A DNA stretch of 64,000 nucleotides, taken from the IMG/VR virus record IMGVR_UViG_3300032335_001059, positions 1 to 64,000 of that record. One strand, written 5' to 3'. The number at the start of each line of letters is the position of its first letter. Positions within the stretch are counted from its first letter, which is position 1. Below, piece after piece: positions 1 to 64,000 of this stretch. Origin of the DNA: a virus (Duplodnaviria; Caudoviricetes). Made by a program: the position numbers and the translations under genes. The notes beneath the pieces were generated by a model. That model worked only from the letters and a program-made list of their open reading frames with translations. It searched no databases and was not told the origin of the DNA.

Positions 1-983
1 ATTGCCGCCCCATTTCTTTTTATTGCTGGAAAAGCGTTTGTAGTGCCGCCTAAGTTTAAGCGATTGAAATTATTTGATAGATTGTTAAATAAATTTAAAA
101 TGCCGTCTCCTGTTGATGCTATTCTTATATTTCCTACTAATCTTATGTCGTTAACAATGTTCATAAAATTAGCAACAACTGCCCCAGTGTTATCTAATCT
201 AAATCTACTCACCCCTCCCACTTGCAAATCAATTAGATTATGCGCCATTCCATTCAATGCCGTTTCAGTAGCATTAAGGAAGATACCCGTTGCCGTTCCT
301 GTATTAGCTCCGCTTGCGTTTAATTCGTATGCTATACTAAGTGGTCTAAAACTTGGATTACCGCTTGGAGGTCTAAAACTTCCTAACATTGCATAATTAA
401 ATCCATTATATACTCCTGTTGTAGAAGTTATAGTACCCGTCTCTAAAACTCTAAGGGCTTCAACGCCTGTTGTAGAAATTCCTGTTAGGACTGTAGCAGT
501 ACCATTTGAGTTAACTTGAAAATAAGCAGAACCTGAACTATTTTCAAGCCTTGCCACAGGATTAGTTCCGTCTCCCCTTACATGAAGCCTTGCACTTGGA
601 GTGCTTGCAATTCCCAAACCTAAAGCCCCATTAGAAGACATTATTGATTGAGCAGATAAACCATTTGAAAACAAAATACTATTAGCTATATTAATAAAAA
701 GCGAAGCATTATTTTTAGTTAATATTCTGAAAGTACCATCAGTTTGATGCCACCCTGTGTAATCTGTTAAAATTGGATTTGTTCTCCAAACAATATCTGC
801 TGCTGGGGCAGTAGCAAAACCTGCAAATGCCGCTTGCGTAGTACTTAACTGCAATGGACTATTATTGCCCAAACCATCAGTCACATTTCTTAATGTAGTG
901 TCTAATGGCGTATTTATAGTTGCGCCTAAATTTAATATACCACGCTGGTTAGCTCCAATATTTTGACCCGTTAAAATTGCCAT
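1..983 (-). CDS. Tail fibre/spike-like protein, truncated at its 3' end by the window edge (missing from the ORF track)
   Basis: ATG at 983 (MAILTGQNIGANQRGIL...); open frame read at both ends, finishing ...RLNLGGTTNAFPAIKRNGAA at the edge; G/T/N-rich, contains ARLHVRGDG fibre-type motif; last gene of the tail cluster. Confidence 0.7.
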   Translation of the reverse strand, partial: MAILTGQNIGANQRGILNLGATINTPLDTTLRNVTDGLGNNSPLQLSTTQAAFAGFATAPAADIVWRTNPILTDYTGWHQTDGTFRILTKNNASLFINIANSILFSNGLSAQSIMSSNGALGLGIASTPSARLHVRGDGTNPVARLENSSGSAYFQVNSNGTATVLTGISTTGVEALRVLETGTITSTTGVYNGFNYAMLGSFRPPSGNPSFRPLSIAYELNASGANTGTATGIFLNATETALNGMAHNLIDLQVGGVSRFRLDNTGAVVANFMNIVNDIRLVGNIRIASTGDGILNLFNNLSNNFNRLNLGGTTNAFPAIKRNGAA

Positions 984-995
984 CTCTTTATTATT

Positions 996-1235
996 TTAAT
1001 TTTGTTTTATTTGAATATTTTCATAAGGAACACACTTAGCCAAATCAACTAAAGATGCTACTTCTGCACTAACAGTAAACCAGTATCTACCCGATTCATC
1101 AAGTATAGCATTACAATATGTATCAGCACTTGCATTAGGGAAACCTAACAAAGCATTAGCTTTACTATTTAAAGTTTCAAAACCTGATTTGGTGGTTCTG
1201 TAAAAGCAAGGGTATGTTTGTGTTATCTCTTCCAT
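996..1235 (-). CDS. Small hypothetical protein (fibre-associated by position)
   Basis: 79-aa ORF tightly packed between two fibre-like genes. Confidence 0.6.
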   Translation of the reverse strand: MEEITQTYPCFYRTTKSGFETLNSKANALLGFPNASADTYCNAILDESGRYWFTVSAEVASLVDLAKCVPYENIQIKQN

Positions 1236-1238
1236 ATT

Positions 1239-2882
1239 TTAAAAGGCGTTATTGTTTATTGATTTGATATAATTATAAATTGCAGTATTTTGACTTAAAG
1301 TGTTATTTGATGAAGATATAATTATAGTATTAAAATTGATATTGGCAAAAGCAGAAACTCCATTTCTAGAAAATAAATTTAATGCTGAACCATTAATATT
1401 TGCCGTATTATTTGCATTTCCAGGATTTGAAAACACAGATGCAGAAGTATTATTAATTAGTAAGCTTGTTTCTGGGTTTAATAGTGTTGTATCACCTATT
1501 GAAGTTGAAAGTTTTAATAATATAGATGATGAATTAAAATAAGAAGCATTAACAGCATTTCCTCTAATTCCTACGCCTTCAGTGGATGCAAATTCGTTTA
1601 TTGATAGTAAGAACCCGCTAAAAGAATTATAATTTGCGCTTAACTCACAACCAACCATAAAATTGGCGGTATTGTTAAACTTTTTAAACGCCGTATATAT
1701 CGTAACTGCTGGCAAATTAATACTAAAACTTGCCGCTCTTAAATTATCAGCTATTCCGTCCCCTTGAACAATTGTTCTATCTACTAGCGCCCCCTTAAAT
1801 CCCGTAGCTGCCGTTCCTGTATTAATAGTCCACACCTCTCCTGTACTACTTGTCCATTGTGTTTGACTTGTTGATGGGTTGTATTGGTTAGGGTTGAATG
1901 AAACAGATGGCGTGCCTAACCAAGTATCCGAAACATTCATGTAATATATTCTACCCGTAATTGTTGTAACCCCATCTGAATAACCTCCTACCCCAACTGC
2001 TAAATTTGTGTTAAAAATACCAACCGCAGCTGTGCTAATTGTTGTTCCAAGTTGAATCCAATTTGTATTATCTAAGGAATAATAAAATATTACATCACCT
2101 GTACTTGAATTTCTAAATACACCAACACTTATGTCTTGCCCATTAGTAGCAACACTTGTAAGACTAACACTTGAAGTTGCTCCTTGATTTGCGTTTGATT
2201 GGTTGCCATCATTTGAAATTCTTAAAAATAAAGTTCCGCCAGCCGTAATGCCGAAAAAGTAACTCATATTTCCGCTAAATGGTCTTTTTGCTACTAAAGT
2301 ATTAGTGCTTGCTACATTATAATCTTGAAGCCTAATCTTACCCCACATAGCTATATTACTTAAAAACCTGTTAGCTGCTGCATCAGGAGTTGAAACATAA
2401 TTTCCATTTACACCAACACCTTGCCAATAATTCGCCCCACTATGAACCAACAAAAGCGGCTGACTTGCTGCCGTAGTTTGTACCGCATCTGTTGCCCTTG
2501 TTGGGTCTATTATATTAGGTAGTGTACGGATAGCTTGCCCTAAAGTAGTTCCACTTCCCGCTCCTATTTGATACGCCAAAGAAGGGTCTCCAAAGAAAGA
2601 AATTGCTGTAGTTATATCACTTGTTCCGTATATGTCTTTGATAGTTAAGAATGCCGCATTTATACCACCTAAACCTTGCGGAACTGTAAAACCTGCAGCT
2701 ATTAAACTATCATAGGCTATTTGTGCTTGAGGGTCTATTCCACCCCAATACTCAGGAGTCTCATCACCCCAGAATCTTGCAGGCACAGATTGTCCCCAAG
2801 TTAAAAACTTTGACATAAAAGGTTTAGAAGAATATCCTAAACTTATATATTTTGGAAATCTATTTTTTATAAAAATAGCCAT
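1239..2882 (-). CDS. Tail appendage / receptor-binding protein, beta-rich with possible LamG/ConA-like domains
   Basis: 547 aa, S/T/N/G-rich beta-type composition, tail module position; N-terminus paralogous to 3285..4169. Confidence 0.6.
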   Translation of the reverse strand: MAIFIKNRFPKYISLGYSSKPFMSKFLTWGQSVPARFWGDETPEYWGGIDPQAQIAYDSLIAAGFTVPQGLGGINAAFLTIKDIYGTSDITTAISFFGDPSLAYQIGAGSGTTLGQAIRTLPNIIDPTRATDAVQTTAASQPLLLVHSGANYWQGVGVNGNYVSTPDAAANRFLSNIAMWGKIRLQDYNVASTNTLVAKRPFSGNMSYFFGITAGGTLFLRISNDGNQSNANQGATSSVSLTSVATNGQDISVGVFRNSSTGDVIFYYSLDNTNWIQLGTTISTAAVGIFNTNLAVGVGGYSDGVTTITGRIYYMNVSDTWLGTPSVSFNPNQYNPSTSQTQWTSSTGEVWTINTGTAATGFKGALVDRTIVQGDGIADNLRAASFSINLPAVTIYTAFKKFNNTANFMVGCELSANYNSFSGFLLSINEFASTEGVGIRGNAVNASYFNSSSILLKLSTSIGDTTLLNPETSLLINNTSASVFSNPGNANNTANINGSALNLFSRNGVSAFANINFNTIIISSSNNTLSQNTAIYNYIKSINNNAF

Positions 2883-3288
2883 TTAACAATTTTTTTAATT
2901 TTAGGAAAACATTTATCAAATATTTAATTAAACTAAATTTAATTTTAGAATCTACATTTTCATTAATCAAAGGCGTAGCATCTACATTTTTGTCATTCAA
3001 TTCAATATTTGTATTATTCTTAAAGTACATATTATTTTGAATAAAAGATAAATTTAACTTACCTTCTATTTTTTCATCCATAATTCTATATACAGACCAA
3101 TCATCTAATTCTTCTGGTGTCATATATCCAATCGAATTTACAACTTCATTTTCGTCATAATAAAGTATATAGTTAAAAGGGAACAAACCCTCTGATTCGT
3201 TTTCTATAAATGGTAATATTTCATAAGACAACTTATTTACTATTCCGTAATTCAAATATTCTTGAGGTTCTATACTTATTGTTCTCAC
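2860..3288 (-). CDS. Hypothetical protein
   Basis: 142-aa ORF overlapping both neighbours by a few nt. Confidence 0.55.
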   Translation of the reverse strand: MRTISIEPQEYLNYGIVNKLSYEILPFIENESEGLFPFNYILYYDENEVVNSIGYMTPEELDDWSVYRIMDEKIEGKLNLSFIQNNMYFKNNTNIELNDKNVDATPLINENVDSKIKFSLIKYLINVFLKLKKLLNGYFYKK

Positions 3289-4169
3289 GAGTTTAATGCG
3301 GTTAAAGTGTTAATAATAAATTGCCGTAAAGTTTGATTATTGAAATTATTGTTTCCGTGTCCACTTGCTTGGTGCGAATTTACATCCATTTGACTTGGCC
3401 CACCAGATTGCCCCAATAAAGATAATTCAGCAATTTCTTGATTTAAAATAGATGCAGCTGGAGCTATAGTATAACTTAAAACTTGGTCATCTACTATATT
3501 GTTTACAGTATTCCCACTTCTTGTTCCGCAAAACCAATATCTTTGAAAAGTTCCCGCAGTTATTGGATTACTTTGTGCAGTACTTTGGCTTTGATTCATA
3601 AAAACTATTAATCTTGAAACACCAGCATTTAAACTTCTTTGCATTGCTGCACTTCTTGATGCTGTTGCAAAACCATTCCCCATCATATTTGCAGCATTAC
3701 CAAAATTATAAAATCTTCCGTATATGAATTGCGAACAATTAAATCTATCTGCACCCCATTTTGGAGCTGTAGAGGGATTATAGCCCATAGTCAAATATCC
3801 TCCAGTAGAACCAGGAATATTTGAAAAATATCCAAATTGGTCTACCCAACTTAAATTAGCAACATTTTGTTCTTGCACAAAATAGTTGTTACTAATTATA
3901 TTTGTTCTTGCAGCTATTCTATTTCCAGTACCAGCGTATAAATTTAACCTATCTAAACAATCAAAAATACCAGTACTAACCATTGGCTTAATTAGGTTAT
4001 CATCTATTATGGTTAATATTGCATTATCAATACTTCCCCCATTAGCTATAATCCTATCTCTCCAAGCAATTGCTTGTGGACTTAAAGGAGGCAAATATCC
4101 TCCTTTATTATAGAATTTAACATCCAAACCTAAATATTTTGGAAACTTATTTTCTATAAAAATAGCCAT
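3285..4169 (-). CDS. Tail appendage protein (paralogous N-terminus MAIFIxNxFPKY)
   Basis: 294 aa beta-rich; N-terminus shared with 1239..2882. Confidence 0.6.
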   Translation of the reverse strand: MAIFIENKFPKYLGLDVKFYNKGGYLPPLSPQAIAWRDRIIANGGSIDNAILTIIDDNLIKPMVSTGIFDCLDRLNLYAGTGNRIAARTNIISNNYFVQEQNVANLSWVDQFGYFSNIPGSTGGYLTMGYNPSTAPKWGADRFNCSQFIYGRFYNFGNAANMMGNGFATASRSAAMQRSLNAGVSRLIVFMNQSQSTAQSNPITAGTFQRYWFCGTRSGNTVNNIVDDQVLSYTIAPAASILNQEIAELSLLGQSGGPSQMDVNSHQASGHGNNNFNNQTLRQFIINTLTALNS

Positions 4170-4456
4170 TATAATAATATCAAATAAGATAAGTTTCCAG
4201 TTCCAGATACTAATATTTCACTTGCATTATTACAAGGAATAGTTAAAGGAGGACTAGTTAAAGTTAAAGTATTTCCGTTACCTGTAACAAAACTACATTC
4301 TGACATTAAAATTATAGCTTTACATTTGAAATCAGGTAAAGCAGTAAGTGTACCTGTTAAAGCAACAAGTGAAGTTCTACTACCACTTGCGGTAACAAAT
4401 CTAAAAGAGTCTAAAATAGATTTGAGGAATGACTCCCCAGCGGTTAATCCACTCAT
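4169..4456 (-). CDS. Small putative virion protein
   Basis: 95-aa ORF, stop/start overlap with neighbours. Confidence 0.55.
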   Translation of the reverse strand: MSGLTAGESFLKSILDSFRFVTASGSRTSLVALTGTLTALPDFKCKAIILMSECSFVTGNGNTLTLTSPPLTIPCNNASEILVSGTGNLSYLILL

Positions 4457-4698
4457 ATTATTTTTTTAGTTATACGTTGAACATCTATATATATAGCGTT
4501 GTATTCGTCTTCAGTAAGATAGTCATTAACATAATTTCTATCTTTTAGAATTCGACTGTACAAGTACAGAAGTTTGGCTTCATCTAAACATTGTTTAGAT
4601 ATTATACCAAAACTTAACTTATTTACAAAGTTATTACTTATTTTCTGAATAGACAAATTTATATTGTTAATTGCAGAAAGATTTTGATTTTTATCCAT
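4453..4698 (-). CDS. Small putative structural protein (start likely 4698, MDKNQ)
   Basis: Track start 4767 overlaps the upstream gene; ATG at 4698 gives an 8-nt overlap. Confidence 0.55.
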   Translation of the reverse strand: MDKNQNLSAINNINLSIQKISNNFVNKLSFGIISKQCLDEAKLLYLYSRILKDRNYVNDYLTEDEYNAIYIDVQRITKKII

Positions 4699-5485
4699 TA
4701 CATTTACAATCAGAGTCTGAACAATAGTTAGAAAGTATGTCGTAAAGTTGAATTGCTTTAGGTTCATTATTAAACATAGCGTTTATGAACATAGCATCAT
4801 AAAGTAAATAGTTATTCATAAGTGTATTTACTTGTTTGTCTTTACAAGGACAATTTGATTCAGGAAGTGCTGCAACTCTAGAATCTAGACAATCTTTAAT
4901 AGTTTTAGAAATAGGTACAAGTTCTACAGCTTCATAACCAACATTATAGTTAAGATAACCTGTTGTAGTTGTACTAGCATAAGGTGTAGATAAAACAAAA
5001 CTATTTGTTGAAGGATTAATAGTTGTAACATTATAATATACAGCAGTTCCAGATACATTTGTTTTTAACTTAGCTATATTAGCAAAAGATTGAGGTGAAG
5101 CACCATAAGTTACAATGCTTGAATTATTTGTAACATTTATGCTTTGAGTATTAGCAAAATAAGGAGTATAACTTATTTTCCAAATACCTTCTTCAATTAT
5201 TTCGTCAACATTTAAACCTAAAGCTACATTAGTTATAGTATAAGGAGATATTGTTGCAGTATAAGCTTGAGCAGCATTTAAGTCAAAAGTATAAATAGTA
5301 TCACTTGGTGAAGTAAGAACTATTCTTGTAGAAACAATATCTGTTCCTGAACCACTAGCTTCTCTTAAACCAACAGGGTCTTGATTAGAACCATATCCAG
5401 TAATACCATATCCAGTAGAATCAGTTATAATAATTGATTTCCAATCAGTAGAAACTGATAAATTTATTTTAATTTGTAAAGCCAT
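4691..5485 (-). CDS. Putative tail hub/ring-type structural protein with Cys-rich C-terminus (start likely 5485, MALQIK)
   Basis: C-terminal NCPCKD...YCSDSDCKCNG resembles crAss-like structural proteins; the track's upstream extension runs through a terminator. Confidence 0.5.
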   Translation of the reverse strand: MALQIKINLSVSTDWKSIIITDSTGYGITGYGSNQDPVGLREASGSGTDIVSTRIVLTSPSDTIYTFDLNAAQAYTATISPYTITNVALGLNVDEIIEEGIWKISYTPYFANTQSINVTNNSSIVTYGASPQSFANIAKLKTNVSGTAVYYNVTTINPSTNSFVLSTPYASTTTTGYLNYNVGYEAVELVPISKTIKDCLDSRVAALPESNCPCKDKQVNTLMNNYLLYDAMFINAMFNNEPKAIQLYDILSNYCSDSDCKCNG

Positions 5486-5500
5486 ATTTAAATATTTATA

Positions 5501-5508
5501 CAAAGATA
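5501..5508 (-). promoter_or_regulatory. Bacteroidota sigma-A -7 element TATCTTTG
   Basis: Matches TAnnTTTG, 15 nt upstream of ATG 5485; no clean -33 TTTG. Confidence 0.5.
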
Positions 5509-5510
5509 AT

Positions 5511-5545
5511 AAAAAAAAGCCATTACAATTAAGTAATGGCTTTTT
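5511..5545. terminator. Intrinsic terminator (bidirectional-type)
   Basis: aaaaagccattac-aattaa-gtaatggcttttt, 13-bp stem with flanking A/T runs. Confidence 0.75.
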
Positions 5546-5565
5546 AAACATGAAAAATCAGAAAA

Positions 5566-6903
5566 CTATGCGTTAATATAAGAGCTAAGGATTGTAGGAA
5601 TAGCTGAACTAATTAAAGCATTAGTAGAGATAGTTCCAGAACCACCAGCGTTAACACAGAATATTTGAACATCGTGCAATTCTTCTTTTGCGTTTCCATC
5701 ACCAGCTCCGTTATTAGGGAAACTCTTGTAAATAACAGAGTAACCATCATAAAAAGCAGTTTCTGAAGCAAAATACTGAACTGGGTAAGGTAAGAAACTT
5801 CTGTTTATGTTACCTTGATAACCTTGCCACTGAAGTTCTTGCTTTCTAGCTTGGTATCCAATACCGTAACCGATGTTGAAAACACCTGAAGTAACAGCAC
5901 CTGAAGCAGCTAAGTAAGATTGAGCAGCAACACCATTATGAACGATTACAGTTCCTAAAGCATTTCCTGATACACCTACAGCGATAGAAGTGTTAGGTCT
6001 TAATTCAGTAAATGAACTTCCGTCAAACCAGTTACCTCTTGAAACTACTCTAACACCAGCTAAATCGTTAACATCAGGGGCAGCATCTAATCTACCTAAA
6101 GCAACAGTAGCAACAGTAGCACCGATAGCTAAACTTTCGTTTACATAAGGAGCATCAAGAATGATACTTGTAGCTGAAGGCATAGCTGCGATTTTGTAAA
6201 CAGGTAAAGTAGTAGTAGTTGCATGACCTACACGAATAAAACTACCTACTGACAATGGAGTAGTACCACCAACAGTTGAACCAGATAAAGTTACGTTAGC
6301 TGAACCATTTACAAATGTACCAGTTACGTTTGCAGGAGCTGAAGTTACTAACTGAGTTGAACTTTGGTTAGTTAAAACTGAAGCAAATACGAATCTGTCG
6401 TAAGGGAACAAAGAAGCGTTTAACGTCTTAGCATTAACAGCTTTAGCCCAATCATAAGCTACATTAAATGCAGTTGCTTGAGCAGCAGTTTGATAATACA
6501 AAGAAGCTAAGTTAAATGGCATTGGTACAGTTCCTAAAGAAGTGTTTGTTATAGTCAAGTTATAAGTTCCAGCAACACTAGCTTGAATAGTGTCCGAACC
6601 TGAACCAGCATAACCTACGATATCAACATTAGGTACAGCAGCAATGTAAGGTACAGCAGTAGTGCCAGCCTTAACAATACCATTAGGATAGATAATTACA
6701 CTTTTAAAATTACCACCAGTAACTCCACCTTGAGCAATCATAATAGGCAATTGCTTTTGAGCAGCACTACATGTAGTAGTAATTAGTGTAAAAGCACCAG
6801 TTTCAGCGATAGAGTAAATTCCAATTTCTCCAGCAGCTAAAAGGGCAGGGTTTGCTTTAGCTGAATAAGCTGCGGCATTTCCGAAAAAAACAGTTTTTGA
6901 CAT
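5566..6903 (-). CDS. Virion structural protein, auxiliary capsid/decoration-like
   Basis: 445 aa, A/G/T/V-rich, two genes downstream of the MCP-adjacent gene, codon style like MCP. Confidence 0.55.
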   Translation of the reverse strand: MSKTVFFGNAAAYSAKANPALLAAGEIGIYSIAETGAFTLITTTCSAAQKQLPIMIAQGGVTGGNFKSVIIYPNGIVKAGTTAVPYIAAVPNVDIVGYAGSGSDTIQASVAGTYNLTITNTSLGTVPMPFNLASLYYQTAAQATAFNVAYDWAKAVNAKTLNASLFPYDRFVFASVLTNQSSTQLVTSAPANVTGTFVNGSANVTLSGSTVGGTTPLSVGSFIRVGHATTTTLPVYKIAAMPSATSIILDAPYVNESLAIGATVATVALGRLDAAPDVNDLAGVRVVSRGNWFDGSSFTELRPNTSIAVGVSGNALGTVIVHNGVAAQSYLAASGAVTSGVFNIGYGIGYQARKQELQWQGYQGNINRSFLPYPVQYFASETAFYDGYSVIYKSFPNNGAGDGNAKEELHDVQIFCVNAGGSGTISTNALISSAIPTILSSYINA

Positions 6904-6939
6904 TGTTTTGTTTTGTTTATTTGTTATTAATTAAAAAAA

Positions 6940-7998
6940 TTATTCATTAGTTGCAACAATTTCTTGATGCGTTTTATATCTATCACCAGCTTGCACTGCT
7001 TCTAGAAGGTAATCAACTGTCATACTTACTATTTCAGGATGTGTGTGCTCAGGTAAGTCACAATCTTGATTGAGAAAATACGATACAGTTCTTGGGGTAC
7101 GAAGATACGATAAAATAACATCAGTTACAACAAAAACATTTCTGTCTATGTATATGTTAAAGTTGTAGTTAGATGTATAATATAAAGGAAAGTCAGGAAC
7201 CGTTTTGTTAAACGGGTCTACTTGCATTGCAAATATATCATCTTCTTGAACTAACTTTCCAGCAACAGTACTGTTAGGTGTGTTGCTATAATATGTTTTA
7301 ATATTACTTGAAGTAAGTAAGTTAACATAGTTAGTTCCGTTAATAGAATATTGCCAAGCAGTAGTTGTTTTATTTACAATAATTAATTGATTCTTAAAGT
7401 AAGAACCATTATAATATTCATAATAAAATTCATATTCAGAATAATTATATTTTTCTCTTAACTTTTGTAAAATAATTCTAATAACGTAAGTTAAATCTTC
7501 AACAGTATTATAGTTACTAGCTTCAGGACCTAAAGTTAATTCATAACCACTAGTAAAGTTTCTTAACTTAAATAATGTCCAATCAGTAACTAAACTAAAA
7601 TCGAAAGTACTTGTACTTGTAGTTAAAGTAGTAGAGGTATAATTAAAAGTACCACAATCATTTTCTGAAACTCTAAATCTAGAATTTACTGCAAACATAT
7701 AATCAGCAGGAAAATAAAAAACTACTTTTTCATTTATATCTGGGTCAAAAGAAACAGGTAAAAATGCTTTAGCTGAATAGTTAGTAACTAAACTTCTAAG
7801 GTCATCAATTCTTTTTTGAGTCATCTCAAAACCTTTACCTTTTAGGTTTGAAGTAGCGTTATATCTTTGTTTTATAAATCTTAATATACTATTGTTAAGT
7901 GCAAAGTCTACCTCTTGTTCAAGAATGTTTTCAAACAATGCTGAATTGATTTTATTCATTTCAGTAGCAATAGACGTGTGCATTTCTTTTATATTCAT
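6940..7998 (-). CDS. crAss-like ring / head-tail connector protein
   Basis: Motifs GFEMTQKRIDDLRSLV and CDLPEHTHPEIV recognised from crAss-like ring proteins. Confidence 0.7.
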   Translation of the reverse strand: MNIKEMHTSIATEMNKINSALFENILEQEVDFALNNSILRFIKQRYNATSNLKGKGFEMTQKRIDDLRSLVTNYSAKAFLPVSFDPDINEKVVFYFPADYMFAVNSRFRVSENDCGTFNYTSTTLTTSTSTFDFSLVTDWTLFKLRNFTSGYELTLGPEASNYNTVEDLTYVIRIILQKLREKYNYSEYEFYYEYYNGSYFKNQLIIVNKTTTAWQYSINGTNYVNLLTSSNIKTYYSNTPNSTVAGKLVQEDDIFAMQVDPFNKTVPDFPLYYTSNYNFNIYIDRNVFVVTDVILSYLRTPRTVSYFLNQDCDLPEHTHPEIVSMTVDYLLEAVQAGDRYKTHQEIVATNE

Positions 7999-8038
7999 AG
8001 TATTTATGTGAAACCGACTAAACTCGTCGGCTCAATTT

Positions 8039-8917
8039 TTATTTTGATTTTTCTACTTTTTTAGTTTCTTTTTGTTTAAAACCAATTCCCATATTATTAA
8101 GTTTAGCTAACATAATAACATAAGCTTCGGAATTATTAGGATTCTTTAAATAAGCAATAGATGCATTTAAATCACCTAACGGTTCAGAACCGTAAACATA
8201 TTCGTTACCTACTTTTTGAATAACTTGACTTTCAACCATTGAAGCAATTTGTGCTTTAAATAACAAGTCTGGGTCAGACACAACACTCATAAAGTATTCA
8301 GGGTCTTTTTCAAAAATTTCAGAAACTTTAAGTTCTTTTTCATCCTTACTTAAAGAAGTAAGCCTTGTAATAGAACCTAACTCTTTTGGATATTTAGTAG
8401 TTAATTCTCTAAGAACCCAATCAAGTTTAACTTCATCATTAATTAATTCTGCAAATTTAATTGTAGCATTAGTTTTTGATTTAAGTTTAGTTGTACGTTT
8501 AGTTAACTCTAAAGCTTGGTCTTCAATATAATATTCTTTGTATTGGTCAATATCGGCAGAAGCTTTTGAATCAGCTACTTTAGGATGTTGCAAACAAAAC
8601 TTATATTTCAAATAATCTTCCAATACTTCTGGTTCACCACTTTCATCAATTGTAATATTAAGTTCTTTTCCTTCATAAGGAACAGTAATCATAATATTAT
8701 TAAAATACTTGTTTACCTCTTGTCTAAATTTAGGGTCACTACTTTCTACTCCTAGAATTCCTGGCATCCATTTTTTCATTTCTTCAAATGTAACACCTGT
8801 ACCTACTGCACCAGACTTTAAAAGAAATCCGCCAATTGTAGCAGACCTTTCTTGAGTTAAACTAATGTGTACGCCATGTCTGCGTACTTCTTTTCTTTGA
8901 ATCTTAATCGTTTTCAT
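8039..8917 (-). CDS. Conserved crAss-like capsid-module protein
   Basis: 292 aa directly downstream of MCP; DYLKYKFCLQHPKVA motif. Confidence 0.6.
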   Translation of the reverse strand: MKTIKIQRKEVRRHGVHISLTQERSATIGGFLLKSGAVGTGVTFEEMKKWMPGILGVESSDPKFRQEVNKYFNNIMITVPYEGKELNITIDESGEPEVLEDYLKYKFCLQHPKVADSKASADIDQYKEYYIEDQALELTKRTTKLKSKTNATIKFAELINDEVKLDWVLRELTTKYPKELGSITRLTSLSKDEKELKVSEIFEKDPEYFMSVVSDPDLLFKAQIASMVESQVIQKVGNEYVYGSEPLGDLNASIAYLKNPNNSEAYVIMLAKLNNMGIGFKQKETKKVEKSK

Positions 8918-8964
8918 TTTCTTTATCGTTTTATTTTAATTGTTTTTTTAATTTTGGTTTATTT

Positions 8965-9002
8965 AAAAATAAAGTGAGAGAGATTTTACTCTCCCTCACT
9001 TA
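8965..9002 (-). terminator. Probable terminator after major capsid gene
   Basis: aagtgagagag...ctctccctcactt hairpin followed by a U-rich run on the minus strand. Confidence 0.5.
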
Positions 9003-9009
9003 TTTAAAA

Positions 9010-10458
9010 CTATAAACCTGCTGTACAAGTTAAGTCGATAGAAGTGTTAAACCTTCTAAGTACAACTTGACCAGCTTTTAAGAAGTGTACTGAACTACCG
9101 TCTTTATCAGTAGAGATAGTATCGTTAGCTGAGAAGCTAGTTCCAGCAGCAGCTTCGTTGATACCTTTTACCATACCACGTAACATGCTACGTCCTTTTT
9201 TGCTTACCATAACTAAGTTACTCATACCATCATAAGTAGAAGTATCTGTGAAAGCCATACGGAAAGACTCAAGAGGCAAGTTAGGATAGTTAGGATGTTT
9301 AGGACTAGCTAAAGCTTGAGGTCCGTTATCAAAAAGAGAAGCAGTTTTGATAATAACTTTGTAACCATCAACGTGTTGATATGTATCAAAGAAACCACCT
9401 AAGCTCAAGTTATATCCAGAACCACCAACGAATTTGTTGTCAGTTAATTTGATGTAACCTCTGTTTGATAATTCAGCTTTCATTGCGTTGTCAAAAGCCA
9501 TACGACCACCAACACCAGTGAAAAGAGTAATTACTTTATTTTCAGCATCACTCATACCGTAGAAAGTATCACGGATTGTTTGGTCAATTTTATCAGCAGT
9601 TAAAGTACCATAAGTATCTTTATTAGAGATTTGCTCAAACATACCTGAACCCCTTACAATAGGATTACCTTGTTCGTCACGCTCATTGATAACACCATAA
9701 GCATCACGATTAGATTTTGAATACCAGTAGTTAGTTTCACATTCAATACGGAAACTTAAATTATGCTGATACTCTTCGTAAGGCCAATACATTTCTTTAG
9801 TACCTCCACCTTTAGTGTCTAATTGTACAGTTTTAGCTTTACGATATTTAATGTTACCTTCATAAGCGTAACCTTTACGAATAGTACCTACATCACCACG
9901 AACTTTAACAGGAGCAGTGCTAGTAGATAAGCTACCGAATGAACCAAAACTTGCTACTGAATTCCAACCAAGTGCATATAAAGCACCAGTTGCTAATTCG
10001 CTTGCAGGTAAAGTTTCAGAAAGATTTTTAGCTACCAATTTTACTTTGTAAGCCCAGTTACCGTTAGAGTTATCTCTACTAGTAATACGTAATTGATAAC
10101 CTAAAGGAGAAAGGATGGTATAACCTACAGGAAAAATACCTTCGTTAAAGAACAAAGTTCCTTCAGTTCCAGATACACCAAAAGATGTAGAGTAAGAACC
10201 AGTAGGAGGAGCTTGTAAAGGAACTGCCTTCATCATACGTCCAATTACATCATACTCGAATTCGTCACCATCTACTTCTTGAATAGCTTGCATACCTTCA
10301 GAAAGATACATTAGAGGGAAACGTGAACTCTCTTGACCCATCATATGTGTGAGTACAGGAGCGATTTTGTCAGGTTGTGCGTTAATTAAACGAGCAAAAG
10401 AAGCATCATTGCTTTTCATTTGTTCGTTCCACACTTGGTCCATTAGAAATTGTGCCAT
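9010..10458 (-). CDS. Major capsid protein (crAss-like)
   Basis: 482 aa; order portal-scaffold-MCP; motifs VITLFTGVGGRMAFD, LNLGGFF-like, C-terminal SVHFL. Confidence 0.85.
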   Translation of the reverse strand: MAQFLMDQVWNEQMKSNDASFARLINAQPDKIAPVLTHMMGQESSRFPLMYLSEGMQAIQEVDGDEFEYDVIGRMMKAVPLQAPPTGSYSTSFGVSGTEGTLFFNEGIFPVGYTILSPLGYQLRITSRDNSNGNWAYKVKLVAKNLSETLPASELATGALYALGWNSVASFGSFGSLSTSTAPVKVRGDVGTIRKGYAYEGNIKYRKAKTVQLDTKGGGTKEMYWPYEEYQHNLSFRIECETNYWYSKSNRDAYGVINERDEQGNPIVRGSGMFEQISNKDTYGTLTADKIDQTIRDTFYGMSDAENKVITLFTGVGGRMAFDNAMKAELSNRGYIKLTDNKFVGGSGYNLSLGGFFDTYQHVDGYKVIIKTASLFDNGPQALASPKHPNYPNLPLESFRMAFTDTSTYDGMSNLVMVSKKGRSMLRGMVKGINEAAAGTSFSANDTISTDKDGSSVHFLKAGQVVLRRFNTSIDLTCTAGL

Positions 10459-10486
10459 TTTTTATTTATTTGTTTTTTTAAAGTGT

Positions 10487-11569
10487 TTATTTTATATCAA
10501 ATAATATATCGTCAGAAATACCACCTTTAGGAACATTACCATTTTTCAATTTAGTTTGTCCCGAAGCCAATCTTTCTCTTAAAGTTTGAGCAGATTGAGT
10601 TTTAACAGCAGCAGTAATGTATTTATTTAAATTAAATTTATTTTTTACTGCGATTGCTAAAGCTATTCTGTCTTCAACACTCATATTATTTAAATCTTCT
10701 TGTAGTTGCGGAATTCCAGCTTTAGTTGGTTTTGACATATATTCCAACATAACTTTTTGTTCTGCAACTGGAATATTAAAATTATGAACTCTACCGCTTT
10801 TAATAGTAGAATCTATAGTATTCCAATATTCTTGTATTCTTTGTCTTTTAATTGTATCTTCAGCTTTTGTCTTTTCAATTAAAGCAGCTCTTTCTTTTTC
10901 TTGAGAAGCAGCTAATTTAGTTGAAGCAACTTTTGATGATTTTTCTAAAGTACCAGCTATTTCTAAATCTTCAATAGCATCTTTAATTTCTTCATCATTG
11001 TAATCCATCTTTTTATAAAAAGTACGCATTACAGCTTTTTGTGCATCTTCATTAGTTAAATCAATTGATTTATAATCAATTTCTGGTTTAACTGAACTAA
11101 AGAACTTTTGTATATCTTCTTCCTTTGCATCAGGACCTAACATTTGAAGATAATCAAAAAAGTTAGAACCTACTTCAGGTAAACTTTCTAACCATCCGTT
11201 CAACTTTTTGTCTGCTAATTTATCAGCAGCACTTTGAACAAATGCAGAAAGACCTTCTTCAGTTTCTTCAAATTCTTCTTCTATCTCTAGCTCTAAACTT
11301 TGAGCTAATGTAGAAAACAAATTAGAAGTAACTTCTGGTTCTTCTTCTTCCTCATTTAATTCTGGTTCTGGTTCTGGTTCTGGTTCTGGCTCTACAATTT
11401 TCTCAACTTTTTTAGGTCTACCTCTTTTAGGTTCTGGTTGAGGTTCTGGAGCTGGTTCTGGTTCAGGGTCTAATTCCGTTTTTGGAACAACCCCTGTCGG
11501 GTTTATGTCTACCTTAGATATGTCAAAATCTAATTCGTCTAACCCTTCGTTTTCAATCATGTCTGTCAT
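10487..11569 (-). CDS. Scaffolding-like acidic protein
   Basis: 360 aa, very acidic N-terminus with PE repeats, helical C-terminus, between portal and MCP. Confidence 0.7.
   Translation of the reverse strand: MTDMIENEGLDELDFDISKVDINPTGVVPKTELDPEPEPAPEPQPEPKRGRPKKVEKIVEPEPEPEPEPELNEEEEEPEVTSNLFSTLAQSLELEIEEEFEETEEGLSAFVQSAADKLADKKLNGWLESLPEVGSNFFDYLQMLGPDAKEEDIQKFFSSVKPEIDYKSIDLTNEDAQKAVMRTFYKKMDYNDEEIKDAIEDLEIAGTLEKSSKVASTKLAASQEKERAALIEKTKAEDTIKRQRIQEYWNTIDSTIKSGRVHNFNIPVAEQKVMLEYMSKPTKAGIPQLQEDLNNMSVEDRIALAIAVKNKFNLNKYITAAVKTQSAQTLRERLASGQTKLKNGNVPKGGISDDILFDIK
11361..11390. repeat. Hexamer tandem repeat (tctggt)x5 encoding (PE)n
   Basis: Read directly in sequence, last copy tctggc; further PEP repeats to about 11465. 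Confidence 0.9.
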
Positions 11570-11578
11570 TTTCTAATA

Positions 11579-11586
11579 CAAAGTTA
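11579..11586 (-). promoter_or_regulatory. Bacteroidota -7 element TAACTTTG
   Basis: TAnnTTTG 9 nt upstream of scaffold ATG. Confidence 0.55.
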
Positions 11587-11638
11587 ATTTGTTATTTTAT
11601 TGTTTTATTAAGTTTTAATTTCTCTTATATATATAACA

Positions 11639-13972
11639 CTACTTACTTCTAGGTTTACTCTTTGCAATTCTTTCTTTACTTTTCATTTCTTCTCTCTTTA
11701 ATTGCATTTCTTTTTCTTTCATCTGTTTCTCATGCTGTTGTCTAGACAAATCGTTCATAATATTAGAATCAATTGCTTTATTTTTTAAAGTTAATTCTCT
11801 TTCTTTTAAACCAGCTTCAATCATAGATTCTTGAATAGCAACATTATCATCACCTTCATCCATACCTAAAGCAGTAAGTTCAGTTTTACGTAAATCCCAT
11901 TCTCCTTTTCTATCAATAGCTTCTAAGTTATATTGATGTTGTAATTCAATAACTTCTCTTTGTTTATCTGCTAAAGCCATTTCACCTTCTTGTTCTTGTT
12001 GAGCTACTAATTGATTGTATTCTTGTAACTTACGTTCAGCAACTTTAAGTTTAACTTTAGCTTGAGATATAGTTTCTGAATCTAATACTTCAGCAATAGT
12101 AGAAGCAGCAATACCATTTTGCATCATTGGTTGAGCAAGTTGTTTAATTGTATTAACTCTTTCTTGTTCTTTACTTGAACTAGATATAGCAATACCGTAT
12201 TCAGTTTCACAATGCTCAAATCCATTAATATCCATATAAACTATGTTAGTAGAATCAGGCATTGCATAACTTCCTTTTTTACCATTAAGCCAAGCTATTT
12301 TAGAATAATCAATTAAACCTTCTAAATCTCTTTGTTTAAATTGTTCAAAAAGAGTAAAGTAAGTTTCAGTAATTAAAGAACTTTGCAATACTGCTCTTTC
12401 TACACCACCTACAGTTTCAGAAGATTGAACTTGACCTTCTCTTTGTCTTGTTATACCACAAACTTCCTCCCATTCATTTTTAATAAATGCTAATAAATCT
12501 GTGTACATTTTAATAGTTTGAGAAGCTAACTGAAGTCTTGTCTGATGTGTAGCATTCATTTTAACATTGTCTTTGCTATAATCGACAAACAACATACTTA
12601 CTCTATCAGCATATTCTAACCATTTATCCATTGACCAACCTAACGGTTTCCAATTAATATCAATCAAAGCCATATCATCTTTCATTTTAGCCATTGCTAA
12701 TTTAAGACGATGAAAAGTAGCATTATATAAAGTTTGATAAGGTATTCCTAAAGAAACTAAAGATATATTTGTAGAGTTTACATTAGACATAATTCTACCA
12801 TTATAAGGTAGTTTACATTTAGATAAATTATCTAAATTACCTCTTTGATTAGGTAAAGGTCTAATTTTAACAAACATTGTTAAACCTATTCTGTAACCTT
12901 CCCATACTTCACTTACCCAATGCCATGTAAGTTTTTGGTCAGGAGTTGCTTTGTATAATTCATCTACTTCTAAAGATTGAGGTTGACCCATTTCATCTAT
13001 AAAGTCAACAATACCAATTTTTTTACGAGATTTCCAACATATGTGCATTACTTCAATTAATCTAGACCATCTCTTATTATTTAAACTTCTATCAAAAAAT
13101 ATAGAAGAGTTAGAAGTAAGTGCTGGTCCTGATACAGCTAAAGTATCAATCATTTTAATTTGTTTTTCATCAAGTATATCATAAAATGTATCTATAATAG
13201 ATGAAGGATGCATATATTTACGTCTTACTACCCAATCTCCATCTTCAACAAATTGTATATCAGGGTCTTTATCAAAATCTATATCAAGTGGGTTAACTGT
13301 TTCGTAAACAACTTCATTATGAACTACATCTTTGTGAGAGTAAATTTCTCCACTTACTAACCAATGAAAAAAATTTAAATCTAATTTTTCATCTAAATGT
13401 TGTTGAACTTTAATATAGTTAATTGCGTTTTGACCAATAATAGCTCTTTTATCTAAATAAGTAGATTCAAAATTTTCTTTAACTCTTTCAGGTAATTCTA
13501 CCTCTTCCGTTTCAACTCCTGTAGCGACGCCTAATTCGTTAAGTTTATTTACAAATAAAGATTCTAAAGTTTTATTAATTTCTTCATTTAAAGATTCAGT
13601 CATGTTAGTAACAACATCGTCATTAACTACATAAACCATATCTTTTTTAGGACGTTTATTATATTCAGAACGTAGTAAATCAACTTTAGTTTTAATAATA
13701 GGATAACTTTCTACATCACCCCAAGTACCTTCAATAGGTTTACCAAAAGGTTCTGTAATTAGTTTATAATCATCTGTATGAATATTGCCATTATAATAAT
13801 CGTATAGTTTCTTTATCCAAATCTTTTGACTATTAGTCGTAAAAGTAGACCTGCCTATTATAGCATTCATTGTTACTTTACCCCAAGCAAAATCATCTTT
13901 TATTTTGTCAGCATAAGATATATTTTGATTTGGTATATCAAACAACATTCCTACTTGATTAGTATTTTCCAT
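11639..13972 (-). CDS. Portal protein (crAss-like)
   Basis: 777 aa after TerL; YPIIKTKVDLLRSEYNKRP, WVSEVWEG, GITRQREGQ motifs. Confidence 0.85.
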   Translation of the reverse strand: MENTNQVGMLFDIPNQNISYADKIKDDFAWGKVTMNAIIGRSTFTTNSQKIWIKKLYDYYNGNIHTDDYKLITEPFGKPIEGTWGDVESYPIIKTKVDLLRSEYNKRPKKDMVYVVNDDVVTNMTESLNEEINKTLESLFVNKLNELGVATGVETEEVELPERVKENFESTYLDKRAIIGQNAINYIKVQQHLDEKLDLNFFHWLVSGEIYSHKDVVHNEVVYETVNPLDIDFDKDPDIQFVEDGDWVVRRKYMHPSSIIDTFYDILDEKQIKMIDTLAVSGPALTSNSSIFFDRSLNNKRWSRLIEVMHICWKSRKKIGIVDFIDEMGQPQSLEVDELYKATPDQKLTWHWVSEVWEGYRIGLTMFVKIRPLPNQRGNLDNLSKCKLPYNGRIMSNVNSTNISLVSLGIPYQTLYNATFHRLKLAMAKMKDDMALIDINWKPLGWSMDKWLEYADRVSMLFVDYSKDNVKMNATHQTRLQLASQTIKMYTDLLAFIKNEWEEVCGITRQREGQVQSSETVGGVERAVLQSSLITETYFTLFEQFKQRDLEGLIDYSKIAWLNGKKGSYAMPDSTNIVYMDINGFEHCETEYGIAISSSSKEQERVNTIKQLAQPMMQNGIAASTIAEVLDSETISQAKVKLKVAERKLQEYNQLVAQQEQEGEMALADKQREVIELQHQYNLEAIDRKGEWDLRKTELTALGMDEGDDNVAIQESMIEAGLKERELTLKNKAIDSNIMNDLSRQQHEKQMKEKEMQLKREEMKSKERIAKSKPRSK

Positions 13973-13989
13973 TATTTAAATTTAATTTA

Positions 13990-13997
13990 CAAAGTTA
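13990..13997 (-). promoter_or_regulatory. Bacteroidota -7 element TAACTTTG
   Basis: TAnnTTTG 17 nt upstream of portal ATG, overlapping the TerL stop. Confidence 0.5.
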
Positions 13998-16034
13998 GAG
14001 ATTCAATTCATTTTTACCAAATTCTGTGTCAAACCTTCTAAAAAATTCATCTTCATAGATTGAAGTTTTTCTTTCGCTTACTGGAGGTTTAAGTAACAAT
14101 TCTTTTTTATAAAGCATTGCTACAAGCATTGCAGAAACTCTATCAAAGTTACCTTGATAGTCAAATTTAATAATTTCCTCAAGTAAAGGAATACTATAAA
14201 TTTTATGAAGATTTAATTCTTGAACTCCATTTAAATCTTTATCTCTAGGTGCTAATAGCCAATCTTTTAAATAACTTACTGCTGTTTTTTTAACCTCTAA
14301 ATTACTCATACTCACACCATAACGTCTTCCTAATTGCTTACGTGGAGCGTCACTACTGTCATAAACTGTAAGTTCAACTTCTAATCTATGTAATTTTTTA
14401 TTAATTCTAGCATAAGATTCTATATCACCATCTCTATCATTTTCATATACAATTTTACAATTGTAATGTTCAGCCATATCAAATAAAGTTTTATTAAAAT
14501 CATCATGCCTTTCTGGTCTAGCTACATATTCACATACAATTAAATCAAAAGGTTTAGAAAAATTATTTATTCTTTTAAAAACATAAGCTGAACCTAAAGA
14601 GTCTCTTTTAGTTATCTTTTTATCTTTTCCTTTATCAATAGCATAAGGGTCAACAGCTATATAATACAAATCATCAGGAACACCACCATTCATTTTAAAA
14701 GGAGGTTGATACATAATAACACAACCTTCTCCATCTACATCAGGTTTGTAAGGAAAATTAAGTATAGGTTTCAAATCATCTTTTGGTTCAAACTTAACTT
14801 TACCATCTGTATCAGTATAAAATATACCTGTAGTACCTAAATATTGTAATTCTTTACGGCTACGTATTTCGTTAATCTGTTGATTTAGTTCAGCTTTAGG
14901 AAAAATGTTAGTTCCCATTTTAATAAAAGCTTCTTGAGGAGTTCTAGGAAATTCTGCAAGATATGCGTCAAGAGCATTTCTATCTTTTGAACTTCTTTTA
15001 AGTCTTTCAACTTCTTGTTCAATAGATGCTTTAGCTGATTCTATTTCAGATACACCATTAGTTATAAAACCACCTTTAGAATAATAATCTGGAAGAAAAT
15101 AACCTATTGTTGTATTACTTTTTCCTTCATCATATATATTTTGATATGCTCTAAATCCATGTGTTTCAGGGTCATAAAACATTTTTTCAAAATCTACTTG
15201 ACCTCCAGCAAAATCACCACCTGTTCCAAAAACAAACATTTGTCCTGATACGTTAGTACCTTCTTGAACAAGAGCTTTAGTTGCATTATATGTAGCTAAG
15301 AGATTACCAAATGTTCCTGCTTCTTCAAAAAGTACAATATTAGCATCCTTTCCCCTAAGAATACCTGCATTAGTTTTTGTTGTAAATGCAAGTATCTTAC
15401 TTCTAAAACCTAACTTAATTCCGTTTTCTTCAAAACCACTTTCTATTTCTTCTTTAGGTTTGTTAACTAATCTATTTTTTCCAAAATCAGTATATTGTTG
15501 TAAAAAATTTAAATAGTTTACAGCCATACCCATTGTTTCTTCAGAATATGTAGACAGTTCTGCTACAATTAATGAAGTAGATGCACGAGTAAAACTATAC
15601 ATATATGCGCATTTAGCTGCATTTTTATACGAATATCCTCTTCTTCTAGGTTTAAGAATAATCATATGTTCACCTTCTTCTCTAGCTATTTCACATTCAG
15701 TAAAGTAAAACCAATCACTATCCCAAAATGCAGGAAAAGTAACTTGTTTTTCTACTTTCTTTTTACTAATTTTTTCTACATTATTACTAGCAGCAGTTAA
15801 TTTAATCTGACAAAAGTTAAGATAGAAATAATGTTCTCCTGTAATTCTAACTCCACCTACAGAATAACCGTTCATGCAATAATGTTCTTGTAAATCCCAA
15901 TACTCTTTCCAAGCTAAACTATTTTTAGGTTCATCTATATAACATGGATTTCCTCTTAAACTATTTAATCTAAATCTAGTAGCTTCAGGAGAAAATTCTT
16001 GAGTATTAATATGACTAAAATCTATATCAAACAT
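13995..16034 (-). CDS. terL: Terminase large subunit
   Basis: KPRRRGYSY Walker A region, LFEEAG Walker B, GTGG coupling motif, AVDPY and FDRVSA nuclease acidic residues. Confidence 0.9.
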   Translation of the reverse strand: MFDIDFSHINTQEFSPEATRFRLNSLRGNPCYIDEPKNSLAWKEYWDLQEHYCMNGYSVGGVRITGEHYFYLNFCQIKLTAASNNVEKISKKKVEKQVTFPAFWDSDWFYFTECEIAREEGEHMIILKPRRRGYSYKNAAKCAYMYSFTRASTSLIVAELSTYSEETMGMAVNYLNFLQQYTDFGKNRLVNKPKEEIESGFEENGIKLGFRSKILAFTTKTNAGILRGKDANIVLFEEAGTFGNLLATYNATKALVQEGTNVSGQMFVFGTGGDFAGGQVDFEKMFYDPETHGFRAYQNIYDEGKSNTTIGYFLPDYYSKGGFITNGVSEIESAKASIEQEVERLKRSSKDRNALDAYLAEFPRTPQEAFIKMGTNIFPKAELNQQINEIRSRKELQYLGTTGIFYTDTDGKVKFEPKDDLKPILNFPYKPDVDGEGCVIMYQPPFKMNGGVPDDLYYIAVDPYAIDKGKDKKITKRDSLGSAYVFKRINNFSKPFDLIVCEYVARPERHDDFNKTLFDMAEHYNCKIVYENDRDGDIESYARINKKLHRLEVELTVYDSSDAPRKQLGRRYGVSMSNLEVKKTAVSYLKDWLLAPRDKDLNGVQELNLHKIYSIPLLEEIIKFDYQGNFDRVSAMLVAMLYKKELLLKPPVSERKTSIYEDEFFRRFDTEFGKNELNL

Positions 16035-16666
16035 TACCTTTCCCTTTCACTAATTTGCAAGTTTCCTCTAACTTTAGCTGCTTGAGTTTTGTTTTCTTCT
16101 TGTAGTTTCTTTTGTAATTTCTCTAATACTTCTATATGATTAGGTATTTCTTTACTGACTTTCAAGAGAGCAGTCAAATCGTTCAACATTAACTCTGTTC
16201 CTGATACGATTTGACCTCTCTTATTATTTATACCACTTTTGTGTTTACCGTCTTTTAAATCTTGTTTTAATTGTTTAGTTATTTCAATTATAATTTCTTC
16301 AGATTCATGAAGAGAATTTAACATACTATCTACAGTTCTAAGTGAGGGAGTTTTAATTAATTCTCTATACTTTAATATAGCTAATTCAACTGCTTTATCT
16401 GGTTGCCAATCTTCATCTACTTCATTAAAAATATCACTTTTTAATTTATTTTTTCTTTCAGATTCAGCATAATTATAATACCTAGAATTAGGGTCAGCCA
16501 TATGATAAACATAAGCTATTTCTTTTTTAGCTATAAGTTTTTTTCTACCATCATTATCACTTCTTCCAACTTTAATTCTTTTAATTAATGTCTTAAACTC
16601 TTCTATTTCAAACAGTTCGCTTTGAATCTCTAGATTTAATTCTTCTGTTAATTTCAATACTTTCAT
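16034..16666 (-). CDS. Helical protein upstream of TerL (possible small terminase by position only)
   Basis: 210 aa, stop overlaps TerL start. Confidence 0.45.
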   Translation of the reverse strand: MKVLKLTEELNLEIQSELFEIEEFKTLIKRIKVGRSDNDGRKKLIAKKEIAYVYHMADPNSRYYNYAESERKNKLKSDIFNEVDEDWQPDKAVELAILKYRELIKTPSLRTVDSMLNSLHESEEIIIEITKQLKQDLKDGKHKSGINNKRGQIVSGTELMLNDLTALLKVSKEIPNHIEVLEKLQKKLQEENKTQAAKVRGNLQISERER

Positions 16667-16961
16667 CTTTTTTCATTGTTTGAGCAAGTAAACCAGAAAA
16701 CTGGTCTACAAACTTTTCGTCTAACCATAAATCACTATTCATATAATAAAGAATACAATGTATTAGCTCATGATAAAACACATGTTCTATTGTTTCTTTT
16801 TTATAACTAACCCAATTCTTCTTAGATTTATATTTATCAGCTAAAACTATTTTATTTTCTTGATAAAGATATTGCCCAAAACAATCGTTTTTGTGGCAAT
16901 ATTCATTATCAATAACAACAGTAATAGTATGATTTAATATTTGGAATTCTTTAGGTATCAT
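16608..16961 (-). CDS. Small zincin-like (HExxH) protein
   Basis: FYHELIHCIL motif. Confidence 0.6.
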   Translation of the reverse strand: MIPKEFQILNHTITVVIDNEYCHKNDCFGQYLYQENKIVLADKYKSKKNWVSYKKETIEHVFYHELIHCILYYMNSDLWLDEKFVDQFSGLLAQTMKKDESIEINRRIKSRDSKRTV

Positions 16962-17238
16962 GAAGTTTACTTAGAACTTGTTCGATAGGTTCTTGTACAA
17001 ATATACAACGACCATCGTACAAATTCAATATAGTATGTTCTCCATTTTTAGCAACACACTCTATTTCAGCTTCTAACCATTTAGAATTGTAATATCTTTT
17101 TTCAGAAAACAATTCGTCTTCATCTTCTGCTGGTGGAGCAATACCTAAACTACTATAATCAATATGATTATCGTTTAGTAATTTCACTAATACTTCAAAT
17201 TCTATAATTTTCATTTTATTGCTTCTTTTAAATTCCAA
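16951..17238 (-). CDS. Hypothetical protein
   Basis: 95-aa ORF in operon. Confidence 0.55.
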   Translation of the reverse strand: MEFKRSNKMKIIEFEVLVKLLNDNHIDYSSLGIAPPAEDEDELFSEKRYYNSKWLEAEIECVAKNGEHTILNLYDGRCIFVQEPIEQVLSKLHDT

Positions 17239-18230
17239 TAAGGTGTGAACTCGTGAACTTTAGGGTCTAATTTAATAACTGGAAATGCTGATGAAGTGTG
17301 AAGAGAAAAGAATCTTTTAGCATAACCACTATTTGTTTGAGCAGTTCCACTATTTACAACACATCTTACTTTATCACCATCAACATATTTAATAACTCCA
17401 GGATTATGAGAATCTCCAGCCATTGCTATCTCTCTATCTTGAGCCATTCTTCTCATATATCTCATTCCACCATGACAAGGATTTTCTAAAGAATAACCTC
17501 TAAAAAAATGAGATACAGCTATTTTATAAATTTCATTTCCTATTTGTAAATCTAAATGACCAATACCATTAAAATAAATATGATGTCTTTCAAATATTTC
17601 AGCATATTTAGAATAACCAGTTACATTTTCTTCTCTCATTACAGCATGATTGTCCCAAGTAGAACAAATAACTTTATGAGATATTTCTTGTAACCAACTG
17701 TCTAACAATAACATTTGATATTTAGGAGGAAGAGCGTTATCTGCTACTTCTAATACTCCTCTTAATTTAATAGACATTTGTAATAAATCTCCTAAAAGAA
17801 TTACATACAAATTAGGTGTATTAAGAATTTCATCAGTTACTTTTTTAAGTACTTCGTAATCAGTACCCCAACTACCAAAATGACTATCGCCTAAAGCCAT
17901 TATATAAATAGGTTCATCTGTAACTATTTTAACTGTAGCTTTATCTTGACTACTTTTAGCTTGACTAAATAAAGATTGTCCTTTTTGAACGTGCTCTACA
18001 GCATCTCTCCAATTAAAAGTTCCTACCTTTTTATCAGTAACTATTTCAGGCATTTCTATTTTTTCAGGAGTAGGATTCTTACTATTAATAATAATAGAAG
18101 CATATCTTCTAGCTGTTCTGTGAGAAAAAGGAAATACTTTAACTAGTTCATCTGCTATTTCAGTATAACTAGCGTTAACGTTACGATTGTGTAATTCTAA
18201 CACACTATTGATTATCTCTTTATTTATCAT
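17211..18230 (-). CDS. Calcineurin-like metallophosphoesterase
   Basis: GDSHFG, GDLL, WDNH, SHF, GDSH metal-binding motifs in the expected order. Confidence 0.8.
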   Translation of the reverse strand: MINKEIINSVLELHNRNVNASYTEIADELVKVFPFSHRTARRYASIIINSKNPTPEKIEMPEIVTDKKVGTFNWRDAVEHVQKGQSLFSQAKSSQDKATVKIVTDEPIYIMALGDSHFGSWGTDYEVLKKVTDEILNTPNLYVILLGDLLQMSIKLRGVLEVADNALPPKYQMLLLDSWLQEISHKVICSTWDNHAVMREENVTGYSKYAEIFERHHIYFNGIGHLDLQIGNEIYKIAVSHFFRGYSLENPCHGGMRYMRRMAQDREIAMAGDSHNPGVIKYVDGDKVRCVVNSGTAQTNSGYAKRFFSLHTSSAFPVIKLDPKVHEFTPYWNLKEAIK

Positions 18231-18445
18231 AATGTTGTTTTTAAAGAGGTTTCATTAGGTCTAGTTAAAATGTCTAATTGTTGTAAATATCTCATTAAGA
18301 TATTTTCCGCACTTAACTGAATACTTTTAGTAGCAGCAGATTGAGGTAGTACAGCACATGTCTGTAATGTATCTACGCAAATTTTAATTAATTCCAATTC
18401 TTTGTCAATCTTCGGAAGCGGTTTCAACCATGTTCTTTCTTGCAT
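18227..18445 (-). CDS. Hypothetical protein
   Basis: 72-aa ORF in operon. Confidence 0.5.
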   Translation of the reverse strand: MQERTWLKPLPKIDKELELIKICVDTLQTCAVLPQSAATKSIQLSAENILMRYLQQLDILTRPNETSLKTTL

Positions 18446-18677
18446 CTTGTTCTTGTTTAATTTTTGTTAATCTAATAGCCTTATATTTTTTATATTCAAA
18501 AGTGCCTAGTCCTTTAAACTTTACACTTCTTCTTTCGTTAGGGTCTTTAAATGAATCTTCTGATATTACTTTAGCTGCATGTTTAAATTGAGAATAAAAT
18601 ATATCAATCACTTGACTCTGAGTTAGTTTATACTTTAAAGCTAACTCTTTAATCTTAGGTTTTAAAAATTCATTCAT
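18405..18677 (-). CDS. HU/IHF-like DNA-binding protein
   Basis: 90 aa, basic, SVKFKGLGTFEYK matches the HU signature. Confidence 0.75.
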   Translation of the reverse strand: MNEFLKPKIKELALKYKLTQSQVIDIFYSQFKHAAKVISEDSFKDPNERRSVKFKGLGTFEYKKYKAIRLTKIKQEQDARKNMVETASED

Positions 18678-19273
18678 TATCCTTCTATAGTATAAGCAAT
18701 TCGTACACCTCCTAAAGCTCCTGCTGTTGATTTCTCAACATAAAAAGTTATACTTCCTGCTGTTATACCTAAAGATTTAATTACAATATTTTCAGATACA
18801 CTACTTCCAGGTGCTTGATTTCTAAATAAAGTTGCTGAAACTTTATGAGAAGTTGATGAAGTTATCAAATCACTATATATAGTAAAGTTGTTTACTGCTG
18901 CACCCGTTAAACTAACGTTTATATATCCAGTTCTTTGATAAGCTATATTATCGTTAGCAGCATTAAGATTTTCAACATAAACTAAACCTAAAGATTTAAA
19001 TTTATTAAATCCAGCTAAGTTGTCTGGAGAATTACCAGCAGAAGTTGTAGTTACAACTAAAAACATTCCTTTAGTTTTAAGACCGTTATATATAACTATT
19101 TGTCCTAGAGTGTAGATAGTACTAGAGTTCCATTGTAATATTCCTATTAATACAGGAATGTCTCCACCTAAAGCATAAAAGTTTTCTGTTGGTGAAGAAG
19201 CGTTAATTGTAGGAAATTGGTCATCAACAGCTAACTGTTTATAATCCATTTCTGATATTTTTTTATCTGCCAT
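18677..19273 (-). CDS. Putative virion decoration protein with CBM5/12-like motif
   Basis: MADKKISE N-terminus; WNSSTIYTLGQIVIYNG. Confidence 0.5.
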   Translation of the reverse strand: MADKKISEMDYKQLAVDDQFPTINASSPTENFYALGGDIPVLIGILQWNSSTIYTLGQIVIYNGLKTKGMFLVVTTTSAGNSPDNLAGFNKFKSLGLVYVENLNAANDNIAYQRTGYINVSLTGAAVNNFTIYSDLITSSTSHKVSATLFRNQAPGSSVSENIVIKSLGITAGSITFYVEKSTAGALGGVRIAYTIEG

Positions 19274-19274
19274 T

Positions 19275-19907
19275 TTATTCTGTTATTAAAAATCCGTTAT
19301 CTTCTTGTATAATAATTCTACCCCCATCTTCCTGTATTATAAAAGTTGATATTACAGGAACAAAAGAAGTAATAGTTATATTTACAACAATACTTAATAT
19401 AACTCCAGTTATAACTCCTTGAATTAAAACTGTATTGCTATAATTTCCTACTGTAGTAGGAGTACCTGTTACATTAATATTACTACCAACTTTAGAAAAA
19501 GTTAATCCGCCAACACTAATGTTAGTTATAAAATTAAAATCTTCATTAAAAGTGTTAGTAACCAAACTATTAACTACACCTCCTACTAAAAAATTATTAC
19601 TATAACTATTATTATTTATAACTAATCCTTGAGTAGGAGGAGTAGGAGTTACATTAGTAACTAATTTACATTTCCATTTAGTTAAATATCTCTTAATCTT
19701 TAAGTTATAATCATTAATGGTATATATTCTACCACAAAAAACTAACTCTTGACATTTATTGTAAATAAACAAAACTAGGTAGAAGTCATTTCTTCTAACT
19801 CTAATTATAAATTGGTCCAATTGATATACATTATAAGGAGCTATGTTCTTAACATACTTCCAACCTTCATAATTTAATGCATAATCAACTGTAAACAAAT
19901 TGTCCAT
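19275..19907 (-). CDS. Putative virion protein with Ig-like domain
   Basis: GGLTFSKVGSNINVTGTPTTVGNY (putative Ig motif); C-terminal IIQEDG repeat. Confidence 0.5.
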   Translation of the reverse strand: MDNLFTVDYALNYEGWKYVKNIAPYNVYQLDQFIIRVRRNDFYLVLFIYNKCQELVFCGRIYTINDYNLKIKRYLTKWKCKLVTNVTPTPPTQGLVINNNSYSNNFLVGGVVNSLVTNTFNEDFNFITNISVGGLTFSKVGSNINVTGTPTTVGNYSNTVLIQGVITGVILSIVVNITITSFVPVISTFIIQEDGGRIIIQEDNGFLITE

Positions 19908-19911
19908 TGTA

Positions 19912-19919
19912 CAAAGATA
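19912..19919 (-). promoter_or_regulatory. Bacteroidota -7 element TATCTTTG (near-leaderless transcript)
   Basis: TAnnTTTG ends 4 nt before ATG 19907. Confidence 0.5.
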
Positions 19920-19921
19920 AT

Positions 19922-20122
19922 TTAATTTTTAGGATTTAGATACTTTTTGCTTGTTCTTCTAGTAACTTTTTGTCTAAACTTATATTCTTCGTATGTTTCA
20001 AAAGACAATCTAGCATTATCTAAGACGTTAAACATTAAGAAGTTAGGTCTAACTTCAATAGCTAGACCTTCTTCTAATGCTTTATCTCTATACTGCTTGT
20101 TCGTCTTCAATTCTGTAATCAT
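19922..20122 (-). CDS. Hypothetical protein (start likely 20122)
   Basis: Basic 66-aa ORF in operon. Confidence 0.45.
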   Translation of the reverse strand: MITELKTNKQYRDKALEEGLAIEVRPNFLMFNVLDNARLSFETYEEYKFRQKVTRRTSKKYLNPKN

Positions 20123-20480
20123 ATTTATACCAGATAAACGATTCAAAAAGAATTACACAAGGATTTCCTTCTAAGAAATCAACTTGAGGAGGCATTCCTC
20201 CAGGAAAATCACTTAATTTAAGTGCTACTACATCTCCTCTAAGATATTCAGAATCAGGATGTGAAAGAATTACTGCACATCTAAACTCTCCTAATACTGT
20301 TGGTAATATAATACCTCCAATAGTTTTTTCTTTTTGAGGAAGTGGTTGAAGTACAATGCGTCCTTCAGTAACTTTTCCATTTAATTTTGCTAGTTTGTCA
20401 ATCTTTGTAATGTCCAGCTCATTTGTTTCGATTAGTGTACCATCTCCTGCTACTCCTAATTTTCCTTTTACTTCTTTCAT
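20088..20480 (-). CDS. GroES-like co-chaperonin
   Basis: GRIVLQPLPQKEKTIGGIILP matches the GroES N-terminal/mobile-loop signature; RGDVV motif. Confidence 0.65.
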   Translation of the reverse strand: MKEVKGKLGVAGDGTLIETNELDITKIDKLAKLNGKVTEGRIVLQPLPQKEKTIGGIILPTVLGEFRCAVILSHPDSEYLRGDVVALKLSDFPGGMPPQVDFLEGNPCVILFESFIWYKYDYRIEDEQAV

Positions 20481-20484
20481 TTTA

Positions 20485-20814
20485 TTATATTTTTACAATT
20501 TTTCTTTCAATTACAATACCTTCTTCATTTACAATTTCTTCAATTTTAACTTCAGGTACAAATGTTAAAGCTTCTGCAATGTTATTTCCTTGTTGAGTAG
20601 TTACTTGAATTACACAACCTATACTTTTAATTTGCATAGCTTTAGTAGATTTCATCCATCTTTCATTTTTAGAAGATGCTTTACTAATTAATTTAAAAGT
20701 GTCACCATTTCCCCAAAACTCAGTATCTTTTACATTTTTTATTGTTTCAGAAGCTGTTGTGTTTTTTAAAGTTTTACTATTAGTAAAAAATTTTTTTAAT
20801 TTTTCTTTTATCAT
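20485..20814 (-). CDS. Conserved phage hypothetical protein
   Basis: 109 aa; WMKSTKAM...AEALTFVP. Confidence 0.6.
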   Translation of the reverse strand: MIKEKLKKFFTNSKTLKNTTASETIKNVKDTEFWGNGDTFKLISKASSKNERWMKSTKAMQIKSIGCVIQVTTQQGNNIAEALTFVPEVKIEEIVNEEGIVIERKIVKI

Positions 20815-20820
20815 TTTGTT

Positions 20821-20997
20821 TTATTTTATATACATAAATTCTTTAATCTGTTCTATTGTTAAGTCTGGGTCATTACATTTAATAACACAACCTCTAATAA
20901 TCAAATGTTCATACGTCCATCTGTTATCATAATGATTATAAAACTTTCTCCATAACCATCTTTGGCTTAAAAACCAATTTTCCAAATCTTTTTTCAT
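20821..20997 (-). CDS. Small hypothetical protein (not in ORF track), 58 aa
   Basis: MKKDLENWFLSQRWLWRKFYNHYD...KEFMYIK*, translated by hand; fills an operon gap. Confidence 0.55.
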   Translation of the reverse strand: MKKDLENWFLSQRWLWRKFYNHYDNRWTYEHLIIRGCVIKCNDPDLTIEQIKEFMYIK

Positions 20998-21092
20998 TTT
21001 ATTTCTATACTTATATTGTTTTCTCCAATTACGATTTCGTATTCTACTTCTTCTAAAAGTAATAATGATGCTAATTTGAGAATCTCTTCCAT
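20994..21092 (-). CDS. Very small hypothetical protein, 32 aa
   Basis: MEEILKLASLLLLEEVEYEIVIGENNISIEIK*; ATGA overlap with the next gene. Confidence 0.4.
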   Translation of the reverse strand: MEEILKLASLLLLEEVEYEIVIGENNISIEIK

Positions 21093-21093
21093 A

Positions 21094-21444
21094 TTAAATT
21101 CCTAATTCTTCACATTTATACTTTACCCAATACTCATTATACTCACAAAGACTAGCTATCTTTTCTAATATTCGCTTAGTCATTTGATTACCAGTAGCTT
21201 TAACATAATCTAAAGTCCTAAAATATAAAGCTCCTTTCTTATGACCATTTTCTACTATACTATTATATTCTTTAACAATAAACTTTTCTATATTAACGTC
21301 ATGATTCCTAACATACTTTCTTTTATTTCTATATGTAATGATTCCATCTGCATCTATATAATAAGAGTAATCGCTAAGTATTTCTCCAGTAACAGTATTT
21401 ACTACTTTCCCATCTACAATTTGTAAGTTATTGTCTGTTACCAT
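21094..21444 (-). CDS. Hypothetical protein
   Basis: 116-aa ORF. Confidence 0.55.
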   Translation of the reverse strand: MVTDNNLQIVDGKVVNTVTGEILSDYSYYIDADGIITYRNKRKYVRNHDVNIEKFIVKEYNSIVENGHKKGALYFRTLDYVKATGNQMTKRILEKIASLCEYNEYWVKYKCEELGI

Positions 21445-21889
21445 TATAATAAGAATTTACATTAATAAAATAATTTCCTGAACCTACTTTTCTAAAAATT
21501 AATTTTTTATCTAATAATTCTACTATACCTATATAAATATTAACTTTACTTTTATAACCTGTAAAAGCCATACATTCAATAATATCAATATTTACTTCAT
21601 CTCTTTTAACACCTAAGTTTTTTAAAATATAACACAATACTTTAAGTCCAGCAGTAGATAAATCTTTAAGATTTTGTAAATCTTCAACAAATACTTTCCT
21701 ATATTCTCTAGTATCTATAGTCTTATGTATTTCTTCTCCTAATTCTTGATATTGTTTTTGCTCCCCATTTTCATCTACAAAATAAACTACTTTACCTTTA
21801 CTAATATAATGCAAAGTCTTAATATCTTCTTCTAATATCTTGGAAGGATTCTCACTATAAGATTCAAAATCATTTAATTTCTTGTTCAT
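21428..21889 (-). CDS. RepL-like winged-helix replication protein
   Basis: LSTAGLKVLCYI...ELLDKKLIFR...YFINVNSYYNGNR resembles plasmid RepL; first gene of the leftward block. Confidence 0.65.
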   Translation of the reverse strand: MNKKLNDFESYSENPSKILEEDIKTLHYISKGKVVYFVDENGEQKQYQELGEEIHKTIDTREYRKVFVEDLQNLKDLSTAGLKVLCYILKNLGVKRDEVNIDIIECMAFTGYKSKVNIYIGIVELLDKKLIFRKVGSGNYFINVNSYYNGNRQ

Positions 21890-22274
21890 ATTTCAGTTAC
21901 TGGTTCAAAAATATATCATTATTATATATAAAACAAGTACTTTTAGTATTTTTTAGTTCATTTTATTTAAAAAGTAACTAAAATGAAAACTACGAGTTCA
22001 TAAATCATGAACTGGGTATGTAGCAATAGCAAGGGTTTCCAGCTATTCTCTTCTTAAGTATATTAAGGCCGCTTTATGTTCTTAGAACATAGCGCAATGT
22101 TGCAAAATTTTTTTTAATTTTTTTTTTGAGGTTAGAAATATGAAATCCAAAAATGATTTTGTTTTCATATCCCCCTACCTAAAAACTATATGAAAAAATT
22201 AGTAAGGGTGTGAGAGTGTGTGGCAGGTCAAAAAAACACCCCCGACTCATGAACACACATTTAATATCCCCCTT

Positions 22275-22574
22275 ATGATAAATTTACAAAGTTTAATGTC
22301 AGAATTAAGTAATTTTGGCATCAGAAAAGCATTAACACCTGTTAGAGAGTTCGACGTTGATGCAAATGAATTCAGAACTCTAAAGTTTACTCCTGATGCT
22401 AATTACAGCACAAACAAATTATTTAAAGTAAGTGTAGGTGACTTTACTTTAAAATGTACAGAATCCGTAATGGATGCAATTGCAACTAACGATGTCGCAG
22501 TTGTTGGCTTGTTTGAGTTTGAAAATGACAAGAAGGAATTGGTTAAGTATGCAAGGATTACAGGCGTTAAATAA
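22275..22574 (+). CDS. Hypothetical early protein (start likely 22275)
   Basis: 99 aa, high-expression codon style; the track's GTG extension lies in non-coding-looking G/C-skewed sequence. Confidence 0.6.
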   Translation: MINLQSLMSELSNFGIRKALTPVREFDVDANEFRTLKFTPDANYSTNKLFKVSVGDFTLKCTESVMDAIATNDVAVVGLFEFENDKKELVKYARITGVK

Positions 22575-22813
22575 CGCTTGTAATTCTTCATAGTTATACC
22601 TATCTTTCATAGTTATCCACTCATTTTTCCTTCTACAAGTTATTGATATTCAGTCAAGTATACTGATAATTGTGGAAGGCAACCAATCCCTATTTTAGGT
22701 TGTCTTCCCAATTGTTCTTACAAAACTATAGTAATAGATATAACACTTTCAAAAAATAAACTAGAAAATTAACCATACATTTTCAACCATCAACCAACAA
22801 AAAAATTAACATC

Positions 22814-22987
22814 ATGAAAAACAAAGCAAACTTATTCTTCATCATAGCATTAATCAGCTCACTAACACTAATATTTGTTCAATATATTGACAATCTAGAC
22901 AATCAAAGTCTATTGTTCTTCTCATTTAGTTTAATATTATGTGCAATAACTAGCATATTTTTATTCATTCGAGAAAATGACAAATAA
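22814..22987 (+). CDS. Small two-TM membrane protein, 57 aa (not in ORF track)
   Basis: MKNKANLFFIIALISSLTLIFVQY...SLLFFSFSLILCAITSIFLFIRENDK*, translated by hand. Confidence 0.55.
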   Translation: MKNKANLFFIIALISSLTLIFVQYIDNLDNQSLLFFSFSLILCAITSIFLFIRENDK

Positions 22988-23019
22988 CTCCTAATCCTAA
23001 GCATGATGTAAAACTGCTT

Positions 23020-23690
23020 AATTAATGCACCACAACTCATGTGGATATAAAGACTTCTTAGTTTAGAGGAAACTGGGTTATTGCCTGTTAGTGTAACTCT
23101 TGTAAAATATCTAAGATGTGAAACCACCTGATTATATAAATCTTGGTTTTGGAGTGATGTCCTAAAGGGTTAGAATCCCAATTACTCAGTATTAATCAGC
23201 TCCCAAGGATGAGCAGTTGTAATAGAGACAACAAGTAGCATAAACAGGCAATAATGCGCTATTACAACTGAGTGCAGAATACTAATGCTAAATAGTATAA
23301 ACTAGTTATACATAAAGTAATGTAAAGCCATTACAACACAATAAGATGTGTTCAGTTGTATAATGAATAACAACCTGCAAAGTCGTAAAACATTGACACG
23401 ACTATAAATAATAATGTCAGATGTGAGTCTGAATGTGTTGTTCCCTTGAGAAAGGAATGTATTTGGAAAGAGTGCTAATAAACCACTACAACACAAATGA
23501 GTTCTCAGCAAGTAGTTAACCAATAAACAGAAATGTTTAAATCTATATGGGTTTGGTGAAATCATATATTAACTACGTGACCCTACTCTTATATGTTCCA
23601 ATAAGATTGAAGTCTGATGGAAATCGTCAAACCGTAAAACGTAAAGATGGACTTAGAAAAGCTAAGTAAGAAAGAGAGTGCTAAACAAAA
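23020..23690 (+). ncRNA. Candidate large structured non-coding RNA (boundaries approximate, strand inferred from GNRA loops)
   Basis: More than 12 helices, e.g. 23214-25/23259-70 (12 bp), 23078-89/23243-54 (12 bp, crossing), 23306-12/23357-63 three-way junction; GNRA loops; no credible ORF. Confidence 0.65.
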
Positions 23691-23730
23691 ATCAATTAAA
23701 GTCAATTAAAAACAATTAACAAACAAAACA

Positions 23731-24198
23731 ATGGAATTAAAATTAAATTCATGGTATGTATGGTTATGGAATTATACATACAACGAAAAGTTACCAAGTA
23801 ACTTATGCCCTTTCTTTTGGAAATTAGTATTAGCAATAATATTATTTATACCAAATTTTATTTTACGTTTACCTTTAGTCATAGGAAGTATTTTTAATAA
23901 AAAAATTGAAAAAGAATCTAGTGCATTAGGTGTAATTATATGGCTTCTATTATGTGCTTTTACAATTACAACATATACTTTGTTTCATTTTTTTATGTAT
24001 TTATTTGATGCTTATAGTTATGATAGTGCAGCAGCTAGTTGTGGTGGTATAATTTTAGTATGTTTAGGAATAAGTATAATATATTATTATTTATGTGATA
24101 AATCTTATTATTTAGAAAATAGTTTAAAAAATAATATTATAATAAATTACAGTAAATCAGTTTATAGTAAATATTGTCCTAAAATTAATTGGAAATAG
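23731..24198 (+). CDS. Membrane protein (3-4 TM)
   Basis: 155 aa with hydrophobic segments. Confidence 0.7.
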   Translation: MELKLNSWYVWLWNYTYNEKLPSNLCPFFWKLVLAIILFIPNFILRLPLVIGSIFNKKIEKESSALGVIIWLLLCAFTITTYTLFHFFMYLFDAYSYDSAAASCGGIILVCLGISIIYYYLCDKSYYLENSLKNNIIINYSKSVYSKYCPKINWK

Positions 24199-24443
24199 TT
24201 ATGAAAAAAGAACTAAAAGATTTAGTAAAAGGTGATAAAGTTAGAGTAATTGCTGAAGCTAAATATAATAAAAATGCAGATTATAATCAATTTAAAATTG
24301 GTGATATTTATGTTCTTGAAGATTACTGTAATACTTATGTAAAAACTACTTGCGATAAAAGATTATCTATAGTTAATAGCAGTTCATATAATATTGAATG
24401 TGAACATTACGATGAAATAGAAAATAATTATGAAATATACTGA
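24189..24443 (+). CDS. Hypothetical protein ending in ENNYEIY
   Basis: 84 aa. Confidence 0.6.
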   Translation: MEIVMKKELKDLVKGDKVRVIAEAKYNKNADYNQFKIGDIYVLEDYCNTYVKTTCDKRLSIVNSSSYNIECEHYDEIENNYEIY

Positions 24444-24699
24444 TTTAGACTTAAACGATGAAACTCAAGTAATAGCTTGGTTAAAAGAAAACTATCCTAT
24501 AAAAACTAAAGTAATTTCTCCTAGCACTGGTAAGCATACTTTTATTCACAACACGAGTGAATTTGAGAAATCTACTAGTTATGATAATTCTTATATAGTA
24601 AATGGTATATTTATAATTTATCATAGTAAACTTACAGAAACTCTACCATTATGTGATTTAGAACCACAACACTTAGAAAACAATTACGAAATTTATTAA
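24430..24699 (+). CDS. Hypothetical protein ending in ENNYEIY
   Basis: 89 aa. Confidence 0.6.
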   Translation: MKYTDLDLNDETQVIAWLKENYPIKTKVISPSTGKHTFIHNTSEFEKSTSYDNSYIVNGIFIIYHSKLTETLPLCDLEPQHLENNYEIY

Positions 24700-24718
24700 C
24701 TATTTAAAATAAAAAAAC

Positions 24719-25141
24719 ATGACAACACTAGTAAAAACATCAGTATCTTCACAATTAGAAGAAGTTACTAAAAAATTAGAAAAATTACAAGCTATTCACG
24801 AATCTGTATATAAAACAGGTAGTAGTTTTGCACCAACAGGATTTAATGCTATTCAAAGTGAAACAAACATTGAAACCTTAATTAAGATAGCTTCAGCTCA
24901 AATAGGTAAAGAAAGAAGTTATGAAGAAGCTGCAAAAGAGTTAGGATTGAGTCAATATCCTGTTTACAAAGAAAAAGGTTATACTAAAGATGAAATCATT
25001 ACTGATATTAAACTTAGAATTGCAATTCTTACAACTGAAAACAAACGTAATGAGTTGTTAGAAATTAAACGTGGATTTGAAGAGTTAATGGATAAAGATG
25101 ATAAATTAGCTTTATTGAATCAAAGAATAGCTAATCTTTAA
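24719..25141 (+). CDS. Helical/coiled-coil hypothetical protein
   Basis: 140 aa, followed by a terminator. Confidence 0.7.
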   Translation: MTTLVKTSVSSQLEEVTKKLEKLQAIHESVYKTGSSFAPTGFNAIQSETNIETLIKIASAQIGKERSYEEAAKELGLSQYPVYKEKGYTKDEIITDIKLRIAILTTENKRNELLEIKRGFEELMDKDDKLALLNQRIANL

Positions 25142-25150
25142 ACTAACAAT

Positions 25151-25180
25151 AAAAGGAGAATTAATTTTCTCCTTTTATTA
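25151..25180 (+). terminator. Intrinsic terminator
   Basis: aaaaggagaa-ttaatt-ttctcctttt. Confidence 0.7.
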
Positions 25181-25199
25181 TTAAATTAATTAAAAAGAT

Positions 25200-25418
25200 A
25201 TGAAATACATTATCGCAATTATTTACACTATAACATTAGTGGTATTTCCTTTATTTATCATACCTTTTTTGCAATGGTATAAGTTAACATTTTGTCAACC
25301 TGATACAGAATTATATCCTTTTTATATGATAATAGCTTTTATCTCAATAGGAATGCTAATTATGACTATAATGAGATGGGTTGTAGCATTAGCAAATGAT
25401 AAACATATAAATAGTTAA
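25200..25418 (+). CDS. Small membrane protein
   Basis: 72 aa, two hydrophobic segments. Confidence 0.6.
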   Translation: MKYIIAIIYTITLVVFPLFIIPFLQWYKLTFCQPDTELYPFYMIIAFISIGMLIMTIMRWVVALANDKHINS

Positions 25419-25420
25419 CT

Positions 25421-25798
25421 ATGAAAAACATACAATCAACACACGCAACATTTGAACAATCTAAATTGCTTAAAGAGAAAGGATTTAATATATCTTGTAA
25501 AGAAGGGTGGTATGTAGCTCAATTAGACCCTTATAAAGGTCAATTATTTCCTGATGATACAGGAGGTAAACACGAAATAGAAAAACCAGAACAATGGCAA
25601 GTAGTTGAATGGTTAAGAGTTGAAAAGGGTATTTGGGTATGTGTAAATATAAACGGTTTAGATAAACTATTTACTTTTGATATTCATAACTACAAGCAAA
25701 AAGGTTGTTCGTTAGAGTCTATCCTCGATGGCGGGTTCATAACACCACAAGAAGCTTACTCAGCAGCATTTGATTACATTTTAAAAGAATTGATATGA
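25421..25798 (+). CDS. Hypothetical protein, paralogue of 26612..26998
   Basis: TFEQSKLLKEKGF...QVVEWLRVEKG...TPQEAYSAAF. Confidence 0.7.
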   Translation: MKNIQSTHATFEQSKLLKEKGFNISCKEGWYVAQLDPYKGQLFPDDTGGKHEIEKPEQWQVVEWLRVEKGIWVCVNINGLDKLFTFDIHNYKQKGCSLESILDGGFITPQEAYSAAFDYILKELI

Positions 25799-26610
25799 AA
25801 AACATAAATTTGTTACCAACGGATAAACCAAGTAGGTTATGGTTGTATAAAAACTTTGATAATTTACTAACTGGATTAACAGTTGAAAAATCAAAAGATA
25901 TTCATCCTCAACACATCTACATCACTTCTGATGAAGAAATTAAAGAAGGGGATTGGGTTAAACTATTTGTGAAACACATAAATAAAGAATGGGTTCATAA
26001 AATAACCAAAGAAGATTTACTTTTATACTCTGATTTTAACAATGAAGGTTCTAAAATCACCCTAACAACAGACCAAAACTTAATCAAAGATGGTGTACAA
26101 GCTATTGATGATGAGTTTTTAGAATGGTTTGTTAAGAATCCAAGTTGTGAGAGTGTTGAGACTGATTTAGTTCCTGTAAATTATTTTGGTTCAGAAACTA
26201 TAGTTAATAGTTATGGGTTTTATAAATTTATTTACAAAATCATCATTCCACAAGAAGAACCTAAAAGAAAAATAGATACTTGTTATAATTTTAATATAGA
26301 AATTGGTTGTGTACAAAATATTTGTAGATGTGAACAAGAAGAACCTAAACAAGAAACTATTGAAGAAGCCTTAAATTATCAACTTAATTTTATACACGAT
26401 GTGGTTAGAAATAAAGATTTTGATTTAGGTTTTCAAACAGGTGGAATATTCGGTGCTAAATGGCAAGCAGAAAGAAGGTATAGTGAGGAAGAGGTTTATA
26501 AATTACTATTAAAACATCAATCTGATTATAGAAGCTATGTAAGAAATTCATATCCGTTAACTTGGAGTTTTGATATTAAAGATTGGTTTGAAAAATATAA
26601 AAAGAAATAA
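25795..26610 (+). CDS. Mosaic hypothetical protein
   Basis: 271 aa; HIYITSDEEIKEGDW, AIDDEFLEWFVKNPSCE, repeated EEPK. Confidence 0.7.
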   Translation: MKNINLLPTDKPSRLWLYKNFDNLLTGLTVEKSKDIHPQHIYITSDEEIKEGDWVKLFVKHINKEWVHKITKEDLLLYSDFNNEGSKITLTTDQNLIKDGVQAIDDEFLEWFVKNPSCESVETDLVPVNYFGSETIVNSYGFYKFIYKIIIPQEEPKRKIDTCYNFNIEIGCVQNICRCEQEEPKQETIEEALNYQLNFIHDVVRNKDFDLGFQTGGIFGAKWQAERRYSEEEVYKLLLKHQSDYRSYVRNSYPLTWSFDIKDWFEKYKKK

Positions 26611-26611
26611 T

Positions 26612-26998
26612 ATGGAAATAAAAAACGAGTTCATTCCATATGAACAAGCATTAGAGTTAAAACAACTTGGATTTGATGAACCTTGTTTGGCGCATTGGTA
26701 TAATGAAACACCAACAAACTCAGAAGGTCAGTGTCTTGTTTATTATAAAAAGCCTTGGGATAATCAAAAGATTATAAAAGGAGTTATCAGAGATTATTAT
26801 TTTGCACCACTCTACCAACAAGCATTTAGATGGTTTAGAGAGAAGTATGGTTACTTATCTAATATCCATGATTTTAATGGAAATTTTAAAGCTACTTTAA
26901 GTGGTAATTGTAATTGGTTAGGAAGTTGGACAAAAACTTACGAAGAAGCAGAACTTGCTTGTTTAATTAAATTAATTGAAATAGTAAAAAATAAATGA
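26612..26998 (+). CDS. Hypothetical protein, paralogue of 25421..25798 (start likely 26612)
   Basis: IPYEQALELKQLGF...YQQAFRWFREKYG...TYEEAELAC. Confidence 0.7.
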   Translation: MEIKNEFIPYEQALELKQLGFDEPCLAHWYNETPTNSEGQCLVYYKKPWDNQKIIKGVIRDYYFAPLYQQAFRWFREKYGYLSNIHDFNGNFKATLSGNCNWLGSWTKTYEEAELACLIKLIEIVKNK

Positions 26999-27222
26999 AA
27001 GAAAAAAATCAAAAAAAAGTAGCTGGATTTATATGTATATTGTTTTTAGTAATAACAGTTATTATTGGTATAATAGCTGTTTCACCACAAATGTTAGGAC
27101 TTAGATTTTATACAATAGTTCAGTCAGTGTTATTATGGATTACAACTTTTGCATCATTAACAGTATGTTTTTTGTATGCAGAAGCTTGGTTTTCCTCTAA
27201 TCATCATTATTTTGATGATTAA
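26995..27222 (+). CDS. Small membrane protein
   Basis: 75 aa, two TM segments. Confidence 0.6.
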   Translation: MKEKNQKKVAGFICILFLVITVIIGIIAVSPQMLGLRFYTIVQSVLLWITTFASLTVCFLYAEAWFSSNHHYFDD

Positions 27223-27330
27223 AAGATAAACTAGGAGGACACTAGTTTTTAATTTAAAATAAATAATAAAACAAAAAATCAAAAACTTAAAAAAAAGTGT
27301 TTGATTTGTCTAATAATTTATAATTCACGG

Positions 27331-27362
27331 AAAAAGCATGGGTAGTCCACCATGCTTTTTTT
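27331..27362 (+). terminator. Intrinsic terminator
   Basis: aaaaagcatgg-gtagtcca-ccatgcttttttt. Confidence 0.75.
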
Positions 27363-27477
27363 AATTTTTACACACAAAACCTAAAAAAATATTGTTTTAT
27401 TTCTATCAACTTAAAAGATACAATCTGGTATTTTAAATGAGTCAGATAAATAAACAATTAGATTAATTTCTAAAATT

Positions 27478-27648
27478 ATGACTGAAGAACAAAAAACAAC
27501 AAACAAAATTGCAAAAGTTGCAAAACAAATGCGTAGCACACCGCAAGGAAAATCATTGAAAAATGAATTTATTCGTAGTATTTTAAATCATTCAAACAAT
27601 CTGCCTCAATGGGGAGGATTAAATGTTAAACTTTATGAAAAAAATTAA
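27478..27648 (+). CDS. Small hypothetical protein, 56 aa (not in track)
   Basis: MTEEQKTTNKIAKVAKQMRS...LYEKN*, preceded by ttctaaaattATG like other genes. Confidence 0.55.
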   Translation: MTEEQKTTNKIAKVAKQMRSTPQGKSLKNEFIRSILNHSNNLPQWGGLNVKLYEKN

Positions 27649-27781
27649 AATTTTTACCTTAAACATCAGTACATATGGTGTATTTCAAGCAATTAAATCT
27701 TATTTAATGCAAAAGTATGTAGTTTATACTGCTAAACTTGTAAGAAATACTGCATATTTTAAAATTGGTTACTCAATTTAA
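27635..27781 (+). CDS. Small hypothetical protein, 48 aa (not in track)
   Basis: MKKIKIFTLNISTYGVFQAIKSYL...KIGYSI*. Confidence 0.45.
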   Translation: MKKIKIFTLNISTYGVFQAIKSYLMQKYVVYTAKLVRNTAYFKIGYSI

Positions 27782-27796
27782 AACTAAATATACCTC

Positions 27797-28000
27797 TTGA
27801 AAAAGAGGTATATTTTAATTAACTTTACAATGAAGGTTACAAGTCATCTATTTCTAATTCAAGCTTTTGGGCATGATATAGAAAAAATCAAAAATTGGTT
27901 ACTTCAAAACAATATTGAAAAAATATATGTAAATGAAAACATTGAAGTAAACACACAAAATTATTTATCTAACTTTTTAACTTATAGTCATATAAAATGA
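27797..28000 (+). CDS. Hypothetical protein
   Basis: 67-aa ORF, start uncertain. Confidence 0.4.
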   Translation: MKKRYILINFTMKVTSHLFLIQAFGHDIEKIKNWLLQNNIEKIYVNENIEVNTQNYLSNFLTYSHIK

Positions 28001-28329
28001 ACAAACCACTAAGATATTTACGTAATCCTGATGGAACGCCAATATTAGAAGACAATCAAAAACAATATACTGAACCTTTAACTTTAGGATTTAATCCAAA
28101 CAAAGGACCTAACAGAAGACAAAGAAGACAATATTTACAAAAAGCAATTAGAAATCCTTTATATGGAATTTCTACATATAGTAAATATATTCAATTAGTT
28201 CCTGAAACAATTAAAGATGAAGAAGGTATTGTTGTAAAACTAGGTAGAATTTTAAATAACATTAAAAGAAAATTTAGTTATACAGGTAAAATAAAAGTTA
28301 TTGACCATTATCCATATAAAACAAGATGA
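27997..28329 (+). CDS. Basic hypothetical protein
   Basis: 110 aa, PNRRQRR motif. Confidence 0.6.
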   Translation: MNKPLRYLRNPDGTPILEDNQKQYTEPLTLGFNPNKGPNRRQRRQYLQKAIRNPLYGISTYSKYIQLVPETIKDEEGIVVKLGRILNNIKRKFSYTGKIKVIDHYPYKTR

Positions 28330-28553
28330 GTACTTTAACAAGAAAAAAGACAGTAAATGATTTAAAATCAGTATGGTATAACAAAAGTAAGACTGCTTCC
28401 ATTACTGAATTAAAAATTATTTCTCCTTTAAATCAAACAGAAGTTTTTATGCCAGCACATAAAACTTTAAAATCAAAATTTAATCAAATCGTTTATCCAA
28501 AATTTGTTTTGAAAAAAATAAGTTTTATTAAACAAAAAACATTTAAATTCTAA
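28326..28553 (+). CDS. Basic hypothetical protein
   Basis: 75 aa. Confidence 0.5.
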   Translation: MSTLTRKKTVNDLKSVWYNKSKTASITELKIISPLNQTEVFMPAHKTLKSKFNQIVYPKFVLKKISFIKQKTFKF

Positions 28554-28557
28554 AATT

Positions 28558-28902
28558 ATGAATTACGTACAAAGATTACAACAATCTAAAGATTCTAAAG
28601 ATGCAAGCAAAGCTTTAATGAATGCTCGTGAAGCTCATTTACAATTAACTAAAGATGCTTTAGATGCTGAAAAACGCAATTTAGCTGCTGAAAGTAGAGT
28701 TGAAATGCTAAAAGGTCAATTTCCTATTGATACTCAAGCTATTCTTGAAGCACAATATGAAGCTGAAGCTGCTAGTAGAAACTTTTTAGACCTTATTGAA
28801 TTAGGTGCTGAATTGTTTCCAGAAAAAACAAAAACGTCTGTAAAAGAAGAAGCACCTGCTGCTCCTAAAAAAACAGTTAAAAGACGTACAACTAAAAGAT
28901 AA
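28558..28902 (+). CDS. Coiled-coil protein with histone-like basic tail
   Basis: 114 aa; C-terminus APAAPKKTVKRRTTKR. Confidence 0.7.
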   Translation: MNYVQRLQQSKDSKDASKALMNAREAHLQLTKDALDAEKRNLAAESRVEMLKGQFPIDTQAILEAQYEAEAASRNFLDLIELGAELFPEKTKTSVKEEAPAAPKKTVKRRTTKR

Positions 28903-28909
28903 TTAATTT

Positions 28910-28965
28910 AAAACTTTGTGTTTCATAGAAGATATATAGATTAGAAACACAAAGTTTTATTTTAT
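28910..28965 (+). terminator. Long hairpin / terminator
   Basis: 15-bp stem aaaactttgtgtttc/gaaacacaaagtttt plus T-rich tail. Confidence 0.65.
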
Positions 28966-29010
28966 CTAAAAAAACTAATAACAATTAATAACAATTTAAA
29001 AATCAAAATT

Positions 29011-29445
29011 ATGAATTTAATTCAAGTCGTATCAGTTTCGGAAATTAAAACTGCAAAAAACAATCGTCCTTACAAAGTAGTAGTATTTAAGGAATTAGAC
29101 AAAACTATCAAATTAAATGGTAGAGAGGTTACTGTTAAATCTAATAACAATAACAGAACAAGAAATATCTGGGGTGAAGGTCATACAGAAGATGGTGTAT
29201 TAATTAAAGCTGATGCTTTGTTTAGCAACATTACTGTAAATGATATCGTTGAAGGTTCTTTTCATACCTTCCAAACAACTCCTTATGCTATTGGTGACAA
29301 ACAAGTTACTCAATATTCTTGTGTTGTATTTAGTAATGAAGATGCTGTAACTTACGCAAACCGTAATTTGAAGCAAAATGATGCAACTGTTTTAAACTCT
29401 GAAGCTGTTAGTTTAGCTCCAGCAGAAACAGAAAGAGCATTTTAA
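29011..29445 (+). CDS. Putative OB-fold ssDNA-binding-like protein
   Basis: 144 aa, beta-rich, KTAKNNRPYKVVVF; flanked by terminators; function is inference. Confidence 0.45.
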   Translation: MNLIQVVSVSEIKTAKNNRPYKVVVFKELDKTIKLNGREVTVKSNNNNRTRNIWGEGHTEDGVLIKADALFSNITVNDIVEGSFHTFQTTPYAIGDKQVTQYSCVVFSNEDAVTYANRNLKQNDATVLNSEAVSLAPAETERAF

Positions 29446-29449
29446 TTAT

Positions 29450-29479
29450 AAAAGGGGATTAATTTCCCCTTTTATTTTT
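29450..29479 (+). terminator. Intrinsic terminator
   Basis: aaaagggga-ttaatt-tcccctttt. Confidence 0.7.
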
Positions 29480-29511
29480 CTATTTTAAATAACCCTTAAA
29501 TAAAAAATTAG

Positions 29512-29820
29512 ATGGAAGGCGTAGAAATACAAGCAAAAGATAGTGAAAATCAACTTCTTTGGAAAAAGAAAGATGGTAGCTTAGTAAATATTAGTACATT
29601 AAGTGATAGTGAATTAATAGAAGCTAGAAAAATATCAAGTTCTTTAATGAATAAATATTACAATTTTAAAGAAAAAGCTCTTTATCAAGTAAAAAAATGT
29701 GCCGATATTTGCGATTTACACACAGAATTGTTGGAACAATTAGATGAAGAACTAATTGTAAGAAAAAAAGTTTATGCTAAAAAAGCAGAATTGCTTATGA
29801 AAGCTGAACAAGATATATAA
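29512..29820 (+). CDS. Hypothetical protein
   Basis: 102 aa. Confidence 0.6.
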   Translation: MEGVEIQAKDSENQLLWKKKDGSLVNISTLSDSELIEARKISSSLMNKYYNFKEKALYQVKKCADICDLHTELLEQLDEELIVRKKVYAKKAELLMKAEQDI

Positions 29821-29825
29821 AATTT

Positions 29826-29918
29826 ATCAGATACTCGAAAGAGTGGCAATTAGAGAACTCATTAAAAATGTGTTGGTTACGAGAAAACAGAATATCGCTC
29901 AAAATTGCTTCTGCTGAT
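29826..29918 (+). ncRNA. Candidate structured leader upstream of splB-like gene
   Basis: atcag/ctgat closing stem, actc-gaaa-gagt GNRA hairpin, gcaatt/aattgc stem. Confidence 0.35.
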
Positions 29919-29938
29919 TTTAAATTAAATGAAAAGTT

Positions 29939-30796
29939 ATGAAAACAAAAGAAGTAATTAGAAAAGCTTTAGATATTAAAGAATCAGGTAGAAGTAGTGA
30001 TTTTATAACACCTAGTTTTATTTATGAATGTGGTCTAAATTGTTCATACTGCTATGTTAAAAGACATAGAGCAAAATCTATTACAATTGCTAAAAACATA
30101 GGAGATTTACTTACAGTAGTAAATACTCATGTTACATGGTTGCCTAAAAAAGAACCTAATCAAACGCATGATATTTATTATACGTATGACATAGGATGTA
30201 ATAGCGATATAGGTTTACACAGAAAACAAATTAATTGGAAATATATTTTTGATTTTTTTAAAAATAACGATAAAGCTATGGCAACATTTGCTACTAAAGT
30301 TATTCCTTTAGATTTTTTAAATTATAATCCTGAAAATAAAATAAGAATTAGATTTAGTTTAATGCCACAAAAATATTCTGATTTGTTAGAACCTAATACA
30401 TCTAAAATAATTGATAGAATTAAAGCTATTGATGCATTTATAGATTCAGGTTATGATGTTCATATTAATTTTTCTCCTGTAATTGTAACTGATAATTGGT
30501 TAGAAGAATACAAAGATTTATTTCAAATGGTTAATGATTATGTAGATTATAAAGATGTAGTTAAAAGTGAAGTTATATTTCTTACTCATAATAAAAATAA
30601 ACATATTGATAATTTAAATAACAATGTAAAAGGTGAAGATTTATTATGGAATCCTGAAATACAAGAAAATAAAACTTCTCAATATGGTGGTATAAATATA
30701 CGTTACAAACATAATCTAAAGTACCAATACATTGAAGAATTTAAAAAGATTCATAATGAAATAATTCCTTGGAATATAATAAGATATATATTTTAA
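29939..30796 (+). CDS. splB: Spore photoproduct lyase-like radical SAM protein
   Basis: CGLNCSYCY (CxxxCxxC), RSSDFITPS, YDIGCNSD, RIRFSL, HINFSPV motifs of the SplB family. Confidence 0.75.
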   Translation: MKTKEVIRKALDIKESGRSSDFITPSFIYECGLNCSYCYVKRHRAKSITIAKNIGDLLTVVNTHVTWLPKKEPNQTHDIYYTYDIGCNSDIGLHRKQINWKYIFDFFKNNDKAMATFATKVIPLDFLNYNPENKIRIRFSLMPQKYSDLLEPNTSKIIDRIKAIDAFIDSGYDVHINFSPVIVTDNWLEEYKDLFQMVNDYVDYKDVVKSEVIFLTHNKNKHIDNLNNNVKGEDLLWNPEIQENKTSQYGGINIRYKHNLKYQYIEEFKKIHNEIIPWNIIRYIF

Positions 30797-30802
30797 AACA
30801 AT

Positions 30803-30956
30803 AGTCAGGTGGCGGAATGGTAGACGCTGATAATGGGTTTCTTTAAGAAAAACGATGGATACCAACTAAGTAGTGTTTTATGCCTTCGGGTATTGGGTCT
30901 TAATAAAGAAAATTTGAAAATGGTTTTTCGTACAGGTTCGAATCCTGTCCTCGACC
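30803..30956 (+). ncRNA. tRNA-like RNA 1: Leu/Ser-type D-arm and T-arm, ~100-nt branched insert replacing the anticodon arm
   Basis: GTCAGG-TG-GCGGAATGGTAGACGC ... ACAGG-TTCGAAT-CCTGT-CCT(C)GAC; no canonical anticodon loop; no CCA. Confidence 0.65.
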
Positions 30957-30969
30957 GAACAATGTGAAT

Positions 30970-31006
30970 GAGAGGTATAGAAATATATCTCTCTTCTATT
31001 GTTTTT
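30970..31006 (+). terminator. Hairpin/terminator after tRNA-like RNA 1
   Basis: gagaggtata-gaaa-tatatctctc followed by T-rich sequence. Confidence 0.55.
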
Positions 31007-31029
31007 TAAATAAAAGGTTCGTATATTTG
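30998..31029 (+). promoter_or_regulatory. Bacteroidota-type promoter for the HNH gene
   Basis: ATTG-N20-TATATTTG, 21 nt upstream of ATG 31051. Confidence 0.6.
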
Positions 31030-31050
31030 TGACTACAAAATTATAAATAT

Positions 31051-31467
31051 ATGAAAAGGTTTTTTGACAAAATAGAAAAAACAGAAACTTGTTGGATATG
31101 GACAGCAGGTTGTAGGGGTAAATCAGGATATGGAGCGTTCAAATTAGCTGGCAAAGTAATAGATGCTCATAGAATATCTTATGAATTACATAATGGCATT
31201 ATTCCTAAAGGAATGTATGTATGTCATACTTGCGATAATAGAAAATGTGTTAATCCTAATCATTTATTTTTAGGAACAGCAAAAGAAAATCATCAAGATG
31301 CTGTTAATAAAGGTAGAATTATATTTGGATGGAATACTGAAAAATTAAAAAAACATCCAAGTAGAGGTGCTTATTTAAGAGGATGTAGATGTGATGAATG
31401 TAAAGCTATTAACAATATGATATCTAAAAGATATAGGGCAAGTTTAAAAGCAAAAAAACTGTCCTGA
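31051..31467 (+). CDS. Free-standing HNH homing endonuclease with C-terminal GCRC zinc finger
   Basis: CWIWT...GYG...AHRISY...[16 protein letters not shown]. Confidence 0.85.
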
Positions 31468-31486
31468 CAACTAAAAATAAAAAAAT

Positions 31487-31672
31487 ATGGGATTTTTATC
31501 AAACATGTTGAGTGCAACAGTTAAAACAGTTTTAACTCCAGTTGCGGTTGTAAAAGATGCAGTTAATGTAGTAACAGGTGAAGAAGCTGATGCTACTAAA
31601 AATTTATTTTCGTCGGCAGTTGAAGATGTCGAAGAAGGATTCGATGATTTAGGAGAAGGAGAACTCCTTTAA
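31487..31672 (+). CDS. Small acidic hypothetical protein
   Basis: 61 aa between the two tRNA-like elements. Confidence 0.65.
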   Translation: MGFLSNMLSATVKTVLTPVAVVKDAVNVVTGEEADATKNLFSSAVEDVEEGFDDLGEGELL

Positions 31673-31677
31673 AAAAT

Positions 31678-31783
31678 AGTCAGGTGGTGTAAAAGTAACA
31701 CATGGGTGACGTTTAACAGAGTATCATTAGTGACACTCTGTAAACAAAAAACCAAGCAACAGGCGCAGTACCTGTCCTGACAA
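31678..31783 (+). ncRNA. tRNA-like RNA 2: acceptor, D and T arms, with an extended hairpin replacing the anticodon arm
   Basis: GTCAGG/CCTGAC acceptor, GTGT/ACAC D-stem, ACAGG-CGCAGTA-CCTGT T-arm, GTTT.ACAGAGT/ACTCTGTAAAC long arm. Confidence 0.6.
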
Positions 31784-31788
31784 CTAAG

Positions 31789-31985
31789 CTTTCTGTATGG
31801 TGTGTAGAGAGATTCTACAACTCAAAGTCTTGTAAATTTGGCATGAAACAGTAAGAAAGCACTTTCCATTAGTGATGATACGTAAACATAAAATGTTAAG
31901 TAACTCTTGTAGCAAAAGACGTTATTATGGAGTGGTCACAGAAGGACTGTTGGAAAGTCATTATTGGTCTACGTAATTAGACTTT
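31789..31985 (+). ncRNA. Candidate ~200-nt structured RNA
   Basis: gctttct/agaaagc (31789-95/31854-60), actttcca/tggaaagt (31861-68/31949-56), several internal hairpins; non-coding. Confidence 0.5.
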
Positions 31986-32004
31986 AAGGGTAAAATGTGT
32001 GTGT

Positions 32005-32035
32005 AAACTCTAGGTATTACGGCCTAGAGTTTTTT
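32005..32035 (+). terminator. Intrinsic terminator just upstream of polB
   Basis: aaactctagg-tattacgg-cctagagttttt. Confidence 0.75.
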
Positions 32036-32048
32036 AAATTTAAAAATT

Positions 32049-33914
32049 ATGAAAAGAACATGGGTATATGATTTAGAAGTATTTAAAGAAATATTTACTG
32101 CGACATTTATTGATAAAGATAGTGACGAAACAAAAGTTTTTGTTATTACTAAAGATAAAGATGATAGAAAAGAATTTTTTAACTTTTTATCAAATGAAGT
32201 TAAAGCTTTGATTGGTTATAATAATCTACATTACGATAGTCAGATAATAGAATATTTCTTAAAAAATAAAAATGCTACAACTCAGCAACTTAGAGATTAT
32301 TCAGATTTAATTATTACTTCTGAAAATAGAAAACCTGATTATCCTGAATGGAAATTAACTATAAATCAATTAGATTTATTTAAAGCATTAAGTTTAAGTA
32401 CATCTGCTAAACGTACAGGTTTAAAATGGTGTGAATTTATGTTAGATTTTCCTAATATAGAAGAAATACCTGATACATTAGATTTAGAATCAGTTTTATA
32501 TTACAATCTAAATGACGTTCAAGCAACTAAATTTCTTTACAAAACTTATTATCATGAAATAGAATTAAGAAAAACTTTAACCGAATCTGAAAAAGTAAAT
32601 TTAATGAATTGTACTGAACCAGATATGGCTAAAAAATTATTTTTAAGATATTTATCTGATGAAACTGGAATACCAGAAAATGAGTTAAAAGCTTTAAGAA
32701 CTAAAAGAGATATTATAAATGTAAAAGATATAATATTTCCATATGTTAAGTTTGAAACAGAAACTTTTAATTTAGTTTTAAATGAGTTTAATAAACTTAA
32801 AATAAGACCTGATGAAAAGTTTACTTTTACATTACCTTATCAAGGAATAGAAATAGATTATGGTTTAGGTGGTTTGCATGCTGCTCCTAAAAATAATATT
32901 GTTGTAACTACTCAAACTCATACAATTAAAACTGTAGATGCAACAAGTTATTATCCTCATTTAGATTTTCAAAATGATTTATGTCCTGCTCATTTACCTA
33001 AAGATGCATTTTTAAAATTATATAAAGGTTTTTATCTTAAAAGAAAAGAAATACCAAAATCTAATCCTAAAAACTATATATTAAAAATTATTTTAAATGC
33101 TAGTTATGGTCTAATGAATGATGAATATAGTTTTCTTCAAGACCCTTTAGTAGGTTTAACTATATGTATTAATGGTCAATTACTTTTATCAATGCTAGTA
33201 GAAAAAGTTACAACTGAAATATCTGGTAGTAAATTAATTATGATTAATACAGATGGTTGTGAGTTTTTAATACCTAATGAAGATATAGATAAATATATGT
33301 CTATATGTAAATGGTGGGAAGATTTGACAACTATACCTTTAGAACATGATACTTATAATAAAATGATTATAAAGGATGTAAACAATTACATAAGTATATA
33401 TAGTAATGGTAAAACTAAATGTAAAGGTATGTTTGAATTTGAAAACATTCCTCTTCATAAAAATAAATCATATTCTATTATACCTTTAGCTATATATAAT
33501 TATTTTGTAAAAGGTATAGCTATTGAAGATACTATACGTAATTATAAAAATATATATAGTTTTTGTGCTGGAGTTAAAGCAAGTAGTTCACCTGAAAAAG
33601 GTAAATCTAAATTTGTTCTTTATCAAGTAATTGATGGTAAATTAGAAAGAAAAAAATTATCTAAAATAGTTAGATATTTTGTTTCTAAAAGAGGAGGTTA
33701 TCTTATTAAAGAATATGCAGATAATACTACTGCTCAAGTAGAAGCTCCTGTTATGAAAGGAAATAAGTTAATTAAAGAATGGAAAGTTACTTATTTTAAT
33801 AATTATTATGAGTTACCGATAGAAGAGTATAATATTGATTATAGTTATTATACAAGTAAAGCTAGAGAAATTATAAACAATATAGAAAATATACAACAAT
33901 TAAAGTTATTATAA
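32049..33914 (+). CDS. polB: DNA polymerase family B (crAss-type)
   Basis: Exo I VYDLE, Exo II YNNLHYD, Exo III YNLND; pol motifs DATSYYP, KIILNASYG, INTDG. Confidence 0.9.
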   Translation: MKRTWVYDLEVFKEIFTATFIDKDSDETKVFVITKDKDDRKEFFNFLSNEVKALIGYNNLHYDSQIIEYFLKNKNATTQQLRDYSDLIITSENRKPDYPEWKLTINQLDLFKALSLSTSAKRTGLKWCEFMLDFPNIEEIPDTLDLESVLYYNLNDVQATKFLYKTYYHEIELRKTLTESEKVNLMNCTEPDMAKKLFLRYLSDETGIPENELKALRTKRDIINVKDIIFPYVKFETETFNLVLNEFNKLKIRPDEKFTFTLPYQGIEIDYGLGGLHAAPKNNIVVTTQTHTIKTVDATSYYPHLDFQNDLCPAHLPKDAFLKLYKGFYLKRKEIPKSNPKNYILKIILNASYGLMNDEYSFLQDPLVGLTICINGQLLLSMLVEKVTTEISGSKLIMINTDGCEFLIPNEDIDKYMSICKWWEDLTTIPLEHDTYNKMIIKDVNNYISIYSNGKTKCKGMFEFENIPLHKNKSYSIIPLAIYNYFVKGIAIEDTIRNYKNIYSFCAGVKASSSPEKGKSKFVLYQVIDGKLERKKLSKIVRYFVSKRGGYLIKEYADNTTAQVEAPVMKGNKLIKEWKVTYFNNYYELPIEEYNIDYSYYTSKAREIINNIENIQQLKLL

Positions 33915-33915
33915 A

Positions 33916-35130
33916 ATGGATAGAAATAAAAGGCAAGAAGAAATAATAAATAATTGGATTCAACATAAAGCTATGGGTTTTGTCGAAGCATTCACAGGTT
34001 TTGGTAAAACAAGATTAGCTATTCTTGCTATACAAGAATGCAATAGACGTGATGCAAATAGAGTAACTCATGTAATAGTACCGACAACAACTTTAAAAAA
34101 TAGCTGGACAAAATCTAAAAAAGGTTTTATTGATACATTTAAACTTAAAAACGTAGAAGTATTTGTTATTAATACATATATAAAATTTGACAGAAGTTGT
34201 GATTTGTTAATTTGTGACGAGGTTCATAGAATGACAAATGATAACGCTTTACATTTTACTAAAGTAATTAATGAAACTAGATATAACTGGTTTTTAGGTT
34301 TATCTGCAACATTAGAAGCAAATCATATAGCTTTTCTTAACAGAAAAAATATAGTATCTGTAGGTAAAGTTACTGCTCAAGAATGTAAAGAAAATGGTTG
34401 GGTTGCTGATTTTATTACAATTAATTTTGGAGTAGAGTTAGATGATGTAGATAGAAATCATTACGATACATTACATAAATCTTTTAACAAATATTTTGCT
34501 ACTTTTGGTCATGACTTTGATAAAGCTATGTCTTGTTTGACTAATAAAAATATTAGAGAAGCTCATGCAAGAGAGTTTAATATACCTGTTGAAAGAGTTA
34601 TGATATCTGCTTTAGAATGGAATCGTAATATGAGAGAACGTAAAAATTTTCTTTACCATGCTCATTCTAAAATGACTGTAGCTAAAGAGTTAACTAAACT
34701 TGACAAACATATGATTTGTTTTAGCGAGTCTGTAGATTTTACTCAACAATTATGTGATGAAATAGGTGAAAAAGCAGTAAGTTATCATTCTAAAAATGGA
34801 GTTAAAGCTAATAGAGAAGCTTTACGTAAATTTATGGATAAGAGAACTAAAGTTAATTGTATATGTACTGCTAAATCTATGGATGAGGGTTTTGATGCTC
34901 CTGATGCTGATATGGCTATTATTTGTTCAAGAACAAGTAAACGTATTCAAAATGGTCAAAGGTCTGGTAGAATTTGTAGAGCTAAAGAAGGTAAAAAAGC
35001 ATATGTAATTAATTTATATGTAAAAAATTCTCAAGATGAAGTTTGGTTACGTAAAGCAAGTAAAGGAACTCAATGTTTATGGTTAGACGATTTAGAACAA
35101 TTAAAACAATTAGTAAATGACAGTAGATGA
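33916..35130 (+). CDS. Superfamily 2 helicase
   Basis: TGFGKT, DEVH, SAT, MDEGFD, QRSGR. Confidence 0.85.
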   Translation: MDRNKRQEEIINNWIQHKAMGFVEAFTGFGKTRLAILAIQECNRRDANRVTHVIVPTTTLKNSWTKSKKGFIDTFKLKNVEVFVINTYIKFDRSCDLLICDEVHRMTNDNALHFTKVINETRYNWFLGLSATLEANHIAFLNRKNIVSVGKVTAQECKENGWVADFITINFGVELDDVDRNHYDTLHKSFNKYFATFGHDFDKAMSCLTNKNIREAHAREFNIPVERVMISALEWNRNMRERKNFLYHAHSKMTVAKELTKLDKHMICFSESVDFTQQLCDEIGEKAVSYHSKNGVKANREALRKFMDKRTKVNCICTAKSMDEGFDAPDADMAIICSRTSKRIQNGQRSGRICRAKEGKKAYVINLYVKNSQDEVWLRKASKGTQCLWLDDLEQLKQLVNDSR

Positions 35131-35623
35131 AGAACTTAAAAAATTATATGATTTATCAGATTTGATTAATTTGCGTATAAACTTTTTAACTAAAAATGAT
35201 ATAGAGTTTTTAAATAAAAATCGTTCATATTTTAACAAGCATATTGCTGAGTTTATTATTGATTTTATTACTGATGCTGAAAATATAAATAAAAAATTAT
35301 TGACTTCTTCTTCTAGAAAACAAGAAATAGTTGCAGCTAGAATGCTTTGTCAATATTTTATAAAAATGTATACTAGTTTTACATTAAAGCAAATAGGTGA
35401 AATTTTTGGAAATCGTCAATATTCAACAATAATACATGCTGTTAAAACAGTAAATAACGGATTAGAAACTAACCGTAATGATTTTAATAATTTTAACTTA
35501 TATGACGAAAGAATCAGAAATTACCGAAATACTGTTGTTGCTAAAGCAAAACTTATCTCCGCAAAATCTTGTGAAGAAGTTTTCAGCGGAGAATATATCG
35601 ACAGCCTTATGGATTATAAATAA
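35117..35623 (+). CDS. Protein with DnaA C-terminal (domain IV) HTH
   Basis: SRKQEIVAARMLCQYF...TLKQIGEIFGNRQYSTIIHAVKTV. Confidence 0.75.
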   Translation: MTVDEELKKLYDLSDLINLRINFLTKNDIEFLNKNRSYFNKHIAEFIIDFITDAENINKKLLTSSSRKQEIVAARMLCQYFIKMYTSFTLKQIGEIFGNRQYSTIIHAVKTVNNGLETNRNDFNNFNLYDERIRNYRNTVVAKAKLISAKSCEEVFSGEYIDSLMDYK

Positions 35624-35730
35624 CGAAGAAGTTGTTGAAATAGAAGAAGATTTTGAAATGTTAAATAAAAAATAATGTTCTTGTTTTCTGGGAATTAATT
35701 TCGTATGAGAGATTTAAATAGAAAAACAAA

Positions 35731-36315
35731 ATGCTGTTAGATAACCCAGAAAATTACGTAGACTTTCTATGTAAAAACAAGTTAAAGACTAATCAGTTTC
35801 TTCTACTCTATTTATTATATACTGAGAAAATGGTAAAACAAGGTGCATCCTTGAAATTTACCAAAGGAGGTTTAATATATAAATGGAGTCATGAAGGAGC
35901 TGGTTGGACTAAAGACGAGATAAAAGATTTAGTAAACAAAGAATATGTTATATCTTTATCTCAAGATTATGCTTTTGACCAACTTATACTTACAAGTAAA
36001 TTTGTAGATTTGATGTTTATTAATGGTGGCGAAGCTTTTGAAGAATTATTAGAATTATATCCAGATACTTTTATGGTTAATTCGACAAAAGTTTTTACAA
36101 AAACTGTAGATTTAGAAGAATTAGAGAAAAATTATGTAAAAGCCATTAAAAATTCTCAAAATAAGCACGAAGAAGTTAAAGAATTATTAACTTACGCTAT
36201 TGAAAAGAACTTACTAAATATGAAAATAGACAAATTTATAGCAGGTAAAGTTTGGGAAAGTATAAAGAAAATTAAAGAATCGGAAGGAGAAGGCTTTGGA
36301 AAATCTATCTATTAG
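35731..36315 (+). CDS. Replication-associated protein upstream of DnaB (possible loader/initiator)
   Basis: 194 aa, overlaps DnaB start; FEELLELYP motif. Confidence 0.5.
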   Translation: MLLDNPENYVDFLCKNKLKTNQFLLLYLLYTEKMVKQGASLKFTKGGLIYKWSHEGAGWTKDEIKDLVNKEYVISLSQDYAFDQLILTSKFVDLMFINGGEAFEELLELYPDTFMVNSTKVFTKTVDLEELEKNYVKAIKNSQNKHEEVKELLTYAIEKNLLNMKIDKFIAGKVWESIKKIKESEGEGFGKSIY

Positions 36316-37231
36316 TGGTTTACAACATATATCGGAAATTGTAGACGAAACAAATGAAATTATACGAAAGTATAAATCAGGAGAATTAAGACCATTTAAA
36401 ACATTTAGTAATAAACTAAATGATAAAATTACTGGTATATATAAAGGCGACCAATTAGTATTGCCTGCTCGTTCGGGCGTGGGTAAAAGTGCTTTTGTTA
36501 CTATACTTGTAAAAGATTTAGCAATTAAATATCCTGATTTAGTTTTTATTTATTGGTCATTCGAGATGCGTTCATGGCAAAATGTAGCTCGTATGTATTC
36601 TGCCGAAGCAATGTTACCTGTAAAAGAAATGTTATCTGCTAATACACCTTTAGAAGAAGATACGTATGCTTCACTTGTTAATGCTGGTAATGAGTTAAGA
36701 AAAATACCTATGTATTTTAGAGACATTCCTGTTAACTTTAAACAATGGGAAAGTAAAGTAGAAGAGGTATCAACATTGTTTCCAAATAGAACTATAGTTA
36801 ATATAGTAGACCATACTCGTTTGATAACATCATCTAACGAAAAAACAGAAGAAGAAAAAATTACTAATCTAATGCTTGCTGGAGTAAGATTAAAAAACAA
36901 ACTAGAATGTATTAACATATTCTTGTCTCAACTTAATAGAAAAATAGAAGACGGTGAGAGAAGTGATGTCGGTACTACTGGTATTCTTCCTAGTTATATT
37001 TTCGGTGCAGATAGTGTTATGCAATGTGCAACACTTGTGTTAGCATTACATAGACCAGAGATGTATGACCTTAGTAGATATAAAAGTCTAGATACTAAAA
37101 ACTTACTGATTACTCAAATTTTAAAACAACGCGAGGGTGAATTGTGTGAAATTGCTATGTATCATAACTTAGCAATTAATAGAATATATGATAGCCCTCC
37201 ACAACAAGGACAAATCAATTTTAATTTATGA
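36296..37231 (+). CDS. dnaB: DnaB-like replicative helicase
   Basis: ARSGVGKS, SFEM, IVDH, LSQLNR, KQREG. Confidence 0.85.
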   Translation: MENLSISGLQHISEIVDETNEIIRKYKSGELRPFKTFSNKLNDKITGIYKGDQLVLPARSGVGKSAFVTILVKDLAIKYPDLVFIYWSFEMRSWQNVARMYSAEAMLPVKEMLSANTPLEEDTYASLVNAGNELRKIPMYFRDIPVNFKQWESKVEEVSTLFPNRTIVNIVDHTRLITSSNEKTEEEKITNLMLAGVRLKNKLECINIFLSQLNRKIEDGERSDVGTTGILPSYIFGADSVMQCATLVLALHRPEMYDLSRYKSLDTKNLLITQILKQREGELCEIAMYHNLAINRIYDSPPQQGQINFNL

Positions 37232-37642
37232 CAGATGCAATAGTTGTTCAAGAACAACAAATCACAAAGCCAGTTCCTGCTAACGAAATGGAACAATTAC
37301 AATTACTTATTGACTCAAAAGTACTTCCTTCTAACATCAAAACAATTGAGCAAGCATTTGCTATTGCTCAATATGGTAAAGATTTAGGAATGAAGCCTAT
37401 GCAAGCTTTTCATCAAATTTATTCTATTCAGGGTAGATTAGCTCTTTCATCTAAAGCATTAGGTGCTTTGATGTGGAGAAATGATATATCTATAAAAACA
37501 ATAAAAGATGGCGAAATTGTAGTAAGAGGAGTTGATAGTAATGGAGTAGAAATAAAAGATAGAGTAACTACTATCGAGTTTTACAGAGGAAACATTGTAG
37601 AAACTACAAGTTTTTATTGGTCTGATGCTGTTAAAGCAGGGT
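37228..37642 (+). CDS. RecT/Bet-like ssDNA-annealing protein, exon 1
   Basis: AQYGKDLGMKPMQA...FYWSDAVKAG; continues in exon 2 after intron removal (junction +/-1 nt). Confidence 0.7.
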
Positions 37643-38565
37643 TAAGAGTTTAGCTCTGGGTAAATTGGGTTAATTCGGTGAAAGTCCATCAATAATTATA
37701 GACATTTTGTAAAAAAATGTACTATACTTGTAAGGATAATACCGAGCCAAGTTATAATTTAAATAATTATAAAAGGTGTAGAGACTAGGTATTGAAACTA
37801 TTTAAAAATAGAATATAATATACCCACGAAATCCCAATATTAAAATGTATAAAAAAGAAGAATGGAAACCTATTTTAGGTTTTAACAATTATTTAGCTAG
37901 TAATTTAGGAAGAATTAAAACAAAAACTGGAAAAATTTTAAAAGGATATGACCAAAATGGTTATAAAATTGTTAAAATAACAAACAACTTAAATAAAAGA
38001 AAAACAATAGGTGTACATAGACTTATTGCTTTAGCTTTTTTACCAAATCCTAATAATTTACCAAGTGTTAATCATATTAATAAAGTAAGAAATGATAACA
38101 CTATTGAAAATTTAGAATGGATGTCTGTAAAAGACAATAATGTTCATTCTAAAAAAAGAAAAAAAACTTCTTTTCAAGCAAATTCAGTATTTTATGAACG
38201 AGATTTAAAACTTATTCATTTAATGCTTGAATATAATATTCCAAGAGAGCTTATAGAAAAAATATATCAAATTGAACGCAACACACTTACTAATTTATTT
38301 AATGATAAAACATATAAAGAAGATTGTGTCAAACTTGATTTAAATTTTAATAAATTTTCTAAAAAAAGAACAGCTAAAACAATTGAAGAACATAAACAAG
38401 AAATTAAACAATTATTGCAACAAAATTATAGTTGTCGCAGTATTGCTAAAAAATTTAATGTTTCTCATTCGTCAATAATAAATTTTAATAAAGATATAGT
38501 CCGAACTACAGTAAATGATAAATCTGTAGAGCTAAAAGATAAAGAGCTTTTAGGTTAACAAATTG
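37643..38565 (+). mobile_element. Group I intron 1 (923 nt) with HNH gene in the P8 loop
   Basis: P1 cagggt/agctctg with U.G pair; P3 37664-69/37833-38; P4 37675-79/37741-45; R aaggtgtagagacta 37773-87; S aagatatagtcc 38491-502; ends in G; removal restores the frame. Confidence 0.85.
37845..38558 (+). CDS. Intron-encoded NUMOD4-HNH homing endonuclease with C-terminal HTHs
   Basis: EEWKPILGF...SNLGRI...VHRLIALAFLPNP..LPSVNHINKVRNDN..ENLEW. Confidence 0.85.
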   Translation: MYKKEEWKPILGFNNYLASNLGRIKTKTGKILKGYDQNGYKIVKITNNLNKRKTIGVHRLIALAFLPNPNNLPSVNHINKVRNDNTIENLEWMSVKDNNVHSKKRKKTSFQANSVFYERDLKLIHLMLEYNIPRELIEKIYQIERNTLTNLFNDKTYKEDCVKLDLNFNKFSKKRTAKTIEEHKQEIKQLLQQNYSCRSIAKKFNVSHSSIINFNKDIVRTTVNDKSVELKDKELLG

Positions 38566-38753
38566 GGACTACTAAAGACAATTGGGTTAAAATGCCTAAA
38601 CACATGCTTTATGCTCGTTGTTTAGCTTTAGGTGCTAATCGTATTGCACCAGACATGTTACTAGGTCTATATACTGTTGAAGAAATGGTAGATGTAACAA
38701 ATGCAAGTAATGTAAGTATTACTGAAGACGGAGATGTAAAAATTATTAATTAA
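38566..38753 (+). CDS. RecT/Bet-like protein, exon 2 (not in ORF track)
   Basis: TTKDNWVKMPKHMLYARCLALGANRIAPDMLLGLYTVEEM...; spliced product 200 aa. Confidence 0.75.
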
Positions 38754-38760
38754 AAAAAAG

Positions 38761-39018
38761 ATGAAGCAGATTATTAAATCACAATTTGTAACAGACGTTA
38801 CAGAAACAAAAATGACTCGCAAAGAGTTAGCAGCTAAGTATGAGTTGCCAGAAACAGAAATCAAAAAGATTATGAAAGCTTTTGGTTTAAAAATTAGTAG
38901 AAAACAACATGCTACTTATACTATTGTAGATGATACAATTGTAAATGAAGCAGTTGAAATGACTCCTTTTACTCAAGCATTTTCTCAAAATATAGAATCA
39001 GAATCACACGTAAATTAA
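38761..39018 (+). CDS. Small HTH-like protein
   Basis: MTRKELAAKYELPETEIKKIMK. Confidence 0.55.
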   Translation: MKQIIKSQFVTDVTETKMTRKELAAKYELPETEIKKIMKAFGLKISRKQHATYTIVDDTIVNEAVEMTPFTQAFSQNIESESHVN

Positions 39019-39025
39019 TTAACAT

Positions 39026-39559
39026 ATGTACGGAATATCAAAAGACCTAACGGTTGACGAAAACAATCGTTTTGACGGTGGAATCCATAGTGGAGTAATC
39101 ATCGAAAAAATCTCTTACGAGAACGCAAAGAAAGACGGAACAGGTAAAGATGTTTTAGCTTTTCACTTTAAAGGTGCTAAAGGTGAGACATTTAGACACG
39201 TAGAATGGCCTGTAGAAGCTTCTGATGATAAAGCAGAAAGTAAAGTTGCTAACATGAGTAAGCGTATTAAGCATATTTTATCTAAGTTTGTAGCTGAAGA
39301 TAGTATTGTAGTAGGCAATGTTGCTACTTTTCAAGAATACGCTAACGAAATCATTCGTATCGCAGGTAACAATTATAACGGTAAAACTTTTGAAATCAAG
39401 TTATTATTTGATGATAGAGGTAATTTAGGTTTCCCTAAATACGTAGGTTTTATTGCTAAAGATGCTGGTACTTTGAAAGTTAGTGCTACCGAGAAAATAA
39501 CTAAAGCTGCTCCTACTTCTACTGACGAAATAAGTAATTTCGTTCCAGAAGCGTTTTAG
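39026..39559 (+). CDS. Putative ssDNA-binding protein (DUF669-like OB fold)
   Basis: 177 aa between recombinase and primase; acidic/aromatic C-terminus; function is inference. Confidence 0.55.
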   Translation: MYGISKDLTVDENNRFDGGIHSGVIIEKISYENAKKDGTGKDVLAFHFKGAKGETFRHVEWPVEASDDKAESKVANMSKRIKHILSKFVAEDSIVVGNVATFQEYANEIIRIAGNNYNGKTFEIKLLFDDRGNLGFPKYVGFIAKDAGTLKVSATEKITKAAPTSTDEISNFVPEAF

Positions 39560-39583
39560 TAAAAACAAAAAATGATTTAAATT

Positions 39584-40552
39584 ATGTATAGTATAAATGA
39601 TAAACCTGAATATTTAACTCCAAATTATTTATTAAGTAAAATATCACAAGAAGATATTTGGAAATACTATACTAATTTAACTCCAGATTCATCAAGTTTA
39701 TATACAAATCCATCAAGACATGATGTAAATGCAGGTTGTAAATTTTTTCAACAATCTGGTTATTGGTGGTTAACTGATTTTGCTAGAAAAAAAGTATATA
39801 ATTGCTTCACTATACTTAAAGATATGTATAATATACCTTACCCGAAGGTACTAGAAATGGTATATGAAGATTTTTTAGGTAAAGGAAGCAATTATGTAAA
39901 ATCAGATTACATATATATACCGAAATTAATTAAAGAAGAAACATTAATTGATTGTAAACTTCAAAATTATACTAAACAAGATATTGATTATCTCAAATCC
40001 TTTCATCTAACCGCAAATATTTGCAAAAGACATAATGTCTATAGTGTAGCAGTATATTGGATTAATGGTAAACAAGTTTATAGTTATAAAAATAGTGACC
40101 CTTGTTTAGGATATTTAGAAAATGGTAAATGGAAATTATATCATTATAAAAGAAAAGATTTCAGATTTGTGAGCAATATAAATTCTTCAATGTTGCAAGG
40201 TTTAGACCAACTTAGATACGAAAGTAATTTATTAATCATAACAAAAAGTAAAAAAGATGTTATGGTTTATGATTTATTAGGATATGAATCAGTTGCTCCA
40301 CATTCTGAAGCTTTGTCTAAATGGGAAATGCATTTACCTCATTTACAAAACAATTACGACCAAATATTAATTAATTTTGACAATGATGAAGCTGGGTATA
40401 TAGCTTCTGAATCTATAATTAATAAATATTCAAATTTGATTCCTTTATTTATTCCGATAGAATCAAATCAAAAAGATATTAGTGACTATATAAGGTCATA
40501 TGGAATAAGTCAAACAATAAATAATTTAAAAAAATGGCTAGAAAAATTGTAG
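39584..40552 (+). CDS. DNA primase (crAss-type TOPRIM)
   Basis: LIITKSKKDVM, NFDND, KDISDY. Confidence 0.8.
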   Translation: MYSINDKPEYLTPNYLLSKISQEDIWKYYTNLTPDSSSLYTNPSRHDVNAGCKFFQQSGYWWLTDFARKKVYNCFTILKDMYNIPYPKVLEMVYEDFLGKGSNYVKSDYIYIPKLIKEETLIDCKLQNYTKQDIDYLKSFHLTANICKRHNVYSVAVYWINGKQVYSYKNSDPCLGYLENGKWKLYHYKRKDFRFVSNINSSMLQGLDQLRYESNLLIITKSKKDVMVYDLLGYESVAPHSEALSKWEMHLPHLQNNYDQILINFDNDEAGYIASESIINKYSNLIPLFIPIESNQKDISDYIRSYGISQTINNLKKWLEKL

Positions 40553-40938
40553 TTTTTTCAACAAAAACAAACACATCGCAAACTTTAATGTCAACTTCTT
40601 CAACATGGGGAGAACTTAGAGCAGAAATTCCTTCATTGTTAAATGAAGATATGGTAGCTACTATTGTAGAAACTAGAAATCAATTAGTATCTATGGAAGC
40701 AATTCTTCCTGAAGGTGAATTTAAATTAGTTTTAACTCCTGCTAAAACTAAATCTGGTTCTGAATCTATTGATGTAGCTTCAGTAATTGCTTGTCTTAAA
40801 GAAAAATTTGATGAAGCTTTTGAAGATATCTTAAACGAAATCGAAGAAGGTGAGCATTCATCTACTTCACATCTTAGTTCATCTGATTTAAGTTTAGCAG
40901 CAGAAGCAGCTAAAATTAAAAGAGAATTAGGTCTGTAA
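40534..40938 (+). CDS. Ubiquitin-like (beta-grasp) protein: ~75-aa domain ending KTKSG plus 59-aa acidic extension
   Basis: Beta-beta-alpha-beta pattern (RKIVVFST/SQTLMS/TWGELRAEI/EFKLVLTP), Gly75; first gene of the E2-JAB-E1 cluster; fold is inference. Confidence 0.65.
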   Translation: MARKIVVFSTKTNTSQTLMSTSSTWGELRAEIPSLLNEDMVATIVETRNQLVSMEAILPEGEFKLVLTPAKTKSGSESIDVASVIACLKEKFDEAFEDILNEIEEGEHSSTSHLSSSDLSLAAEAAKIKRELGL

Positions 40939-40946
40939 TTTTATTT

Positions 40947-40985
40947 AAAACTCTCTTGTTAATACAACAAGAGAGTTTTTTATTT
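40947..40985 (+). terminator. Intrinsic terminator between Ubl and E2-like genes
   Basis: aaaactctcttgtt-aatac-aacaagagagtttttt, 14-bp stem. Confidence 0.8.
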
Positions 40986-40998
40986 TTAAATTAAAAAA

Positions 40999-42303
40999 AT
41001 GAAAGCATTAATAACTGGAATTACAGTAGGAAAATCTAGAAATGCATCTGCAACTTTAATATATAGAATATTTGATAAATATAAAGATTGTGATACTCAT
41101 ATAAATATTATAGATGACCTAACTGATGGTAATTGGGCAATAGATAAAAGAGATGTTATATTTATAGAAGATGAAATTCCTAATATAGAATATAACTCTA
41201 AATGTTACATTTGTTCTGAAGAATACTTTAATGATGTTAGTGAAAAATTTTTACAAGATTTTACATTAAATTCTTATAACAAATTAGTAGGAAAAGAATA
41301 CATTAGCGATGAAGATTTTTACATTAAATATTATAGTATTAAAAAAGATAATATTTTTGATTGGAAAAAAATAATTAAAGATTTTTTTGGAGATAGAGTA
41401 GATATACAAAATGAATATTTTATAGTACATTTTCCAAAAAAACATGTAGAAAATAGTTCAGGAAGACAACATACTATTTATGATGTATATTTAAAAATTA
41501 CAATAAATTATTCAAATTCTTCTAGAATGTATTATGGACATTATTTTAATGAGTATTTTGATAAATATTTACAAAATTGTTATGCAAATCCTTGTTTTTT
41601 ATTAACTAGTGGTACAAGAACTACAGCATCTAAAGAAGAACATATTTCTTCATATTGTTTTTCTCATTTTCAAAGAGGATTTGGTGAATGGAGAAATACT
41701 TGTTTAGGCGAAGGATTGTTAAGAAAATATGGAAGTATTCCAATTTCTAATGAAGAACTTGCTGTAGGTTATTGTGTAGCTTTAGAAAATTATCTTTCTT
41801 GGGAATCTTTAGAAGGCGGACCTTATATTAAAATTAGTGATATTCGTTCTAATATTGAAAGAGAAAATTTAAATTCTTCTCTTTTTAGTTCAAGAATAAT
41901 GAAAAGTTTAATATCAAATAAATTTAACAATTTGATTTTAAATTTAGATACAAATAAAGTTTACATAAACGAAAATGTTCTAGATGAAGTTAATTCTTTT
42001 TATGCCATTAATGGAGATTATATTTCTTTAGACAAATTAAATCAAAATGATAAAAATAACAGTAATCATAAAGAAATTGTTGGAAATAACTTTTTTACTT
42101 TTAATGGAAAAGAAACTGGTAAATTAACAATTGATTATTCTTTAAATAAAAGTTCATCTGAAACAATTTTTTCTGGAGAATTAGATGTTTATAGAATGCA
42201 TTATTCTTCTTTAGAACAATCTTTAACAAATAAAATAAATAGTATTATAAATGACAAATCAAACAACTTCCTTGAAAAAAAACCCTTATTCAGAATTAAC
42301 TGA
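40999..42303 (+). CDS. E2/UBC-like domain protein
   Basis: YCFSHFQRGFGEWRNTCLGEG (Cys235) resembles prokaryotic E2 H-x(n)-CLG; context between Ubl and JAB. Confidence 0.55.
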   Translation: MKALITGITVGKSRNASATLIYRIFDKYKDCDTHINIIDDLTDGNWAIDKRDVIFIEDEIPNIEYNSKCYICSEEYFNDVSEKFLQDFTLNSYNKLVGKEYISDEDFYIKYYSIKKDNIFDWKKIIKDFFGDRVDIQNEYFIVHFPKKHVENSSGRQHTIYDVYLKITINYSNSSRMYYGHYFNEYFDKYLQNCYANPCFLLTSGTRTTASKEEHISSYCFSHFQRGFGEWRNTCLGEGLLRKYGSIPISNEELAVGYCVALENYLSWESLEGGPYIKISDIRSNIERENLNSSLFSSRIMKSLISNKFNNLILNLDTNKVYINENVLDEVNSFYAINGDYISLDKLNQNDKNNSNHKEIVGNNFFTFNGKETGKLTIDYSLNKSSSETIFSGELDVYRMHYSSLEQSLTNKINSIINDKSNNFLEKKPLFRIN

Positions 42304-42592
42304 GTTTTCTAAAAAGAAGGGTAAATTAATATTGAGTCAAACTGTAATTGACCAAATTAAATATTTATGTTCTAAAATGCCATTAGTAGAATGGTCAGGT
42401 GTATTATACCACACTAGTGAAGGTGATTTACAAAATCCAGAACAATTTACATGTAAAGCTGAATATATATTGCTATTAGATAAAGGCACTTCAGGTTATA
42501 CAGAATATGATTTTTCTTCTCCTTCTTTTACAGAAGCTTTGATGGAAAAACCAGAGTTTATGGAATGGTCTATGAGCCATTGTCACTCGCAT
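42251..42592 (+). CDS. JAB/MPN (JAMM) metalloprotease, exon 1
   Basis: VEWSGVLY (catalytic Glu) ... HCHSH, ending at the intron junction. Confidence 0.8.
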
Positions 42593-42805
42593 TCGAGAAA
42601 TTGTGGTGCAGCTACAAAGTGATTTGTAGTAAAAAATAGAGGATGAATTGCTGGAACGATGACAAAGTAATCCAATCAGCAGCCAAGCTATAGTTACAAC
42701 TATAGAAGGTTCAACGACTACCTGAGCAGTATAGTCTGCTTAATAACAGGAAGTAGCTAATAGTAGTGTATTAGTGAAAAAGCGTCCTCCAACTTAACAT
42801 GTCCG

Positions 42806-43642
42806 TTAAGTTGATGATATAGTCTGTTCGTAGTTAATTCTTTGAAGAAAAACATTATGTTTTCTTTTTAAGAAAAAAGTTAAGTTATCGTAACAAGAAT
42901 AGAAATTATAAAAATCTTTTTTATTGCATATATCTAAAATATAATAATTACTTTTATTGGTAATTTTAAATTTTTCAAGTTTAAGCTCTTCGGCAATACC
43001 TTTTAAAAAAAGATATGTTCCGCAAATGTTTATACCGTATGTTCTATAAAATTCATTTTTTACTCTTTTATCTGTATGGGCATAAACATGACCATCGCCA
43101 TCAAAATATCCTAATATTACAGCTTTTCTAAACTGTTTAGGTATTATTGGTAAAAAATTTTCAAGAGTAAAAGTTTTATTTCTATTAATACCAAGTGCAA
43201 TTAAATTTCTACAAAGAGTTTGATTACCTAATGTTATTGATGACCTATTATAAGTTTTTTTAGTTCTTTTATCATAAGGTGTAGAATTTAATATTTTAGT
43301 TTCAAATCCAATTTCGGATTTAATAAAATTTAAAAAATCAACATCTTTGGTATTAACAACAATAGTTAGATTATATAATTTTTTTATTTTATCAAAACCG
43401 ATACAACCATCAGCAGCTATATACCCCAATATATAAGCTTTTGAATATGTATCAATTTTTGAAAAATAATCAACATTACCTTGTGAAGGTCTTTTATTAT
43501 TATAACCGCAATCTCTTTTGAGAATATAAGTTATAGTAGGATAAGGTTTTTGCATAATTTCAGCAATTTTTAAAACAGGAGTTTTGTTTAAATACAATTC
43601 TTTAATTTTTTCAATTTGTTCTAATGATAATCTAGTTTTCAT
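42806..43642 (-). CDS. Intron-encoded double-motif LAGLIDADG endonuclease with N-terminal HTH, antisense to the intron (start likely 43642)
   Basis: AYILGYIAADG and VILGYFDGDG motifs. Confidence 0.85.
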   Translation of the reverse strand: MKTRLSLEQIEKIKELYLNKTPVLKIAEIMQKPYPTITYILKRDCGYNNKRPSQGNVDYFSKIDTYSKAYILGYIAADGCIGFDKIKKLYNLTIVVNTKDVDFLNFIKSEIGFETKILNSTPYDKRTKKTYNRSSITLGNQTLCRNLIALGINRNKTFTLENFLPIIPKQFRKAVILGYFDGDGHVYAHTDKRVKNEFYRTYGINICGTYLFLKGIAEELKLEKFKITNKSNYYILDICNKKDFYNFYSCYDNLTFFLKRKHNVFLQRINYEQTISST

Positions 43643-43663
43643 GTTTTTTCTTTTGTTATAACA

Positions 43664-43694
43664 CAAAGGTAAGAATAAAACTTATAATAACAAA
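43664..43694 (-). promoter_or_regulatory. Bacteroidota sigma-A promoter for the antisense LAGLIDADG gene
   Basis: TTTG-N19-TACCTTTG, ending 21 nt upstream of ATG 43642. Confidence 0.75.
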
Positions 43695-43722
43695 TTTTCT
43701 TAATGTTTGCTACGAGTAAACG

Positions 43723-44562
43723 AACAATATGAGCGTATTTTTTAGCGCGACTGACAATGAAGAACTTACAGATAATGCTCCTAATTACAACTACTACCTT
43801 TCGTTAATTGTAAATAACAAAAATGAATATTGCGCTAGAATTGCATTCATTGGTGAAATTGAAGGTAGGACAATAAAATTTAAAGATAGACACGGAGTAG
43901 AGCAAGCAATAACTTCAGCAAATAAACAAGTTACATTTTATTACGAAATGGAAATATTTGCTGAAAGTTCTAATTTAATTGATGATTTCTTTGTTAAGCA
44001 GTATGAAAAAGTAATTGCAGCTAAACCAGTACAAACTTTTCCGCAATTTGAAAATAGTTATACAAATTATAACGTTACTAATTATGAAAATTATGGTATA
44101 GGTTATAATAAAAATTATGCAAAAAATAATTACAAACAAGGTAAATTATTTGATGACAAAAGTACTGAAAAGATTGAAGATAAATTAACTTGGGATTCTC
44201 AAGCTGTAAACTTTATTAAAAGATTGATTGATGTAAATTATACTATGGAAAACATAGCATTTTATTTAAACTACAATCAAGATTATTCTTCTCCTTTACA
44301 TAATTATTTAGATGATTTGATTCCTAAAAACAAAGGACATTTCAAAAACAATAAAGAAGTTAAAGAATTTATTGAAAATAGAGTAGCTAATGCAGATGAA
44401 GTATTTGAATATTTTTCAATTACTTGTGATGAGTATGATAATACAAGTGATTTAAATGATGTATGGATAGATTCTATTAATTTTCTAAAAGCAAGTAGTT
44501 TTAAAAATCATCCAACATCAAAATTAATTATAGAAGAAATGGACAAATGGGTATGGAAATAA
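43723..44562 (+). CDS. JAB/MPN protease, exon 2 (spliced product about 393 aa)
   Basis: NNMSVFFSATD completes HxH-x7-S-x2-D; YYLSLIVNN. Confidence 0.8.
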   Translation, partial: NNMSVFFSATDNEELTDNAPNYNYYLSLIVNNKNEYCARIAFIGEIEGRTIKFKDRHGVEQAITSANKQVTFYYEMEIFAESSNLIDDFFVKQYEKVIAAKPVQTFPQFENSYTNYNVTNYENYGIGYNKNYAKNNYKQGKLFDDKSTEKIEDKLTWDSQAVNFIKRLIDVNYTMENIAFYLNYNQDYSSPLHNYLDDLIPKNKGHFKNNKEVKEFIENRVANADEVFEYFSITCDEYDNTSDLNDVWIDSINFLKASSFKNHPTSKLIIEEMDKWVWK

Positions 44563-44738
44563 AAAAAATTAAACAAAGTACAGTAAGATTTTCAGAAGCT
44601 TACTTTTATAAACCAAATGTAGAAGTACTAGTATTAGGATTAGGGGGTATCGGCTCATGGCTGACCCTCAATCTTGCTAGATTAGAATGTAATTTACATT
44701 TATACGATTATGATTTAATTGATGAAGTAAATTTAGCT
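44547..44738 (+). CDS. E1/ThiF-family adenylyltransferase, exon 1
   Basis: LVLGLGGIGSW, YDYDLIDEVNLA. Confidence 0.85.
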
Positions 44739-45985
44739 AGGAATATTCTATTATATTAATTATTTTTGTATATACAAAAAATAATATAATGGATAAATAC
44801 TCAGGAGAATTTAAAACAATTGACACACAAGAAAAAGCTTATGTTTTAGGCTTGTTTTACGCAGATGGATATATTTATAAAAGAAAATATAGTTATTTTT
44901 CAGGAATTACTTTACATTTAAAAGATGAATATTTAATAGATAAATTATGTGAAATTTTTTCTTTTTTTCAAAAAACTTTTGACAAAAGTAAACCTTCAAC
45001 AATACATTTGAGATGTAATGTAAAAGAATTTATTTTAGATTTAAAAGCAAACGGAATGCATGAAAGAAAATCTTTTGAAAACAAAGAGAATTTACATGTA
45101 CCAAATATTGATAAATCTTTAATTAATCATTTTATTAGAGGATTTTTTGATGGAGATGGTAGTGTTTATTTTAGTAAAACTGCATCTATAAATTCTAAAT
45201 ATTGTACTTTTACAGGAGTATGTTTTTCTTTTTTAAAAGAAATTCAGGAAATTTTAAAAACAAATAATATTAATTTTAGATTTACAATTAATAAACTTTC
45301 TAAAAAAGAATCTTACATTTTTGGAAGAAAAATTAATAATCCACAAGATGTTGGAATATTAACTTTATCTTTAAGAAAAGAAATTGAATTTTTTTCAAAT
45401 TTTTTATATAAAAATAGTAATATACATCTTTATAGAAAATATGAAATAATGAATTCTTGGACAGAAACTTTATCTGAAAGATTTATATGTAGAATATGTA
45501 ATTCTAAAAATACAATATTTGTAGGAAAAAATAAATATAAATGTAAAAATTGTAATAAAATAATTCCAATAATAGGTAATATTTTTGTTAAAAAAACAAG
45601 CAAGCCTTGTAAACATTGTAATTCACTAAATACCGTAGGAAACGGTAAAACTAAAAGTAGAACTACAAATGAAATAATATCTGAAAAATTTTTGTGTAGA
45701 AATTGTAATAAAAACTCCAGTTATTTAATGACTGGTCTTAATAACAGTAATGTTATTAATGGAGAGGATGAATTGACTGGAAAGCTAAGGGATGAAAGAC
45801 TCCTATGCCAATCAGCAGCCAAGCCGTCAGAGACGGAAGGTTCAGAGACTACCTGAGTAATAGCGATATTACTTAATAACAGGAAGTAGTTATAATATAT
45901 ATTGAAGTTATAATGAAAAAGTGTCCTCCATCCTTATAGGATGAAGATATAGTCCATGCCGCATAGAAATATGGGATAAACATTG
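44739..45985 (+). mobile_element. Group I intron 3 (1247 nt) with LAGLIDADG gene in the P1 loop
   Basis: P10/IGS tgact-ggtc 45729-37; P2 taataaca-gtaa-tgttatta; P3 45764-70/45922-28; Q aatcagcag; R gaaggttcagagacta 45836-51; S aagatatagtcc 45944-55; splicing gives NLA-GQMY. Confidence 0.9.
44789..45856 (+). CDS. Intron-encoded double-motif LAGLIDADG endonuclease with C-terminal zinc ribbons
   Basis: AYVLGLFYADG, FIRGFFDGDG; four CxxC pairs; last ~40 codons overlap the ribozyme core. Confidence 0.85.
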   Translation: MDKYSGEFKTIDTQEKAYVLGLFYADGYIYKRKYSYFSGITLHLKDEYLIDKLCEIFSFFQKTFDKSKPSTIHLRCNVKEFILDLKANGMHERKSFENKENLHVPNIDKSLINHFIRGFFDGDGSVYFSKTASINSKYCTFTGVCFSFLKEIQEILKTNNINFRFTINKLSKKESYIFGRKINNPQDVGILTLSLRKEIEFFSNFLYKNSNIHLYRKYEIMNSWTETLSERFICRICNSKNTIFVGKNKYKCKNCNKIIPIIGNIFVKKTSKPCKHCNSLNTVGNGKTKSRTTNEIISEKFLCRNCNKNSSYLMTGLNNSNVINGEDELTGKLRDERLLCQSAAKPSETEGSETT

Positions 45986-46477
45986 GGTCAAATGTATGCT
46001 AATACTGATATTGGATTGAGAAAACTTGATAGTATTAATAGTTTAGTTAATTTATTATGTGATAAACCTAATATAATTTCTTTAAATGAAAAATATACTA
46101 ATGAAAGTTTGACTGGTCCAATAGTATTTTCTTGTTTTGACAATATGGCTGCAAGAAAATTAGCTTTTGATAAATGGAAAGCTGAAGACGATAGAGAACT
46201 TTTTATTGATGGAAGAATGGCACTTTCAACAGGAGAAGTTTATTGTGTAACAAAAGGAAAAGAAAAAGAATACGAAAGAACTTTATTTGATGATTCTGAA
46301 GTTGAAGATGCTGCTTGTAGTATGAAAGCAACTACTTTTAGTGGTATGACTATCGCAAGTATAATGACAGCATTATTTTGTAATTATGTAGGTACAACTT
46401 TAAATCCAGATTTACCAGTTAATTTATCTTTTAAAACAACTTATAATTTTCCGTTAATGATGTTTGAAAGTATATGA
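45986..46477 (+). CDS. E1/ThiF-family protein, exon 2 (spliced product about 227 aa)
   Basis: GQMY...IGLRK...SCFDNMAARK...FIDGRM...EDAACSMKAT (candidate thioester Cys). Confidence 0.85.
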   Translation, partial: GQMYANTDIGLRKLDSINSLVNLLCDKPNIISLNEKYTNESLTGPIVFSCFDNMAARKLAFDKWKAEDDRELFIDGRMALSTGEVYCVTKGKEKEYERTLFDDSEVEDAACSMKATTFSGMTIASIMTALFCNYVGTTLNPDLPVNLSFKTTYNFPLMMFESI

Positions 46478-47742
46478 TAATTTTTAAAAACACAAGACGT
46501 TTTAATAATTCACTTCCTGAAGTAGAAATAGATATAAGAAGTTTAAACATTATTCCTTTATTTGATATAATTGATGCTCCTTTTGGATTAATCAAATATG
46601 ATTCAAATCCTATACTTTCTAAAAATAAAACTGCTAGTAGAATTTTACATAATAAAAATCTAATTTATAGATATTCTTATTCAGGTCAATTATTACATTA
46701 TGATTATGAATATTTAAAATCAAAGTATATAGATTTTAAAAAAAGAATAAAAAATGAAGTTTATTTCTTTTTTAATGAAAAAGTAAATTTTATTACTACT
46801 ATCAATAATACTAATATTCAATTTAATGAAAAAGTATTTATTAATACTGAATATATAACAAATAATTTTCAATTTAGAGGTAATAACCAATTTATAAAAA
46901 ATACTTTTGATAAATTTTCAACAAAAAAAGTAATTAGAAATAATGAAAAATTAGCTATTTATTTTGGTTCTGTTTTTAAAGAAGTCGATGAAGGTATATA
47001 TCCTGTTTTACTATCAGGTATTGATGCAAATAAAATAAATTCTTTTAAATCAAATTTAATAAATACTTTAGTAAATGAACCTACTGATTTTAATTCAGTT
47101 AAAGTTTATATAGACAAAGATTGGTATTTAGATTCATGCAATAAATCTTTAAAAATATATTTGTTAAAAAATTTAGAAGAAAAATATTATAATTACGAAC
47201 TTATATTGTTTGACGGTAAAGAATTTGCTAATCAAAATATGTTTTCTTATCAACCTTTATCTTTTTCTACTCTTAGTAAGAGAAAAAAGTATTTTAATGA
47301 TATTGAAGCTAAACTTTATGAATTAATGCTAGATGATTATAAAGATAGTTTTGACTATAAAGCTGAACAAGAAAAGTTTTTAAATAAATACAATCAATTA
47401 TTAGAAAATAATAGAAAAGAAAAACAAGATAAAGAAGAAAATAAATCTGAAATATTAGAAACTAGAAGTTTAACTTCAGAAGAAATGTCTTTAATTGATT
47501 CGTTATTTTATAATAATGTAGAAGAGGAAATTGTTCCACGTGTAATTTCTACAGACATAATGAATGAAGCTATTGGTAATAGTATAGAATATCAAGAAGT
47601 ACCTGTACTTAATTTAATTCCAGTTTTACAAGAATTAAGTCCTACAAGTCAACTTCTTTCTACAATATCAGAAATAGATAATACATTTGCAGATTTAGAA
47701 GAAGAATTACGTAGAATAGCTAATGAAATACAAAATGGATAA
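46474..47742 (+). CDS. Hypothetical protein coupled to the E1 gene
   Basis: 422 aa, ATGA overlap with E1 stop, acidic C-terminus. Confidence 0.65.
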   Translation: MIIFKNTRRFNNSLPEVEIDIRSLNIIPLFDIIDAPFGLIKYDSNPILSKNKTASRILHNKNLIYRYSYSGQLLHYDYEYLKSKYIDFKKRIKNEVYFFFNEKVNFITTINNTNIQFNEKVFINTEYITNNFQFRGNNQFIKNTFDKFSTKKVIRNNEKLAIYFGSVFKEVDEGIYPVLLSGIDANKINSFKSNLINTLVNEPTDFNSVKVYIDKDWYLDSCNKSLKIYLLKNLEEKYYNYELILFDGKEFANQNMFSYQPLSFSTLSKRKKYFNDIEAKLYELMLDDYKDSFDYKAEQEKFLNKYNQLLENNRKEKQDKEENKSEILETRSLTSEEMSLIDSLFYNNVEEEIVPRVISTDIMNEAIGNSIEYQEVPVLNLIPVLQELSPTSQLLSTISEIDNTFADLEEELRRIANEIQNG

Positions 47743-48352
47743 AAATTTTAAACACATATATACTTTAGAAATTCCTAAGTATATAACATCAGTACAAACT
47801 TCTAAATCAATTAGACCTAAATATTATTCTAATATTGCTGGAATAGGTAGAGTTAATAAATGTCCTAAGAAATTAGAAGGTGCTCAAGTAGACAGTAAAG
47901 GTTTTTATCTTGACAAAGATGGTAACAAAATTGTAGCTAATACAAGAAGTGTAGGTAAAGCTAGGCAAGTTCCTATTAATGCTCAAATACTTTATGTAGG
48001 TAGTACATGGAATAGAGTTGCTATTAAAAATGGATTAGAAGAATTTTTTATAGATTACATTAAAGATATGCCAGTTTTTACTGGTAGTATTGCAATGGAA
48101 TGTGAAATTCATACTATAATAGGACATTCTCAAGCAGATTTGGACAATTTAGGTTATATGTATGGTAAAGTATTGACTGACACTATGGTAAACATGGGAA
48201 GATTAGTTGATGACAAAGTACCTTATGTAACTAAACCTTGTTCAGCTCCTTTATTTTATCCTGTTGATTCATTTGATGATAGAAAATTAGTTTATCATTT
48301 TTATCAAGATAAAAGACCTGAAATATTAAAATTAAATAAAGTAGAAGATTAA
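47723..48352 (+). CDS. RusA-like Holliday junction resolvase
   Basis: ADLDNLGYMYGKVLTDTMVNMGRLVDD matches the RusA D-x-D-N...K...D...DD pattern. Confidence 0.7.
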   Translation: MKYKMDKNFKHIYTLEIPKYITSVQTSKSIRPKYYSNIAGIGRVNKCPKKLEGAQVDSKGFYLDKDGNKIVANTRSVGKARQVPINAQILYVGSTWNRVAIKNGLEEFFIDYIKDMPVFTGSIAMECEIHTIIGHSQADLDNLGYMYGKVLTDTMVNMGRLVDDKVPYVTKPCSAPLFYPVDSFDDRKLVYHFYQDKRPEILKLNKVED

Positions 48353-48371
48353 TTTCTTCTACTTTATTTTT
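48338..48371 (+). terminator. Intrinsic terminator
   Basis: aaagtagaaga-ttaatt-tcttctacttt plus T run. Confidence 0.65.
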
Positions 48372-48393
48372 AAAATTAAAAAATTAAATTAAT

Positions 48394-48639
48394 ATGAAAA
48401 AAATAATTATCACTATTCTAGTAGCTATTATAATGCTACCTTCGTGTAAAAAAGAATGTAACTTTCCACCTGCTCCATACGGAACAGCAGACAATGTAAG
48501 CGAGTATAGCTCTACTGGGTACAACTCAATTACCTACACCTACTACTGCTATAGCGGTAGGTACACAGCCGTAACCTATACCAATACGGAAGGTTGTGTT
48601 TGGGAAGATAGTTACTATTATTCTAATTGTATAAAATAA
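48394..48639 (+). CDS. Small Cys-rich lipoprotein
   Basis: MKKIIITILVAIIMLPS-C signal peptide II / lipobox-like; stop lies in attC-like R''. Confidence 0.7.
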   Translation: MKKIIITILVAIIMLPSCKKECNFPPAPYGTADNVSEYSSTGYNSITYTYYCYSGRYTAVTYTNTEGCVWEDSYYYSNCIK

Positions 48640-48762
48640 CTTTTCCGAGTATTGCCGCAGTAGCAGAATTACAAAACATCAAAGTAAAAACAAATGGAAA
48701 ATAAAGAACAAAAAGTTGAAACAGGCACAGAAGCTGCTATTGTCGACAATATTGTGTTGCCT
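48634..48762 (+). other. attC-like imperfect palindrome 1
   Basis: R''-like AAATAAC containing the upstream stop; arms agtattg..gcagtagcag / ctgctattgt..caatatt; R'-like GTTGCCT. Confidence 0.5.
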
Positions 48763-48945
48763 GCCGTTTTTTCGCAGGATTATTTAGAGTGGGTAAAGCA
48801 AGCCAATTTGCCTCCACTAACAAATACACAGCATAAATTTGCGGAGTGGTTACTACAAGAAGATAATAGAAAAGTTATTTCTCAAATTGGCGGATTTGAT
48901 GAAATATTTATTTCTGTTCGTAAGTGGGTCAAAAATTTCAGCTAA
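48694..48945 (+). CDS. Cassette-like hypothetical protein (starts inside the attC-like loop)
   Basis: 83 aa; stop in R'' of the next site. Confidence 0.6.
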   Translation: MENKEQKVETGTEAAIVDNIVLPAVFSQDYLEWVKQANLPPLTNTQHKFAEWLLQEDNRKVISQIGGFDEIFISVRKWVKNFS

Positions 48946-49023
48946 CGTTTTCGGGCTTGGCGAAGTGGCTTTTGTGCGTTGGCTTGTGTGTCGGAAAGCC
49001 ATTTTGCCAAACCCGTGTTATAT
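48940..49023 (+). other. attC-like imperfect palindrome 2 (84 nt)
   Basis: AGCTAAC ... cggg.ttggc.gaa.gtggcttt / aaagccat.ttt.gccaa.cccg ... GTTATAT. Confidence 0.65.
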
Positions 49024-49093
49024 GAAGTGCCGACTTATTTACGATAAAGCCCAATTGAAACAATAAACAGAAAAACAAAAAGAAAAAAAAGCG

Positions 49094-49237
49094 ATGGAAG
49101 AATATAAAAAAATACCTTATAAAAAGGTTTCAAATTTTGGAAAAAGATTGAGAGATAAATCCAAAATAGAAGACCGTGAGTTTATAAAAAAACAACAAAT
49201 ATCTTTAATTAAAGCAAAAAAAATAATAGTAAAATGA
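49094..49237 (+). CDS. Small basic protein, 47 aa (not in track)
   Basis: MEEYKKIPYKK...KIIVK*; ATGA overlap with 49234. Confidence 0.45.
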   Translation: MEEYKKIPYKKVSNFGKRLRDKSKIEDREFIKKQQISLIKAKKIIVK

Positions 49238-49566
49238 ATACAGGAAATATGTCAAATGACGAGGCAGAATCAATAGGTAAATTTATTGAACAACTTAACA
49301 ATATACAGCCATTTTGCAAAGCAAGTGTTACTCGCAGTAATTTATCCAAAGGGATGTGTGTACAGGATAGTGAAGGCAAAAAAGGTGTTATTAGAAATTG
49401 TGAGGACTTGCACAATGTTCACGTAACTTTTGAAGGCGAAGGAATTGAAATAGATTGGTACGAAATACCTTTTGAGTGCGGTGGAAGTGGGCTGTATTGC
49501 TTCGTTGAAGATTGTCAAGGTAATTGTGAAAACGAAAAATTTATAAATAAGTTTTTTGTAATATAA
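49234..49566 (+). CDS. Cys-rich hypothetical protein (cassette cargo)
   Basis: 110 aa; higher GC than neighbours. Confidence 0.6.
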   Translation: MNTGNMSNDEAESIGKFIEQLNNIQPFCKASVTRSNLSKGMCVQDSEGKKGVIRNCEDLHNVHVTFEGEGIEIDWYEIPFECGGSGLYCFVEDCQGNCENEKFINKFFVI

Positions 49567-49719
49567 CAATATAAAGATAGTATTCATAAATGTGCGGTGG
49601 CTTTTTTCTTTTTGTTTTTCCTTCACGGAACTTCAATTGGAAACGGTCAGCAAGGCATTTCATATAACGTGCTAATACCCGATACTAATACACGCATATA
49701 CAACAAAATAAAAAATAAA

Positions 49720-49968
49720 ATGGATTTAACTAACTACGAATTTAGGATTTACAATGGCAGAATTAAGGTCTGCTACAAAGGGGCTGTGATGTTTACCTTC
49801 AACCAAATAGACTTCTTGAGCTACTACTTTTTTAAAGATGATACTCAGCTGTATGGCATGACCCTACACTTCCTCAGAGAAAAGGCAGGAGGACATGAGA
49901 TGGATGTCTATTTTAAAGATAAAGAAACTTGGCTAGCAGTTAATAAATTGTTAGACGAGAATATGTAA
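49720..49968 (+). CDS. Hypothetical protein (start likely 49720)
   Basis: 82 aa; the track's GTG extension is the translated inverted repeat. Confidence 0.6.
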   Translation: MDLTNYEFRIYNGRIKVCYKGAVMFTFNQIDFLSYYFFKDDTQLYGMTLHFLREKAGGHEMDVYFKDKETWLAVNKLLDENM

Positions 49969-49987
49969 AACAAATAAACATACGAAA

Positions 49988-50230
49988 ATGGAAAAAGAAT
50001 CAAATAAAATGACTGCGGTTGAATGGGTATTACAATATTTGAATAATGTAAAACCAAATGAATTTTGTTCAATAGAAAAAATAAAAGAACTTTTGGAACA
50101 AGCCAAAGAAATGGAGAAGGAGCAAATGTTTAATTCGTTTATGGCATTTGAATCTAATACTGAAGAAAACGAAAAGTTATTTGATGAATACTACAAAGAA
50201 ACATACGGAGGTAACAATGAGCAACAATAA
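49988..50230 (+). CDS. TAVEW...QAKEMEKEQ family small protein
   Basis: Paralogue of the next gene; ends YYKETYGGNNEQQ. Confidence 0.65.
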   Translation: MEKESNKMTAVEWVLQYLNNVKPNEFCSIEKIKELLEQAKEMEKEQMFNSFMAFESNTEENEKLFDEYYKETYGGNNEQQ

Positions 50231-50468
50231 ACAACAGACGGCAGTTCAGTGGTTTATTGAGCAACTTGAACAGAAGGGAGATGCTTGGGAAAAAGTAAGC
50301 ATTAGACAAATAAAAATATCAGTTGATGTTAGCGATTATCTTGACCTAAAAAGACAAGCCAAAGAAATGGAGAAAGAGCAGATTATGGATGCACATTATG
50401 CACCAAAATACGGATGTTTTAATAAAGATTACTACAACGAAACATACGGAGGTAACAATGGGAAATAA
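50217..50468 (+). CDS. TAVQW...QAKEMEKEQ family small protein (start likely 50217)
   Basis: Ends YYNETYGGNNGK. Confidence 0.65.
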   Translation: MSNNKQQTAVQWFIEQLEQKGDAWEKVSIRQIKISVDVSDYLDLKRQAKEMEKEQIMDAHYAPKYGCFNKDYYNETYGGNNGK

Positions 50469-50589
50469 GCAGACAAAAAAAGAAGTTAATATAACTGAAT
50501 ATATTTATGGAGTAGCAATATTTATTATGCTATTTATTATGGTATTAGGTTCAATTTTATGGGTATTAGGATACGGAGGTAACAAATGA
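50458..50589 (+). CDS. Small single-TM protein (start likely 50458)
   Basis: 43 aa, ends LGYGGNK. Confidence 0.5.
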   Translation: MGNKQTKKEVNITEYIYGVAIFIMLFIMVLGSILWVLGYGGNK

Positions 50590-50768
50590 TTAAACCAGAA
50601 CCAACAATAGTAACAATATCACATTATGGTAGAAAATTTACAGCAGAATTACCATGTGATTCATCAATAGGAGAAGTTTGCGATGCCTTAAAAGGCTTAT
50701 TAAAAGCAGCAGGGTATGCAGATGAAACAGTTAACGAACATATTAAAGGTGAACATGACGATTTATGA
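50586..50768 (+). CDS. Small hypothetical protein
   Basis: 60 aa. Confidence 0.6.
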   Translation: MIKPEPTIVTISHYGRKFTAELPCDSSIGEVCDALKGLLKAAGYADETVNEHIKGEHDDL

Positions 50769-50825
50769 CAATAGGTATAAAGAAATTCACAAATACTACA
50801 ACAAAACATACGGAGGTAACACATA

Positions 50826-51068
50826 ATGACAAAAGTAATAATAATAGGGGAACAGCCCGAAAAAAAAGAATTAAAACCGATTGAGTTTGTGAAACGTTTA
50901 AATTATCATTTAGAATTTAGTTCAGGTTGCTCATCTCCAACAGTACGGGAGAACATTGAATTAATTTGTAAAAATTATGCTGCTAAATTTGATTTAATGT
51001 TCGCATTTGATGAAGATAGGAATAATGGCGTTTTATATCTTGGACACTTTAATGATGGTGTAGTATGA
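50826..51068 (+). CDS. Hypothetical protein
   Basis: 80 aa. Confidence 0.6.
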   Translation: MTKVIIIGEQPEKKELKPIEFVKRLNYHLEFSSGCSSPTVRENIELICKNYAAKFDLMFAFDEDRNNGVLYLGHFNDGVV

Positions 51069-52069
51069 ATAACATAGATAAACAATACCAATTACTTTTA
51101 CAAGATATTCTTGATAATGGAATAGTAAAACAAGACAGAACTGGAACTGGTACAATTTCAGTATTTGGTAGACAAATACGTCATAAAATGAGTGAAGGAT
51201 TTCCTTTACTAACAACTAAAAAATTACATTTTAAATCAATAGTAGTTGAATTGTTATGGTTTTTACGTGGTGATACTAATATAAAGTATTTAGTTGATAA
51301 TGATTGTAATATTTGGAATGGTGATGCTTATAAAGTTTATCGTGAAGCTAGACCAAATGATAAAGATGCTTACACTATAGAAGAGTTTGCAGAAGCAATT
51401 AAAACTAATCCTATATTTGCTGCTAAATATGGTAATTTAGGTCCTATTTATGGTAAGCAGTGGAGAAGTTGGGAAACAAATGTTCATACTGTTATCGGTT
51501 TATTTAGTATAGACCAAATCTCAAACCTAATCAACGACCTTAAAACAAACCCAGACTCAAGACGATTAATGGTTAATGCTTGGAATGTAGGTGAATTAGA
51601 CCAAATGGTACTTCCACCTTGTCATTATGGATTTCAAGTTTATACAAGAGAGTTGAGTTTGGAAGAGAGATTTAATTTATATAATCAAAACGAAACAATC
51701 CATTTTGAGGAATGTACTATGGGTATGTTGGATATGCATAATGTTCCTAAACGAGCAATCTCTCTAATGTGGAATCAGCGAAGTGTGGATACATTTTTAG
51801 GATTGCCGTTTAACATTGCAAGTTATGGATTGTTATTAGAGATTATTGCAAAGGAAGTGAATATGATACCAGATGAGTTAATTGGTAACTTAGGTGATGT
51901 TCATTTATACAATAATCATATTGAACAAGCTAAAGAACAAATTAGCAAAGAACCTTTTGATTTACCAACAGTTCACGTTAGAGATGGAATATTTTGTAGT
52001 TCAGTTAATGATGTTATTTTAGAAAATTATCAATCACACCCAACAATTAAAGCACCTTTAAATAATTAA
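51065..52069 (+). CDS. thyA: Thymidylate synthase
   Basis: DRTGTGT, LGPIYGKQWR, PDSRR, LPPCH, QRSVD, PFNIASY, HLYNNH. Confidence 0.95.
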   Translation: MNNIDKQYQLLLQDILDNGIVKQDRTGTGTISVFGRQIRHKMSEGFPLLTTKKLHFKSIVVELLWFLRGDTNIKYLVDNDCNIWNGDAYKVYREARPNDKDAYTIEEFAEAIKTNPIFAAKYGNLGPIYGKQWRSWETNVHTVIGLFSIDQISNLINDLKTNPDSRRLMVNAWNVGELDQMVLPPCHYGFQVYTRELSLEERFNLYNQNETIHFEECTMGMLDMHNVPKRAISLMWNQRSVDTFLGLPFNIASYGLLLEIIAKEVNMIPDELIGNLGDVHLYNNHIEQAKEQISKEPFDLPTVHVRDGIFCSSVNDVILENYQSHPTIKAPLNN

Positions 52070-52079
52070 ATTAAAAAAT

Positions 52080-52415
52080 ATGAATAGTAAAGATTTTAAT
52101 GAAATCGTATTAAGACGATTAGATTTAGTTGAAGATATTTTAACTAAAAAAGCAGCAGAATATGCAGTTAATGATGATAGATTACATAACTTTAATAAAG
52201 CTGCTGCATTTACAGGTAAATCTAGAGAAGAATGTTTATGGGGAATGGCTTTAAAACATTTAGTATCTGTTACAGATATTATTGATAAAATAAGCGTTGG
52301 ACAATTACCTTCTAAACATTTATTAGATGAAAAAATTGGAGATTTAATAAACTATTTATGTTTATTAGAAGTAAGTATTACAGAAAAAATAGAAAACAAT
52401 GAAAGAGTGGATTAG
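52080..52415 (+). CDS. All-alpha NTP-pyrophosphatase-like / nucleotide-modification-associated (DUF1599-like) protein
   Basis: KAAEYA..DRLHNF...KH...EKIGDLINY. Confidence 0.55.
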   Translation: MNSKDFNEIVLRRLDLVEDILTKKAAEYAVNDDRLHNFNKAAAFTGKSREECLWGMALKHLVSVTDIIDKISVGQLPSKHLLDEKIGDLINYLCLLEVSITEKIENNERVD

Positions 52416-52905
52416 AGATATAACAATAATACTAGGAGTATTTATTTTAGGTTTGTTTGTAGGTTTAAAAAGTCATTACTACAATAAAGAATCAAAACAA
52501 TTAGATGAAGTTTATTGTATTACTGATAGTAATAATTTATGTAAAACTTTATATTTTGAAAAGCATAAAATTAGATTTTCACATATAGTTTATGCTCAAG
52601 CAATGTTAGAATCTAACAATTTTAAATCAAAACTTTGTAAAGAAAACAACAATATATTTGGAATGAAAGTTCCAGCTCAAAGATTTACATTTTGTAATAA
52701 TCCTTATGATTATGGAAATTACGCAAAATACGATAATATTGAAAGTTGTGTTTTAGATTACAAAGCTTGGCAAATGCAAAATGCTTATAATATTACTACT
52801 GAAGAAGGTTATTTTAATCTTCTTCGTAGTATATATGCTGAAGATACTGAATATGTTAACAAATTAAAAAAAATAATAGATGGAAATAAATCAAGAAATA
52901 ATTAA
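52399..52905 (+). CDS. GH73/glucosaminidase-like peptidoglycan hydrolase with N-terminal TM anchor
   Basis: YAQAMLES, NNIFGMK, YAED..YVNKL. Confidence 0.75.
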   Translation: MKEWIRDITIILGVFILGLFVGLKSHYYNKESKQLDEVYCITDSNNLCKTLYFEKHKIRFSHIVYAQAMLESNNFKSKLCKENNNIFGMKVPAQRFTFCNNPYDYGNYAKYDNIESCVLDYKAWQMQNAYNITTEEGYFNLLRSIYAEDTEYVNKLKKIIDGNKSRNN

Positions 52906-53170
52906 AACTATTCACGATAGAAATGGATATTTTTACAATCTTCACAAAGCTTCAGAAGAATGCCAAGAATTAGGATTAATTCTTAATCAAAAATTACTTA
53001 AACAAGAAAAAGTTGCAGATGAAGCAATTATTAACGAAATTGGTGATGTAATTATTAGATTAGAAATACTTAAGTTAATGTTTGATAATGATAAAATTCA
53101 AGAAAGAGTTAATTATAAATTAGCTAAGTTTGAAGAATATATTGAGCAAAATAGATATAATAAGATATGA
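52880..53170 (+). CDS. MazG-like NTP pyrophosphatase
   Basis: KASEECQEL ... NEIGDV. Confidence 0.7.
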   Translation: MEINQEIIKTIHDRNGYFYNLHKASEECQELGLILNQKLLKQEKVADEAIINEIGDVIIRLEILKLMFDNDKIQERVNYKLAKFEEYIEQNRYNKI

Positions 53171-53946
53171 AAATAGCTATTCTTGATTGTGATTCAATAG
53201 CTTATACTATTGGTCATGGTAATAAAATACAAATTGATGAAGTTGATGGAGAACCTGTTTATCAAAGAGATGAGTTAGGAAGATTAGTTTACAATGATAA
53301 AACTGAAGAACAACTAATAGAATCTTGCAATTTTGTTATAGGAGATATTTTAAACAAAGGAGGCTTTACTCATTATGTTGGCTATATTAAAGGTGTTAAT
53401 ACTATATCTCATAAATTAAATTTTAATCCAACTTATAAACAAGATAGAAAATTAGAACAACCTAAGTGGTGGAATTTTGTTAAATCTTATTTAGTAAACA
53501 ATTATAATATATTTTTAGCTAATGATTTTGAAGTTGACGATTATGTTGTTTCAGCTTATAAATGTATTCCTAATTCTCATATTGTAGCTATTGATTCAGA
53601 TATTCTTGCAACAACAGGTACTCATTATAACTGGAGAAAAAATGAATGGGTAACTGTAACAGAAGACCAAGAAAGATATGCTTTTTGGAGTCAAATGATT
53701 ACAGGTAATCACAATAATATTAAAGGTTTAGCTAAGAAAGGTGCAAAATATGCTGAAGGTGTTTTAAAAGGTATAGATGTATTTAAAGATAATATAGCTT
53801 CTATAATGCTAACAGAATATATTGACCATTATAAAGATATTACTTTAGCTATTGACGAATATTATAAAAATTATAAATCGTTAAAAGTTATAGATAATAT
53901 AATTGTTGACAATAATATAGTAAAAGAATGGGGATTTGATTTATGA
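53167..53946 (+). CDS. 5'-3' exonuclease / flap endonuclease (T7 gp6 / T5 D15-like)
   Basis: ILDCDSIAY, FEVDDYV, IDSDIL, GNHNNIKGL. Confidence 0.8.
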   Translation: MKIAILDCDSIAYTIGHGNKIQIDEVDGEPVYQRDELGRLVYNDKTEEQLIESCNFVIGDILNKGGFTHYVGYIKGVNTISHKLNFNPTYKQDRKLEQPKWWNFVKSYLVNNYNIFLANDFEVDDYVVSAYKCIPNSHIVAIDSDILATTGTHYNWRKNEWVTVTEDQERYAFWSQMITGNHNNIKGLAKKGAKYAEGVLKGIDVFKDNIASIMLTEYIDHYKDITLAIDEYYKNYKSLKVIDNIIVDNNIVKEWGFDL

Positions 53947-54311
53947 TAGTTGATAATGAAGGTAATAAAATATTTTTAAAAGATAATAATATTTATCTTA
54001 AACTAGCAATTGAAAATTTTAACAGATTATTAGGTAAATTAAATAAAAATACTTGTTCATTACATGTTTATAGAAATTATGATAAACATTTGCATATATT
54101 AACAAATTCTTTTGGATTTAATTACGCATTATTGCATGCAGCTACTAAATTTAATAAAATAATATTAGAAACTAATAAGAATGAAAAATTTGATATACCT
54201 GTAAATTATATACTATCTAAAGGAACTTTTTTATTTTTTAAAAATAAAGGTTTTGAAAAACAAATTTTTTGCACTTTAACTGAATTAGAAAATTTTAAAA
54301 TAATAAATTAA
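53943..54311 (+). CDS. Hypothetical protein
   Basis: 122 aa. Confidence 0.6.
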   Translation: MIVDNEGNKIFLKDNNIYLKLAIENFNRLLGKLNKNTCSLHVYRNYDKHLHILTNSFGFNYALLHAATKFNKIILETNKNEKFDIPVNYILSKGTFLFFKNKGFEKQIFCTLTELENFKIIN

Positions 54312-54719
54312 ATGGAACGTTTTTTAATTAGAAATGCAATGCAATGTTTAAATTGTAATGATGTAATAGAAAGTAAATATAGACATAATTACGTGACATG
54401 TAGTTGTGGCGGATGTGCTACTGATGGAGGTTTAGATTATATTCATAGAGCACATCAAAATGGAATAGATTATGTTGAATTAGATATGTATTCTACTGAC
54501 CCTCATTGGGCAATAAGAGAATATGTAAAAAGATTTGGTTACGGTAAACCTGGTACTAAAGATTATGGTAAGTTTACAGTTACTTTATTAAAAAATATGA
54601 CAGATGAACATTTAAATGCTTTGCTTACTTATTGTTTACCAAATAACATATATCTTCCTATTTACAAAAATGAAATAGAGTATCGTAAACAAAATAATAT
54701 TAAAATAGATGACCTCTAA
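54312..54719 (+). CDS. Zinc-binding conserved phage protein
   Basis: QCLNCNDVIES..RH.YVTCSCG...DGG. Confidence 0.7.
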   Translation: MERFLIRNAMQCLNCNDVIESKYRHNYVTCSCGGCATDGGLDYIHRAHQNGIDYVELDMYSTDPHWAIREYVKRFGYGKPGTKDYGKFTVTLLKNMTDEHLNALLTYCLPNNIYLPIYKNEIEYRKQNNIKIDDL

Positions 54720-54969
54720 AAAAGATGAAGTATTATTAGAAATACTTAATAAACAATTATCTTATTTTAACAAAACTGTAGATGATGTTAAAAATAATGA
54801 AAAATGGTATGAAGAAAATTCTTTTACTGAAGAACAATATGAAGAGTGGAAAAACTTTAGCATAGAATTATTAAGGAAAAAACTTAAATTTAGTAAAACT
54901 TTTGCTATAAAACAATTTTCGTGGATTAACTTAATGTGGGGATTTAAAATTAAAGAAAATGAGATATAA
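54709..54969 (+). CDS. Hypothetical protein
   Basis: 86 aa. Confidence 0.6.
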   Translation: MTSKKDEVLLEILNKQLSYFNKTVDDVKNNEKWYEENSFTEEQYEEWKNFSIELLRKKLKFSKTFAIKQFSWINLMWGFKIKENEI

Positions 54970-55144
54970 TTGTGCATTTACAATAGAAAAAGATGGAACT
55001 TTTGAACCTAAGTTTGAAGTAGTATCTTCAGAATCAAATAATAAAGATTATATATTAAATCTTATACAAAAAAAGTATAAAGGATTTAGTATTACTGTAA
55101 AATATATTAAAGAATCTATAAACGGTAAACCTAATATACTTTAA
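54959..55144 (+). CDS. Hypothetical protein
   Basis: 61 aa. Confidence 0.5.
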   Translation: MRYNCAFTIEKDGTFEPKFEVVSSESNNKDYILNLIQKKYKGFSITVKYIKESINGKPNIL

Positions 55145-55794
55145 TGGAAATATATAAAACTTTATTTAATACATGGAGTGAAAAATTTTCATCTATAACT
55201 TCATCAACTATGTTTAGTGAATTAGGAAGTACTTTAGCTAAACTTAGAAAAATTCAAAAAGTTTATCCTGAAAGACAAAATGTTTTTAGATGTTTTAAAG
55301 AAACTAATATAAACAAAACTGTTGTTATCGTATGGAGTGATGAACCATATGCTAGCAATGTTTCTGATGGATTAGCTTTTTCAGCAAATTCTTCTGTAAC
55401 TCCTTATATTTTAAGTAAAATACATTCAGAAATAGAAAACCAAATGTATGATGGTTTAAAATTAAATTATGAAAACGATTTATCTTATTTATCTACACAA
55501 GGAGTTTTACTTTACAATTCTAATTTGACTGTATCTGAATTTCATCATGATGAACTTTGGAAAAAATTTAATTACGAATTTGTAAACTTACTTAATTCTT
55601 TAGAATGGCCTATTTATATAATATCAATGGGAAATTTAGCTAACGAATATACACAACTTATTAAAAACGATTACATTACTGTACAACAAATTAGTCATCC
55701 TTCTGCATCTTCTTGGAATGCTGATGATTGTTTTATAAAATGTAATGAGTTTTTAAAAAAACATTATGGACCTTTAATTGAAATAATATGGTAA
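55144..55794 (+). CDS. Divergent uracil-DNA glycosylase (family 1-like)
   Basis: VYPERQNVFRCF, DGLAFS, QGVLLYNSNLTV, HPSA; GQDPY replaced by SDEPY. Confidence 0.75.
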   Translation: MEIYKTLFNTWSEKFSSITSSTMFSELGSTLAKLRKIQKVYPERQNVFRCFKETNINKTVVIVWSDEPYASNVSDGLAFSANSSVTPYILSKIHSEIENQMYDGLKLNYENDLSYLSTQGVLLYNSNLTVSEFHHDELWKKFNYEFVNLLNSLEWPIYIISMGNLANEYTQLIKNDYITVQQISHPSASSWNADDCFIKCNEFLKKHYGPLIEIIW

Positions 55795-55991
55795 TAGATA
55801 TAATATTAGCAATATTTTTATGCTTGTTGTTTGTTAAACTTGCTATAAATACTTATGAAATAATAACTAATAATAATGATGTTAATGATTACGCATCTTT
55901 AATAATAGGAATATTATTCTTTATGTTATTTGTAATAAGTATTTTTGCAATAATTTATTATGTAATATATACAATATGGATAGCAACTTGA
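55788..55991 (+). CDS. Small two-TM membrane protein
   Basis: 67 aa hydrophobic. Confidence 0.55.
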   Translation: MVIDIILAIFLCLLFVKLAINTYEIITNNNDVNDYASLIIGILFFMLFVISIFAIIYYVIYTIWIAT

Positions 55992-56167
55992 TAAAAATAA
56001 AATTTTTTACAGATACATCAGAATATACTCATACATTAGAAAAAAATGATATAGACGAAGTATTAGATTCTGTAGTAACTGGAATGAAAGTAGTAGGTTA
56101 TACTAATAACGAAATAAAAGAAGCTTTTAAACAAAAGTTTCTTCATGTTTTATTAAATAGTAATTAA
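55976..56167 (+). CDS. Small hypothetical protein
   Basis: 63 aa; last gene of the plus-strand block. Confidence 0.55.
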   Translation: MDSNLIKIKFFTDTSEYTHTLEKNDIDEVLDSVVTGMKVVGYTNNEIKEAFKQKFLHVLLNSN

Positions 56168-56200
56168 AAAAAAGAGAGTAAAAGCTACTCTCTTTTTTTT
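56166..56200. terminator. Bidirectional terminator between converging blocks
   Basis: aaaaaaaagagagta-aaagc-tactctctttttttt. Confidence 0.85.
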
Positions 56201-56207
56201 CTAACTA

Positions 56208-59200
56208 TTAATTTTCATTTTCAATTTGAATTTGTAAAGCTTCGTTTACAAATCTTTCTCCTTGAGAATATAAAGGAATAGTTCTTGTTACAGATTTTCC
56301 TAATTTTTTACGAGCTTTTTCAGAAACTTCTTCGTCACCAAAAATTACATCATTAAAATTACTAAACATTCTTCCTACACTTTGAACAGTAGATACTGCT
56401 GGTGCAGGTGATATTAAAATTTGACCTTTACCTTCTATTTCAAATGGAGTAAAAAATGCCATTTCAGCTACATATCTATCAGTTACTCTAATAACATATG
56501 CTAATTTTTTACGTCTTTCTTCATCATCATCATCTCCTTTTAAAGCAGCTAATAATAATGTAGCAGCAGCTAATATAGTAAATTCAGCAATAGATTCTTT
56601 AACATTTGCTTTTTCCATATCATCTAACTTACTCCAATTTAATGATTTAGTAAAAATAAATTTAGTTAATGATACAAATCTACCTTCAATATATTCTTGT
56701 AATTGATAATCATATTGACGTTTACCAAAATGAGATTGAATCATTGCTGGCATCCATCCTCTATGTTGCATTACTGCTCTACCAAGAAACCATTTTTTTA
56801 ATAAAACCTTATCATCAGGATTCATATTACCTAAAGCTCTACCATTAACATGAAGAACTTTTTGTCTAAATGCTTCTTTAACACCTTCAGTTATTTCTTC
56901 TTTACCTACATATTGTAATTCTCCTTTAACTAATTTCCAATCATCCCATTTAATAGAATGTTTGTTAGATTTAATCATTGCAATTAAACCTGCTTTATGT
57001 AAATGTGCTTCAGTCCATTGCATAAGTGAGTATGGTCCAGGAACTTTATGTAATATTTTGTTTTCAGAACGTATTTTATTAAATTCATCTTTAACAAATT
57101 CATTTATTTCTACATTTAACATTTCAACAAATTTGTTAGCTTTAATAATATCTTCACTTAATTCACTAAATGGTCCAGCACTTACTACAAGTGAAGCAAA
57201 TCCATAATTTTTACTACTATACCATTTTCCTCCAACTCCCATTAATAATTGCATTGATTTACCACCAAGTATGTTAGTTACAGGAGAGTATAAGTTATAA
57301 CCTATATTATTTAAACCAGTATATTTAAGCAAAACGTCTTTTGATTTACTCCAAGATATTATTTTTTCTGTTCCTTTAGGTATTAAACCTAATGCTTCAG
57401 TAATACCATTACCTGTAACTTTAAATCCACTTTCTTTTTCTACAGTTTTACCATATACAGTAGTATCAATAAAATTTTCAAATCTTCTAATTTCATTTTC
57501 TAAATTTTTAGATAATTTAATATTACCGTAACCTTCTTTAACTTCTTCTCCAACAACATTAGTTATTGTTTTTTCTTGTTCTTGTAATACATTTTTAGCT
57601 ATTTCTAATGTAGTTTCAATAGATTTAAGTTCTTGATATCTTACTGCTGATTCATAAAATACAGCTAAGCTATAACCTAAATCATAAGATTTATCTTTTT
57701 GAACAAAATCTTCTCTTGTGCTATTAGGGTCAAACTTTCTTTTACCTAATACAGGAATGCTTTTAACAAGTTCTTTAGTAAAAGGGTCAACTTTATTAAC
57801 TTCAGCTTCATCAAAGTTAATAGTTATGCTATCAATTAAAGATTCTCCTAATTTTAAACTACCTATTCCGTTATTAATAATTTTATTCAATAAATCTTTT
57901 TTAAATTCAGGTATAAAATTTTCAGATATATCAAAAGGTAAACCTCCATCTTCAATTTCTCCCATAACATAAGTATACAAATCATAAAATTCTTCTACAA
58001 CTGTACCTTTATATTTACCTTCTTTAATGTCTACCCATTTAGAATCTCTCCATTTAAGTTTAGGTTTATAAAATTTAGTTATTGTTTTATTATCTTTAAC
58101 CCATTCTTGTAAATACTTAACGTTATCTTCTTTAACAAATTTTTCAGCTAATTCTTGTTGTTTTTCACTACTTAAATCTGCATATTTTTCAGATGCTTTA
58201 ATATAAGCTAATTTACGAGCAACTTCTGATGTAGAATTTTCTAGCATTTCTTTTTGTCTAGATTCAGCTATTTTATATTTTTCATTATCGAAAGTAGCAT
58301 TTTCAGAAAACCAAGAAATATCTCCTTTTGAAATAGCTTCTTTAGCTTCAATATAAAATTCACCTTTAAATTCACGAATTAAATATCCTGTTTTTTTACC
58401 TTTAACTGTTTGCAAAAACATACTATACATATCTTCACCAGTTTTACCAGTAAAAGTTTGCAAATCACTAACTAATTTTTGCAATTTAGTTCCTAAAGTT
58501 CTAGCTTTATTTCTACCTATTGCTAATCTTTCTTGTACTTGTTTGTACATAGAAGCTATAATAGGAACTTCAGAATAAGATGCACCTAAAGCAAAACCTT
58601 GAAAAGCATTAGTATCTTTAATAGGTTTTAATACATCATCTTCAGTTTCAATAGGACTTCCTTTAAAACTTAAATTTTGAAAAACATTCTGAACAAGTTT
58701 ATTTTGAACTTTATCATTTAATTCTTGATATAGTAATGAAGCTCTACCAACTATTTCTTTAATCATAGCTTCATCTTTTTTATTATCAGTTTTAATATAT
58801 TTATTTAATTCTGAATATGTTATTAAATCGTTTTTAAAATCACGATAATTTGCGTCAACATCATCACTTAAAGATAAAGCACTTTCAATAGCAGCTAAAT
58901 CAGAAAAAGCGTTTCTTAAAATTTCTTCATTTGATATATCTTGTTGAAGCTTACTCATTAAAGAAGTTTTAGCAGCTATCAATCTGTCTATTTTATCAGA
59001 ATTATTTTTGTTTCTAATACTTACTAACTTTTCTACTTGTTTAAATAAAGAACTTAACATAGTGTTAATTTTTTTATTTTTAGAAGTTTGAGCTAGTACA
59101 GGAAGTCTTTCAGAAACAGTATAAGATATACCGTTTTTAGTAGAAGCTTTGACATAAAGTAATTCTTGAAAATCTACTTTCTTTTTTTTATCTTGCAAAG

Positions 59201-62200
59201 TTTCTTCTACCATTTCTTTATAATGCTCTTGTTGTTCAGAATTACCTCTAAACTTTTTATACTTAGTAGTTGGATTTCTACTACGTATTGAAGTTTTGTA
59301 ATCTAACATTTTTAACTCTTTATCTTTAGTTATTTCCAATAAATCTATAGTACCTGCTTTCTTTTTCTTTATAGATGCAATAGGTAATTCAGTAACTAAA
59401 ACGCTACCTTCTTCTTTAGCTTTATTAATAATAGGGTCAATAATAGCATGAATGTTTATTACTGTACCTTCGCTAACTCCTTCTAAAGGTATTCCGTTAA
59501 AATGTCTATTGTATTCAGGAAAAGCAGAAGCTATTCTGTTAGCAGCAACAGCATGAAATATATCACCTAATGCTTGAGCAGTAGTGTTAGTTAAATTATT
59601 AAGATTTCTATTTTTTTGAATTAAAGTACTAATTCTAGAAAAACCTGATTCACCATTAACTATATATGTTTTACCATCTGCTGATAAAGTAATATTATTT
59701 TTTAATAAATCATTATATATTTCAGCTTGAGTATCTAATTCTTGTTGAAATGAAATTTTATTAAATGTACCTTTTTGAAAATTAATCATGCTATCTTCAA
59801 CAACACTACTAGCCGCAGCAAATACTTCATCAAATAAAGTAACATCTTTTATTTTAAAAATATTTTTAAATATTTGAAGAATTTCTTCCCATAAATTTTT
59901 AAAAGAACTTCTAGTTGCAGGTAAATTTTTTAAGTCATTGATAAAAGTAGAATCAGTAAAAATATGAGTTAAAACTTCATCTATATCAAAAATAGAATAT
60001 TGTTTAGTAATATTATTTTTGTTATTTTTTAAATGTAACCATAACCTGTTTAAATTTTTTACATTTTCATTATCAGGATTAGCTTTAATAAAATTAGAAG
60101 TATAAGCATGTAATATTTCATGTAACATTAAAGGTATAGGGTGAGCTTTTGTACCTGATGCTACATATATTTTATCATCTCTAGTATCATAAAAAGCAGC
60201 TCCTTTAAAATCATCACCTAAATCCTCTTTCATATTACGATTAGGTATATTATTTTTAGTAAAATAAGGTACGCTAATTACTTCAATAGGTACATTTAAA
60301 TCTAATTTTAATAATTTTTTAGCAACATTGCTCATAGTACTTTCACTATTAGCAATTTTATTTAATACAGTAGTAGAATCGTTAATAGGACTTCCTAAAA
60401 AATCTAATATTCTGCTATTAGAATCTATACCTTCTTCTTTATTAAATAATATTTTATTACTTAATTCAGGTGTAATTTCTATTTCATTCCAAGTATTACC
60501 ATATTCATCTGTAATTTTATTTACTTTATAGTTTTTATTAAGAATATTAGTTACAGTATTTTCATAGAAATTATAAATAGGTTTTAAAGCACCAAATCCT
60601 TCTGTTCCTACTCTTTCAAGTTCTTGTTTAAGTTGGGCTATTTCATTGTCTATGCGTTTTTCTTGCTGTTCTACAGTAATAATAAACTTTTCTTTTTGCT
60701 TAGAATTCAAATCAACATAATCAAATTTTACACCTGATGGATTAGTTGTAGATTCTCCTGTTTTATTTAACGAAGTTTCTTTATCACTATAAACTGCATA
60801 ACCATTTTTTTTATAACCATTTTCTACAGTTAGATAGAAAACTTTTGTACCGTCAATTATTTCAGAAGTAAAAACATTTTGTTTTTCTTTTAAAAAAGAT
60901 TTTTCTTTTTCAAGCTCTTTAATTCTATCTTCTTTCTGTTTCTTAAACTCTTCTAAAGTAGTATGTTTTTCAACTTTACTTGCTGTATTACCAGTAGGAA
61001 ATAATACTTTTTCATACCCTTTTTTAGCACTATCTTGTATAATAGATTTAACAAAGAATGTTACCCAATTATTATCTTTATTTAGGAGTTGTAAGAATTG
61101 GTTTTGACTATTTCCATTTTGAGTGTGCAAATCATTAACTCTGTTATCATACTCTTCTTGTGATATATACTTTTTTCTTAGGGCTTCTTTTAATTCAAAA
61201 ATTAATCCATTATAATTTTCTTTTTGAGAACTTAAATTTCCTTTATTTCTACCTTTCTGAAATAAATCAGATTGTACTTCTAGTATTCTACGGATTTTAA
61301 ATTTACTTTCTGTTACAGCTCTATCAATAATTTTAAGATATTCATATTCACTAATTTCCCCTTTTTCTTTTTTAATTTCAGCCTGTTTAAGATATTCTGG
61401 TATAATATCATCTGATACTTCATCACTTCTAAACCAACCGATACCTTTATCAGTAGCAAATTGAGCATGACCTTTAATACTAGGTGTAATACCTGGTGTA
61501 GCTATTTCTTGTTCTGTATAATTAACTCCTCCTGGAACTGTTAAATTAGAGTGATAAGTAGTAGGTCTTTCGTTAGCTTTTAATCTTTTAGAAACTTCAT
61601 TATAATATTCATCTGAACCAGGTTCTAACAAACCTTCATTATCTATTTGTCTATAAATTTTATCTAATACTTCTTCTTCAGTTTCTGTAAAAGTATTTCC
61701 TGAATCATTAGAAGTTGTAAAACCTTTACTTTTAGCAAGATTAATTTCAATAGTAAAACTATAATTGGCTAATAAATTAGTAATTATTTCTTCTCTATTA
61801 GTTTTACCACTATCTAATATCAACTGTTTTTGCTCTTTAGGTATAGCAAGTTCAGTAAGAATTTTATTTAAATCCCAATTAGCTTTTTTACCTTTTTCAA
61901 AAATTTGTTTAGCTTTATCAGAATTTAATATATCTATTGATTTTAATCCATAATTTACAGAAGGTTCTTGTTGAAACAAAGACATTTGGTTAGAATCACC
62001 GTCCTTTTTTGTCCATAACTTTTTAGCTAAACTTATAGACCATATATTTTTATTTACACCACCTATATTAATTGGTTCAGCAGCATAATCATAACCTTTT
62101 TCATTTAAACTATTAGCAAATTTAGTAGCTGTTTCTTTAGTAAAAAGTTTGCGTTCACCTTGATTAGTTAATAATTTAAAACTTTTATAAAGTTCTAAAT

Positions 62201-62384
62201 TTTGTTTCCAAGGTAAAGTTACCATTCCCATATCAAATATAGTAGGAATTGCAGAAGTACCTTTGTTATTAGCATTTTGCCAATCTTCTATTTTAACAGC
62301 AGTTGTTGCTGAAGAATATCCTAATTTTTTACTTAACTCTTTTACTTTAGGTAAGTTTGGTCTTATACATCTATACTGTCCCAT
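56208..62384 (-). CDS. Giant multidomain protein (2058 aa), probable virion-packaged cargo: zincin-like and PD-(D/E)XK nuclease-like domains
   Basis: LHEILHAY (60108-22); GDIFHA...IDLLEI...MLDYKTS...QQEHY (about 59220-59570); next to the RNAP-like ORF. Confidence 0.7.
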   Translation of the reverse strand: MGQYRCIRPNLPKVKELSKKLGYSSATTAVKIEDWQNANNKGTSAIPTIFDMGMVTLPWKQNLELYKSFKLLTNQGERKLFTKETATKFANSLNEKGYDYAAEPINIGGVNKNIWSISLAKKLWTKKDGDSNQMSLFQQEPSVNYGLKSIDILNSDKAKQIFEKGKKANWDLNKILTELAIPKEQKQLILDSGKTNREEIITNLLANYSFTIEINLAKSKGFTTSNDSGNTFTETEEEVLDKIYRQIDNEGLLEPGSDEYYNEVSKRLKANERPTTYHSNLTVPGGVNYTEQEIATPGITPSIKGHAQFATDKGIGWFRSDEVSDDIIPEYLKQAEIKKEKGEISEYEYLKIIDRAVTESKFKIRRILEVQSDLFQKGRNKGNLSSQKENYNGLIFELKEALRKKYISQEEYDNRVNDLHTQNGNSQNQFLQLLNKDNNWVTFFVKSIIQDSAKKGYEKVLFPTGNTASKVEKHTTLEEFKKQKEDRIKELEKEKSFLKEKQNVFTSEIIDGTKVFYLTVENGYKKNGYAVYSDKETSLNKTGESTTNPSGVKFDYVDLNSKQKEKFIITVEQQEKRIDNEIAQLKQELERVGTEGFGALKPIYNFYENTVTNILNKNYKVNKITDEYGNTWNEIEITPELSNKILFNKEEGIDSNSRILDFLGSPINDSTTVLNKIANSESTMSNVAKKLLKLDLNVPIEVISVPYFTKNNIPNRNMKEDLGDDFKGAAFYDTRDDKIYVASGTKAHPIPLMLHEILHAYTSNFIKANPDNENVKNLNRLWLHLKNNKNNITKQYSIFDIDEVLTHIFTDSTFINDLKNLPATRSSFKNLWEEILQIFKNIFKIKDVTLFDEVFAAASSVVEDSMINFQKGTFNKISFQQELDTQAEIYNDLLKNNITLSADGKTYIVNGESGFSRISTLIQKNRNLNNLTNTTAQALGDIFHAVAANRIASAFPEYNRHFNGIPLEGVSEGTVINIHAIIDPIINKAKEEGSVLVTELPIASIKKKKAGTIDLLEITKDKELKMLDYKTSIRSRNPTTKYKKFRGNSEQQEHYKEMVEETLQDKKKKVDFQELLYVKASTKNGISYTVSERLPVLAQTSKNKKINTMLSSLFKQVEKLVSIRNKNNSDKIDRLIAAKTSLMSKLQQDISNEEILRNAFSDLAAIESALSLSDDVDANYRDFKNDLITYSELNKYIKTDNKKDEAMIKEIVGRASLLYQELNDKVQNKLVQNVFQNLSFKGSPIETEDDVLKPIKDTNAFQGFALGASYSEVPIIASMYKQVQERLAIGRNKARTLGTKLQKLVSDLQTFTGKTGEDMYSMFLQTVKGKKTGYLIREFKGEFYIEAKEAISKGDISWFSENATFDNEKYKIAESRQKEMLENSTSEVARKLAYIKASEKYADLSSEKQQELAEKFVKEDNVKYLQEWVKDNKTITKFYKPKLKWRDSKWVDIKEGKYKGTVVEEFYDLYTYVMGEIEDGGLPFDISENFIPEFKKDLLNKIINNGIGSLKLGESLIDSITINFDEAEVNKVDPFTKELVKSIPVLGKRKFDPNSTREDFVQKDKSYDLGYSLAVFYESAVRYQELKSIETTLEIAKNVLQEQEKTITNVVGEEVKEGYGNIKLSKNLENEIRRFENFIDTTVYGKTVEKESGFKVTGNGITEALGLIPKGTEKIISWSKSKDVLLKYTGLNNIGYNLYSPVTNILGGKSMQLLMGVGGKWYSSKNYGFASLVVSAGPFSELSEDIIKANKFVEMLNVEINEFVKDEFNKIRSENKILHKVPGPYSLMQWTEAHLHKAGLIAMIKSNKHSIKWDDWKLVKGELQYVGKEEITEGVKEAFRQKVLHVNGRALGNMNPDDKVLLKKWFLGRAVMQHRGWMPAMIQSHFGKRQYDYQLQEYIEGRFVSLTKFIFTKSLNWSKLDDMEKANVKESIAEFTILAAATLLLAALKGDDDDEERRKKLAYVIRVTDRYVAEMAFFTPFEIEGKGQILISPAPAVSTVQSVGRMFSNFNDVIFGDEEVSEKARKKLGKSVTRTIPLYSQGERFVNEALQIQIENEN

Positions 62385-62388
62385 AATT

Positions 62389-64000
62389 TTATTTTTTTAA
62401 ACCGTAACAATCAATAGTTATTTCTTTTTGTTTTTCAGTCATACTGTTAAATTCTTCTGAAGATATTCCAGCTCTTTCTATACCAAATTTATCATCTTCT
62501 GATAAAGAATCCCAAGTTAATTGAAAAGCAGGCAAAGTTGCAATCTCTGTTTCGACAATCACTGCATCTTCCCAAACTACATCTTCAAAAGGTGCTTGAG
62601 TATCAACTTCTTCTTCATTATTAAATTTAGCTTTAACATCAACATCATCACCTACAATACCATTATATAAATTAGAAGCTCCAGTAATAGGTATTCTGTA
62701 ATAAGATAACGACTCTTCGTTTATACTATTTAATTTATATAAACCTAATTCGTTTAATTTAAAATCAAATTTAGTAATGTAAGATTCAGGATTATTATTG
62801 TATTCAATTTCAAGATAATCAGGTAATCCTATTTTACCTTCAAGTATTTTACTATAAGATATCTTATTGGCAAGACCTTTTAATGTAGGTAAATTTTGAA
62901 TTACTTTTTCTATCATATCTGGATATTCTACTAAAGAGTTTTTAGTCAAATCTCCAACAACTTCCACAAAATCCTCAACAGGTATGTATTTGTAAAAAGA
63001 TACTGGAGACTCTATTACTCCCGTTTGAAACAAAGATAATTTAATTAAATCTGTATACAAAGCTGGATATTTAAATTTAAAATCTCTAAAGCTTTCGTTA
63101 ATAACTTTATCTAAATTATTATCAATTCTAATAGTATTATCAAATCTAACAATATCAGGTTTACCTTGAGTTTGAGCAAAATCTACGATTAGCATATTAT
63201 CAAAAAGATAATTACCTTTCATTTCATCAGATTTGATTAATTTAGATATTTGTTTACTTACACTATTATCACCATATACGTTATTATCAAACCATTCTTT
63301 TTTGTTTTGTAAATTATTTTGAATAATAATGTTAGTTAACATTCCATAGATTTTATATAAAGATTCAGGCTTTAATTGAGAATTTTTATCAAGAATATTC
63401 ATTAATGATTTTAAAGCTATATCTGAATTAAATATTTTATGTACAGCAACTGAAGGTTTGTACAAAGCAATAGCAGTATCTAACACGTTTACTTTAAAAG
63501 GACGTATAATAGTTTTATCAACTAAAGTATAAATTCCATCAAAAATGTTATTATCTAACTTTTTATAATTATAATCATAAATCATACTTTCAGGTAAGTT
63601 TTTACCTGCACCTTGAGTATCAAACTTTAAAGAGCTAATTGCTTTACGTAAATCCATAGCGTATTCAGTGTAAAACAAATAATCATCAAGTATATTTAAT
63701 TGTGAAGAATTTACAGGTTTTTCAATAAAACTTAATAATTGCTCTTCATCGTAAATTCTACCTTCAGGATTTGCAGTAGGTATTTTTTTACCATTTAAAT
63801 CTACTTTAGCTTTTAAATATTCAGAATCAACACTTGCTCCTCCAAACATTTTTCTAACCTCAAGAATTATATCATTTTTAGTTTTATTTTCACCTAAATT
63901 AACTCTTCTATATTTAGAAACTAAACCTTTATTTTCAGAAGTTTTTTTAATAAATTCTAATATAATAGGTTGAGTCATAAAAAGATTAACCCATTTATCA
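62389..64000 (-). CDS. C-terminal part of a giant ORF, probably the crAss-like virion RNA polymerase (5'-truncated)
   Basis: Frame is open to the window edge (DKWVNLFMTQPII...), so the track ATG is internal; FMxQPII recalled from crAss-like RNAP C-terminal regions; catalytic motif not in window. Confidence 0.5.
   Translation of the reverse strand, partial: DKWVNLFMTQPIILEFIKKTSENKGLVSKYRRVNLGENKTKNDIILEVRKMFGGASVDSEYLKAKVDLNGKKIPTANPEGRIYDEEQLLSFIEKPVNSSQLNILDDYLFYTEYAMDLRKAISSLKFDTQGAGKNLPESMIYDYNYKKLDNNIFDGIYTLVDKTIIRPFKVNVLDTAIALYKPSVAVHKIFNSDIALKSLMNILDKNSQLKPESLYKIYGMLTNIIIQNNLQNKKEWFDNNVYGDNSVSKQISKLIKSDEMKGNYLFDNMLIVDFAQTQGKPDIVRFDNTIRIDNNLDKVINESFRDFKFKYPALYTDLIKLSLFQTGVIESPVSFYKYIPVEDFVEVVGDLTKNSLVEYPDMIEKVIQNLPTLKGLANKISYSKILEGKIGLPDYLEIEYNNNPESYITKFDFKLNELGLYKLNSINEESLSYYRIPITGASNLYNGIVGDDVDVKAKFNNEEEVDTQAPFEDVVWEDAVIVETEIATLPAFQLTWDSLSEDDKFGIERAGISSEEFNSMTEKQKEITIDCYGLKK

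Follow-up and report, generated by a model that had tools for sequence, protein, structure and literature searches.

What is encoded in the long gene-poor stretch at 23020-23690 of this phage genome, one large ornate RNA or something else? The window analysed here is the whole stretch of 64,000 nucleotides formed by positions 1 to 64,000 of the IMG/VR record IMGVR_UViG_3300032335_001059, which is 86.8 kb long and 99% complete; the phage is crAss-like and its sole related cultured phage is Cellulophaga phage phi14:2. Genes run leftward up to about 21.9 kb, including those for the major head protein, the portal and the large terminase, and rightward past the stretch, where DNA polymerase and helicase are found; thus the stretch lies just inside the rightward replication arm, after the divergence of structural and replication genes, in line with a previous sequence-only reading that had set it at the start of the early region. 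The same reading had proposed a single structured RNA of about 650 nt, belonging to classes such as GOLLD and ROOL or to a new one. Our analysis indicates that the stretch consists of two separate structured non-coding RNA genes, side by side on the + strand, and not of one giant RNA.

The general features described at first sight were all recovered. The + strand contains only one ORF, of 40 aa, and the ORFs on the minus strand (74, 87 and 38 aa) lack PHROG matches; GC content is 0.32-0.35 in the stretch and 0.18-0.29 in the flanks; all the stems listed are present at their positions and the direct repeat agagtgctaa occurs at both 23469 and 23675. Two perfect 12-nt complementarities are seen in the stretch, against 0.10 expected. 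The + strand folds better than its shuffled versions (z -4.9; minus strand, z -2.3), as anticipated from the density of helices; this holds for the stretch as a whole, where the upstream half supplies most of the signal (z -3.2), but not for the downstream RNA taken alone (z -1.5). A coding role for small proteins, for instance the 87-aa and 74-aa minus-strand ORFs, has close to no probability: these ORFs exist, and GenBank KC821624 carries three reverse ORFs of 34-39 aa over the homologous region, but no PHROG corresponds to them, the conserved blocks are identical at all codon positions, the lengths between blocks vary out of frame, and RefSeq removed the features at the matched place of phi14:2. 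Small ORFs called over such regions are spurious.

Comparison with known RNA classes gave a uniform result. The proposed Rfam check for GOLLD, ROOL, group I and II introns and RNase P returned zero matches: with Rfam 15 nothing reached the gathering score in the 64-kb window, and 22600-23900 yielded only chance-level hits at E values up to 10. Likewise, the RNA had no match at gathering score in 13 other loci of the downstream family (family A) or 11 of the upstream one (family B), where the sole Rfam matches are adjoining tRNAs and tmRNAs. Therefore neither RNA is GOLLD, ROOL, an intron or RNase P, and the suggested membership in the first two has to be abandoned; the other option, a new class, agrees with what is found, a structured + strand non-coding RNA whose class is not yet catalogued. 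The covariance models of OLE, raiA, HEARO and other large Rfam RNAs are also without a match. In addition, the ORFs on either side (22814-22987 and 23731-24198) do not represent two parts of a split gene, as an intron would require, and our reading of the structure gives a helix order devoid of the P3-P7 pseudoknot topology of group I introns. ARAGORN and the Rfam model RF00023 detected no tmRNA in the window or in the 86.8-kb record. A riboswitch or cis-regulatory leader is not indicated either, since no terminator-like site is present and the downstream genes are of many kinds, or are tRNAs or tmRNA. Neither family is described in the literature searched.

The partition into two genes comes from comparative data. 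Alignment with phi14:2 showed conservation confined to the downstream part; similarity to the closest relative, contig L050, begins abruptly at 23380; and, by local BLAST, fragments of the upstream part were found in other contigs, differently arranged. Together these findings separate the stretch into two families. Indeed, a first set of 15 contigs, later raised to at least 119, contains upstream blocks without family A, and family A is present without family B in four of five whole virus records. Between the two genes lies a spacer (23284-23380, + strand), in which four small hairpins and, at 23357-64, a TGTATAAT box are present. The spacer is not kept in register even among close relatives: the segment 23303-23381 is 89% identical in contigs L038 and L050, and there it is located about 240 nt farther from the family A RNA. 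The idea of a repeated promoter was discarded, GTTCAGTTGTATAAT occurring exactly once in the window, and sigma-70-like sites are no commoner than in shuffled sequences. No terminator-like site was detected in 22500-24000; since none separates the halves, both are probably carried on one primary transcript.

This last point, together with a minimum free energy fold of the whole stretch that closes end to end (z -4.9 against shuffles), is what can be said for one large ornate RNA of about 650 nt, GOLLD- or ROOL-like, spanning 23020-23690. Such an interpretation is nevertheless very improbable, because the halves belong to different families that are mostly found apart, the spacer is out of register even in the nearest relatives, each half has its own conserved terminal closing helix, and a GOLLD or ROOL match is absent. 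The single RNA is thus replaced by a pair of RNAs, about 263 and 306 nt long and belonging to unrelated families, with a spacer between them. This split and the definition of family B are new here.

The downstream gene (23381-23686, + strand, about 306 nt) is a minimal form of family A, without the optional P2 domain. Its boundaries were drawn from conservation across 68 full-length members. The covariance model built for the family, R1, describes the 3' domain only, and the 5' half was assessed by counting pairs; in the window R1 is matched over its full length (105 bits, E 1e-24). Members were recognized through a 17-mer common to the window and phi14:2, GAGTTCTCAGCAAGTAG, which occurs exactly in 116 viral loci, with the ordered flanking blocks in nearly all of them; R1 gave 101 matches among 100 sources, with E values from 1e-7 to 1e-28. 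A short Ala-Ser-Ser reading frame inside the 17-mer was considered and found unsupported. Family A copies are usually one per genome.

From 5' to 3', the family A order is P1, optional P2, P3, the P4/P5 junction, a joining strand, P6, GUGA, CCC, a UA bulge, P7 and the 3' end GGGUGCUAA, and four of the stems noticed previously (agtcgt/acgact, tcaga/tctga, the hairpin with the GAGA loop and gtagttaa/ttaactac) turn out to be P1, P3, P5 and P6. P1 (23381-23403) is a hairpin, AGUCG(U)/(A)CGACU, with the conserved loop AAACAUUGA; its stem varies across members (AGGU/ACCU, GUCGU/ACGAC, CUCAUU/AGUGAG), covarying in the window against the family consensus, and its loop is constant, having doubled as a search anchor for the members. 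P3 (23417-23432, UCAGA/UCUGA) shows compensatory changes in five of five pairs, with the loop UGUGAG in the window instead of the usual AGUAAU. Then follows a three-way junction (23434-23495), in which P4 encloses P5 and a variable hairpin, P5a, and all pairs are formed. P4 (23434-40/23489-95, UGUGUUG/CAACACA or covarying equivalents) has compensatory changes in all seven pairs and 97% of cells paired; in P5 (23441-57, loop CUUGAGAAA) four of four pairs show compensatory changes.

The junction is followed by the joining strand AAAUGAGUUCUCAGCAAGUAG (23496-23515), which includes the invariant 17-mer; the invariant strand with GAGUUCUCAGCAAGUAG is exact in the window at 23499-23515. Part of it, UUCUCAG (23502-08), can pair with the P5 loop sequence UUGAGAA (23446-52) as a candidate pseudoknot or kissing contact; the two are complementary in 98% of cells and both are unvarying. 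P6 (23512-19/23569-76, GUAGUUA/UAACUAC) surrounds a variable domain, with 96.7% of cells paired across 90 distinct sequences. The 3' domain (23577-23686) contains GUGA, CCC, the UA bulge, P7 and the tail. P7, the distal closing helix (23586-92/23666-74), surrounds a variable insert and probably replaces the local tcttat/ataaga pairing that had been drawn there. CCC (23581-83) faces G-A-G at 23676-78, where the family has GGG, so that a C-A mismatch (23582/23677) is present in the window. The tail is UGCUAA (23679-84).

The search for homologues advised for this locus gave more than 100 viral contigs per family, and compensatory changes were counted in the helices of both. For the 5' half of family A, 94.9% of cells are paired in 68 sequences and 39-47% when the partners are slid; double-changed cells are 233, against 46 in shuffles, and all 16 pairs of P3, P4 and P5 are compensatory. 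For the 3' half, the R1 alignment gives 91.5% of cells paired and 55 double changes against 12. G-U pairs are frequent in the helices and fit the + strand alone, which is therefore the family A strand. Identical peripheral inserts were also found in otherwise different members, as in module swapping.

The upstream gene (23021-23283, + strand, about 263 nt) is an extended form of family B, recognizable by conserved blocks in a fixed order: UAAUGCACC, CUCAU, GUGG-AUAUAAAG-ACUUCUUA, UAAGAUGU-GAAA-CCAC and CUGAUUA, followed by UUAAUCAG, CUCCCAAGG, AUGAG, CAGUUGUAAU, AUUACAACUG, A and GUGCA. The 5' motif, common to contig L029, was found in 15 contigs, and the central 20-mer in at least 119 IMG/VR contigs. 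Minimal members are 90-230 nt long and form a three-helix junction, with P2 CUCAC/GUGAG, a variable P3 tip and the tail GAGGG; RNAalifold, unaided, returned the same three helices for them. The extended form, including that of the window, has one more domain, of three helices, placed within the P2 loop, so that between the P2 strands minimal members have only the loop UUCCCAAGG and the window has an inserted domain of 168 nt. The order P1-P2(CCCAAGG loop)-P3 shared by family B members is present in the window.

The closing helix P1 (23026-23030/23272-23276, UGCAC/GUGCA) is paired in 13 of 13 extended and 40 of 40 minimal members, one of the latter being a compensatory GUAC/GUAC variant. In P2 (23036-23040/23209-23213, CUCAU/AUGAG) both sides change together from CUCAC/GUGAG to CUCAU/AUGAG. 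The 5' part of the inserted domain (23041-23134) pairs GUGG (23041-44) with CCAC (23124-27) and ACUUCUUA (23053-60) with UAAGAUGU (23112-19); GUrG/CyAC covaries in 15 of 15 members. In the inserted domain CUGAUUA (23128-34) also pairs with UAAUCAG (23193-99), and CUGAUUAA/UUAAUCAG is exchanged for AAUGAUUAA/UUAAUCAUU, both sides changing together. The loop CUCCCAAGG (23200-23208) is nearly invariant in the members found by the 5' motif alone; the constancy of CCCAAGG in the others is fixed by the search, because CCCAAGG is the start of the search 20-mer. P3 (CAGUUGUAAU/AUUACAACUG, 23214-25/23259-70), which corresponds to the 12-bp stem of the first description, has a variable loop and compensatory changes in its outer pairs. 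Across the 13 extended members 97.5% of cells are paired, compared with 27-42% after sliding, and eight pairs show compensatory changes.

The long complementarity reported between the P3 loop and an upstream segment is real and slightly longer than stated, 13 bp instead of 12: 23077-23089, in a variable insert, is the perfect complement of 23243-23255. It represents a candidate long-range loop-loop pairing specific to this phage, and both partners lie in variable parts. The 3' tail differs from the family, AGAAUAC being present at 23277-83 in place of AGAGGG; the GGG tail is found in 12 of 12 other extended members and in most minimal ones. Both window copies deviate at a near-invariant GGG, therefore either RNA could be impaired.

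Each RNA is organized around a small core, made of helices and almost invariant single strands; the hairpins added to this core vary freely from phage to phage and are even exchanged as modules. Another reading is that the blocks act as DNA, as a replication origin, a packaging site or promoters, such as the hairpin promoters of a virion RNA polymerase. In its favour, the lowest value of the cumulative GC skew falls at about 22.9-23.1 kb, the stretch is at the switch of gene orientation, and the phi14:2 virion polymerase uses single-stranded DNA in vitro, with no early promoter motif known. However, many of the compensatory changes give G-U pairs, equivalent to A-C mismatches in the opposite strand, elsewhere the elements reside inside rows of co-directional genes and tRNA/tmRNA clusters and not at junctions, and in phi14:2 the region is an abundant transcript; a DNA element is accordingly extremely improbable.

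Families A and B are both large and phage-restricted, each occurring in more than 100 uncultured phage contigs, and are not in Rfam. Family A is practically missing from the 185,579 species genomes of bacteria and archaea: the exact 17-mer was found in cellular genomes at 15 loci (14 contigs), and R1 confirms three loci (two phage-like 'Clostridium sp.' MAG contigs). Among cultured phages, phi14:2 is the only carrier of family A. Short blastn matches in others are false: that in a Lak megaphage is inside a coding sequence and R1 aligns only 33 nt of it, and those in E. coli phages are inside a regulator gene.

Phage phi14:2, a crAss-like member of the Steigviridae, is informative on expression. 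Its family A copy occupies approximately positions 2912-3367 of the record and contains all the core blocks, with an R1 score of 108 bits at 3182-3361. A transcriptomic study of this phage described two long intergenic 'long non-coding RNA' regions, at the g004-g005 and g005-g006 junctions, which are transcribed rightward, are more abundant than most genes, are present from the first time point and persist when other early transcripts decrease; no function was assigned to them (Drobysheva et al., bioRxiv 10.1101/2020.03.07.982082). In the same work the virion polymerase was active in vitro on single-stranded DNA, and its early promoters have no known motif (10.1101/2020.03.07.982082). At the left end of the phi14:2 record there are long gene-free regions at 2905-3589 and about 4102-4601, and the first holds the family A homologue, which is most likely the g004-g005 junction transcript, a correspondence between gene numbers and coordinates that we infer. 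By analogy, the RNAs of the window are probably made early, as had been supposed for this stretch.

The second phi14:2 region is a tmRNA gene, newly identified here. ARAGORN calls a tmRNA with the tag GSSVQKLAMVA, spanning 4031-4500; the score of the Rfam tmRNA model is 46.0 bits (E 4.5e-17), one bit below the cut-off; and the sequence is similar to tmRNAs that adjoin family A in other contigs. The protein encoded between RNA A and the tmRNA, gp010, has no Pfam family and is not SmpB.

Proximity to tmRNA genes is recurrent in family A. A same-strand tmRNA is present in 18 of 104 distinct loci, downstream in 16; in 14 it starts within 400 nt of the RNA 3' end, and in several only 5-15 nt after it. 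No tmRNA adjoins the family B RNA in any of 114 loci. In several family A loci a tRNA 3' end abuts the RNA 5' end, so that in other phages only 1-15 nt separate the family from flanking tRNA 3' ends and tmRNA 5' ends; its boundaries therefore coincide with sites cut by tRNA-processing enzymes. The phage of the window has no tRNA. Co-directional genes are found also upstream of family A in other phages. The next ORF follows the window RNA by 47 nt; among 74 other loci this distance is 10-46 nt in 26 and ranges up to 1.1 kb in the remainder.

Clustering of the neighbours of family A loci pointed to no RNA-related partner protein. The recurrent neighbours are an SPFH protein and an unknown protein (window 25795-26610, phrog_15656), the latter found in 34% of family A loci and 12% of family B loci, an only about threefold difference; its single-sequence AlphaFold prediction has a pLDDT of 34. 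Base pairing between A and tmRNA is no better than with shuffled tmRNAs, the duplex energies being within about 2 SD of them. A resemblance of the 3' tail to a Shine-Dalgarno sequence, one to a tRNA D-loop and a complementarity between A and B loops were considered as well, and are unsupported.

Overall, the stretch contains two independent RNA genes, and we regard it as likely that their products, made on an early transcript and cut out of it, are stable trans-acting RNAs built from an invariant junction core and swappable outer hairpins. Both would be transcribed within the early rightward transcript and then excised. In the family A loci of other phages release could occur through RNase P and tRNA 3'-end processing, because tRNA 3' ends and tmRNA 5' ends are found within 1-15 nt; in the window, which lacks tRNA and tmRNA, other RNases would have to release the RNAs. 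They would then accumulate as free species and act in trans, the invariant unpaired core possibly binding a conserved partner, either a host or phage protein or the ribosome.

A cis-acting role as leader of the early operon (antitermination of the HK022 put type, stabilization of the 5' end, a riboswitch or a translation enhancer) is an alternative, in which the RNAs would work while joined to the downstream genes or in the course of their common transcription. The two RNAs open the rightward arm and no terminator follows them, the distance to the next ORF is 47 nt here and 10-46 nt in 26 of 74 other loci, and the tmRNA is almost always downstream and rarely upstream, which suits an element acting on what follows. 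However, such a putative leader is rather improbable: since co-directional genes lie upstream too in other phages, the RNA does not usually open an operon; a gap of only 5-15 nt to tmRNA or tRNA leaves no room for an expression platform; and the phi14:2 region outlasts the declining early mRNAs, as expected of a separate stable species.

Catalysis or self-assembly can also be envisaged: A, B or both may be a candidate ribozyme, for example one cleaving its own boundary to free the downstream RNA, or a candidate self-assembling multimer. The unpaired junction strands are invariant at the level of ribozymes, with a 17-mer identical in more than 100 divergent phages; UUGAGAA and UUCUCAG could pair within one molecule or between two; and the peripheral domains are freely exchanged, a trait of RNase P and group I RNAs too. 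For the multimer, a precedent is offered by ROOL and GOLLD, which form RNA-only cages (PMC12286853). However, no known ribozyme model matches and the size is only half to a third of that of ROOL and GOLLD, thus we consider this possible, yet unlikely.

Returning to excised, trans-acting RNAs, a function for family A can be suggested with low confidence. The placement before tmRNA genes, together with the finding that the second phi14:2 RNA is itself a tmRNA, points to translation or ribosome rescue as the preferred sphere, and a role beside the phage tmRNA is the best guess. A more defined version, in which A would be either a partner of the phage tmRNA, in ribosome rescue or takeover of translation, or a ribozyme that matures the downstream RNA, and B a second RNA with a target of its own, is decidedly unlikely as a whole. 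If it were true, diverse lytic phages would carry family A as a means of reprogramming the translation of their hosts, beginning in the first minutes after infection.

Whatever their role, these are two RNA families absent from Rfam, each present in more than 100 uncultured phage genomes and with cores invariant at the level of ribozymes. Family A is available in a cultured pair, phi14:2 and Cellulophaga baltica, where it is most likely among the top transcripts, so that function, partners and three-dimensional structure are directly testable; its placement just before phage tmRNA genes provides the first functional lead. For annotation purposes, two RNA genes should be entered for the stretch.

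The closest known counterpart is the phi14:2 long non-coding RNA, for which abundance and timing only were reported, with no structure, family or function (10.1101/2020.03.07.982082). It is homologous to the family A RNA of the window and both open the rightward early arm of their crAss-like genomes; they differ since the phi14:2 copy is about 455 nt long, with the P2 domain and other inserts, and that of the window is a minimal one of 306 nt, with GAG for GGG. ROOL and GOLLD, shown by cryo-EM to form RNA-only cages (PMC12286853), share with families A and B the fact of being phage-borne, highly structured and often located among tRNA-type genes, with conserved cores and variable decorations. 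However, there is no match in sequence or structure, A and B are half to a third as large, and their carriers are crAss-like and other uncultured phages, with one known host, a species of Flavobacteriia.

Two other phage systems offer partial likenesses. Species 1 and 2 of phage T4 (rnaC and rnaD) are stable RNAs of 119-139 nt from the tRNA cluster, released by tRNA-processing enzymes; to our knowledge, their function is still unknown. As small stable phage RNAs among tRNA genes they recall the RNAs described here, but no similarity exists, family A is tied to tmRNA and not to a tRNA cluster as such, and the phage of the window has no tRNA. The put RNAs of phage HK022 are cis-acting antitermination elements of about 70 nt that fold in two stem-loops and act without a phage protein; as far as we know, they are confined to close relatives of one phage. 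Like the two RNAs of the window, they are phage RNA elements near the start of an early operon, and they represent the model for the cis-acting alternative.

The RNAs of family A carry traces of exchange between phages. Identical peripheral domains of 45-50 nt were found in family-A RNAs that are otherwise unlike each other, as inserts in helix P6 (loci L070, L081, L083, L085, L103, L104 and L105) or in helix P7 (L015, L035, L072 and L077), a distribution which shows that whole hairpin modules are swapped among phage RNAs through recombination. Moreover, a few phages possess a second family-A-like 3' domain, far more diverged and scoring 27-39 bits (L036:4506-4672, L057, L107, L053:8403-8508 and L114:1185-1269); since no more than a few hundred nt separate it from the main copy, and it is the downstream one in the cases checked, the two form tandem pairs. 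The sole matches to family A in cellular genomes are contigs of 'Clostridium sp.' MAGs, with two copies apiece (L124 and L130 on NZ_JBNMNU010000001.1, 100,089 bp; L131 on JBLHPD010000273.1); the 100-kb contig probably represents a phage genome that was assigned to the MAG by binning.

The family-A RNA of the window contains the sequence agagtgctaa twice, in the P5a hairpin (23469-23478) and in the conserved 3' tail (23675-23684). Beyond this phage, the P5a copy is present only in its closest relatives, L038 and L050, and it may act as an alternative pairing partner, or as a decoy for a reader of the 3' tail. The near-invariant GGG is replaced by GAG in this RNA (23677), and it is also missing, at 23279-23283, from the RNA of family B, the separate structured RNA gene upstream, which reads AGAAUAC versus AGAGGG in the family; the loss in both RNAs may be accidental, may mean that a reader common to the two has been lost, or may be a sign of decay.

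The spacer before family A holds, at 23357-23364, a perfect extended -10-like box, TGTATAAT, whose end precedes the RNA start by 17 nt. A repeated phage promoter was ruled out, because the 15-mer surrounding the box occurs once in the window. An uncharacterised 271-aa protein (phrog_15656; 25795-26610, + strand), with the N-terminal motif MKNI..LPTDK...YITSDEEIKEGDW, is a recurrent neighbour of family A; relatives are encoded on the same strand within 4 kb in 34% of family-A loci, whereas the figure for family B is 12%. The structure that AlphaFold predicted for this protein from its sequence alone was unusable.

Cellulophaga phage phi14:2 (L001) possesses a tmRNA gene at L001:3902-4373 (KC821624 about 4031-4502, + strand), which reaches 46.0 bits (E 4.5e-17) with the Rfam tmRNA model, one bit short of the cut-off. 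ARAGORN gives the tag peptide GSSVQKLAMVA, and the tiny annotated ORFs gp012-gp014 overlie the gene. Of the two abundant 'long non-coding RNAs' of phi14:2, this tmRNA most likely corresponds to the second, at the g005-g006 junction, reported without explanation by Drobysheva et al. (bioRxiv 10.1101/2020.03.07.982082).

The cumulative GC skew of the window reaches its minimum at 22850-23150, where leftward genes give way to rightward ones; the minimum may be a mere effect of gene orientation, and this region would also be the place to look for a replication origin. Finally, a 2058-aa ORF (56208-62384, - strand) returned no PHROG match and contains no DFDxD motif. In crAss-like phages this motif is the hallmark of the virion RNA polymerase, an enzyme of 2180 aa in phi14:2, with which the ORF may be compared on account of its size.

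Follow-up and report, generated by a model that had tools for sequence, protein, structure and literature searches.

Group I introns interrupting a JAB peptidase gene and a ThiF/E1 gene in an FpV4-like Flavobacteriia phage

The window, a 64,000-nt stretch of the IMG/VR virus record IMGVR_UViG_3300032335_001059, is best read as part of an FpV4-like Flavobacteriia phage into whose genes for a JAB peptidase and a ThiF/E1 enzyme two mobile group I introns, independent of each other and both of the phage IA type, have very probably homed, each with a complete core, a proposed U·G pair at the 5′ splice site, a terminal G and an intact endonuclease gene. The sequences directly support what the two introns are, where exactly they start and stop, the existence of alleles without them, the intactness of their endonuclease genes and the restoration of the motifs, and we infer from the sequence that the introns splice and home. 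Both are genuine, and both are ordinary selfish elements that near-identical relatives lack; what is new is that the JAB and E1 genes are recurrent intron targets.

Ribozyme cores and intron-borne endonuclease genes

An earlier note on this DNA had placed group I introns at 42593–43722 and 44739–45985, and a covariance-model search agreed, with both introns exceeding the RF00028 gathering score of 50 bits across the full model (positions 1–253; JAB intron, 42606–42845, 66.7 bits, E = 5e-17; E1 intron, 45712–45976, 82 bits, E = 1e-21). Initial Rfam scans of the whole window missed both introns, presumably owing to speed filters, and the matches came from later scans. The two cores are alike, with the consensus J6/7-P7 and J8/7 sequences and the extra P7.1/P7.2 helices of the phage IA type, and they resemble introns that other phages carry in their nrd, terminase, DNA polymerase and rIIA regions, a number of them annotated as Intron_gpI. 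In a seven-sequence alignment of relatives, compensatory double changes that keep pairing occurred at 31 of the 55 consensus pairs, with P2, P3, P5, P6, P7.1/7.2 and P8 among the compensated helices. Junctions of the form U|...G|, as the note had described, are read from the sequence at both introns.

The JAB intron (42593..43722, + strand; 1130 nt) follows an exon 1 ending in CAC TCG CAU at 42592 and closes with UAAACG at 43722 (terminal G, G43722), where exon 2 opens with AAC AAU AUG AGC; an in-frame stop lies 9 codons past the 5′ junction. P2 occupies 42612–42630 and the core P3–P8 extends to about 42822, with the P7 sequences CGACUA/AUAGUC aligned to the model. P9, a pairing of 42825–42831 with 43710–43716 read from the sequence, holds the endonuclease gene in its loop, which sets its strands ~1 kb apart. 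An unbiased scan returned GGUGC at 42605–42609 as a candidate internal guide sequence (IGS), and U42592 would pair with G42606 in the proposed P1, a short helix of 5 bp; P10 forms only with a 1-nt offset, and the lineage itself is without covariation. Two exon differences from the intron-less alleles at this site (−4 G and +6 U) create P1/P10 pairs.

The E1 intron (44739..45985, + strand; 1247 nt) is likewise bounded by an exon 1 ending in AAU UUA GCU at 44738 and an exon 2 opening with GGU CAA, and it closes with CAUUG at 45985 (terminal G, G45985); the in-frame stop lies 6 codons past the 5′ junction. The 5′ strand of P1 is at the splice site and the endonuclease gene is within the P1 loop, so that the P1 strands are about 1 kb apart; such distances, here and in P9 of the JAB intron, could slow folding. 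The proposed IGS, UGACUGGU at 45729–45736, was the top candidate of the unbiased scan (P1, GCU|AG with CUGGU; P10, GGUCA with UGACU) and sits 2 nt before P2 (45739–45758), a spacing common to the JAB intron and an ORF-less relative. The core P3–P9 extends to about 45976, with the P7 sequences AGACUA/AUAGUC aligned to the model, and P3–P9 were also recovered by a minimum free energy fold. The proposed P1 (5 bp with two wobble pairs; G45734·U44738) and P10 (5 bp) are short, with a competing hairpin and without covariation in the lineage itself. This local 8-bp hairpin (45717–45735) sequesters the proposed guide sequence, and because Rfam aligns it as one of the stems of its model the P1 assignment is not unique.

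Both intron ORFs are intact, with both LAGLIDADG motifs in each (LGYIAADG/LGYFDGDG and LGLFYADG/RGFFDGDG in the translations). They are classed as LAGLIDADG homing endonucleases, with predicted cleavage activity, by Pfam domain and by an intact ORF within an intron. The gene in the JAB intron (42806..43666, − strand; likely start ATG at 43642) lies antisense in L9 and encodes a double-motif protein with an N-terminal HTH (LAGLIDADG_3, 37.5 bits over two stretches against a cut-off of 22.5, plus HTH_38; phrog_4645, E = 2.5e-41) that shares 36% identity with gp55, an antisense endonuclease of phage Fpv1. The ATG is preceded, at a distance of 22 nt, by a promoter-like match (TTTG-N19-TAccTTTG; 43664–43694, − strand) to a pattern for which the window shows no enrichment, and the antisense orientation implies convergent transcription that might lower JAB expression. 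The gene in the E1 intron (44789..45856, + strand) lies in sense in L1 and encodes C-terminal CxxC zinc-ribbon repeats (LAGLIDADG_3, 39 bits over two stretches against the same cut-off of 22.5; phrog_4645, E = 8.6e-36; Zn_ribbon_8, weakly and below its cut-off). Its final ~145 nt overlap the IGS and P2–P7 of the ribozyme.

Interrupted genes and the Ubl-like operon

The JAB gene is divided into exon 1 (42251..42592, + strand; 114 codons), ending in HSH with the two zinc-ligand histidines, and exon 2 (43723..44562, + strand; 279 codons), starting with NNMSVFFSATD. Once spliced, the zinc-site motif reads E...HxHx7Sx2D, in which E47, H112, H114, S122 and D125 are invariant among 9 homologues. A structural model of an intact orthologue (pLDDT 84.8) had CSN5, Rpn11, AMSH, JAMM1 and BubCD as top Foldseek matches (E ~1e-6, probability 1.0), and Pfam Prok-JAB was matched only below its cut-off (E = 0.012–0.063). 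By motif and MPN fold, the prediction of a JAB/MPN+ (JAMM) metallopeptidase is well supported. The E1 gene is divided into exon 1 (44547..44738, + strand; 64 codons), with a GxGGIGS nucleotide-binding loop and DYDLIDEVNLA, and exon 2 (45986..46477, + strand; 163 codons), starting with GQMYANTDIG. Exon 1 matched Pfam ThiF at 31.1 bits over profile positions 20–60 and exon 2 covered positions 65–195, while an intact orthologue scored 70.4 bits (cut-off 28.1) over positions 20–196. The predicted ThiF/MoeB/E1 adenylating enzyme is well supported by the ThiF domain, the GxGxxG loop and the D-x-D...N-L-x-R-Q motif. In the spliced protein, NLA|GQ is the equivalent of NLxRQ; the motif Arg is replaced by Gly or Ser in this E1 family, so its chemistry may differ. 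None of the four exons contains a stop or a frameshift, and every invariant residue is retained.

Both insertions fall where the earlier note had placed them, and both are inside catalytic motifs: after the second zinc-binding His of JAMM and, in an alignment of E1 to MoeB and UBA3, at the NLQ|RQ position. Exon joining regains frame and motif in both genes (HSH|NNMSVFFSATD and NLA|GQ), and the spliced proteins align across both junctions to the uninterrupted FpV4 genes without gaps.

Upstream of JAB, a Ubl-like gene (40534..40938, + strand) encodes a core (about 75 aa) that closes with a conserved K-x-K-S-G and, beyond it, a tail that varies. Across its alignment P69, K73 and G75 are invariant and the tails span 0–210 aa, with some homologues ending 1–4 residues past the Gly; Atlas scores of 0.78–0.81, to be read as leads only, point to the beta-grasp families ThiS, ubiquitin, TmoB and YukD. 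A candidate E2-like protein (40999..42303, + strand; 434 aa) has invariant H223 and C235 and a WESLEGGP motif. It had no Pfam, PADLOC or PDB sequence match, and in a poor model (pLDDT 49.6) residues 118–280 were aligned by VIA-align to UBC/UEV/RWD folds at Z of 4–6 only, with nothing significant from Foldseek. Of the note's 'Ubl pathway', E1 and JAB are well supported, and the evidence for the Ubl and the E2 is no more than suggestive.

In bacteria, E1, E2, JAB and Ubl genes occur together in the Ubl-conjugation operons of the Bil and Bub systems and of CBASS Cap2/Cap3 (PMC10557695, PMC10097602, PMC1779556). The window operon resembles them in its gene order (Ubl, E2-like candidate, JAB, E1), in the match of the JAB model to Citrobacter BubCD and in a weak match of E1 exon 1 to the PADLOC E1-E2 (Cap2) models. 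In contrast, the window operon is phage-encoded, lies within a replication/recombination module and reaches a convincing level for no PADLOC family. No report of introns in the bacterial Bil, Bub or CBASS systems was found.

Intron-less alleles and recurrent insertion

Intron-less alleles, which the note had proposed to look for, were found in FpV4, a more distant phage, and in four IMG/VR relatives (L011–L014), in all of which the exons are directly contiguous across the predicted junctions. Three of these relatives (L011–L013) encode exons 95–97% identical in protein to those of the window and lack both introns. At the E1 junction, the spliced window sequence and intron-less DNA agree in 89 of 90 bases, and moving the boundary by a single base destroys this agreement, which fixes the boundaries exactly. 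The JAB junction is the centre of a divergent exon patch (~50 nt, 75–78% identity) with flanks that are 92–100% identical. Both introns also occur in L010, a second phage genome that comes from a different metagenome (99.65% and 100% identity; E1-intron endonuclease, 100%), which argues against an assembly artefact. Only a few of the 178 E1 loci in IMG/VR are interrupted. Because close relatives lack both introns and phage Fpv1 differs from the nearly identical FpV4 mainly by a JAB intron, the introns are dispensable, polymorphic and selfish.

Cultured Flavobacterium psychrophilum phages (Fpv1, Fpv2, Fpv20, FpV21 and the FPSV series) have an unannotated group I intron in JAB (e.g. NC_031914.1; locus L117, intron 3298–4318; RF00028 core, 43.4 bits, E = 3e-11). 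It shares with the window intron the gene and JAMM region, a group I core, a homologous antisense LAGLIDADG endonuclease (36% identity), a sister phage that lacks the intron (FpV4) and a small patch of diverged exon alongside (35 nt between Fpv1 and FpV4, genomes that are 99.8–99.9% identical). It differs in its site (GH|IHSH, 12 nt upstream of HSH|NN) and in its core type, which is without the P7.1/P7.2 region, and these phages have an uninterrupted E1 gene, unlike the window. The note knew of no introns in phage E1 or JAB genes: a literature search found no paper on any, but the GenBank F. psychrophilum phage genomes already contain the JAB intron, annotated merely as two hypothetical proteins and an endonuclease.

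ORF-less group I introns occur at the E1 codon boundary of the window in other IMG/VR phages (L022/L023, 319 nt; L024, 246 nt). Insertion point and phase are identical (N-x-G|G/S-Q) and the conserved 3′ exon that their guides pair with, (G/A)G(U/A)CAA, is also the same, with IGS-to-3′-exon covariation between these unrelated introns (UUGACU/AGUCAA in L024; UUGUCU/GGACAA in L022). They differ from the window intron in having no endonuclease gene and in their core, which is of another, smaller type that lacks P7.1/P7.2 (43 bits, under the RF00028 cut-off). At a different site from that of the window, L026 and L027 have an E1 intron in another invariant motif, FxDG|R (L026, group I, 64.6 bits). 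The suggestion that JAB and E1 are conserved targets is supported by five separate insertions in the two genes across related phages, all in invariant motifs.

Phage group I introns with homing endonucleases include those of T4 td, nrdB and nrdD (sunY), the SPO1-type DNA polymerase introns of Bacillus phages and those of Staphylococcus phage Twort. The window introns share with known phage introns the RF00028 family, a core with 69–86% nucleotide similarity to introns of Vibrio, Pseudoalteromonas and crAss-like phages, the IA-type extra helices between P7 and P3′, an endonuclease ORF in a peripheral loop, insertion at the most conserved enzyme codons and presence/absence polymorphism in close relatives; Intron_gpI features are annotated in Vibrio phage nrd genes (MW824376.1). 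They differ in interrupting the JAB/MPN+ peptidase and ThiF/E1 of a phage Ubl-like operon instead of genes for nucleotide metabolism, replication or packaging, and in that one endonuclease gene, in the JAB intron, is antisense to its intron. T4 introns carry GIY-YIG or HNH endonucleases, whereas the window endonucleases are LAGLIDADG.

Splicing, homing and alternative readings

Transcription of the operon would pass through both introns, with each ribozyme folding, binding guanosine and excising itself by two transesterifications. Ligation of HSH to NNMSVFFSATD and of NLA to GQ would permit translation of full-length JAB and E1, and unspliced RNA would yield truncated proteins missing half of each active site. 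During co-infection, the endonucleases would cut intron-less alleles and repair would copy the intron together with adjoining exon sequence. Homing with co-conversion would explain why near-identical phages differ in whether they have the introns, why a ~50-nt patch of the JAB exons is divergent and why the insertions lie in the most conserved motifs.

The earlier note had suggested that the two splicing events may act as a timing or metabolic gate. Both introns would then be co-opted as a domesticated switch tying Ubl-pathway activity to splicing and infection timing, with JAB and E1 made only if both ribozymes fold; possible inputs would be GTP/Mg2+ status, translation of the sense endonuclease through the core and release of the guide from the 45717–45735 hairpin, and antisense endonuclease transcription could be a second control that tunes JAB. 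Such a role is not supported and is very unlikely, though both enzymes of one operon are interrupted, the stops 9 and 6 codons into the introns keep unspliced RNA from encoding active enzymes, the E1 guide is sequestered and a promoter-like match precedes the antisense gene. Counting against it are the absence of both introns from L011–L013, the JAB intron as the main difference between Fpv1 and FpV4 and the scarcity of interrupted E1 loci; intact homing endonucleases in both introns and the co-conversion-like JAB exon patch are hallmarks of recent selfish spread, not of a fixed regulatory device.

Complete cores above the RF00028 cut-off with consensus J6/7-P7 and J8/7, undamaged exons, and exons and introns 99.6–100% identical in two diverged genomes make it very improbable that the ribozymes no longer splice and that JAB and E1 are inactivated in a decaying Ubl operon, despite the weak P1 helices, the large ORF inserts in L1 and L9 and an operon that is not universal among phages. 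Separate translation of each exon pair and reassembly of the enzymes without RNA splicing is scarcely credible: start codons do lie near the exon 2 starts (ATG 43729 in JAB; TTG 45983 and ATG 45992 in E1) and the JAB pieces are called as separate genes in the Fpv1 annotation, but the breaks fall inside the zinc site (parting HxH from S..D) and the nucleotide-binding motif, each break coincides exactly with a complete ribozyme, and the intron-less alleles are single ORFs.

These findings leave the basic picture of phage group I introns unchanged. Two ribozyme types at one E1 site and an antisense endonuclease recurring in two JAB introns are both modestly interesting for intron biology. The F. 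psychrophilum phages of the Fpv1 type, which have the JAB intron, and of the FpV4 type, which do not, are a natural pair for the study of splicing, homing and the cost to fitness. In gene calls and PHROGs the pieces stand as hypothetical proteins without relation to each other (the halves of a single JAB peptidase are phrog_21448 and phrog_16107), so a conserved Ubl/JAB/E1 operon is masked by introns in phages of Flavobacteriia, among them cultured phages of a fish pathogen. The five insertions in invariant JAB and E1 motifs are independent evidence of strong purifying selection on those motifs, and so on the operon, in this phage group, which supports treating the operon as functional.

Split genes and intron-less alleles

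The JAB/MPN+ peptidase gene (JAB) and the ThiF/E1 enzyme gene (E1) are each interrupted by an insertion, at 42593–43722 and 44739–45985, respectively. In JAB, exon 1 ends in ...CAC UCG CAU at 42592, the insertion ends in ...UAAACG at 43722 and exon 2 starts with AAC AAU AUG AGC GUA UUU UUU AGC GCG ACU GAC, so that the join reads HSH|NNMSVFFSATD, an exact fit to HxHx7Sx2D. In E1, exon 1 ends in ...AAU UUA GCU at 44738, the insertion ends in ...CAUUG at 45985 and exon 2 starts with GGU CAA, joining as NLA|GQ. In these coordinates, junctions and restored motifs the sequence is as the earlier note described it. Read-through from exon 1 meets a stop after 9 codons (JAB) or 6 codons (E1), and these in-frame stops, along with the ribozyme content of both insertions, rule out reading either as an intein. 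In silico splicing yields proteins of 393 aa (JAB) and 227 aa (E1), with predicted junction-spanning peptides ...HCHSHNNMSVFF... and ...DEVNLAGQMYAN....

The source record (86.8 kb, ~99% complete, with the window as its first 64 kb) shares gene content and order with FpV4, a Flavobacterium psychrophilum phage of the genus Fipvunavirus, and with a larger set of uncultured relatives. Intron-less alleles, which the earlier note proposed to seek in related phages, run contiguously over the predicted junctions. Against the uninterrupted FpV4 genes the spliced products align gap-free over the junction, both for JAB (HCHSHNNMSVFFSATD vs HIHSHNTMAVFFSGTD) and for E1 (DEVNLAGQMY vs EEHNTGGQLF). Among 18 IMG/VR loci, exons are directly contiguous at both sites in L011, L012, L013 and L014, the first three of which have exons with 95–97% protein identity to the window. 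The E1 junction DNA of L011 and L012 matches the spliced window at 89 of 90 positions and a 1-base shift of the boundary destroys the match; the E1 boundaries are therefore exact. Locus L010, from another metagenome, carries both introns (99.65% and 100% identity, with neighbouring genes at 97.6–97.9%), which argues that the split-gene arrangement is no assembly artefact.

Ribozyme cores and intron architecture

The covariance-model check proposed in the earlier note bore out the group I assignment. Sub-window Rfam and genome searches gave full-length matches to the group I intron model RF00028 above its cut-off of 50 for both E1 (82 bits, E 1e-21, 45712–45976) and JAB (66.7 bits, E 5e-17, 42606–42845). 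Rfam searches of the whole window at gathering thresholds and of 11 kb at E-value thresholds returned no intron, presumably through filter artefacts. The single-stranded junctions of the two cores are identical, while their hairpin sequences differ, and across seven aligned sequences 31 of the 55 consensus pairs are retained through two-sided changes. The stretch from P7 to P3' holds two extra helices in the window introns, which we take to place them in subgroup IA. Similar cores occur in many phages; examples from Vibrio, Pseudoalteromonas and crAss-like phages fall in the nrd, terminase and rIIA regions or next to DNA polymerase, some with the annotation Intron_gpI. In the databases, the nearest relative of the window's intron core is found in crAss-like phage cr116_1 (MT774389.1, 1785–2700), directly 3' of an ‘intron-encoded endonuclease’ and between rIIA-like gene fragments; this is probably another unannotated intron.

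In the JAB intron, a short candidate P1 (GCAU|U with GGUGC, 42605–42609) has its guide strand 2 nt before P2 (42612–42630), the core ends at about 42822 and P9 pairs UUCGUAG (42825–42831) with CUACGAG (43710–43716). The P9 loop contains an antisense endonuclease gene of 286 codons (double-motif LAGLIDADG with an N-terminal HTH), likely starting at the ATG at 43642. A match to TTTG-N19-TAccTTTG lies 22 nt upstream of this ATG, a positional match only, as the Bacteroidetes-type TTTG-N17-23-TAnnTTTG motif showed no enrichment over the window (11 found vs 7.7 expected); a sigma-70 promoter scan gave fewer matches than in shuffles.

The E1 intron ribozyme is contiguous and lies at the intron 3' end. 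An unbiased scan for a G able to pair with the splice-site U put a proposed guide sequence, UGACU-G-GU, at 45729–45736, 2 nt before P2 (45739–45758), and yielded a short candidate P1 (GCU|AG with CUGGU) and P10 (GGUCA with UGACU). The proposed spacing is the same in the JAB intron and in an ORF-less Vibrio nrd intron, and would place the E1 endonuclease gene in the P1 loop. This sense gene (355 codons, LAGLIDADG and CxxC repeats) lies between the 5' splice site and the core and reads through the proposed guide sequence and P2–P7. A perfect 25-nt palindrome at 44760–44784 (TTATTTTTGTATATACAAAAAATAA) ends 4 nt before its ATG and may control endonuclease translation. A local, P1-like 8-bp hairpin at 45717–45735 (CCAGUUAU/AUGACUGG, with a U.G pair) has its 5' strand inside the endonuclease ORF and sequesters the proposed guide sequence as its 3' strand. 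The hairpin could be a competitor of productive P1/P10, or it could signal a second possible 5' splice site. Splicing from the hairpin itself, after U45722, would give a shorter E1 intron; this was rejected as the productive splice, since E1 would stay unrestored and the frame would not match that of exon 2.

A 60-nt segment over the JAB junction has 75–78% identity to intron-less L012 and L013, with flanks at 92–100%, and this divergent exon patch resembles the footprint of co-conversion with a diverged donor. Two of the exon differences from the intron-less alleles, G at −4 and U at +6, add P1/P10 pairing partners for the proposed guide sequence. The E1 junction has 98% identity to intron-less alleles and no divergent exon patch.

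Further introns among relatives

In the cultured phages Fpv1, Fpv2, Fpv20, FpV21 and the FPSV series, JAB is divided into two parts with an annotated endonuclease between them, whereas FpV4 and Fpv3 lack the split. The Fpv1 insertion (1021 nt, 3298–4318 of locus L117, U|...G| ends; RF00028 43.4 bits, E 3e-11) lies between GH and IHSH, 12 nt upstream of the window JAB site, and its antisense LAGLIDADG gene shares 36% identity with that of the window. Compared by blastn and direct inspection, Fpv1 and FpV4 are 99.8–99.9% identical around the insertion, save for a 35-nt divergent exon patch beside the intron. In PHROGs, the intact JAB protein is covered by two families meeting at residue ~110. 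These ‘unknown function’ families, phrog_21448 (117 aa) and phrog_16107 (314 aa), each correspond to one exon of a single JAB gene and match Fpv1 gp56 and gp54 in size; the division is a database artefact of the unrecognised Fpv1-type intron.

Split E1 alleles are rare (one among the best 80 of 178 IMG/VR E1 loci). ORF-less introns occur at exactly the window's E1 codon boundary in L022/L023 (319 nt) and L024 (246 nt; 43 bits, E 6e-10), with a core type that differs from that of the window's E1 intron. Guide and 3' exon covary at this site (UUGUCU/GGACAA in L022, UUGACU/AGUCAA in L024). In loci L026/L027, a group I intron scoring 64.6 bits interrupts FxDG|R, an invariant E1 motif. Judging from RF00028 matches, FpV4-like phages appear to be generally intron-rich, with four matches in Fpv1 (NC_031914.1; the others on the minus strand at 74123–74356, 79660–79820 and 78917–79026, with 59.3, 45.8 and 31.3 bits) and three in the genome of L026 (the others at 74499–74815 and 65512–65728, with 91.2 and 61.7 bits). 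In the window, a third candidate group I intron (37646–38570) interrupts the gene of a RecT-like recombinase (exon 1, 37228–~37645; C-terminal piece, 38592–38753), with a partial RF00028 match covering P4–P7 only (37672–37789, 27.2 bits, E 1e-4) and a NUMOD4-HNH endonuclease ORF (37845–38558).

The interrupted operon and probable intron homing

The introns lie in the replication/recombination module of the window, where a primase-like gene is followed in turn by the Ubl-like gene (40534–40938), the gene of a 434-aa protein (40999–42303), JAB, E1, the gene of a 422-aa protein and a RusA-like resolvase gene. A strong terminator-like hairpin (40947–40979, 14-bp stem then a T run) between the Ubl-like and 434-aa genes may be an attenuator giving more Ubl than enzyme transcript. 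The label ‘Ubl pathway’ in the earlier note is well founded for JAB and E1, and the Ubl and E2 assignments of the remaining operon genes are plausible. An intact E1 orthologue reaches 70.4 bits against Pfam ThiF; aligned to MoeB and UBA3, the intron site falls at NLQ|RQ and NLN|RQ, the Arg being replaced by Gly or Ser in this phage E1 family. PADLOC gave weak E1-E2 (Cap2) matches for E1 exon 1 and none for the other operon proteins. JAB has invariant residues E47, H112, H114, S122 and D125. Its Prok-JAB matches on Pfam are all sub-threshold and its profile matched Rpn11/CSN5 only weakly among PDB sequences (E 0.17–0.9), such that a fold search was needed; the predicted model, a confident one (pLDDT 84.8), matches CSN5, Rpn11, AMSH, archaeal JAMM1 and Citrobacter BubCD (E ~1e-6). 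The Ubl-like protein has a conserved ~75-aa core ending in K-x-K-S-G, followed by variable tails, and weak Atlas leads to beta-grasp families. The 434-aa protein, the E2 candidate, has an invariant Cys and UBC/UEV/RWD structural matches (Z 4–6) on a poor AlphaFold model (pLDDT 49.6), with which Foldseek against PDB returned nothing significant; a PDB sequence search matched neither protein. JAB homologues (33–38% identity over the MPN domain), some annotated ‘metalloprotease domain containing protein’, are present in crAss-like Bacteroides phages (MH675552.1 crAss001, OQ221536-58, MT074136/8 and others), and members of the operon family may also exist in Crassvirales.

These observations agree with the standard homing-intron life cycle, in which we infer splicing itself from sequence. 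Homing introns would target the most conserved stretches of selected genes, self-splicing would remove the cost to the host gene, and spread via endonuclease-driven gene conversion would produce presence/absence polymorphism among close relatives. The earlier note had instead raised a timing or metabolic gate, with Ubl-pathway activity dependent on splicing; this regulatory reading seems unlikely, as it found no positive support and is hard to reconcile with near-identical phages that lack the introns.

A literature search for introns in phage JAB, E1 or Ubl genes or in FpV phages found nothing relevant, in line with the earlier note, which was not aware of any reported in phage E1/JAB genes. 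The GenBank genomes of cultured phages do, however, include the JAB case without annotating it, and an earlier mention in the original FpV genome paper is possible. Group I introns with LAGLIDADG endonucleases are already known in phages; JAB and E1 are, to our knowledge, new as host genes. Recognising the introns allows a hidden Ubl/JAB/E1 operon of phages to be annotated correctly and offers Fpv1 and FpV4 as a ready experimental pair, and the placement of the introns is evidence of strong constraint on the operon's catalytic motifs.

Follow-up and report, generated by a model that had tools for sequence, protein, structure and literature searches.

The window, the stretch of DNA that we analysed, is the initial 64 kb of an IMG/VR phage record (Table 1). 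The thymidylate synthase gene of this phage shares 85% nucleotide identity with that of Flavobacterium phages, and a Bacteroidota host is therefore likely. Just 3' of a RusA-like gene, within a long series of small plus-strand genes, lies a variable block that contains ORF1 to ORF4 and two hairpin sites. It is preceded by a terminator hairpin that is kept in 4/4 close relatives (L001 to L004, found via the RusA-like protein) and that marks the left edge of the conserved backbone. The first-pass annotation had described the local GC of the block as differing from the genome; the shift exists (0.341 versus 0.279), but it is only modest, at the 96th percentile among segments of equal size.

Table 1. 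Features of the phage record and of the cassette block, in window coordinates.
Feature	Position	Strand	Description
IMG/VR phage record	86,813 bp		GC 27.9%; CheckV 99% complete
RusA-like gene	47723-48352		weak PHROG matches
Terminator hairpin	48334-48369	+	perfect 15-bp hairpin and T-run, just 3' of the RusA-like gene
Variable block	48390-49704	+	missing from the closest relative, L001
ORF1	48394-48639	+	81 aa; lipoprotein-type signal peptide; stop codon in first TAAC box
Site 1	48634-48762	+	degenerate, long class; AAATAAC, arms and loop, GTTGCCT; 129 nt
ORF2	48694-48945	+	83 aa; starts in site 1 loop, stops in AGCTAAC
Site 2	48940-49023	+	strong, short class; AGCTAAC to GTTATAT; 84 nt
Conserved cassette 5' end	49017-49091	+	R' box, A-rich leader, ATG; 92% identical to G013 89905-90012
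ORF3	49094-49237	+	47 aa, basic; first gene of the inverted-repeat-ended cassette
ORF4	49234-49566	+	110 aa; Cys-rich, mosaic
Half-site remnant in ORF4	49307-49330	+	right arm and GTTA; 83% identity to 48997-49020
Conserved cassette 3' end	49587-49668	+	~80 nt, ending ATATAAC; near-identical in ~35 IMG/VR and 5 MAG contigs
Non-hairpin stretch	49669-49704	+	last box to A-rich leader junction with the backbone gene at 49720

The proteins of the block matched no family in PHROGs or Pfam, and no relatives of ORF2 were found in viral contigs. ORF1 is Tyr/Cys rich with a hydrophobic stretch followed by a cysteine, is common to L002 only, and may be a surface or exclusion protein. Just 3' of the block are three tandem small ORFs (49988-50230, 50214-50468, and 50716-50826) that overlap by a few bases; together with L002 8729-8983, they have internal and C-terminal motifs in common, including a YGG-containing tail, and form a paralogous family. 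On the minus strand of G000, two adjacent very large ORFs (2058 and 3560 aa) occupy 56208-73071.

ORF1 and ORF2 both end inside TAAC boxes. The first-pass annotation had placed the TAA of ORF1 within AAATAAC (48634-48640) and that of ORF2 within AGCTAAC (48940-48946), each followed by an imperfect palindrome that closes at GTTGCCT (48756-48762) and GTTATAT (49017-49023), respectively, with one ORF starting inside an attC-like loop. All of these assignments proved true when checked against the sequence, the start codon in the loop being the ORF2 ATG at 48694. The third box, ATATAAC (49662-49668), had been described as lacking its right arm, and it indeed has no hairpin 3' of it, the best duplex there amounting to -6.9 kcal/mol. 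The complementarity proposed for the two ends of the last segment is likewise present: positions 49017-49031 and 49654-49668 are complementary over 15 nt at 93% (14/15), and the pairing extends into imperfect inverted repeats of about 75 nt.

Site 2 consists of AGCTAAC, a 5-nt spacer, 21-nt arms that are 86% complementary, a 1-nt spacer, and GTTATAT, and near-identical copies of it occur in L022, L046, and G013. Its top strand folds as DNA at -16.8 kcal/mol (z = -3.6), and its bottom strand, for which folding had been proposed as a check, folds at -14.3 kcal/mol (z = -3.2). Site 1 does not adopt the family fold alone (z = +0.6) and is best termed degenerate. Its loop contains the family loop motif in addition to the ORF2 ATG. 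At 84 and 129 nt, with stems of 18 to 21 bp, an unpaired spacer, and a variable loop, both sites have the dimensions of an attC palindrome (57 to 141 nt). AAC or GTT cores are present in every box of the window; against the attC consensus RYYYAAC/GTTRRRY, the flanking positions are off by 1 to 2 bases in each. The box consensus of the family to which these sites belong is nnnTAAC-G...T-GTTAnnn.

We determined whether the palindromes could be more ordinary structures. An Rfam scan of the whole window returned no family match. A terminator and promoter scan found nothing at the sites, and its promoter-like matches were as many as in shuffled sequence; the promoter model is of the sigma-70 type, and Bacteroidota promoters are outside its coverage. 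No T-run lies 3' of the site stems. The two alternatives that the first-pass annotation had itself put forward, ordinary terminators and REP-like repeats, were thus both checked: neither site received a terminator call, and self-BLAST of the block against the genome gave no dispersed repeat family. A dif-like Xer site was also considered, as the box region resembles XerC arms, and was ruled out by the lack of a second arm.

To compare the sites with those of other phages, we used a covariance model, R1, built solely from the array sites of another phage, G013; a duplex-based site finder misses site 1. R1 matched site 2 with 58.4 bits (E = 5e-9) and site 1 with 23.7 bits (E = 0.03), both over the full length and on the plus strand. 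These top two matches in 128 kb are precisely the two spans marked in the first-pass annotation, the next having E values of 0.3 or worse, and the search found no further site in the remainder of the 86.8-kb genome.

The G013 record (169,658 bp) contains a far longer array. Using a simple finder, we counted 37 sites on its plus strand and 2 on its minus strand between 86.2 and 114.9 kb, with one site per 0.3 to 1 kb. Many proteins of 250 to 290 aa are encoded among the at least 37 hairpin sites of G013 86,224-116,572 (L080/L081), and the 3 G013 proteins that were scanned all proved to be adenine DNA methyltransferases. When 36 G013 sites are aligned, the sole invariant parts are the TAACG and TGTT cores. 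Nevertheless, a structure of 22 pairs is kept, with 90.5% of cells paired versus 66% in shuffles and 38 to 47% with the partner slid. Two-sided (compensatory) changes occupy 163 cells versus 59 in shuffles, and 0/500 shuffles reached 163. The family sites are thus conserved in structure and variable in sequence. Across 40 loci that carry the conserved element described below, R1 gave 93 matches, which lie on a single strand in each locus.

Neighbouring sites are related to one another by their boxes. In 74/87 neighbouring site pairs (85%), the triplet that follows GTTA in one site is exactly complementary to the triplet that precedes TAAC in the next, compared with 8% of random pairs and 10% within one site. 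Each cassette is therefore bounded by 7-nt inverted repeats, the pattern that insertion of circular cassettes at specific sites yields in integrons. This chain complementarity bears on the idea that the hairpins work only at the RNA level, as terminators or as RNase III or stability hairpins, with no DNA rearrangement and with box matches that arose by chance. At several near-invariant positions, the coding strand has a G-T wobble (for one pair, 29/32 sequences have G-U), so the top strand or its mRNA folds better, as in the two values for site 2, and the 5' and 3' ends of a cassette could pair within one mRNA. Even so, we regard this explanation as extremely improbable: no T-run follows the stems, and it leaves the chain complementarity, the homology breakpoints at the boxes, and the recombinase link (both described below) unexplained. 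A role in RNA may well coexist with one in DNA.

Read with these boundaries, the window would hold ORF1 ending in a TAAC box, cassette 1 (site 1 and ORF2), cassette 2, and then an orphan TAAC box. Cassette 2 would comprise site 2 and a unit with inverted-repeat ends, made up of a 5' leader, ORF3, ORF4, and an 80-nt 3' end. The ends of cassette 2 match at 7/7 positions and those of cassette 1 at 5/7. The array closes with this orphan box, which has no hairpin 3' of it. ORF4 is a mosaic whose residues 1 to 24 are common to L008 and residues 31 to 101 to L005-L007, and the half-site remnant in this gene falls precisely on the joint.

Cassette 2 has counterparts in many other contigs. Its conserved 5' end is an imperfect reverse complement of its conserved 3' end, and positions 49587-49669 match an otherwise unrelated contig at 95% identity. 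A 20-mer of the 3' element occurs in 35 IMG/VR stretches, of which 34 are copies of the element and 1 is a chance match in unrelated coding sequence. Among 185,579 bacterial and archaeal species genomes, the 20-mer was found in 5 short MAG contigs, all with a phage-type layout, and in 1 further chance match; the 80-nt element had no match among GenBank phages. In the copies listed, the stop codon of the preceding gene is close by, in most cases immediately 5' of the element (in the window, about 20 nt separate the two), and the element ends at a TAAC box in all but L040. A hairpin follows in about two-thirds of the copies, with arms that differ between contigs yet stay complementary and that end 1 to 2 nt before a GTT, mostly GTTA. 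A matching 5' end lies 480 to 1230 nt upstream in 27/27 assessable copies, while the cargo in between differs, consisting of DNA methyltransferases in G013 and of ORF3 and ORF4 in the window. By this comparison, therefore, the copies make up one type of cassette, in which the inverted ends are universal and the cargo varies. The methyltransferases scanned in G013 are the cargo of its two such cassettes and the gene just before its recombinase.

The two conserved ends pair in three blocks (15, 9, and about 20 nt) that are split by unrelated stretches. Binding sites for an accessory protein and pairing of the 5' and 3' ends in mRNA are both possibilities for why these blocks are nearly invariant across dozens of phages. 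Copies of the element are often found no more than a few hundred bases from the end of a contig, probably because assembly stops where co-occurring phages have the element in common and differ beside it. Where a TAAC box has no hairpin (L002 7432-7470, 7952-7990, and 8537-8580; L017; L031), the next bases are often alike, starting with AATT.GC or TCAT, and such junctions may be a second kind of junction or array-end sequence. We rejected two other identities for the element. A host sequence such as a tRNA or a CRISPR leader does not fit its presence in only the 5 phage-like MAG contigs among the 185,579 species genomes. A protein-coding role was not adopted either, since the minus-strand frame of 25 codons is shifted by 1-nt differences in T-run length between copies.

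The position of start codons and arms gives an indication of polarity. Among the long sites of G013 (at least 100 nt), 11/14 contain the start codon of the downstream gene, compared with 3/23 of the short sites. One arm type occurs upstream of the conserved-end cassette in 15/27 copies but in only about 4/24 hairpins downstream of it and in 9/37 G013 sites. Both observations suggest that the hairpin usually travels with the gene 3' of it, the reverse of the integron arrangement. One hairpin type in G013 sits between different triplets on both sides, so the crossover may lie on either side.

We next consider the enzyme. The whole genome contains no family match to a tyrosine recombinase, a serine recombinase (resolvase), or a Y1 transposase and no homologue of the G013 enzyme. 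The earlier statement that the window has no integrase is thus correct and extends to the entire 99%-complete genome, and the accompanying suggestion that the phage may encode its recombinase beyond the window is refuted here. Tyrosine recombinases were found in 0/8 near-complete records that carry the element or are closely related and in 1/40 viral records, G013. There, the last site of the array is followed by one methyltransferase gene and then by the recombinase, a protein of 289 aa whose best match is an Xer-type model (206 bits). Against the integron-integrase model TIGR02249, it scores 155 bits in two stretches, where the cut-off is 265. L088 encodes a homologue with 76% identity and has 7 sites directly upstream of it, and two further homologues both lie at contig ends. 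In other phages, then, the arrays are long, confined to a single strand, and end beside the gene for an Xer-like tyrosine recombinase.

These data bear on whether the window holds a classical CALIN, in which true attC sites would have been taken over from a bacterial integron and would serve as substrates of a host IntI. Clusters of attC sites without an integrase have been reported in virulent phages, including the Polaribacter phage P12002L (Qi et al. 2023; PMC9892861), and the boxes of the window do have AAC/GTT cores and a size within the attC range. R1 also matches P12002L beside its methyltransferase genes, and one of these matches is P12002L_attC1; of the six sites assayed with IntI1, this alone was not recombined (PMC9892861). 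A site of the present family is thus the one that the integron enzyme failed to use. Additionally, the array-linked recombinase is Xer-like and falls under the integron-integrase cut-off, matching in two pieces; the 20-mer is found in just 5 contigs of the species genomes, all of phage type; and start codons lie inside the sites. Given these results, we consider a captured integron cluster very unlikely.

To examine how the locus varies, we compared the close relatives. L001 is without the whole of 48390-49704, and its flanks are 96 to 99% identical to those of the window. Because both junctions fall in the A-rich leader repeat, with 7 to 12 nt of microhomology and not at a G|TT point or site core, gain or loss of the block relative to L001 reads as a short-homology event on the whole block rather than a site-specific one. 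L003 and L004 have unrelated genes at the locus and no sites. L002 has ORF1 at 92% nucleotide identity, and the homology stops exactly after TAAC (48640). Past this point, it has different cassettes with two strong sites, and two of its cassettes have GTTA and three bases at the start with the exact complement and TAAC at the end (7/7 twice). The cassette-wise differences for which the first-pass annotation had proposed to look are therefore seen in L002, which diverges at the box, but not in L001, which differs at A-rich leaders.

The L001 junctions are what would be expected if the hairpins were PeSL-like regulatory modules (promoter, terminator, or leader) that are shuffled by homologous or short-homology recombination in co-infection, with no dedicated enzyme. 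The loops of the long sites, like that of site 1, hold the downstream start codon; the 75- to 80-nt ends, near-identical across unrelated phages, offer ample homology; and the near-complete records are without a tyrosine recombinase. PeSLs of T4-type phages do exactly this, forming mini-circles (PMC2839356). However, homologous exchange does not predict the triplet matching of neighbours, arms that vary freely with pairing kept, or arrays that end at a tyrosine recombinase gene, and neither a sigma-70-type promoter nor a terminator was called at the sites. We therefore think that PeSL-like shuffling is unlikely to account for the array.

Taken together, these sequence comparisons make it probable that 48390-49704 is a short, recombinase-less array of a hairpin-bounded gene-cassette system of Bacteroidota phages. 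An integron-like reading is supported in that a model from G013 alone matches exactly the two sites of the window, that a recombinase adjoins the arrays in G013 and L088, that the window and L002 diverge exactly after TAAC, and that the two parts of ORF4, which differ in source, meet at a GTTA half-site. It is weakened by the lack of a recombinase in the genome and of a tyrosine recombinase in the eight near-complete records, the weakness of site 1, the 5/7 match of cassette 1, the off-core junction in L001, and the G013 hairpin type that sits between different triplets. The proposal of the first-pass annotation, an attC-like cassette system, holds in that structure-defined sites bound the cassettes and relatives differ at the boxes. 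It does not hold as a classical integron, because the enzyme differs and the polarity looks reversed.

In such a system, cassettes would move as units via site-specific recombination. As in integrons, the hairpin would be folded or extruded, and the crossover would fall within its invariant TAAC/GTTA core or next to it. Each hairpin would mostly travel with the downstream gene, whose start codon it includes in long sites. In the present phage, such recombination may have brought in the cassettes, either in an ancestor or in the course of a co-infection. Since the genome has no recombinase, the array would now be a fossil or would be moved only by an enzyme given in trans by the host or a co-infecting phage. 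Additionally, relatives appear to exchange the block as a whole through recombination between short homologies in the A-rich leaders.

More tentatively, we propose that Bacteroidota phages share a pool of self-contained cassettes, each with its own hairpin, leader, and start codon and one type with universal 75- to 80-nt inverted ends, which an Xer-like recombinase acting in trans moves between unrelated phages in co-infection; we give this idea slightly less than an even chance. If it is true, recombinase-less lytic phages join an integron-like gene market that has reversed polarity and an enzyme unlike that of bacterial integrons. Integrons are regarded as a bacterial device run by IntI. A parallel system in phages, with long arrays, a different tyrosine recombinase, and cassettes that bring their own expression signals, would mean that the structure-specific capture of cassettes arose or spread beyond what has been assumed. 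It would also provide the "hyperplastic" accessory regions of lytic phages with a concrete mechanism. The window adds that a few such cassettes can reside in a complete lytic phage that encodes no enzyme for them, which prompts the question of what moves them. The near-invariant 80-nt ends offer a handle for locating such cassettes in metagenomes and for bench work.

The system shares several properties with integrons and CALINs. It is structure and not sequence that defines a site: the AAC...GTT core is invariant, the unpaired spacer is asymmetric, the loop varies, and the length is 55 to 130 nt. Arrays lie on one strand, most cassettes contain one or two genes, the two ends of a cassette complement each other as they should in units that circularise, and full arrays have a tyrosine recombinase gene at one end. 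In contrast to integrons, the recombinase of the phage arrays is short and Xer-like, without a full-length IntI match, and it is encoded downstream of the array in the same direction. An integron site lies 3' of its own promoterless gene, whereas ORF2 starts inside site 1 and the phage hairpin seems to travel with the downstream gene, whose start codon it holds in long sites. The phage elements are also almost confined to phage contigs, and the present phage has no recombinase. Compared with the arrays of G013, L088, and P12002L, the sites of the window match the same independent covariance model, but the adjacent Xer-like recombinase is absent here.

Xer-type enzymes act on other mobile units. 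In the pdif modules of Acinetobacter plasmids, an Xer-type tyrosine recombinase is associated with small gene modules bounded by short inverted sites, and the hairpin attP of CTX phage is a folded single-stranded site used by an Xer-type recombinase. Unlike Xer/dif modules, the phage sites have no 11-6-11 dif-like arrangement and are hairpins of 55 to 130 nt.

The clusters of Qi et al. (PMC9892861) resemble the present array in being recombinase-less and in lytic phages. However, those clusters were read as components of bacterial integrons, and long arrays, an Xer-like recombinase, and a conserved-end cassette were not described there. Our literature search likewise found no description of these three features. 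The PeSLs of T4-type phages (PMC2839356, PMC4122927) are also similar: modules made of a hairpin and expression signals separate the small accessory genes of hyperplastic regions, whole modules distinguish one relative from another, and circles have been proposed or seen as intermediates. PeSLs differ in being conserved in sequence, in containing sigma-70 promoters, and in moving by homologous recombination, whereas in the phage arrays compensatory changes accompany the variation of the arms, the ends are complementary from one site to the next, and the arrays have a dedicated recombinase linked to them. By this comparison, PeSLs are the nearest functional analogue that acts by homologous recombination.
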